NCBI GenBank assembly: GCA_001179505.1
Contig: CDMY01000652.1
Span: 1 to 36,417 of the forward strand
DNA length: 36,417 nt
Source of the DNA: Vitrella brassicaformis CCMP3155
Taxonomy: Eukaryota > Protista > Chromerida
Reading direction: 5' to 3'
This document shows positions 1 to 36,417 of the stretch, in pieces. The notes under the pieces are model-generated. The model saw only the letters and a program-made list of their open reading frames with translations. It searched no databases and was not told the DNA's origin. Both the position numbers and the translations under genes were made by a program. Each line of letters begins with the position of its first letter. Position 1 is the first letter of the stretch.

Positions 1-1482
1 GAAGTGATTGCCGACTTCATCCTCGACACTGCCCACGGGCGGCCGACCAAGATCGGCAAGAAGGGGGATGTCGACAAGGTGGAAGAGGTGTCAGGTGTGG
101 ACAGGGAGCGACTGGCGGCGGCGGGCGACGCGGCCAAGGACGAGCAGGGCAGCGGCAAGGCGCCCTCATCCACGGAGGTCGACTACCACGACATGACGGT
201 CGAGGAGTGGCTCAAGAGCGCCTTCAGCGGCTCCAGGCGCTACCTTCAGTACCTCGACGTCTTCGAGGCCAAGTACCCATCCGTCGAGGCCATGGCGCGG
301 GAGAGCGACCTCCGACTCGCACTCGACGTCTGCTAGGTGCGGGATGAGGAGGACTTCAGGCGCCTCCACGACTCATGGGACAGGATGCGCTCGTCCCTCG
401 TCAACGTGTCCAGCTCCGACCAGCTATCGCCACTCAACGGCGCCCCGGCAGCGGCACAGGACGGCGCGGCGACCGACTACGAAGAGGCCATCCGAGGAGC
501 CATCCGCGCATCAGATGTTCCTGAGGAAGCAGTGCCTCTCATTGCCGAGTACGTCGGCAGCTACTCGCAGCTCGAGGCCCTTGTCAACGCCCACTCTATC
601 ACTTTCACCCAAACTGGGGTCCTCTGGGACATTCTGGCACGGCTGCTGTCCATCAAGATAGCCTCTTTCTTCGGCGATCTGGTCCAGGTGCCCGTCCCTC
701 AGCTAACCCAACGAGTGGCCGCCACGGTGGCCACCGGTGCTATGGTGGAGCAGCTGAGGCGGCGGCTTTTCATGCTCGAGTATGGGGGCAGGTGGGCCAG
801 ATGGAGGCCTCACCTAGCGCTGCTGTACCACCTACAAGCCGGGTGGTGTTGCGTGACGAGCACTTCAGTGTGTTCGACAGCAACCAGGCGGCCTTCCTTA
901 TGGCGACTGAGGCGCCTCGCCAGTGGCGAGTACTCAGCCACGGGGTGGACCTTAGAGGGCGGGCGAATTCGGCTCCGCCCTCAAGTTCTTGGCCCTCTTT
1001 CCCTCCAGCACTCACCCAGCGCCATCTTTACCTTTGACGCGGCAAGCCCGCCCACACATGTGCAAAGCGGGGAGGAGGGGTGGGGCTCATTCGAGTACCG
1101 AACCTACGGCTGCGCTGTGGGCTTCATCCTCACTCACTGGCTGACCGCAGACCCAGCGAATGACCGGCCTCATATGAGCTGGCCCATATCGGCTGAGGTG
1201 ACCGGTGTCGCAGCACAGCGAGTTCAGGCTCTGCTGGCCGCCCATCCGAGCATCGGGCTGCAGGGAGTGTTGGAGGTTTTCGACAAGAAGGGGCTGAAGG
1301 GAGGAGAGCACATGCGGATGATCGTATTGGGTGGTGGGGCGCTGGGGGAGCAGATAGCAACCATTGAGCTGTCACAAGGGGGTGGGGAGAGTGAGTGGCT
1401 TGTCAATGTTCGCACTACTGAGCCATGTCCGTATACGAACACACGAAATGGGGTGATAAGTGTGCTGGGGTTCTCGCCATAA
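1..1482 (+). pseudogene. 5'-truncated, intronless, apparently disrupted gene: SAM-like domain followed by a lineage-expanded domain of unknown function
   Basis: Frame +1 is coding-like from base 1 to TAA at 1480-1482 but is interrupted by TAG 334-336 inside a SAM-like segment (MTVEEWLK...YLQYLDVFEAKY...LRLALDVC*VRDEEDFRRL). Codons at about 840-955 read more plausibly in frame +3 (RVVLRDEHFSVFDSNQAAFLMATEAPRQWRVLS), suggesting two compensating frameshifts. Could instead reflect assembly errors. Confidence 0.5.
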
Positions 1483-2366
1483 CACGGAAGCGAGAAGTGG
1501 AGCGAGCGATTAAGGAGCCTTTCATATCGATGCGGACCGACTGACTCACGTGTGATTGTTTTTGATGTCTCGTGAACTCACAAGGCTTGAATCGGGTCGT
1601 GTGTCTGTGTCTCTACACGTGAAGGCTGGAATCGATTGGAAAACTTGGTATGTGTAAGACTTCCATGCATTTCACACTTGATTGTTGTCGTCTCTATGCG
1701 TGTGTGTGCTGTTCGCAAACACACACACACACACTGCCTGCTAGTTACACACGACAGATGAATGGAAACGTGCCTCAGAATATATCACACACTCACCAGC
1801 TCCTTCCCTCTACAGCAAAGAAAAAAGCAATCGTTTCCTGACTCGGCTGTGTGCATGTCTGGCCACTCGCCCCCCCTCGCTGTAATGGTACTCCATTATT
1901 GCAAGGTGATATAACGACTGTGTAGACAAACAATCGTGGCTGCACAATAAAGCCACACACACTCCACACACACGTGCATTCACCTCGTGCAAGCGCACTA
2001 ATGGTACAGTGTCACTGACTTGACATGGACCACGTCAGATGCACTCGGTGTGTTGCATGTGCCACCCACTTGATCGCTGGCTGCTTGATAAACAAACTTG
2101 TCCATCCACATATGTAGATACACACACGTATACACATCGATGTATGTATGTATGTATGTATGTACTCACAGACAATGGATGGACCATCCAGCCATCTCTC
2201 TATCCCGTGGGCCACGGGCCCCCCTTCTCCCCCGCCCCCACCCACCCTAGCAACAAATAATAAAGACACCCATCCCATCGACCAACGACCGACGAAGGAA
2301 GGCACAACCGAAAACCTTCTCGCCTCCCCAGCCGCACCGCAGCACGACACAAGTCACACTACACCC

Positions 2367-4899
2367 TTACCAGACTCTGCTGGGCGGAACCCTGGGCTCC
2401 ATCAGGCCAGGAGCGAACTCAGGCAGCACCGTCCCCGTGTGGGCGCCCCTTGTCGGCTGTCTCGACGTGGCGCGAGTGGTGCCCTGTGATGCTGACGCTG
2501 ACGCCGAGGCAGGGGCATCACTCTCTGGCCGGACCTTGACGACGGCAATGGGTGTGGCCTCGACCCACTTCTCGTGTGCCGAGTGGCGGATGATCTTCAT
2601 GACCCGCTCGATGGGTTTTCTGCATAATGGGCACTCTGGCTTCACTTTGTGCTTGCGCATGTGCTTGGACTTGAGGGGCAGCTCGATCAGCTCCACGGCA
2701 CACTCCTCACATAACCTGCCCACACAGCAATAGTTCTCAGGTCGGTTCTGTGGCCCCTTTATCCCGTACTCACTCACCCTCCGTGTCCACATGGCAACAG
2801 CAAGGTCTCTCTCGGCGCATCGAAGCAGATGGTGCACTGCGCGCCGGTATCCAGGTCGCCCATGGTGTCGTCGTGTTTATACCTCTCCACCTCATCCTCA
2901 CCGCCGCCACCCTCCTTGCCGATCACACGAGCACACGTGTCCGGCGATGTCGGCCCCTCATCCGAAATCGATTGGCCGGCTCTCGCGCTCGTGCCATTGC
3001 TGGCAGATGCAGCTTGGCCATCGCCGCTGCTGGAAGCGGCCACCGGGGCGGCAGGTGAACCGCCTGCATACACAGACAGACAGACAGACAGACAGAGAGA
3101 CACCCATCAGAATGTTCGGTGTGCCGTTGTCCGCTTCAGCCCGCATACCTTTGTTGCCGATGACGACTGGTGCTGCGCTAAGAGTGGCGTCCGATGACAT
3201 GCCCGAGTGCTGCCTGGGTGTGTCGTTGATTGAGAAGGATGGGTCGGGGGGCGTGGAGGCGATGAAAGAGGGGGAGGGCGACACACCGTCTCTGGCGCTG
3301 CCTCGCCGGGAGCGCTGAGAGCGAGATGAAGGGATCTTGAACACCCTGCCGCACACGTGAGACACACACGAATGATAGATAGGATCGTGCTTTGCCGCGT
3401 GTGGTGCTGTCTGTCACTCTTACTTGAAAAAGTGGCTGTTGAGCTGCCTTAGTAGCATGGGTGGAGCGGCGCCTGCATTCACCAAACACGACAGAGCAAA
3501 TCAACACGTCGCGCGCCTCCCCTCCCTTGTGTCTTGACACGTCCGTGCGTACTTGAGTCAGATCGCCCTGGCTGGCCGTTGGTCTTCATGACGTCATAGG
3601 CGGGTGGGATGTCACTGAGGCTCTGTCGACGGCGCTCCCGACGGCTGCGTGAGTGCTGTCGTGGTCCAGGCTGAGCGTTCATGCCATTCATACCCGTCTC
3701 GAGATCAAGGGGAGGGCGCTGCTTGCCTGCAGGCATATAATCGAATACCGGCGGTGTGGTGTGTGGCAGACAGGATGGATGGATGGATGGGCCGGTGAGA
3801 GGTTGTTGACCTACCTGCGATCCAGAGCCCGGCGCAGCAGCAGATGGTTGCCGTGGCAGCCATGAACCCGATGCTCCAAGAAGGAACCAACATGCTTGGA
3901 ACCTCCTCCTTGGAGCCGTCCCTATTATCATCCCTATCACCGGTGTCGCCGTCGTCGTCAGCATCACGATTGCCGTCACGATCAAGCCCCCATGGTGACG
4001 AGAAGCCCCTTCCCTCCAGGTCGCTCGACGACAGATAGTCTGATCGTGCACGGATGGCCTCGAGAGTGTTGTCGCACGTAGTGCCGTCTGCACACTTGAG
4101 GCTGCCCGAGACCAATTTGAGGCCGCAGGTTGTGTTGTTGGCGCCGGGCTTGTCAAAGCCACAGAGGGAAAGGTCGCACATGGTGACTTTGGGGTCACGA
4201 ATCGCGTCGATGGCCTCATCGCCAGAGCCAGGCTGGTCCACCCAATCACGGCATGGGCACACGAGAACGGAGTTCCTGACGGATGGCGGGCTGGGTGCGC
4301 CGCGCAAAGCGGCTGCAGTAGAGGTGACGTTGCGATAGAATCCCCTTATAGGCATGCGGCCACTGTTCGGCTCGTGGAGCTGACACAGGTCGAGGAGGCA
4401 CTTGTAGCTATAGTCCCCCTCAATCACAGGACACTCCCCCCAACCAGCAGGACAGTATCTTGGCCCAGAGATGACTCCGGCGTCCTCGTTCATCCTCGGC
4501 CTGACCTGTGACGCCTGCCCACTGTAGATCTTCAAGTCGCAGGTCTTGGTCACCCCTCGAAAAGAAAAAAACTCGCAAGCGGGGTGCTCCTGACATGCCC
4601 TCTGACACGCGAGGGCGGATGGGAGCCGCTGCTCACGACGGTCGCCGCCCACAAAGCCGATGCCCCGCTGGAAGCACCACGAATCGTCGCTCCCCTCACC
4701 ACCATCGGAACCCGCTACAACAAGGAACACACACACGTTTGACGAAGGACTTGAGTTCATCAGCAAGCAGATCTTTCCTCCATGTTTGTCCATATCACTC
4801 ACTCTGTGCGAGGCTGCTGCTTGCGATGAGGCACAATACAGCCACCAACGAAGGCAGGGGGGCACGCCACAATCCACGAACCATCATGCCGATAGACAT
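2367..4899 (-). CDS. Type I membrane protein: signal peptide + PAN/Apple domain + Cys-rich stalk + TM + cytoplasmic C3HC4 RING (putative receptor-type E3 ligase), about 683 aa
   Basis: Seven GT-AG exons with consistent phases: 4899-4803, 4714-3815, 3726-3553, 3472-3424, 3345-3149, 3063-2778, 2715-2367. Signal peptide MSIGMMVRGLWRAPLPSLVAVLCLIASSSLA. Six-Cys Apple pattern WCFQRG...ACQRACQEHPACEFFSF...TCDLK...SGPRYC. TM SWSIGFMAATATICCCAGLWIA. RING CTICFD-x9-PCGHGGLCEECA...ECPLCR. The final stop could lie further downstream if another intron starts near 2370. Confidence 0.8.
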
Positions 4900-4992
4900 A
4901 ATGTTTTCCAGGTCTCTCGCTTCATGACCAGTATCAAACCGTCTTCCTCGCTCCTCCTGTTAACGTGTTTGCCTGTTCCGGCTTCTCTAGAG

Positions 4993-5033
4993 TTTTGCGA
5001 GCTGGGGAGATGCGCCTTTTCAAGCTCGCAAAA
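4993..5033. promoter_or_regulatory. Perfect 11-bp inverted repeat (TTTTGCGAGCT-N19-AGCTCGCAAAA) in a divergent intergenic spacer
   Basis: Arms at 4993-5003 and 5023-5033, roughly central between ATGs at 4899 (-) and 5111 (+). The repeat is seen directly; function is inferred. Confidence 0.4.
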
Positions 5034-5110
5034 GTGGCGAGCAGAGGGGAAGGGAAAAGGGAGGGAATGGCGTCTGGGAGCCTGGGCAGACTTGAAGCGT
5101 GGAGATCTTG

Positions 5111-7365
5111 ATGAAAAGCGGCAGATTGATGATCACTTCGACACTCATCTGCTTGCATATCGGCAGTGCAGCATCAGGGGAGGCTATTCCTCTCGTCAGG
5201 AGGTCAGCAAGCGTCGCCCCGCCATTCATCCATCGGCTCCCGGCAGACGTTGCAACGCCGCAGTTCTTGCAGAGGACAACTGGTGGCCGCCGGCACCATG
5301 CTAAGAAGCTTCAACCACTTGTCTGGCCCGCAGCCTTGTCACGGCTTTCTGCAAAACCCACACAAGCCGAGCAAGAGCAGCAGACGAAAGCGCCAGACGC
5401 GTCATTCGAGCCCATCAGCAGCACTGACGCCGAGTCGCCAGCGCTCCGGCCTTTCGTGATTCTTGCGGTACTGACCCTGGTCTATCTCTCCAATCAATGG
5501 TCCCGCACTTTGCTTTACTATCTGGTGGATTTCAACGACTCCGTCAGCGAGTCCCTTGGCCCACCCACCGAGGCCGCCAGGCGGCTGATCAACATCGACC
5601 TGGGCTTTGACGAGAAGCAGTACTCCTTCATCGCCTCGTTCGGCTTCACCATCTTCTTCTCGGCAGCAGGCTTCTTTGCTGGTGGACAGGTGGACAAGAT
5701 GAGTCGGAGAGTCGCCACAGGGCTGCCGGCACTCGGATGGGCGGCCATGACGGCTCTTCAGGCTGGGGCGCAGTCGTTTGGTCAGCTGTTTGGCCTCAGG
5801 GTGGGCCAGGGGGTGTTCATGGCATTCACCACGCCCGCTGCTTACGCGCTGCTGGCCGATATTTTCCCCGCGAACCAGCGGGCGACGGCCAACTCCTTCT
5901 ACGTGTCGGCCGTCTATCTGGGGCAGGTCACTCAGCAATTGCACAGCCGCCACACACACTCACTCACTAACAATGAATGGCTGGTTGCTGTGTGTGTTTG
6001 TGGGTGTGGTTGCATGCAGTAGGCCCTTGCCTCGCTGAGTATCCTTCTGAATGAGCAGCTCGGCTGGAGGGCGGTCACGAGTATCGTGGCTGCCTTCGCA
6101 GCGACGTCGGGCATCCTATCCCTCCTCCTGGTTACCGACCCACGTGACGCCACTGCAGGCAGCCAGATGGCGAGAACGATCGACGAAGACAAAGCCGGCC
6201 AGGGGAGGGAGGAGGGAGAAAGGAGAGAGGTGGGCGTGCTGGGCACGTGGGTGGATCAGAGGAGGGTGGTGGGGGAGGTCCTGTCGTCTGATGTCGTGAA
6301 GCTCGTGATACTCGCCTCGGTCGTGAGAATCGCGGCTGGCCTCTCAATCGGCGTGTGGAAGGTCAGCTGGCAACACACGTATCTATGTTAACAAGAAGAT
6401 GTATGTGTCCATGCGATTTGCTGCAACAGGGCCCACTGTATCGCGCCTGCTTCCCCGACAGCATGGCGGCCTTCTCTGTGCTGAATGCTGGCATCGTTGG
6501 TGCCGTAGGGGCGGGGTCTTCTCTGCTGGGCGGCGCTCTTGCCGACAGGCTCGCCGAGAAGGACGAGAGCATCCGCGCGTGGATCCCAGCTGTCGGTAGG
6601 CGGCAGATGCAGAGAGAGAGAGAGAGAGATAGAGAGAGAGAGAGAAGCTAGCCGTGGGTGTTTGCCATGTGTCCCTGCACTTGCTGCACTGTCCATCCAT
6701 CAGGGTCATTCTTGGCTGCTCCGCTGTGGATGGGCGTGTGTCTGGCGGACAGTTTCGAGCTGTCGGCCTTCCTGCTGTTGCTCGAGTATCTTGCCGCGGA
6801 GTGCTGGTTTGGCCCGACTGTAGCAATACTACAGGTGGGCAACACTGAGTGCCTCAATGCCATGCCACCAATGCATTCATTCAATGTGTGTCTTGTCTTG
6901 TGTTTGGTACGTCACCTCACCGGTCAGTCCAACACGCCCAGTCAGTACAGGGGGACGGCACAAGGTGAGGTGCGCACATCCATCCATGCCCCCCTCAGCA
7001 TTGCACGCTGCGTCTGTCTGTCTGTGTGTGTCTGTCTGTCTGTCTGTCTGTTCAGGGCTCTTTCAGTTCAGTAATCTCCTCAGCAACACACTTCCAGTGG
7101 TCAGCAGCCGAGCCACCAAGCCCGAGAATCCTCTCTGCATCCACTGATGTCCTTGCTGCGACGTTCATGTGTTCGTTCATTGCTGCAGCTGCTGGGAAGT
7201 CTGATGACGTCCTTTGCCCTGAAAGATGTGGTGGCCTGGGGGGTGGCTGCCGCCTACATGGTATCCGGCGGCCTCTTTGTGGCATTGGGGCAGAGGATCA
7301 AGGCTGCCACAGCCGCTCCTGGAGGGGGGCGGGTGGATGCGAATATTACCGATGCGACAATGTAG
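5111..7365 (+). CDS. Major facilitator superfamily transporter (spinster-like), possibly with a bipartite plastid-targeting leader, about 569 aa
   Basis: Seven in-phase exons: 5111-5926, 6023-6361, 6430-6595, 6704-6834, 6928-6964, 7056-7099, 7189-7365. MFS hallmarks: GGQVDKMSRR (motif A-like), RVGQGVFMAFTTPAAYALLADIFPANQRATANSFY, GGALADRL, LAAECWFGPTVAIL. About 12 hydrophobic segments. The start may be 5111 or 5129. Confidence 0.9.
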
Positions 7366-7452
7366 TAAGACAATCAGAGGGCCTCACGCAGGGACTCATC
7401 ACTCCTTGATTCATAAGGCAGGCTGCCAGCCTCAGATCTTGCTGTTCTGGGT

Positions 7453-7568
7453 GCGACGGCCCTGTCTTGAGGACTCTGACAGGACTCAGAGTCCTGTCCA
7501 GCTCGTAGCCCTCACGCATCGTCAGCTCCCGGAGGAGATAGCGCATCTGCTGCACCGCCTTCGCCATT
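7453..7568 (-). repeat. Near-identical partial copy of exon 1 (including the ATG) of the large minus-strand gene at 16942-17070
   Basis: 7453-7478 equals 16942-16967. 7493-7568 equals 16995-17070 with 2 mismatches. The 27 nt at 16968-16994 are replaced by 14 nt (ACAGGACTCAGAGT). Confidence 0.95.
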
Positions 7569-7962
7569 CATGTGATTGAGGGAGATCGTAGCCTCTGACT
7601 GCAGACATTCACCGACCGTTGACTTGCTGATTCATGGGTGATGTACAATGTATGCTGTCGTTAAAGACATTCCAAAACCATCCGGTTGGCATGGCTCTCT
7701 TGTGCCCTCCCGACATATATGGGTACTTCGTACGCAAACATTAAATCTGTCATGCAGCACACATCATCACTTGTCTGGCAGTGCCCTACCTGTCTTTTCA
7801 ACGACTGTCAGTGCAAAAGATGACCAGGAGGCTTGAGCATGACTCTGGGTGATGTGCAGCGTCATGCAGACAGGAAAATGTCACAGATCTGTAGTCGGAC
7901 CCCCCAGGATCATTCCGATCGCCGCGCTTCAGCTCGCATCTTCCCCTCCTGTGGTACGCCAA

Positions 7963-9023
7963 ATGCAGTTGTTTCCCAGCCTCTTTCCTCTCTTTGCCTC
8001 CATCCCTCAGCTGTCCCTCTCCGTCGCCCGGCACAAGCATAGATCACACACATCAGCATTCGTCAGTGCCGCCCCTCTCAGGCGCATCCAGGGCAACCAT
8101 CATCACCGCAATGCCATGCCCGACATCTCACGAAGTGCCACCTCCCGCAGCTTGCTCCGCTTCCCGCGCTTCCGCATGCCTTCTCGTCAGCTGCGGATGG
8201 AAATCGATGCAGGTACGGTGCAGTGCGCAGATCTCTCTCGCCTCACATCTCATCCAAGTACACATGTGAGCTGGTCCTGGTGGTGTGCTGTGTGCTGTGT
8301 GTGCAGACTGCTCGTTTTGGAAAGACGGCGCACGTGTCGGTTTCGGGGCGACCAGCACACAAGTTGTGAGCGTGAGGTCCCAGCTTGACACGTGGGAGAG
8401 CTGGTTCAGGTCGCCCGGCAGAGTGTTGGAGGCGCAATGGCCACCGAACCTGTAAGCCACACGGTCGAGGGAGGGAGGGAGGGAGGGAGGGAGAGAAACA
8501 GTCACGCACATATATGCAACCGACGCATTCAATGTCCTTGTGCATGTCTGTGTGCAGTTTGGAGAGGATCGGTGAGGACGGCCAGGGCGAGACCTACCGC
8601 GCCACGCTCTTCTCCATCAGCCTGCTCGGCTTCAAGCTCAGCCCACCCTCCGTCGGGGTCCGCGTCACATCACGTGGGCCGACCGTCATTGTCCAGGCCT
8701 TTGATGTCGACATTCCCGGCGTGCGGCGGGTCCTCGGCAAGCGATTCGAAGAGACCCTGGCAGTGGACATCAAGGGCAACCTCACCTGCACCACGCCCCG
8801 CGAGGCAGTGCCGACCAAAGTCGAGCTGCTGGTCGATGTCGCCTTCAACGCCGAGGCCATCGTGCCGGCGCCCCTTAGCTGGACGCCCGAGACTGCCTTT
8901 CGGCTGGCGGCGACGGGCCTGGCGCGGCAGATCCTGACCTTCAGCCTGGGATCGTTCTCGACACGGGTGGTGGGGGCGTTTCGCGAGTATGAGCGGAGGG
9001 AGGGGGGGAGGGTGACTGTGTGA
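7963..9023 (+). CDS. DUF1997-like protein with a putative bipartite plastid-targeting leader, about 286 aa
   Basis: Three in-phase exons: 7963-8212, 8307-8451, 8558-9023. The N-terminus MQLFPSLFPLFASIPQLSLSVA...SAFVSAAPLRR is followed by an Arg/Ser-rich segment. The C-terminal VPAPLSWTPETAFRLAATGLARQILTFSLGSFSTRVVGAFREY resembles the DUF1997 C-terminus (recalled motif). Confidence 0.7.
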
Positions 9024-9117
9024 CGGACGATGGGTGGGTGCATGTGTGGGGGTAGGGAGTAAGGTGTCTGACTGTACAGGGGACGCTGCGTGTGTGTTTG
9101 TTATGGATAATGCGAGT

Positions 9118-9168
9118 CAGTCTCTCTCTCTCTCTCTCTCTCTCTCCCTCTCCCTCTCTCTCTCTCTC
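9118..9168. repeat. (TC)n microsatellite
   Basis: About 25 nearly perfect TC units. Similar simple repeats occur at about 6610-6645 (AG), 19612-19653 (GTGTT), 21775-21800 (GT) and 24150-24180 (CA). Confidence 0.9.
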
Positions 9169-9491
9169 GTGTTCCTTGACTGGTGCGCGTGTGGTGTTGA
9201 GCCGCTGGTGGTGATGTCGGCCCGAATCCTTCCTGTCTGATGGATTCGCGCACCGTCATACTCAACGAGAAGGAACACACACGGGCCGCAAGACGTCAAG
9301 AAGGGGACGTGTGGGGAGCGTGATGCTGTCTGTCCTCTCGCGTACGTGTGGTGCTCTTGGAGGTCATCGTCGCACGGCGTCCGAATCCTTCATGTCCTGA
9401 AGGATTCGGGGTCCGTGCGGCGACAACCAGCAAGAACACACACGGATGCGCATGACTGTATGCGCTCACTGCACACGACATCAAGAAGGGG
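9169..9491. ncRNA. Candidate structured ncRNA or small non-autonomous element: two diverged tandem hairpin units
   Basis: Unit B has a perfect 12-bp stem, CCGAATCCTTCA (9381-9392) / TGAAGGATTCGG (9398-9409), extended to an imperfect stem of about 45 bp. Unit A (about 9169-9306) shares the CGAATCC/GGATTCG core and the downstream GAACACACACGG and GAC(G/A)TCAAGAAGGGG blocks. Confidence 0.35.
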
Positions 9492-10013
9492 GGGATTTTG
9501 CGTGGATGTGTGCATGATTTGTGTGTGTGTGCGTGTGTGTGTGTGTAGATACAGCCAGGACGGACGGCAGATGGACGCCAGACAGGCAGTAGAGATTAGA
9601 CAGTTTGTCACCCATGGATGGATGGATGGATGGATGGCTGAGACGAGAATGGGACGGGGTGACACACGTAGCCAGCAAGCAACGTTATGCTGGCTGGCTG
9701 CCTCCATGGACGAACCAAAACGAACGAACGAACGATGAGTGAGGTCAGTAGTCAGGGCGTAGCTAGTGTTTCAATGAACGGGGAGACACACAGGCAAGAG
9801 GTAGGGAGGTATGTAGGTAGAGACAGATCCGCCGATCCGATCGACGCACGAACATGTGCATGGACAAATGGACAAATGGATGGATGGATGGATGGACACG
9901 GATACCTCAATGTGAGCCTCCAACGAGCAAGTTCCAGCTGTCATGAGAGCGAGAAGATACACCCAAATCCCCAACACACGACGCCTAAGCATCGATCTAA
10001 GTGTCGACATGAT

Positions 10014-13000
10014 CTAGTCGTCCTCCAGTCCCAGACCCAGCCCCTTCATCAGGTCCTGACGCGACGCCTGACCGCCCGTCAGATTGCCGCCCTCAACATT
10101 CAACTCAGACGACGAACCGAGGTCCTGTGTGTCGTGCGACATGAGCGCACACCCATGCATGCATAACACAAAGGCGTGTGTGTATGTCTCCCCGGCTCAC
10201 CTTGAGCACTCCGGCCTGTCGGTTGTCGATCAGACGCCCGACGCCCTCGGTGCTGAGGATCTCCTGCACGGACAGGGCAAGTGCGTGTGCACAACGTGAC
10301 AAGGAAGAGCCGTGTGTGGGTGTGGCGCGCTGGCTGACCTTCATGGTGTCTCGCTCTCTGACGTCTGGAGGCAACATCGACTCGAGCAACGCATCGCTTC
10401 TGCATGAGCGACACACGGACATATACAAACATGACAACCGACAGACACCTGCAGCGTGGATGCCCACTTTGTTGTGTCTCCAGGTCTGCTCTTCGGTTTG
10501 TCGTCCTGTCCTCCTTCCCCGAGTGCCAGTTCTGTGGCCTTGCGCTGCAGCGCCATGGCCGCCTTGCCCACACCGATGTCCTCCAAAAGCGCATCTGCAT
10601 GCACGCGTCAGTAAACCGGTGAATGAGGCAGACCAGAATGGTCTGTGTGTGTGTGTGTGTGTGACCGATGTTTGAGTCGAGCTGGCCGGTGTCTGGTTTG
10701 CGGCCACTCAGGTCTCCCTGCCACTGCACGTCCTCGAGGTCACACCGCTGAAGCAAATCCTGCACACACACACACACACACACAACCATCGCGCCCACCG
10801 TGACCATCGTGTCTTTCATGTCTCTCTTGGCGACGGTCCGTCACCTGCAGGGAGGCCACGTCGACCTGCTGCATGTCTTTCTTGACCATATCTTCTGGCT
10901 TGAGCTCGGCCGGCTGCACTGGGAGGAAAGGGGGAGGGGGCAGCCGGGGGCGCTTGCGCAGAAACGACCACACCGACCGCCTGGGAAAAGGGATACGCAC
11001 ACACATTTCATTCATGCGCTTTGTGTGCGTGTGCCATGGTATGTGCCATGTCTCTACCTGACGAGCTGGCATTGGTCCTCTGCGCAGTTGGGCGGGGGCG
11101 CGGTCAGGCTTAGGAGACTCAGCAGGGCCGTCATGAAACGACCATCTCTCATAAATGGCTCGAGCTTCGGCACACGGACGAGCTGCAGCGTCAGAGCCAA
11201 TGCGGGATACGGCAGGTGACGCGCGAAGGGCAGCACCGCAGCAAGAAACGCCTCCACCTCTTCATGCCACGGCATCTTCACCTCCGGCATCTTGTCGCTC
11301 CCACGGCTGGACGCCCGGCTCAGGCCGCTCTGCGGCGTCCCCAGCATCACCTTCCGCTCCCTGGAAGCAGGCTGCTGCAGGAAAGCCGACACCAAAGCAG
11401 AGGAGGAGTCCTGGGCTTTGGGTGACGGGAGTCGGGTGATGGGTGGTGCCACTGGTCCGAGGAGGGGGGCGTCCAGCTGCTGACGGCTGGCAGACTTGGC
11501 TTTGGGGCCGAGGGAGGGGCGCTTGGGTTTGTGAGGGGGAGGGGGGAGGGGCGGTGGAGGGAGGGTGCCTTGGGGGTCGGAGAGTGCGACGTATGCCACG
11601 AAGATGGTGACTGTGAGGAGGGATGCGGCCTTTTGGCGGATGAGGACGGGGATGATGTGGCTGAACGACTTGAACATGCCCTTGGTCAGCAACACCTGCA
11701 GACATGCACACACAGACCCATTGATCAATCAATGTGTGTTGTGTTGTGTGGATGAGTGTGGCGTTCGTTCCACACACTTGTTTCATGGAGGGTGAGTTGG
11801 ACACCCACGTGGAGACAGTCAGCACAATCACATGCAGCACCTGCAACATGACAGACATGCACCCCTCTCCCATGAGACAGACATCTTTCACCCCCCGATC
11901 TCTTCCCTCTTGTCTCACCGGCTGGTCGAACAGCCACTCCAGCGCACAGGCAGCAATCCTCCCACGTTCACTCTCCCCCAGCCCGCCGTACACATCTGCA
12001 CTCTCACTCTCCTCACCACCGAACGCCACGCTCTTTCTCTTGGCCAACCCTCCCCCGAGCACCACACCCTTCCCACCCATCCCGCCCCCCTGCACCTTCG
12101 ACAGCTCAGCCGCTACCGCAATCTCGTTGTACGCCGCCGGCCAGTGGTGTGCGATGGATATGTGCGTCTTGAGGAGCAGGGCGACCAGGGGCGGCCGTGT
12201 GGTGTCGACCTCCATGATTTGGCACGACAGGCGGCAGAAGAGGCGGAATGGTGCGGGGGCCACCAGCACCCGGAGGAAAGGGCTGCTGCGCTGGCAGGAG
12301 AGCAGGAAGACCTGCAGGACTCGGATGGTCTCTGCCGCAGAGATGGAGGCCCGCATGGTCGTTGAGGCGGGTGTCGCGGCGCCGCTTCCACCCTCGGTTG
12401 CGTGTGCTGCTCTGGGTGAGAGGTGCTGTGTGCGGGGGCCGGTTCCGAGGGCGTGTGACATGCTGACGGAGAGTGGGGTGCCGGTTGGGGGGCGACGGAC
12501 GCCCCGCTGGGCGGGGCGGTACATGACGACACGCTTGAGAATGGCCTGATGGATGGATGTACACACATGAACGGAGAGAGGTGAGGAGATGAGATGGATG
12601 GGTGGCTGCACACGCGCACCAGGACGAGCAGGCGGTCTGGGGGTAGGGGAAGGCTCTCGCGCCAGAGAGACCGCAGACACACCTGAGACAGACACAGAGG
12701 AGCAACGCAACGCGCTAAAGAGATAGGGTCTCATATACCTTTATCCGTACCGTACCCGTAGTGCGTGCGCCCAATGTGTGGTCAACATGAAACACCCATG
12801 TCTGCACGAGACAACGTCACACACTAACACAGCTACACCTGCCCTGCCCTTCACTTTTTTCTCGCCACACCTTCTGAGAAAGGCCGATGTCTTGTCCCCA
12901 ATGCGCGGCGACGTCACCAGGACGAAGCGCCGTTGCGTGGTGGTGGCAGCGTCTTCATCCTCCTCGTCGCCCTCCGCCCCCCCGGTGGCCTTGCTGCCCG

Positions 13001-16000
13001 AGGCAGACCCACCAGAGACTTCACCAGATGGCGCCTCGCTGCGGGGGCTGACAGCCTGACTCCTGGCAGCGCTTTGGCTGGTGTCCAGTCTGACCTTGGT
13101 CTTCTCGAGACGCGCCACGGCTTCAAGGGTGGCCTCTCTTGTTGGCAGGTCTTGTGCTGTGTCCTCCTGCTGACCCGCCTCTGGAAAAGGAGAATGGACG
13201 AACGGTCGATTGTGTTGTGTGTGTTGTGTGTGTTGTGTGTGTGTGTGTGCACCCACCGGTGACGGGAGTCTTGACGCCCCTGAAGGCTTCAGACTCGATG
13301 TGCATCGGCCGCAACGACTCGTCATCCGCCGTGCTCTCAGGGATCGGCACGGCGGGAGACCTCGGAGACGCCGTCTGGAATGGTTGGAGGCCACCACACA
13401 CACACACACACACACACGTCTCCTCACTTTCTCACACGGTGCTATCGGCTCACCTTTCCGGTTGCCTGCATCATGCCCAGCTCATTGGCTGTCTTGGTCA
13501 GCATCTCGTCAAAGACGCGATAGTCGGCAGTCGGGGAGTCTTTGGCCTGCGGCCGCCCCTTGCTGCTGTCCTTGCTGGCCTGCAGCTTGGTCTGAGGGGT
13601 TCCCTTGGGGGTCTTGGTGCGCATCTCCTTCATCTCTTTGGGGATGGGGGGCTTGTCCAGCACCAACAGACACTGCAACCAACAAGTCCGTCCATCCATC
13701 CACACACGGTAGGTGAGACATGGGATACCTACCTGTGCGAGATCTTTAAGTAGGTTGATCAGCTTGAGTTCCATCTCGAGTGTCAGCTCGGGCGACAAAC
13801 CAACCCACACGCCGCCACCAGCAGCAGTCGGGGCAGGCTGCCCTCCCACTCCAAGCGATGGGATTGCTACCTGGGGCGGCGCACTTGATGGCGCTGTAGG
13901 CAAAGGATGGATCGTCTCTATGTCTGTCTCCATTTGGCATGGATGCGTACCTCCTGGCGGCCCGTCGAGTGTGGCCCTGAACTCCAGCTCCTCCTCAGAT
14001 GACGCTGCGTCGCGATCTGACAGACACACACAAAAAAGTGCTGGGGGTGTGATGGCCAGTTAGTGTGTCTGTCTGTCTACCTGCGAGTCCTGCAGGTGGT
14101 CGTCTGGGGCTGCCTGTGTCTGCCGATGCTGCCTGCTGCATCTTCTTGTGTGCCACACGCGCCTGCGTCTTAAGCACTACAGGCACACACACGCACATCA
14201 CATCATCAGGGGAGATGGGATGAGCATTTCTCTCCCCCTCACGTCTCATCTGGTCGAGAGATGTGACTTCGAATGTTCCTGAGGGATGGAGAGAGACAGA
14301 CGGAATTGCACACTCGCCGGAGTGAGTGTTGCTTCCTCACCTCCGTTGTGTCCCAGCCAGTCCAGAAGACGCTCAAAGGTCTGAGTGCGACACAAACAAA
14401 CAGAGGTGTACATGTGTCCACCCTCCATATGTTTGCCCTGCTCTGCCTTGGGTGGTGTCTTTGCCTGGCTGACCACGCAGAGCAATGAGTCGAGGTCTTT
14501 AGGGAATGCGTATCTCGATGGCGGTATGTCTTGGTACAGGAAACACAGAAAGACATACAGCAAGCTGCAGTAGGGCAGGTTGTCGTACTCGAGACGCAAC
14601 CCCTGCGCACAGAGGCACACAGAGGCACGTGTGGTGTGCATACCATATCTGCCGTGTGTCTGTCTGGTCAGGTCAGTCTAGCCTGCCTGCCTGCAATGTG
14701 CGGAGGAAGGTCTCCAGCACTTGCTGCGCCAGGCTCTCCGGGTATTGTGCCGCGAAACGGCGACACACACGGAGGAGAGAGGGCAGCAGAGCCGACTCCA
14801 TCAATCCACGCTTCGTCGTCGCCACGCTGAGCATAAGAGATAGATACCCCGAATTTTCGTTCAGCTATTGTTTGTGCGTAGATGGAAGTGGTGACTGACT
14901 GACGTTTTGAGCACTTCCTTCAGTATTGGCCTCGCTTGGAAGCTGGCCAGGGGCACCACCTCCAGCAGACAGCACTGGACGCACAGCAACAAACTGTCCT
15001 CAAGCAGAGAGAGACACGTGCCGTCTTCCACAAATACCAACCAGGTCTGCTTGCATGGGCTTGATTTGGAAGTACTGGCGGAAGCACATCTCCACCACGC
15101 TGCATCCGCCCAGCGGAAAACACACACACGCGCACATCGTTCATGTGTGAATGCATTGAGTGTACGCACCCTCCTGCCTGCGACACACTGTCTTCGTTGA
15201 TGTAGACCGACAGGAAGCCCGCTGCCTGGATGAATCGATGAGAGACAGGTACATTCACACGCAGAGAGACAACTGTCGTCGCAACTGACCATTGCGATAG
15301 CGGCCCTGACGCACTCGAAGTCCTTGGCCATGGCGGCTGTGGTGCAGATGGCCGGCAGGGACACGTCAACCAGCGCAAGAATGTCGCGCAAGTGCTGCAT
15401 GGTGCACAGAACATCGCAGAAGTCACCATGTCTCGCTGCGGTCGGGTTGAGGTGCTCACTTCCTGCAGCCTTGGTTCGCACGTGGCCACCCTCCTCCAAG
15501 CCCTGCACAGCTGACGGCAGGCCAAGGCACGCACCTGGGGAGGCGGCAGCTGGTTGGTCTCCACAGGGGCCTTCCAGATGCCAAGACCAGACACCATCGC
15601 GTGCAACACCCTGAGATGGAAGAATCCGAGGGCATGGATACTCGCCTCAGAAAAGGCATCGGTGAATGAATGTGCTGGCTGGCTCACTTGTAGAAATTGT
15701 CAACTAGCGCCAGCACAGGGTGCTGCGGCGCCTTGGTTGTCGGAGGGGTCTCTGCAAATGAAAGAGGCAACCTGGAATCGTGCCCTTGCTCGCGAGTGGC
15801 CCAGGTATGTGTGTCTGTTCGCACCGTGGCAGACACTGAGGAGGTGCTGCGATGCCAAGGCACTGACCATGTTGAACAGCTGCACATACTGATCTGTATG
15901 TGTTGGGTGCGGACATAGACAGATAGACAGATGGATAGGTTGAGAGAAGAGATTGGAGGAAGACCAGTCAGTCAACTTACCAACAGTGGCCTCCCTCCTC

Positions 16001-17069
16001 TCCATGAGTGTGGCCAGCACCTCAACATTCGATGGCTCAACAACCATCGCCCTGACATACAAATGGCCATCCAAACAACGCCCAGGTGTCTCGTGCATCG
16101 ATCGCACCTTGCGAGTATGTTGTTGGTGAGGAGGTTGGCCACCACGTGGCAAACGATCGTCAGGGACGCGTTGCTCGCTCCCGTCTTCTCGGCCGCCAAA
16201 TGTCGCTGTTCACGAGGAGAGGCCAGCCGTCAGCCAGCTGGTGCTTCTGTGGTCGACTAGGCGATTGATTCGCTTACCATGACAGCCGAGGTGCCTTCGA
16301 AGGGATTTGTCCGCGAGAAGTTTGACGCAGGATCAGAATACACATTGGCTGCATTGCATTGATCGATCAAAATGCAATATGTCTCACGTTAGTTGCCAGA
16401 CACACCTAGACAGCCCCCCTTCCGCTCTCCTCTCCTTCCCCACCTGTGTGTGTGATTGTTTTATCGTCTCGTGTGAGGACAGCCAGGAAGTTGAGCCAGT
16501 AGATGAGCAAATCCTCCAACACCTCACTCTCCTTGGTACCGCCGGTAGGCGCAAACAGACGACCTGATGGTAAGACACGACCACACACAGAAATGCCGGC
16601 AATGCATTCACAAGGCAGGCAGGCGGCGTGAGAGCTGACCGACTCCCCCCTTGTCTGAGAGGCAGCGGGCCAGCTCCCCCAGGTGAGAAAGACCGACAAG
16701 CACAAAGTTGAACCGCGTCCTGCAGACAGCATGGTGACCATGGGAAGGCATTCGTCAGTGCAAAAGGCCTGCCTGTGCCATACCACACTCCCCTCACCGC
16801 CCATCCGCTTACCCAAGCTCCTCTCTGCTGGTTTGGTTGTCTTCGAAGGTGATGAGTATCTTGAGGATGAGCAGCTGCCGCAGCCATTCGCTGCCTATGA
16901 GGAACTGCCGCGCCAGGATGGGGAACAGCCCGACATTCTGCGCGACGGCCCTGTCTTGAGGACTCTGCACGGCCTCCAGGACGCGTGTCAGACACCTGTC
17001 CAGCTCGTAGCCCTCACGCAGTGTCAGCTCCCGGAGGAGATAGCGCATCTGCTGCACCGCCTTCGCCAT
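10014..17069 (-). CDS. Very large multi-exon protein of unknown function, probably an alpha-solenoid (ARM/HEAT-like) with disordered inserts
   Basis: Starts MAKAVQQMRYLLRELTLREGYELDRCLTRVLEAV. Many Leu-rich amphipathic exons separated by GT-AG introns, e.g. EVLEDLLIYWLNFLAVL, LELKLINLLKDLAQ-like LEMELKLINLLKDLAQ, AETIRVLQVFLLSC, EVEAFLAAVLPFARHLPYPALALTLQLV. The last exon is probably ...QDLMKGLGLGLEDD-TAG (10016-10014). Only some junctions were phase-checked, and no family was recognised. Confidence 0.7.
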
Positions 17070-17160
17070 TTCTCTTCCCCTTTACCTCTGCCAGTGCGCG
17101 CTTAGCTTGCCCGCCTCGTGGGGGCGGCAGACCGCGCCCCCAGTCATCGTCGCGAACAGG

Positions 17161-20100
17161 ATGGCAGGCATTGACATGGAGCGACGGAAGACTACAGCAG
17201 GGTCTGAGATCCAGGTGATGCTCAGATTCCGGCCGCCTGACGACCCCTTGTCGTTCGAGCGGCTGTTCAAGATCAGCCCAGAGGACCGCAACTCGGTGTC
17301 CATAGTGGACCCCGCACACCCCAGCCCAGTGCGGAAGGAGGCCAGGTGCCAATATACATTCAATAAAGTCTTCTTGCCCCAAGCCAACCAGGTGCAAGGA
17401 GATCACGCGGGTGCGCTGCATGCGTGATGCTTTGTGGATGTGCATTGTGTGGATGTGCATGCAGCATGAGGTCTTTGTGGATGTGGCAAAGCCGCTTGTC
17501 GACCACATGCTCAGTAGGCCCAGCCACAAAGAGAGACAGGGCAAGAGACGGCGTCTCATCGATGGTTGTTGAACTTCCTTGTGTGCAGGTGGTTTCAACA
17601 GCTGCTGCTTCGCTTACGGGCAGACGGGAGGCGGCAAGACCTACTCGATATTTGGGGAGGGCAACGGGGAGCGGCGGGGCATCCTCCCCAGGGCAATCGA
17701 GTACCTCTTTGAAAGGCTCGAAAAGAAAGCCAGACAACAGGCATATGAAACATAGGGAGGGCGGGCCGATCAAAACAAACACTGTGTCTCTGTTTGTCGT
17801 TCATCTTAATTCTATCAGGAGCTGGGAATGGTGGTGAGTTTCTTGGAAATCTACTTGGACCAAGTGCGAGATCTGGGGCGGGCCTACCTCCACAAAAAGG
17901 AGACAGAGGAAGCCCCTGCCTCTCAACGTGCATCAATCGGTGGCGCCAAGTCCCGGCCCAAGACACCCCAGTCAGCCCCCTGGCGCAATACATCGCTCAC
18001 CGAGTCGTCCATGCGACGCGCCACAGTAGCAGCTCCACCCCCAACCACAACTCCTGACGACACCGCGCTGAGTACTGGCCGTCCCCGGATGTCCGAGGCT
18101 GCCGTGATGGATGCGGGAGGTGCTCGTGACTTCTTCGATGGGTATGAGACGCAGAACTTGACGATCCATGAGTCGCCGTCTGGCCAAGTGTATGTCAAGG
18201 GGCTCAATCTCATACCTGTCAGGAACATCGCACAGGTGTGTGGTGTGGTGTGGTGTCTTTCGGCCGGTGTATTTATTGCTTATTCGTTCGTGGACGTGTG
18301 TGTCGGTCAGGTGCTGGACATCGTCAACTGCGGTGTTCAGATGCGCGCCACGTACGAGACGCGGCTGAATGCCAACTCGTCCCGATCACACACCATATTC
18401 GCCATCAACGTGGTGCAGAGAGACCAACGGTACGCACACAGTCGGTTGATTGACACATGTTTCATACATCGGCCGGTCCATTATTATATCAGCAACCCCG
18501 ACCGAGATGTCTTGAGTGGGACCATGAATCTGGTCGACCTCGCGGGATCTGAGAGAATCGCAAAAAGCAAGTCAGCCACCTCCAACGTCGCAATAGACGG
18601 TAATTCCCGTCACTTCGTGTGGATGATTGTGTGTCTGTCTGTCAGGTCGGAGGGTCGGCGTTTCCAGGAGGCGGTCATCATCAACACCTCACTCAGCGCA
18701 CTCGGCAAAGTCGTCCTCGCACTCGCACAGGTAGATCGATCTCAAAGCCATAGACACAGACACACAGACACACACCCAGACAGTGTGTCTGTGTGGTGTG
18801 GTCGGCTGCAGGACTCCCGCACGGCTCGGCACATCCCGTATCGTGATTCGAAGCTGACGCGCATCCTACAGAACAGCCTGGGCGGCAACTCATACACATC
18901 GCTCCTCACATGCCTCTACCCAATCGAAGACAACTACGAGGCACGCACCCATAGCAACACCCCCACCATACAGTGCACGGCAGCCTCTCGTGTCTCTCTG
19001 TGCTGTCTGTCTACAGGAGTGTCTGAATTCCTTGGCTTTTGCGGACCGCTGCAAGAACATCCGAAACAGGCCCACCGTCAACTATGTCGACCAGCAGCAG
19101 TCGGCCCAGGAGCGGCAGGTCAGGGAACTCACCGAGCAGATCGAATCGCTCAAGAACGCGCTACAACAAAACAAGCATGCCATCAGGCAGGTCAATACAC
19201 ACAACACAACACAACCCCTCTCCTCCCTCAACAACACACCCATGTCCGTGTCTCCCACACACACTCAGGGTGTATTGGACCTGCCGCCATCTCGCTTCGA
19301 GGGCCTGTACACGGCCCTTATGTCTCGGAGCGACCTGGACGACACCGAGCCGCCCCCTGACGACATTGAGCCACCGCGTGAGAAGCGGAAAGAGGTGCTG
19401 GAGGGAGCCCTGGGGCCAAGCCCGACCTTGGCGGCATACGAGACTTTGCCGGCTGAGGGCAAGCACGCCCTGCAGAAGGACTTCCTGAGGAGCAGGAACG
19501 TCCGCAGCCTCCTCAGCTTCCTGCATTCAAATGCCATCAGAGACATACACAAGGAGACAGGTGCGCACTAGGGAGGAGCATATGGAGAGAGCAGACACAG
19601 CCAGGCGTGTGTGCTGTGTTGTGTTGTGTTGTGTTGTGTTGTGTTGTGTTGTGTCGACAGAGAGGTGTCGTGTAGCTGACCAGAAAGCTGAGGAGCTTAA
19701 CGAGATGGTTGAGAGGCTCGCACAGGAGCACCACGACAAGGTGTCTGAGATGCGTACCAGGCTGGTGGGCCATGAGGGCGAAAAGAAGAGTTTGCGGCAG
19801 CGGGTGGCGAGCCAGGTGATGCAGCACGAGCGTGAGCTGAGACACATGCAGGAGACCGTCGACAGCAACATACAACGCACACTAAAACACACACAAAGGT
19901 ACCTACCTGCTTCAGAAACAGGGGCATGGATGGATGGATGAATGTGTGTGTGTGCAGGCACCTGACGATTGCGGGAGGGCAGGAGGACAGCCTGCGTGCA
20001 TGCCTCAGGGAGTGCCTGCACATGGCCAAAGAGTGAGTGAGAGCCAGAGAGAGGAGATCGACACCACAAGACACACACACAACACATGTATGTATCTATG

Positions 20101-21666
20101 TTTGTGTGCGCGAACCTGACACACAGAGAGGGAGAGGCCGTCCGCGGCACACTTGAGGCCCACGATGAGGACATGATGGCCACCAAGCTCAACCGACTCA
20201 CTCACCATAACAAAGACATGCAAGCTATGAGGCAAGTACACAGCATCCGGGAGACACATCCATCTGTCCACGCACCATTGTCATTGTCTGTCTCCACAGA
20301 GATGAGTGTGAGGCTTTGCTGGAGAGCCGCAAGAAGGAGGTCGAATCGTTTGTGAGCGACGTGGCCGCATACGAGGAGAGGAAGGACGGCGAGCTGCGGG
20401 CGGGCCGGGAGCATCTGCTGCATCTGCTGGAGGGCTGCAACCACCTGTGCCGCCTCATCCAGGACTGCGAAGCCGGCGTCTACCCCGTCTCTGTCAAGGT
20501 GAGTGAGTGCAGCGCAAGGGCAGCCATGGCGATGTATGTTGTGTGTCATGTGAACTCTTCGTGTCAGCGAGGAGTGCGTTCGTACGTCATTCCGGCATCT
20601 CACAAGCCTCAGTGGCTCATTGCCCAACTCACGCAGCCACAGCCGCCACTCGACACACAATATGTCCCCAGCCCGCCGCCCAGCACACAGCAGATGCCAC
20701 CCACCACTGCCCAGCCACTCAAAAGAGTCAGCCATGCACTGTTCGGTGAACAATGGCTGAACGGATCGATGGCTGTCTGTGTGTCTTCCCGTGTGCGCAG
20801 ATGGGCACGGATGAGTTTTTCGAGGGCGTCGAGTCGACTGCGGCAGTGCCGTCAGCCGCCACCATCAGGAAGGTCCCCTCCCTCCGGCAACTATCGAGCT
20901 TCTGCCGATCGGCGTCGAAGACACTCGACAAGACAGCATACCAGGAGGCCGAGGGGCCGGAGGCTGAAGAAGATGATGAGATGTGGGACAGCTACAATCC
21001 GGAGGATGTCTCGCCGACCACAGTCGCTGAGACAAGCGCAGACGGGGCTGCAGATGCATCGCCTGTAGAGCAGCAGCAGCCGGAGTGGAATGCGCAGAGC
21101 TTCCTCGACACACATGTGGTCAACCCACCTCCCGCGACGCGTGTAGACCTGGCTGACAGCGGGTGGGAGCGGACACTCAGGCGCATGTCTGTTGACCAAC
21201 TGAGGGAGGCCGCTGTGGTACGCTACGCGGTCAATCCTCTACGCAGTGACAGAGGAGACACGATGTCAGCGGTGTGTGTATTGTGTGTATTGTGTCAGAA
21301 ACTGTGGGAGTTGGTCGAGCAGCAGGCGGCGAGTGGCCCGCTGGACCGCACTGAGAGGAGGAAATCACTCGTGGAAGACCAGCTCACCAGCAAGGTGAGA
21401 CAAGCTGACTGACATGAGCCGATATACCAATGTCTGTCGCCGTACACTGTGGGTGTATCAATCAGGAGACGCAGGCGTACATCAGGCGACTGGAACAAGA
21501 GCGAGATGCGGAAAAGATGGCCATGGAGGTCAGTGAAGGAGAGGAGCCAGCTGGGCGGGCTGTATGTGTGTGTGTGTGTCGGTGAGTTGACCTTGTTCAG
21601 GTCGAGCGTCGTCGCGGGGCTGAGCTGCGGTCTGCTCTCGAGGCCATCAGACCCTTCACACAGTGA
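17161..21666 (+). CDS. N-terminal-motor kinesin with a coiled-coil tail
   Basis: Motor motifs across spliced exons: IQVMLRFRP, YTFNKVF, FAYGQTGGGKTYS (P-loop), SFLEIY, NANSSRSHTIF (switch I), LVDLAGSER (switch II), INTSLSALGKVV, HIPYRDSKLTRILQNSLGGN, LNSLAFADRCKNI. Heptad-rich tail follows. Stop TGA at 21664-21666. Confidence 0.95.
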
Positions 21667-21769
21667 TCCGTGTGATGCATTCATTCAATTCACCGTTTCC
21701 ATGTGGGCAGAGGCCAGCATGCACCTATCCATGGTCTCTGTGTATGTCCCCGTGCATCCGTGTAGTACT

Positions 21770-21801
<32 letters not shown>

Positions 21802-22202
21802 ACTATACATGCAACATACTCCTAGCGCTCTCGATGGACAGACAGCACCCCGCAGGTCAACCCATCCTCCATCCATCCATCAATGCTAACGAAGACGTCT
21901 GTCTGCCTCTCTGTCTGTCTGTCTGTCTGTCTGTTGGTTGCGTACTGGGGAGGGAAAAATGCGTCAGGCATTGATTGATTCATTCATTCATCCAATTGAT
22001 GCATCAGCCACACCCAAGAGAGACGGACAGACAGGTCAGTGTCGGCTAATCTACGCGAAGGCCGCAACCAACACCTGACAACAGACAACGAAAGAAGGAA
22101 CATGTCGGGGGGAGGGAGGGAGAGAGTTCAATCGCCTTCCTTTCTTCTCGTGAGGGATCGGATCTGACCTGTGGGTTCGTTCGTGTGGTGGGTGTCAGTC
22201 AG

Positions 22203-24150
22203 TCAGTGCTGCTGCAGGTTCTCCTGTGCGTATTGTGCCAGCTTGGAGAAGTACTTGTTGAGGTACTCGAGCAGCCCCCTCGTCGGCTCCTTCGGGTGGG
22301 GCTTGTTCACAAACGGCACTTCGCTAGCAACTACACACACACACACACAAGACACACACATATGCCTTCCCTCCCTCCCTCACTGCCGACCCACTGAAGC
22401 TCACACACATCGCAGGTGTGTGGCGTACGTCTCTGCATGTGTGTGGTGCAAATCTTGCGGATTTCCTTCTCGTCCATGTCGTCCACCGACTCCCCGCCCG
22501 CCCATCCCCACGCAGACAACACCTCACGCAACACATCCTCACTGGTGTGGCGCAACACCGCCGACAACGACATCGCAGTCGCTTCTAACAGACACAGACA
22601 GACAGCCACACACGCACGAATGCGGCAGTTGCTGTGCGTGTGTGTATGTGTATGTGTGTAAGGGTTGGTCGGCCATCGTCCTCCCTCACTAGGTCGTGTT
22701 CTGAATGTGGCACTGATGGCATCCACGGTGGAGAGCTTGCCCCCCTCCATGAGCTGCCTCTCCGCCTCCCCCTGGGCCCACTGCTGGGCGGCACGCAGCC
22801 TCTCGTCCTCCCCCTCATCCATACCGTACTCATCCAGAGCAGCAGCCTCCTGCATACACACACACAGAAAGGTGCGGTGCGGTGGCACGGTGGTGGGTCG
22901 AGTCATTCGCCCACCCCGCCACACACCCGTCCTGCCCACCTGTGCTTTGAGCTTGGCCTGTTTTTTCTTCTTGGGCGCCTCGGGCTCCTTGTCAGCAGGA
23001 GGAACGCGACGCTTCTGCGGCAGGGGGCCGGAGGCAGCCGCAGCAGCTGCAGCAGCCGCCGCCTGACCCCTCCCGCGCCCGCGGACCTCACCGCCCTCCT
23101 CTTCCTCCTCGGCAATATGCTCTGCAGGACAGACCCACCAGGAAGTGGCACCCATTTACCGGATCGGCTGTGTGTGTGGTGTGTGTGTGGTGTGTTACCT
23201 ACCTTCATCCTCTACGTACTCTTGCTCCTCCTCTTCCTCCTCCTGTTTGGCTTTGGCCTTGGCCTTGCGCGGCCTGCCCTTGGGCTTGGCCTTGCCCTTG
23301 ACCCTGGCGGCGGCCGCTTTGCCGCCCCGCGGCTTCGGCTTGGCCTTGGCGGGGGCAGCTGACCCATGCATGCATCCATCCGATCACACATAGACAGACA
23401 GGGTGCAGTCTATGTGGATATTTGTTTGCCGTTCATGACGCGTGGCGTGGATGTGTGGCTGTGTGGCTGCTCTGCGTGTGTACGTTTCTCTTCCTCCTCT
23501 TCTTGGGCCTCTTCCCCCTCCTCATGCTGGTGCTGCATGTGGTCCTCTAGGTCCTCGTCGTCATGCTGCTCCATGCCCTCCTCGTCCTCTACCTCACCTG
23601 CACACACACGCACAGGTACAGGTACACACGCAGGCTCGTTGGCGAGTCGGTGTGGGTGGCCGCCAGGACCTTGCTCCTCCTCCTCCTCTTCCTCGTCATT
23701 CTCGTCCTCATACATGATGGGACCTGGACGGACGATAGATACATAACACAGCAGCAAACAGACACACTCGGTGTCTCTCAATGACCCAGTCCATCCATCC
23801 ATCCATTCATTGGTCCTTGTGCGTGGAGGCCTCCCTCCCTCGATGGATCCATCGACTGACTCACTCACCCATGATGACTTTCCTCTGCGATCCGCCGCTG
23901 GTGAATGCGTACTCCCTGGACGGCGGCTTGTTCCTGACTGCCTTCTCTATCCTGCTCCGGAACCCAGGCAGACACAACACAACCTGACCACATCACACAC
24001 ACACCATGGACAGAGTGATGCCATATGCTGATGGCATGCAGGATGGCCAGAACTCGCCGCGTAGTGCGTTCGTTCCACGTACCGCATCTACAGCCGCCTT
24101 CCTGCTCCTGAAGTGCTGCACCCTCGCCGTCTTCTCCTCCGCTTCCTGTG

Positions 24151-24182
<32 letters not shown>

Positions 24183-24342
24183 CCACCGGCAGCAACTTGA
24201 AGCGGTAATGCGCACGGGAGCTGCTGCGGCGGTGTAGTTTCCCTCCCTCCCCACTGACCTCGTCGTCTGCGACTTCGCCGGCGAGGCCCTCGCAGATGAC
24301 ATAGTAGCCGTGAACGGGGCGGTCGTCACCCCCACGGGGCAT
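22203..24342 (-). CDS. Multi-exon acidic/basic protein with an AT-hook-like motif, probably nuclear
   Basis: Exons reconstruct MPRGGDDRPVHGYYVICEG...; poly-Glu tracts; KAKPKGRPRKAKAK (AT-hook core GRP); PKKKKQAKLK (NLS-like). The helical C-terminus ends ...LLEYLNKYFSKLAQYAQENLQQH-TGA. Internal junctions were only partly checked. Confidence 0.6.
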
Positions 24343-24393
24343 GGCTCTACTCAATCACTTCTACGGCGTGGCTGGCTTGAGCATCCACCCCTC

Positions 24394-24435
24394 GAACCCT
24401 CCTCTCATAGGGTTCCTAGTAGGGTTCAGGGTTTC
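24394..24435. promoter_or_regulatory. Cluster of telomere-like (telo-box-like) motifs in a divergent spacer
   Basis: GAACCCT 24394-24400, TAGGGTTC 24408-24415 and TAGGGTTCAGGGTTTC 24420-24435, between ATGs at 24342 (-) and 24513 (+). Confidence 0.4.
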
Positions 24436-24512
24436 GCGAGCTTCGAGCTTCCTATGCCCGGTGGTGGTGTCAATATCAGCTTCGCCACACAGTCAATTCA
24501 TCAACTCGCGTC

Positions 24513-27500
24513 ATGGCGAAGGAAGATCTGGAGCATGCCATCGGCATGGCGCGGCGGCTGCAGCAGGTCCTCCCCGGCTTCCACGGCACCAGCAGAATGC
24601 ACGTCACCACACTCTCACAGCTGCAGGATGCTGCCGAGGCCCTCCAGCGGCGCACACCGCCGCCCACTCTCCAATACGGCGAGGATCTGCCCGCCCTCCT
24701 CCGCACACCGCCCGCAGAGTATGTCGAGCGACACATCCGCGGCCTAGATCTGGCTAATCTGGTGGCTCCCAAGGTTGTGGAGGAGAGAGAAGCGGCGGCG
24801 GTGGTCGGGCGTGCGAGTGGGCTGCCGTCGACCAACCTGCTGGCCCATCTGCAGAGTCACCACGACGCGCTGCTGCTGAAGCAGTATGAGGAGGCCAACA
24901 AGGAGGCGTGGAATCGGCATGCGGCTGCGTCGCACCAGAAGATGATGGACGAGTGGCAGCGGGAGAGGGAGGCCATCAAGCAGCGGCTGGGGCTGCCCAG
25001 GGACCAGCAGCAGGGAGCTTTCATGGAATCGGCCGATGCCGCAAGCCTCTTCGGGTAAGGCGAATCTATGTATGATGCATGTGTTCGTGTCACCTGTGTT
25101 GATGTGCATGGGCCTGCTGTGTGTGTGCGCAGCGGTCCCCCGTCCGCCCGTCTTCGCCAGCGATCCTCCCCCCCTCTGGAGCGGCAGCGGCTCATCTGCG
25201 CCCCCGACCGCCAAGTCATCGAGACCCTCCTCTCTCCCCGCGACCACCCCTACGCCAAATTCGGCAGGATCCGAAGCATCACGCGAGATGCTCTCGGGAA
25301 ACCCCCCGACGCGCAGCAGGGCATCAGCGATGCCGCGCTGATCCGCGACGTGGATGAGTGCTTCGACATCCTGGACCACGAACTGCATGCCGGCAAGCGG
25401 AGCCTGCTGGGCGGCGAGGCGAGCCATGACGAGTGCGTCAAGGCGATGGTGTGCGGGTCGATCAACTACCTGGAGGACCAGTTCCGCCAGGCCATGCGCA
25501 AGACCATCTCAGACAGACCGAGAGAGGCCATGTGGGGCGGGCGGGAGGATCCGTGGGAGTTCATCAAGGTGGGTATGGGGTGGGGGGCACAGAGGGCAGG
25601 GCAGGCAACCTTGGGGGACGACTTGCTGTGGACACCTGTGTGGGCGCACGTGTGTGTGTGTGTGTGTGTGTGCGTAGGCGTATGGCCGCACAGTGCGGGG
25701 TGACGTTTCCTTCCCCAGCCGGTCTGACGACTACTGGCTCGCCGCCTACTGCGCAGCCAGGGCTGGGTTTGTGCAGGTAGAGAGAGAGGGGGACGCCATG
25801 CATGTGTCTGTTCACACCGACTTGATCCATGCCATTTGTGTGTGCAGTTGCTGTATGACATGCCGTCTCTGGTCCACGGGAGGCCCGACTACTTCGAGGT
25901 GGTCTGTGCCTTCTTCGCCGCCACGCTCGACACCGCCACGGGCACACTTGACCTGCCACAGCCGGGAGAAGGTACGCACGCCAGGCCAGGCCAACACAGA
26001 GAGAGACAAGCAACACAACACAAGACACGACCCCAGCAAATTGTCTGTCTGTCTGTCTGTGTCCACTGTGGGTGCAGAGCCGTTCTGGGGTCAGTATGGC
26101 GACCATCCATGGCGGGCCAAGAGCCGCGAAAAGGCTGAATGTAGGCAGCAGAACACAATCGCGGTCAACCACACAGACAGACACAGAGGAGTGTGTGTGT
26201 ATGCCTGTGTGCCCGTGTGTGTGTGTGTGTGTGTGTCAGCTCGCCGCTACCAGGACGCTAAGCGCCACGCCGAGCTGGCCATTGAGGGCCGGGGAGGGGA
26301 GGGGCACTCGCACGAGCAGCGGCTGCTCACCGCCATATCCTCAGCGGGACTCACATTCTCATTCGCCAACTGGGAGCAGGTCGGCACGCACCTCCACCGC
26401 CCACCCATCCATTCATCCATCCATCCATCCATTTGTCCATGGTCCATTCCTTCCCCACTCCTCTGTGCGTGTGTGTCAGGGGACGGCGACCGACTGGATC
26501 TGGTATCAGCTGCACAAGTCCATCCGCAGCCAGCGATTCCTCGACAAGCTGGCCGACACGGGGGCCAAGGTGGCCAAGCTGCCGGCCCACCACTTCAGCG
26601 GAGAGCAGCAGGCACCTCCACCACCACCCCCGCCACCGTCTGCAGCACAGATGGGCATGGGCATGGGCATGGGAGGGCCGCAGTACGGCTACGGCTACGG
26701 CTACGGCAGCTACTATGACCAGCCATACCAGCCGTATGATGCCAACGGATACGGTGCGCCAAATGACATAGAGAGAGACACCATCACACTCAATTGCTGT
26801 GCTCATTTGCCCACGTGTGAGGTGTGCATGGTCAGGTGGTGGTTACTATGGTGGCAGGCCGGCTGCAGCAGCAGCAGCAGCTGGGGTGGGTCAAGGTCTG
26901 TTCGGGTCTGGTGCGCAGCCGAGGGCGGCGGGGGGCGGTCGGGTGGCCCCCCTGGCCTACGCCAAGGCGCTGCTCATGACGCTACGCATCACTGACGCAC
27001 TCACATGGATGCGCGACGAATCAAAACAACTCAAGGTGGGTGCCGTGCGATTGCCTCACTCAGCAGTGAGTGAATGCAGAAATGGGATGCCATGCCATGC
27101 CTCACCATGTGTGTGTTGATGTCCTATCTATGGTATGGTATGTATGTCAGCATGCGGTGCTGTACATGGCGTTGAGCCTGTCCCCCTACCATCTGCTGAG
27201 CGGCAGCGGCCCTCTGCGGGCGGTGGAGGGCGACCGCACACTCGTCCTCGGCGACTTCCTCATCGACGAGATACAGCACTACGACGCACGGGCACAACTC
27301 AACTTCATCCAGGTAAGCCAAGCCTCCACACACGCCCCATCCCCCCTCCACACACGTCGTTTGGTGTGGATGCATCGCATCAGGTGCTGGACCCCGAGAC
27401 GAGGAAGGCCCACATGCGCACCCTGCTGACCGAGTCGCTTCGCTCAGCGGAGGGAACAACCACAGCTGCAGACCTGTTCGGCGAGGTGGATGAGGAGGGC

Positions 27501-28716
27501 AGGTTCGTCCAGGGGGCGCTGGTGGAGGCTGTGGTGCCGCCCAGGGCCGATGCGGGATGGACCGTGGTGCAGCGGGGCGGACGGGAGGGGCAGGGGGAGG
27601 GGGAGCCATCCGCCACGACCAGCCTGCTGTCTGCCCAGGAGTTTGAGGAGCTGTGCTTGACGGCCGCAGCTGAGTTCCAGGCACAGGTGGGGCTTGGGTG
27701 CAGAAGAGAGGCAGCACAATACGGGGTGGGTGTGATTGGACTGTTCCGTTGTGTATGTGTGTGGATTGGATGGCCACAGGGGATGTATTCTGTGTCGATG
27801 AAGCTGCTGCACGTGTGCGGCCGGCACAACGAGGTGGTTCCCCTGCTGCGCGAGGCATATCGTCAGGACGACCTGTGGAGCCTCCGCACCGCCGGCAACC
27901 CCGGCTACCGACCCATGGGCATCACCACCACTGGCACCACCGCCGCACCGCCACCTGCATCTGAGATCCTGGCGGCCAGGGCCATGGAAGCGGCGGAGAT
28001 CGACAAATTCTACCGCATATACAGCAACAAGAGGGCCGAATACCACGTGCGTGAGCAAACAACGGGGGAGAAGGGAACCCATACGCACACACACACACAC
28101 AGACATGCATTCATGTGGGTGTAATGTGGTGTGTCCTGCTCGTTGTGTATCTAACAGATAGTCGAGTCTCTGTGGGAGACGGTGGTGCACAGCAGGAAGG
28201 TGCGCGAGGCGCTGGTCATGGCGCACGAGAACTCCGACGTCGGCCAGGCGACGGACTTCATCTGCAACACAGGGTGGGTGGGTGAGGAAGACCGACCAAC
28301 CGACCCAACAGCCACCCTTATCGCCATTGAGTGCTTGTGTTCATGTGTGGTGTCTGCGTGTATGTGGATTTGTCGTCAGTTTGGTTCCCCACAGCGCCGA
28401 CACGATGGGGTATTACGACGACCTGAGCGACGTCTACCCCCGGCTGCTGGAGACATACGCCAGACTGATCAGCACACTCTCAGACGCGGTACTATGAGCG
28501 GGACAGACAGGCTGCTGATGCACCGGGAAAGCCATCTGCTGATCTGCACGTGGGTGTGCCGTGGTGTGTGTGTGTGTGTGTGTGTGTGTGTAGGGTTATG
28601 GTGGTGCGATCCAGTGTCTGGAGGCTTTGACGAAGTTCCTTTACATGCATGGCGACAAGCTGGCCTACACGAGCAGGAGCCACCCACACCTCTGGCGGCT
28701 GAGGCGACCGGCCTGA
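24513..28716 (+). CDS. NUP93: Nucleoporin Nup93/Nic96
   Basis: N-terminal LLAHLQSHHDALLLKQYEEANKEAW...DEWQREREAIKQRLG. Internal Nic96-type motifs WLAAYCAARAG, DWIWYQL, PLAYAKALLMTLRITDALTWM, HAVLYMALSLSPYHLL. C-terminal LEALTKFLYMHGDKLAY. Multi-exon; stop TGA at 28714-28716. Assigned from recalled family motifs. Confidence 0.82.
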
Positions 28717-28924
28717 TAGACGTAGGTAGAGCCATCCATCTATCTAGCAACGCAGAGGGACGGAGGGAGACGTAGCAACTGAATAGATTGACGAGTGCAT
28801 ACACGCCTGATCGACTCAAAGAAGGAGGGCCCTAGAGTGTCCCGTTAAACGTGTGGGTGATAGGAATTCCGCAGGTGACCGTTCGGCACGGGACTTCCGT
28901 GACTTGCCTGCGTTCATTTGCAAG

Positions 28925-30293
28925 ATGCAAGCCACCGCCAACTTCTTCCGGCGCCAGTTCGGCGTGTCTGAGGAGCATGCAAGGGAGGACTTTGTCCGCC
29001 GGCAGCAAGACAGGTGGCACATCTCCCGCCGTCCGTGTCCTGATCCTCTCGACTGTGACTTCCGCGTGGCGCTCGGCTTCCTCCCCGGCGAGAAGACGAC
29101 GCGAGGCGACGTCCTCCGTGCTGCCAAGAAGGTCACCGACTGGTATCATCCCGACAAGCACGGCAGTCACGACACATTCATCCACTTCAACCAGGCCAAG
29201 GAGGTGCTCGCGACTCCCCGGCTGGCCAAGGAGTACAACGAGGCCGTCGAAGAAGAGAAGGAGTTGCAGGAGGAGGAGGGCGGGCAGATCGATTGGCGCC
29301 AGTTCAACAGGCGGTTCCTCAAGCGTGCCGAGAAGAAGAACCGGGTCGTCAAGGCTGCCGGTACCACCCCTCAGCCCTCCACTTCGCATGGTGTGCCCCG
29401 TGCCAATTCGACGGCTTCCACTGCATCTACCCCCACATCGGTGGAGCCGGAATCGGCGCAGGACATCCAGATGTGCCACCTCTGCCTCGACGGGTCTGGA
29501 TCGATGGGGGGCGAGCGTGTCCAGAAGGGCAAGAAGGCACTCAAGGAACTGCAGCCCCGACTGGACGTGACGCCGACCAATGTCCACCTGATATCATCCA
29601 AGGGCGACAGCCGCCTTATCTATCGACACACGGATATTCTGACGGAGAGCAACCTGGCAGGCGCGTGGACGACAGGGGGCGGCACATACCTGTGGGAGTA
29701 CATCTACACGGCGACCAAGGACTACAAGGATCTGCAGCACGAGATCATCATCATCACGGACGGCGAAGACAACCATTCGCCTGCGCCATTCAGCGGGCTC
29801 GACGGCTTCAACGAGCTGATGAATCGCATGAAGGGGTAGGGTGCACACACGCAGGACAATCGTCCATCCACCCATTTCCCTGCTCTGCGTGACTTTCTTC
29901 AGCAAAATCCGCATCTCCCTGCTGCTCATCGGCAACAGTCTCAGCACCAAGAGCGCCACGGTGTACCGCGACCTGTGCCTCGCCACCGGCGGCGTCTATC
30001 ACCACCAGGCCGACTCGTCCCAGAACTTCTCGCTGGTCATGCAGAACTTCATCGCCCCCCTGCTCCTCACTGAGGCCGAGCGAGACATCGTGGCCTGCGA
30101 GCAGAAGCACGAGTACGAGAGCCTGGTGGCCCAGGGGCAGGCGACGGCGTTCGAGTGGTACCTCCCCATCACCAACGGACCGATGGACGAGACCGGCGGG
30201 GCCGTGGCAAGACCAGCGGGACCGAGTGCCCCCACACCCACCCCCCGGCGGGTGCAGCAGCTCAACTCACAGGTTACTGTGACTACTCTCTGA
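28925..30293 (+). CDS. J-domain (DnaJ/Hsp40-type) + von Willebrand factor A domain protein, about 433 aa
   Basis: Two in-phase exons: 28925-29835 and 29903-30293. J-domain ...DVLRAAKKVTDWYHPDKHGSHDTFIHFNQAKEVLATPRLAKEYN with an intact HPD. vWA with MIDAS elements LCLDGSGSM, GGGTYLWE, IIIITDGEDN, followed by IRISLLLIG and LCLATGG. Confidence 0.85.
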
Positions 30294-31618
30294 CTTGATG
30301 GGCCTGCTGTGTGTGCATGTAATGCAGCTTTTGTCTGCATGTGTCATGCTCTCCCTCCCCGTGCTTTTTCTGCAAGCGGGGCTGTTTTGATGCATTGATT
30401 GATGCGTGTGAGCAAGAGAAGAGGAGTGCATTTGATATGCATCATGTGTGTACATGCTACGCGTGCTTGGGATCATGTTTTATTCATTACCTTCTGTGCT
30501 TTCCCGTGAGTGACTTTTTGCCGATTGGGGGAGCGCCATCGTAGTGTATCTATCTCGTGAATATTGACGCTTTTTTATCAATATACAGGTTGGTGTGTGC
30601 GGCTTGGCTTCGTCGGTCGTTGTCGTGGGTCTGGGGAATGTCTGGGGTGTGGCATTAAGAAAGAAGCTGTCTCATGTTATCCTTCGGTTGGCTCTGCTAC
30701 GTTGTCACCAGTCTACCACGCAAAATGGCATCTCACCAACACTGAACTGACGCTCCTGCTTGGCAGGGGCGCCGATGACGCGCGATGGGTAGCGTGTGCT
30801 TGCTTGCACAGACGAATGGCTTTTTTCTGACTTTTTTTTCCGGCCATGTGTGTGTGTGTGTGTGTGTATCAAGGTGAGAGTCACACTTTCAGGCAGCATC
30901 CATCCATGCATCCAGGCTGGCTGTGTGTCTGTCTGCCCTGGGTGGGACTGGCTGTGTGCCATGCATAGCATGGATGGACGCATTGAATTGTACTGCCGTG
31001 TTTGTTGCACACAGACAAGCGGGATTCACTTGTCCTCATGAATGCAAGATGGCCAGCTCATCCCGGTCAATCGCATGCACACAAGATGACCAACCGGCCG
31101 TCTCTTCCATCATGCGCCACGTCGTCATCTACATCTTCTTCAGGGCGCCACGGGCAACAGCACACGACCTGCCCTCGCATCCCCACCGGTACTCGAATGG
31201 CGCATCCCCACCAACACCAGCAGCGGCCCTCTCGGAGGTCATTGCAGTCTTGACACGAAAGATATCAGTGACAGCTATTCACAACACTGAACACAAACAA
31301 GTACGTACACGAATCCGTCAGGCAGTTGTGAAAGTACATTAACTCATAGCGCAACGGCAGGCAGAGTCTGAATCCGTCAGTCAGTCAGTCAGTCAGTAGT
31401 CAGCTCGAGACAGAGAAACGACCCAGCGGCCCATCATGTCATATCAATGCACCGTATCCATCCGCCACCTGAGAGCACACACACACACACACACAGACGT
31501 GCACAGCAGCATCACCTCCCGTCGCTTCCCTTTCCTCTCACCTCGTCTGTCGACACCCGAGCAGCACTCATGAGACTATCCAGGACTAGGCCACAGCGCT
31601 CCCCATCGCGTCTGCCGC

Positions 31619-32114
31619 TCATGTGTGCCATCTCACAAGGGCACACAGGGCGGCCACGGCCACATGGCTCATGCAGCAGAGGGCGATGCTCCGCTGGAAG
31701 TCGGTCTTGCGGCTCTTGTGCTGGAATGCATTCACTGCAACGAACACGCCCAAACCGCCGCCCAGCAGACAAATGGCGCAGAAGGATCTCTCAGACAAGC
31801 GACAGCTCATCTGAGTGCACCAACAAACACCGGACGGATGAGTGCACGAATCGAATCTTTGATGTCTGTCGTTTGTGTGTGTGTGTGTCTTGGCTCACCT
31901 TTCTGTCGCACAGCTGCGAGCAGGTCTTATCGCAGAACATGAGAGCGACGCCGAGGCCGTTTGCAGCGAGATAGAACATGGCGTACGCTCTCAGAGGCAG
32001 GTCGGGCTTGAGCAGGGCTATCGACAGGGCACCGGTCAACGCGAGAAAGACCAAGAGGACGAGCAGATCCTCGATGCGGTTCGATACCCAGGCTGCATAC
32101 GTCTTCTTCCCCAT
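31619..32114 (-). CDS. DUF1294 family small membrane protein, about 135 aa
   Basis: Two exons: 32114-31899 and 31810-31619. YLAANGLGVALMFCDK...RLSERSFCAICLLGGGLGVFVAVNAFQHKSRKTDFQ matches the DUF1294 pattern (DK...R.sE...GG.lG....f.HKt.K..F). Confidence 0.8.
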
Positions 32115-32128
32115 CTCTTTCGCACGAC

Positions 32129-32149
32129 AGGGTTTAGGGTTCAGGATTT
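32129..32149. promoter_or_regulatory. Telomere-like repeat pair (GGGTTTA GGGTTCA) in a divergent spacer
   Basis: AGGGTTTAGGGTTCAGGATTT, starting 14 nt upstream of the DUF1294 ATG. Confidence 0.4.
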
Positions 32150-32302
32150 CTGCGGCAAGACCGCGAGCGGATGTTTTTCTCCGCCGCCTCACCAGAGTCA
32201 CCCATGCATGCCTTCCTGGGAGTCACGTCGATGAAGCTGCCGCTTGAAGCACCCCACCCTCCTCGTAGAGATTCCATCTTGGTGCACTGAGTGATCTGTT
32301 GG

Positions 32303-33019
32303 ATGCTGCCGTTTGTGGAAGTAGCAGCGAAGGGCTATGCGCCTGTGTCAAGATCCTGGTCATCCGTCATCTGCGCCTACCTGTGCCCTGGCAGCCTCAG
32401 GGCCTTCACCATCAGCGTCCTCGTGCTGGGCGCTTTCCTCTACATCCTCACCGTGCAAGCGCGCCGTATCGTCAACATGATGCTCGTCACCCTGGCACCG
32501 CCGAGAAAAGCGGTTCTTTCCGACGCACTGCTGGTGCTCGGAGGCGATAGGGCGAGGGAAGCTGCCGCGTTGACGCTGCTTAAGGACGGGCACTTACTAT
32601 TGAGTCCATCTGCAATGGTCATTATCTCATCAGGCGCCCTTTCTCATGAGGACATCACGGCACTCGGGCTCTCGACAGATCACGTCATCTTCGACCGACG
32701 GGCAGTCGACACTGTGACCAACTTTGTCACCACCGGGCCTCTATTCCGCGAGCATCGAGTCCGGCAGGTGATGGTTGCAACCAGTGACTACCACGCACGT
32801 CGCGGCATTGCGGTAGCGAGGATTGTATTGGGGTCGTTTCGGATGCGGGTTGTCCCTTTGGTGATTGCCTCGTCGGAGAAGATGCGGCAGGAGAGAGGGG
32901 AGACCAGGGGCAGGGTGATTCGTGACTGTTTGCGTGCATGGCTTTGGGTGTGGGCGGGGTTGGATCTGTCGTCTGTCACTGTGTGGCTGCACCCCACCAG
33001 ACAACCAAGGACGATATGA
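32303..33019 (+). CDS. YdcF/DUF218 (ElyC/SanA-like) protein, intronless, with an N-terminal membrane anchor
   Basis: LLVLGGDRAREAAA, VIISSG, DRRAVDTVTNF, VMVATSDYHARRG..ARIVLGS and RDCLRAWLW resemble the cyanobacterial-type YdcF pattern (recalled). Hydrophobic FTISVLVLGAFLYILTV near the N-terminus. Confidence 0.85.
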   Translation: MLPFVEVAAKGYAPVSRSWSSVICAYLCPGSLRAFTISVLVLGAFLYILTVQARRIVNMMLVTLAPPRKAVLSDALLVLGGDRAREAAALTLLKDGHLLLSPSAMVIISSGALSHEDITALGLSTDHVIFDRRAVDTVTNFVTTGPLFREHRVRQVMVATSDYHARRGIAVARIVLGSFRMRVVPLVIASSEKMRQERGETRGRVIRDCLRAWLWVWAGLDLSSVTVWLHPTRQPRTI

Positions 33020-33534
33020 AGGGCACTGCGTGCCAGTCGGTGCGTGCGTGCGTGCATGTGTGTGTATGTTCTGACCCTCTTGTGAATAGATGGATGGATA
33101 ACTGCATCGATGCATTTATGTGGCGGTGAGTGAATGGAATCCATTCTATCAATCAGACTATTCACTCGAAGACACTCGGCGTCACCTTGCCTGCACCTTT
33201 GTGATTACCGTGCCTGACAGGATGTCGCGGCCATCACGGCAATCACGAAGGCGCAGGCAAGGTCACGACGAGTGTCCTTCTCCCTCCCTCTTGGAACAGA
33301 CACCAACAACATATGTACACGCACGGCCAGGCACGACCAGTCGCAGCCAGGCTGCTCCATCAAAAAGATGACTCACACCAAACAGACAGACAGCAAAAAC
33401 CGTACCCACCACACCACACCACCGCCACCGCCGTACACAGTCCCACAGCCCACCAGCACACATCTCATTTCAACCATTCCCCCCATTCACTCCTCCACCA
33501 TCGCTATCATCCATCCACCAGAGCCATCACTCGT

Positions 33535-33730
33535 TCACTCTTCCGCCACCGTGAGCACCAGCGACCATATGACCGAGCACGCGATCGAGAAGCAGAGGAC
33601 CATGGTGTTCCACCGGGCGCGAGGGCTGCCCCGCGCGGCATCTCGGTTCAGCAGCCAGGTCACAAACGACATGACCAACCCGATCAAGGGAGCGAACACA
33701 CTCATCACCATGCAACACTGAACACACACG

Positions 33731-33763
<33 letters not shown>

Positions 33764-34404
33764 GGTGAGAGGAAATGGTTCTCGTGACTCAGCCACCCCG
33801 TGTCCGTGCTCGTGTTGTCACTCACGACGAAGAGGGTGCACTTCCACGGCGGGAAGTCATCTGCAGCGAGGATGATGGGCCCGCCGGGCAGTAGCACCTC
33901 CCTCCCCCCCTCGGCAGCAGCCTGTGGCGCCACGAACCGACCCACAGACGACGCCAGCTGGTTGCCCACCCACATCGATCCCTGTACGGGCTGGAACACC
34001 GGTTGACCATTGGGTGAATGACCTGAGAGGGGACGAAACGAACGGAGGCACAATGGGGCAGTCAGTAAGTTGGTTCTCTCCTTCTCTCTCCCTCGCTTCT
34101 TTGTGCATGCCATGGATCCCCCCTGACCTGTGCAAACCCACTGCGAGCCAAGCTCCACAGGCTGCGTCGAGTCTGTGGCCGCCGGGTGTGGCAGCTGCTG
34201 ACTCATCGGCACGGGCACGCCCACCACCACAGCGTCACTTGGAGCGCCAGACTCAGCAGCTGCCGCATGGCTGTCGTTGGCTCCCTGCTGAGGAGCCTCG
34301 GCGTCGATGGAGTCCTCAGCAGCCGGTTCGCTGGCGTCCTCTGGCGGAGGAGCGCTGGGGGAGGGGGTCGGGAGGGATTCTTTCAGCTCATGATACGTTG
34401 ACAT
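33535..34404 (-). CDS. Pro/Ala-rich N-terminus + C-terminal two-helix membrane protein, about 218 aa (paralog of 34740-35480)
   Basis: Three in-phase exons: 34404-34128, 34022-33826, 33717-33535. C-terminus CCMVMSVFAPLIGLVMSFVTWLLNRDAARGSPRARWNTMVLCFSIACSVIWSLVL. Confidence 0.7.
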
Positions 34405-34520
34405 ACTGTATGTAGCAGCGGTGGCTACGCGCAAGGTACTCGCTCGTGATCACCTGGACGGCGCCATTGACACAGAGGGTTGGCTTTCCTGATCCGGTGT
34501 TCTTCGGCGAGCAGCTTAGC

Positions 34521-34545
34521 TCAGGGTACAGGGTTTTGAAACCCT
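34521..34545. promoter_or_regulatory. Telomere-like motifs, partly palindromic (AGGGTTT-TG-AAACCCT), in a divergent spacer
   Basis: TCAGGGTACAGGGTTTTGAAACCCT between ATGs at 34404 (-) and about 34740 (+). Confidence 0.35.
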
Positions 34546-34739
34546 TTGGCCCTCTTCTCTCTCTCCGATCTCTCGCACGGAATCTGTCGCTGTCGCCTCT
34601 CTCAGTCTGTCGCATACTGCTGCTGCTCTGACGGACACTCGCATCTCCCGAATCGAGCACATTTGGTATCTTGGTCCTCAGCTGGTGACTCATATCCGCC
34701 GCCTTTGCCCAAGTGCCCCTTGCAAACAGCAGCCCCATC

Positions 34740-35480
34740 ATGCCGACGTATCCCTCCATTGACCAGCCTTCTCTCGCCCCGGCCCATCCCATTGGCGAGC
34801 GGCCATCCTTCCTCACCTCGCCGCCGTCCTTCCCCACCTCAGCAGCCACCCCGACCGCATCGACGTGCCCCCTCCCACCGGGCATTCGGGGGATACCTAC
34901 ACCACATCCACACTGCCGTCCGCTGCACCGGCATACGACGTGCAGCCGGTTGTTGTCGGCCAGTCGCTGGCGACGACAAACACAGCTGGGAAGCCGGAGG
35001 GCGGTGATCAGCCGCAGTACGTCCAGCCACAGGCTGTTCCGGCACAGTATGGGGGTGGTGCACACGTCATTCACGTCCCACAGGCGGTGGTGGTAGATCG
35101 CCGATACGACGATGAGGCGTGTATGCTCGGCTGCGCACAGGTGACTGACTTATCTGGGCGAGCAGGCAAGCAGGCAGGCAGGCAGGCAGGCAGGCTGGCA
35201 GGGTGAAGCAGCCAGTCAGTCGCCCATACGTTGCCCTCACCCTGTGTGTGGCGTGGTGTGTTGATGTCAGGTGTCGTGCATTCTGTCGATATTCTTCCCC
35301 ATCGTCGGGTGCATTGCCTTCTGCTTCAACATGGACGCCGCGGATGGGTCGGAGAGGAAGAAGTGGGCCTGGCGCTGCCTCATCTCGGCCGGCGTCTCGT
35401 TCGTCCTGGTCTTCATCATCATTATCATCCACGTCGCCACCATGTCCGCTGTTGCCGCTCGACACAGTTCTGACTACTAA
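34740..35480 (+). CDS. Pro/Gln/Tyr-rich N-terminus + C-terminal two-helix membrane protein (paralog of 33535-34404); 5' structure uncertain
   Basis: An exon ending at 35140 (...VVVDRRYDDEACMLGCAQ) splices in phase 0 to 35271-35480 (VSCILSIFFPIVGCIAFCFNMDAADGSERKKWAWRCLISAGVSFVLVFIIIII). ATG 34740 is out of frame with the main exon and needs an intron (e.g. 34748-34842) or a frameshift. Confidence 0.7.
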
Positions 35481-36417
35481 CCGAGCGGGCTGTCGAGAGC
35501 GCAGTCATCTAATCTTTAGTTATTTTCCTAGGTCCGAATGCAATGCGATGTGTGCGTGAGGTCTCGATCTGTGTCGATCGGTTCTGTCCCTTTCATGACG
35601 CTGTGTGTCGGTTGTGGGTGTGAGTGGTGTATGTGTGTCTTTGAAGACGACTTGACTCGCCCTCTGCACTGCAGCCAACCGCGACGGGATATATCGGCGG
35701 TTCTGCCTGTCGAGCGATTGCCGTGGCTGGCCAGTGTAGGGGGTCTCATTATTAACTGCATTTGACGGTTGCGGCCCAACTTGGGCACCTCCGTCCAGTC
35801 CAGCCAGAATTGCATGGGGTGTGTTGTGTTTTCTCTAGTGACTTTTCGAGGAGGGAGTTGTGGTCGTTGGCGTGGGTGTGCGGTGCGGTGCGGTGCGGTG
35901 CGGGCTGCCTGACTGTCTTCCCTGCGCCCCTTCACTCCCTGCCGCCATGCCTGCCCTGCACTCATCTCTGTCTTGGTGTTGGTGTTGGTGCTGAGGCCGT
36001 GCCGTGCCGTATGTGTGTGCGACAGATCTCATCGGTCCATTTGCATTGGCTGGCGGACACACGAATGACGGGCGAATAGACATACACATCGTACATGTGC
36101 CTATCGGCCTGCTTCTGCCCTCTTACGTGTTGCGTGTTACGTGTTGGTGAGACTTGTTTGATTGAAGCGGCGATTTCATTCCATACAGCATCCCAACCAG
36201 CCATGGGCGTCCATGCATGGCCATGAGTCAACCGTCTCATGCACACAGCCACGCAGCCGCACACCCACCACATGGCCGTTAGTATCCATATTATCACTCG
36301 CTCCATCACACGGCGTTCTGGCAGCGTGTGCGCGAATACACCGACCGCATCACATCTTCTTGTCTCCTGTCTGTCTGTCTGTCTATCAGTTTGTATGTCC
36401 ATGCCATGTGCCACTCA

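Follow-up and report, generated by a model that had tools for sequence, protein, structure and literature searches.

A Vitrella gene that joins an Apple domain, a predicted transmembrane helix and a putative RING ubiquitin ligase domain

Results

Gene structure and transcripts

On the minus strand, seven exons (4899-2367) and six GT..AG introns give an in-frame 2052-nt CDS, encoding a protein of 683 aa in Vitrella brassicaformis CCMP3155 (Table 1). The initial annotation had joined scattered ORFs over these six introns, with consistent phase, into a product of ~683 aa, and both the reading frame and the transcript joints agree with it. A public uncharacterised protein of the same strain (P0001, 679 aa) is identical to our model from Met5 on, its start codon being annotated at 4887 instead of 4899. 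As this public entry already carries PAN_1 and zf-C3HC4_3 Pfam matches, the gene structure is not new. In the 5′ UTR, the stop codon of the uORF overlaps an ATGATG at 4887-4882. At the other end, the 3′ UTR adjoins the 3′ end of a convergent neighbour gene. No paralogue of any part of the gene was found elsewhere in the window, i.e. the whole stretch of 36,417 nt that was analysed.

Table 1. Position of the gene features in the window
Feature	Coordinates	Strand	Remarks
5′ UTR	4900..4985	-	transcript contigs begin at 4985 (X6) and 4954 (X7)
uORF in 5′ UTR	ATG 4925, stop 4886-4884	-	13 codons, out-of-frame
Exon 1	4803..4899	-	start codon and predicted signal peptide
Intron 1	4715..4802	-	GT..AG, 88 nt; joint seen in X6, X7
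Apple/PAN domain	4452..4688 (P0001 38-116)	-	six conserved Cys, ISGPxxC motif
Second Cys-rich ectodomain module	4062..4451 (P0001 117-246)	-	10 Cys, 2 N-x-S/T sites
Acidic low-complexity stalk	3891..4061	-	D/G/N/R-rich; 17/57 residues acidic
Single TM helix, predicted	3816..3890 (P0001 304-328)	-	CCC triplet near cytosolic face
Intron 2	3727..3814	-	88 nt; (CATC)n-type repeat inside
Exon 3	3553..3726	-	basic juxtamembrane region
Exon 4	3424..3472	-	49 nt; within disordered linker
Exon 5	3149..3345	-	Ser/Pro-rich disordered linker, RxxS sites
Intron 5	3064-3148	-	(TGTC)n repeat inside
Exon 6	2778..3063	-	linker end and RING first half (2836-2778)
Intron 6	2716..2777	-	62 nt; joint seen in X1, X6, X7
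Exon 7	2367..2715	-	RING second half (2715-2622), 80-aa tail, stop codon 2369-2367
3′ UTR	2254..2366	-	contig ends at 2315 (X7) and about 2254 (X1)

Transcript support comes from assembled transcript contigs aligned to the gene, the splice joints being carried by three runs (X1, X6 and X7). Skips at 4714/4803, 3725/3814, 3471/3552, 3344/3423 and 2713/2776 are present in the X6 and X7 contigs, and four of the five also in X1. All five are absent from X3, which derives from the same sample as X7 and carries the unspliced genomic form. The junctions predicted at 3815/3726, 3553/3472, 3424/3345 and 2778/2715 are thereby found among the contig joints. The remaining one, 3149/3063, is missing from the joint table because the aligner skipped the adjoining (TGTC)n repeat, but the contig coordinates there leave exactly the expected 4-5 letters. 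In both X6 and X7, every exon is spanned by a single contig, which starts within the 5′ UTR and extends past the stop codon; the X7 contig (4954 to 2315) has a length of 2159 nt, the exact sum of the model exon lengths. Apple-TM and RING portions are hence encoded by a single mRNA, as first proposed, and not by separate transcripts. The gene is covered at depths of 48x and 147x in two transcript assemblies.

The possibility that a neighbouring Apple-TM adhesin gene and a RING gene had been read as one, through an annotation or assembly artefact, draws solely on the prior that ab initio joins over six introns are error-prone. It is refuted by the X6 and X7 contigs that span all exons and by the exact length of the latter, and we hold it to be extremely improbable.

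Ectodomain and topology

Exon 1 encodes a signal-peptide-like segment, with two Arg in the n-region, the h-region LPSLVAVLCLIA, and a c-region SSSLA followed by Q; the cleavage site would be placed here by the -3/-1 rule. Only two hydrophobic segments, the N-terminal one and model residues 308-332, were found (Kyte-Doolittle 19-residue mean about 1.85), and they were assigned heuristically, by hydropathy and composition, as probable signal peptide and TM helix. Charge and Cys distribution point to the same arrangement, i.e. a single TM separating an ectodomain from the RING. N-terminal of the TM are 16 Cys and N-glycosylation sequons, and the TM-to-RING interval has one Cys in 212 residues. 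Directly C-terminal of the TM come basic residues (K, R and then RSRRERRR), in agreement with the positive-inside rule. The linker up to the RING, about 210 aa long, is disordered and basic. Exon 3 contains overlapping PPAY (PPxY) and YDVM (YxxPhi) motifs at 3587-3607, motifs short enough to arise by chance. Plastid targeting by a bipartite leader was considered as well and seems improbable, the stretch behind the signal peptide being acidic and followed by disulfide-rich domains.

PAN_1 (PF00024) recognised the Apple domain both on exon 2 (34.6 bits) and on the complete protein (32.8 bits), the Pfam gathering cutoff being 21.4. Its Cys at 42, 65, 69, 75, 87 and 116 (P0001) and its ISGPxxC motif align with those of 27 PAN domains, and the disulfides would pair C1-C6, C2-C5 and C3-C4. 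An AF2 model of the domain (pLDDT 81) agrees with the Apple fold, in which a central helix is packed on an antiparallel sheet. Searched with Foldseek, this model was closest in the PDB to the Sarcocystis galactose lectin SML-2 (TMq 0.75-0.77, rmsd 1.7), followed by TgMIC4 apple 1-2 (0.71), EtMIC5, and plasma kallikrein (0.68)/FXI, with probability 1.00 for SML-2, TgMIC4 and plasma kallikrein. Sequence matches point to the same structures. From sequence and model, the domain appears to be a genuine six-Cys Apple domain of the apicomplexan microneme-lectin type, the type it had initially been ascribed to.

Between the Apple domain and the stalk lies a second Cys-rich module of ~130 residues, which gave no family match with HMMER, Pfam or hhalign and is an orphan without recognisable fold. 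The architecture first put forward (signal peptide, Apple/PAN, TM, cytosolic RING-HC) stands in its parts, but it had overlooked this module. A second Apple domain at residues 117-300 was considered, following an ESM Atlas likeness to AMA-1/PAN clusters of 0.56-0.61, below any meaningful level. As neither hhalign (probability 0.4% against a 28-sequence PAN profile) nor Pfam (no match at E up to 10) supported this hint, the module is not called Apple. The ESM Atlas structure matches, all with TM < 0.32, were disregarded, and so was an AF2 single-sequence model of the whole ectodomain, whose pLDDT was only 34.

RING finger

The spliced protein scores 46.3 bits with zf-C3HC4_3 (PF13920; cutoff 27), so that both predicted domain families are confirmed above their cutoffs. 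A C3HC4 regex matches model residues 549-599, with eight of the eight Zn ligands at RING spacing; ligand 5 is a Cys, which makes it a C3HC4 and not a RING-H2. Intron 6 splits the finger between His4 and Cys5, exon 6 carrying Cys1, Cys2, Cys3 and His4 and exon 7 Cys5-Cys8. The complete RING arises only once this intron is removed, a further point against two fused neighbours. The finger aligns with those of cIAP2, cIAP1, MEX3C, XIAP and MGRN1, and keeps C-x-I-C and C-P-x-C-R. Residues of the E2 contact are present, namely a hydrophobic residue between Cys1 and Cys2 (C-T-I-C), a Pro after Cys7 and an Arg after Cys8 (C-P-L-C-R). Two features are unusual: loop 2 has an 11-residue basic insert, and the RING is not C-terminal, being followed by an 80-aa tail. 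By its sequence, this is a RING-HC of the IAP/MEX3C/MGRN1 type, and a putative E3 ligase domain.

Relatives of the protein

An exhaustive HMMER search with exon 2 in 1.84 billion representative proteins yielded 170 matches, and in every case it was the Apple domain alone that matched. A RING is absent from the 149 best of these 170 (phmmer and regex), and outside the Apple domain the same set of proteins contained no detectable orthologue or paralogue. Word-index searches of a 5.8-billion-protein set with the ectodomain, the RING plus tail, or the RING alone returned the protein itself only. In the literature, we found no description of a PAN/Apple, RING and TM combination, and the chromerid genome paper treats extracellular architectures without a PAN-TM-RING. 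With no second example among its nearest relatives either, the PAN-TM-RING combination seems to be undescribed, as initially supposed.

Such isolation, together with the long low-complexity linkers that make up much of the protein, could speak for a young chimeric gene, in which exon or domain shuffling had brought together an Apple exon and a TM-RING cassette, and which is transcribed with little or no selected function. This is very unlikely in our view, given that 16 of 16 ectodomain Cys and eight of eight Zn ligands are preserved, together with the E2-contact residues, that six introns are precisely spliced around an ORF open over 683 codons, and that transcript depth is substantial. We conclude that the gene is real, expressed and lineage-restricted in Vitrella.

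Discussion

The Vitrella protein shares its layout with the PA-TM-RING ligases (GRAIL/RNF128, RNF13, RNF167, Goliath/RNF130, and their relatives RNF43 and ZNRF3): a signal peptide is followed by an ectodomain for the binding of ligand or substrate (presumed in Vitrella), one TM, and a RING in the cytosol. In these ligases, the ectodomain captures a membrane protein, the tail of which is then ubiquitinated; in GRAIL, substrates are captured by the PA domain on the extracellular or luminal side (PMC4021871). The Vitrella ectodomain is made of an Apple/PAN domain and an orphan Cys-rich module instead of a PA domain (no PA match at E up to 1-10), its RING is a C3HC4 (zf-C3HC4_3) where theirs is a RING-H2, and its TM-to-RING linker has about 210 disordered residues, whereas theirs is short. 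As to ectodomain and RING, the initial annotation had noted the same differences, in agreement with PMC4021871. No sequence relationship was detected between the Vitrella protein and this family.

By analogy, the protein would most likely work like a GRAIL/PA-TM-RING ligase. Our preferred reading, to which we give a probability of roughly 55%, is a type I single-pass membrane RING E3 ubiquitin ligase, whose ectodomain binds a ligand and whose cytosolic RING ubiquitinates the tails of membrane proteins. The Cys-rich half would face the cell exterior or the secretory/endosomal lumen, and bind there a glycan or glycoprotein. The RING would recruit an E2, and its targets would be either the tail of the protein itself or the cytosolic tails of membrane proteins that the ectodomain has bound; once ubiquitinated, these would proceed to endocytosis or vacuolar degradation, as with GRAIL and other PA-TM-RING ligases. 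Through the PPAY and YDVM motifs of its tail, the protein could be linked to WW-domain ligases of the Nedd4 type and to sorting by AP adaptors. Since IAP-type RINGs, like Apple domains, often function in dimeric form, ectodomain dimerisation, ligand-driven or constitutive, may activate the RING. Dimerisation of the RING itself is speculative, as the 11-residue insert and the 80 trailing residues are unlike the C-terminal RINGs of IAPs. The surface location, and direct signalling from surface ligand to ubiquitination, both proposed at the outset, are inferences at most.

The same architecture could serve an internal sorting or quality-control ligase (ER, Golgi, endosome or vacuole) rather than a surface receptor. 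Its luminal Apple lectin would recognise glycosylated cargo, e.g. secreted PAN/glycoside-hydrolase proteins or cell-wall precursors, and the complex would then be tagged by the RING for transport to the vacuole, much as for plant RMR or animal RNF13/RNF167. PA-TM-RING ligases are mostly found in endosomes, lysosomes or the ER, and less at the surface (PMC4021871); moreover, it is a lectin that the Apple domain resembles most in fold, and YDVM (YxxPhi) and PPAY in the tail are signals of the sorting type. Against it, neither of the retention signals KDEL and di-lysine was found in the protein, and sequence features do not discriminate compartments. We consider an internal ligase a tentative alternative, at well under even odds.

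Vitrella belongs to the sister lineage of Apicomplexa (PMC4501334), and the proteins closest to its Apple domain are SML-2, Toxoplasma MIC4, Eimeria MIC5 and coccidian multi-PAN proteins (27-29% identity, six of six Cys). These microneme Apple lectins are soluble or multi-Apple and have no RING, whereas the Vitrella protein combines a single Apple domain with a TM of its own and a putative ligase domain, and is thus not of the MIC4 type (tandem Apple, soluble, secreted). On the RING side, the IAP/MEX3C/MGRN1 C3HC4_3 ligases share the subtype and its signature C-x-I-C ... P-C-G-H ... C-x-x-C ... C-P-x-C-R. They are cytosolic or peripherally tethered, MGRN1 depending on separate TM adaptors; the Vitrella RING differs from theirs in being fused to a TM receptor-like chain, in its loop 2 insert and in its position away from the C-terminus. 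In plant G-type lectin (S-domain) receptor kinases, a PAN/Apple ectodomain is likewise connected through a single TM to a signalling enzyme in the cytosol. Their output is a Ser/Thr kinase and not a RING, and they have in addition B-lectin and S-locus glycoprotein domains; the Vitrella protein gave no Pfam match to protein kinase, B-lectin or SLG domains. Finally, green-algal EGF_Teneurin-DUF8241-zf-C3HC4_3 proteins (ESM Atlas clusters) also combine an extracellular-type Cys-rich module with the same RING subtype, but their ectodomain families differ. These clusters are among the nearest by language-model features, at 0.66-0.68, a value below the meaningful level that shows no homology.

One may go further and imagine that in Vitrella, and perhaps in chromerids, ‘receptor ubiquitin ligases’ with interchangeable ectodomains, a single TM and a cytosolic RING replace receptor kinases. 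Here, the Apple domain would be dimerised on binding a wall polymer or a galactose-type glycan, and the IAP-type RING thereby switched on, giving direct signalling from ligand to ubiquitin at the cell surface. We find this rather unlikely.

Taken on its own, the protein is the product of one uncharacterised gene, limited to a single species. RNF43/ZNRF3, GRAIL and similar RING ligases, with one TM and an ectodomain that binds a ligand, control which receptors remain at the cell surface, and to our knowledge they are hardly known outside animals and plants. Apple lectin domains of the kind described here serve apicomplexan parasites in host-cell attachment. In a free-living relative of these parasites, such a module is directly joined to a putative ubiquitin ligase. 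If functional, the protein would represent another use of adhesion modules before parasitism arose, and would make ectodomain-controlled ubiquitination accessible to test in a simple model.

Gene model and transcript evidence

As the initial annotation had pointed out, a mechanical ORF list breaks the RING gene (minus strand, 4899-2367) into many unrelated ORFs. Joining its seven exons across six GT-AG introns gives a CDS of 2052 nt (683 codons) with consistent phases at all exon joins, and the single protein of ~683 aa proposed at that stage is confirmed by this in-phase frame and by transcript contigs. In X6 and X7, two of the public Vitrella transcript assembly runs, the skips 4714/4803, 3725/3814, 3471/3552, 3344/3423 and 2713/2776 are found on one contig each; 4 of these five are present in X1, and X3, which shares its sample with X7, contains an unspliced genomic form of the gene (0 skips). 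The joint table lacks the sixth junction, 3149/3063, because the aligner passes over the adjoining (TGTC)n repeat; by the contig coordinates, only the few expected letters remain there. The X7 contig runs from 4954 to 2315 and is 2159 nt long, exactly the sum of the model exons over that span (152+900+174+49+197+286+401). Given the skips in X6 and X7 and this length match, one mRNA carries both the Apple-TM part and the RING part, and the possibility of two separate mRNAs, which would have undone the initial annotation, is removed. The (CATC)n-like run of intron 2 has matches at many further genomic sites, visible as loose ends on several transcript contigs of unrelated origin.

From its fifth residue on, the product is identical to a public 679-aa protein of V. 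brassicaformis CCMP3155 (P0001, numbered 4 lower than the 683-aa model), encoded on the same contig, CDMY01000652.1 of GCA_001179505.1. The only names on record are 'unnamed protein product' and 'RING-type domain-containing protein', and the precomputed Pfam matches are to PAN_1 and to several RING models. The gene structure is thus public knowledge, with both domains flagged and no function attached, which tempers the novelty of the architecture. The candidate starts 4899, 4887 and 4884 all lie in the signal peptide's n-region, so that the choice leaves the architecture unaffected. The 5′ UTR contains an out-of-frame uORF of 13 codons (4884-4925, minus), with a TGA stop (4886-4884) that falls within the ATGATG of 4887-4882, the annotated protein start in the public record. 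With stop and start overlapping in this way, reinitiation at Met5/Met6 could be favoured over use of the first in-frame ATG (4899).

Features of the RING gene and its product
Feature	Position	Remarks
Exons	4899-4803, 4714-3815, 3726-3553, 3472-3424, 3345-3149, 3063-2778, 2715-2367	minus strand, GT..AG bounds
(CATC)n-like run	3765-3797	intron 2
(TGTC)n tandem repeat	3059-3109	intron 5
Signal-peptide-like segment	P0001 1-28	two Arg, hydrophobic core, small-residue c-region
Apple/PAN domain	P0001 38-116	PAN_1 Pfam, cysteine alignment, AF2 model
Orphan Cys-rich module	P0001 117-246	ten cysteines, two N-glycosylation sequons
Acidic stalk	P0001 247-303	D/G/N/R composition
TM segment	P0001 304-328	sole internal hydrophobic segment, Kyte-Doolittle mean 1.86
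Low-complexity linker	P0001 329-540	one Cys, several RxxS sites, overlapping PPAY / YDVM pair
C3HC4 RING, complete	P0001 545-595	zf-C3HC4_3 Pfam

Domains of the product

The Apple domain is a genuine Apple/PAN domain of the microneme-lectin type. PAN_1 scores 32.8-34.6 bits on it (cutoff 21.4), and in an alignment with 27 other PAN domains its six Apple cysteines and the ISGPxxC motif are all matched. The AF2 model derived from this alignment (pLDDT 81) finds its best superposition with SML-2, the galactose lectin of Sarcocystis muris (TMq 0.75-0.77, rmsd 1.7 A), followed by TgMIC4 apple 1-2, EtMIC5 and kallikrein/FXI; sequence matches in the PDB are likewise the apple domains of plasma kallikrein/FXI and the microneme proteins SML-2, EtMIC5 and TgMIC4. 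The nearest sequence relatives are coccidian multi-PAN proteins (Toxoplasma, Besnoitia, Neospora, Cystoisospora), then fish FXI-like proteins.

The Cys-rich module that follows matched no Pfam family at E up to 10 and gave nothing in a profile comparison against PAN, and among 1.84 billion representatives searched with HMMER no match extended past query residue about 122. The TM segment contains a CCC triplet and is directly followed by a strongly basic stretch. The RING, its coding sequence split in two halves between exons 6 and 7, scores 46.3 bits with zf-C3HC4_3 (cutoff 27); it aligns to the RINGs of cIAP2, cIAP1, MEX3C, XIAP and MGRN1 with the C-x-I-C and C-P-x-C-R contacts kept, and carries a basic insert of 11 residues relative to MEX3C. 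No Pfam match was found in the tail (last 80 residues) at E up to 10.

The sequons and an even number of cysteines, 16, are found N-terminal to the TM, and the stretch of 212 residues from TM to RING has one Cys only. Read heuristically, this distribution and that of the charges favour a type I topology, which would place the RING in the cytosol. The acidity of the stretch behind the signal peptide speaks against a plastid transit peptide.

Genomic surroundings

An MFS_1 transporter gene (CDS 5111-7365, plus strand) stands head-to-head with the RING gene. The transcript contigs of the RING gene begin at about 4985/4954 (minus) and those of MFS_1 at about 5038/5055 (plus). With roughly 50-100 bp between the starts, both genes are served by one very short bidirectional promoter region. 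Tail-to-tail lies an unannotated 365-aa gene without Pfam match (CDS 385-1482, plus strand), whose long 3′ UTR ends near 2222-2235, tens of bases from the RING gene 3′ end (about 2254-2315). The two 3′ ends abut or overlap, since both transcripts are merged in a single 4052-nt contig of X6. Neither a functional cluster around the RING gene nor a paralogue of it was found in the window. Upstream, a large gene call encoding at least 1529 aa covers 10014-14887 and beyond (L001 1-4874), with no Pfam on record.

Architecture and possible function

The RING gene is real, expressed and confined to a single species: no orthologue of its product was found. Among the best 149 of 170 Apple-domain relatives (HMMER) none has a RING, the nearest ESM Atlas clusters contain no PAN and RING combination, and word searches with RING and tail recovered only the protein itself. 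Full-text literature searching found no description of a PAN/Apple-TM-RING protein, and the chromerid genome paper, which surveyed extracellular architectures, does not mention one; all these negatives are limited in scope to the nearest relatives and clusters, word searches and literature. Within these limits, the combination of a microneme-lectin-type Apple domain, an orphan Cys-rich module and the RING-HC subtype appears undescribed.

The nearest functional counterpart is the PA-TM-RING group. Three features define it, a PA ectodomain, a TM and a RING-H2, and its extracellular or luminal domain sets it apart from most human membrane RING proteins; the PA ectodomain of GRAIL serves to capture substrates (PMC4021871). 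The Vitrella protein departs from two of the three defining features, having no PA domain and a RING of the HC, not the H2, subtype, and is therefore not a member, in line with the different ectodomain and RING-H2 initially ascribed to this group (PMC4021871). Overall, what the initial annotation observed is upheld, and its interpretation is supported in part.

Judged from its sequence, the product is probably a membrane RING ligase. At the plasma membrane or in an internal compartment, its Apple and Cys-rich ectodomain would pick out a glycan-bearing ligand or membrane protein. Ubiquitination by the RING would fall on cytosolic tails or on its own chain, and the PPxY and YxxPhi motifs would route the complex to endocytic or vacuolar sorting. 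By analogy with IAP-type RINGs and with the Apple domains of FXI and plant SRK, one may speculate that it is activated by dimerisation. The protein would belong with the ectodomain-bearing single-pass RING ligases, a known kind, and plausibly works like the PA-TM-RING ligases without being one of them.
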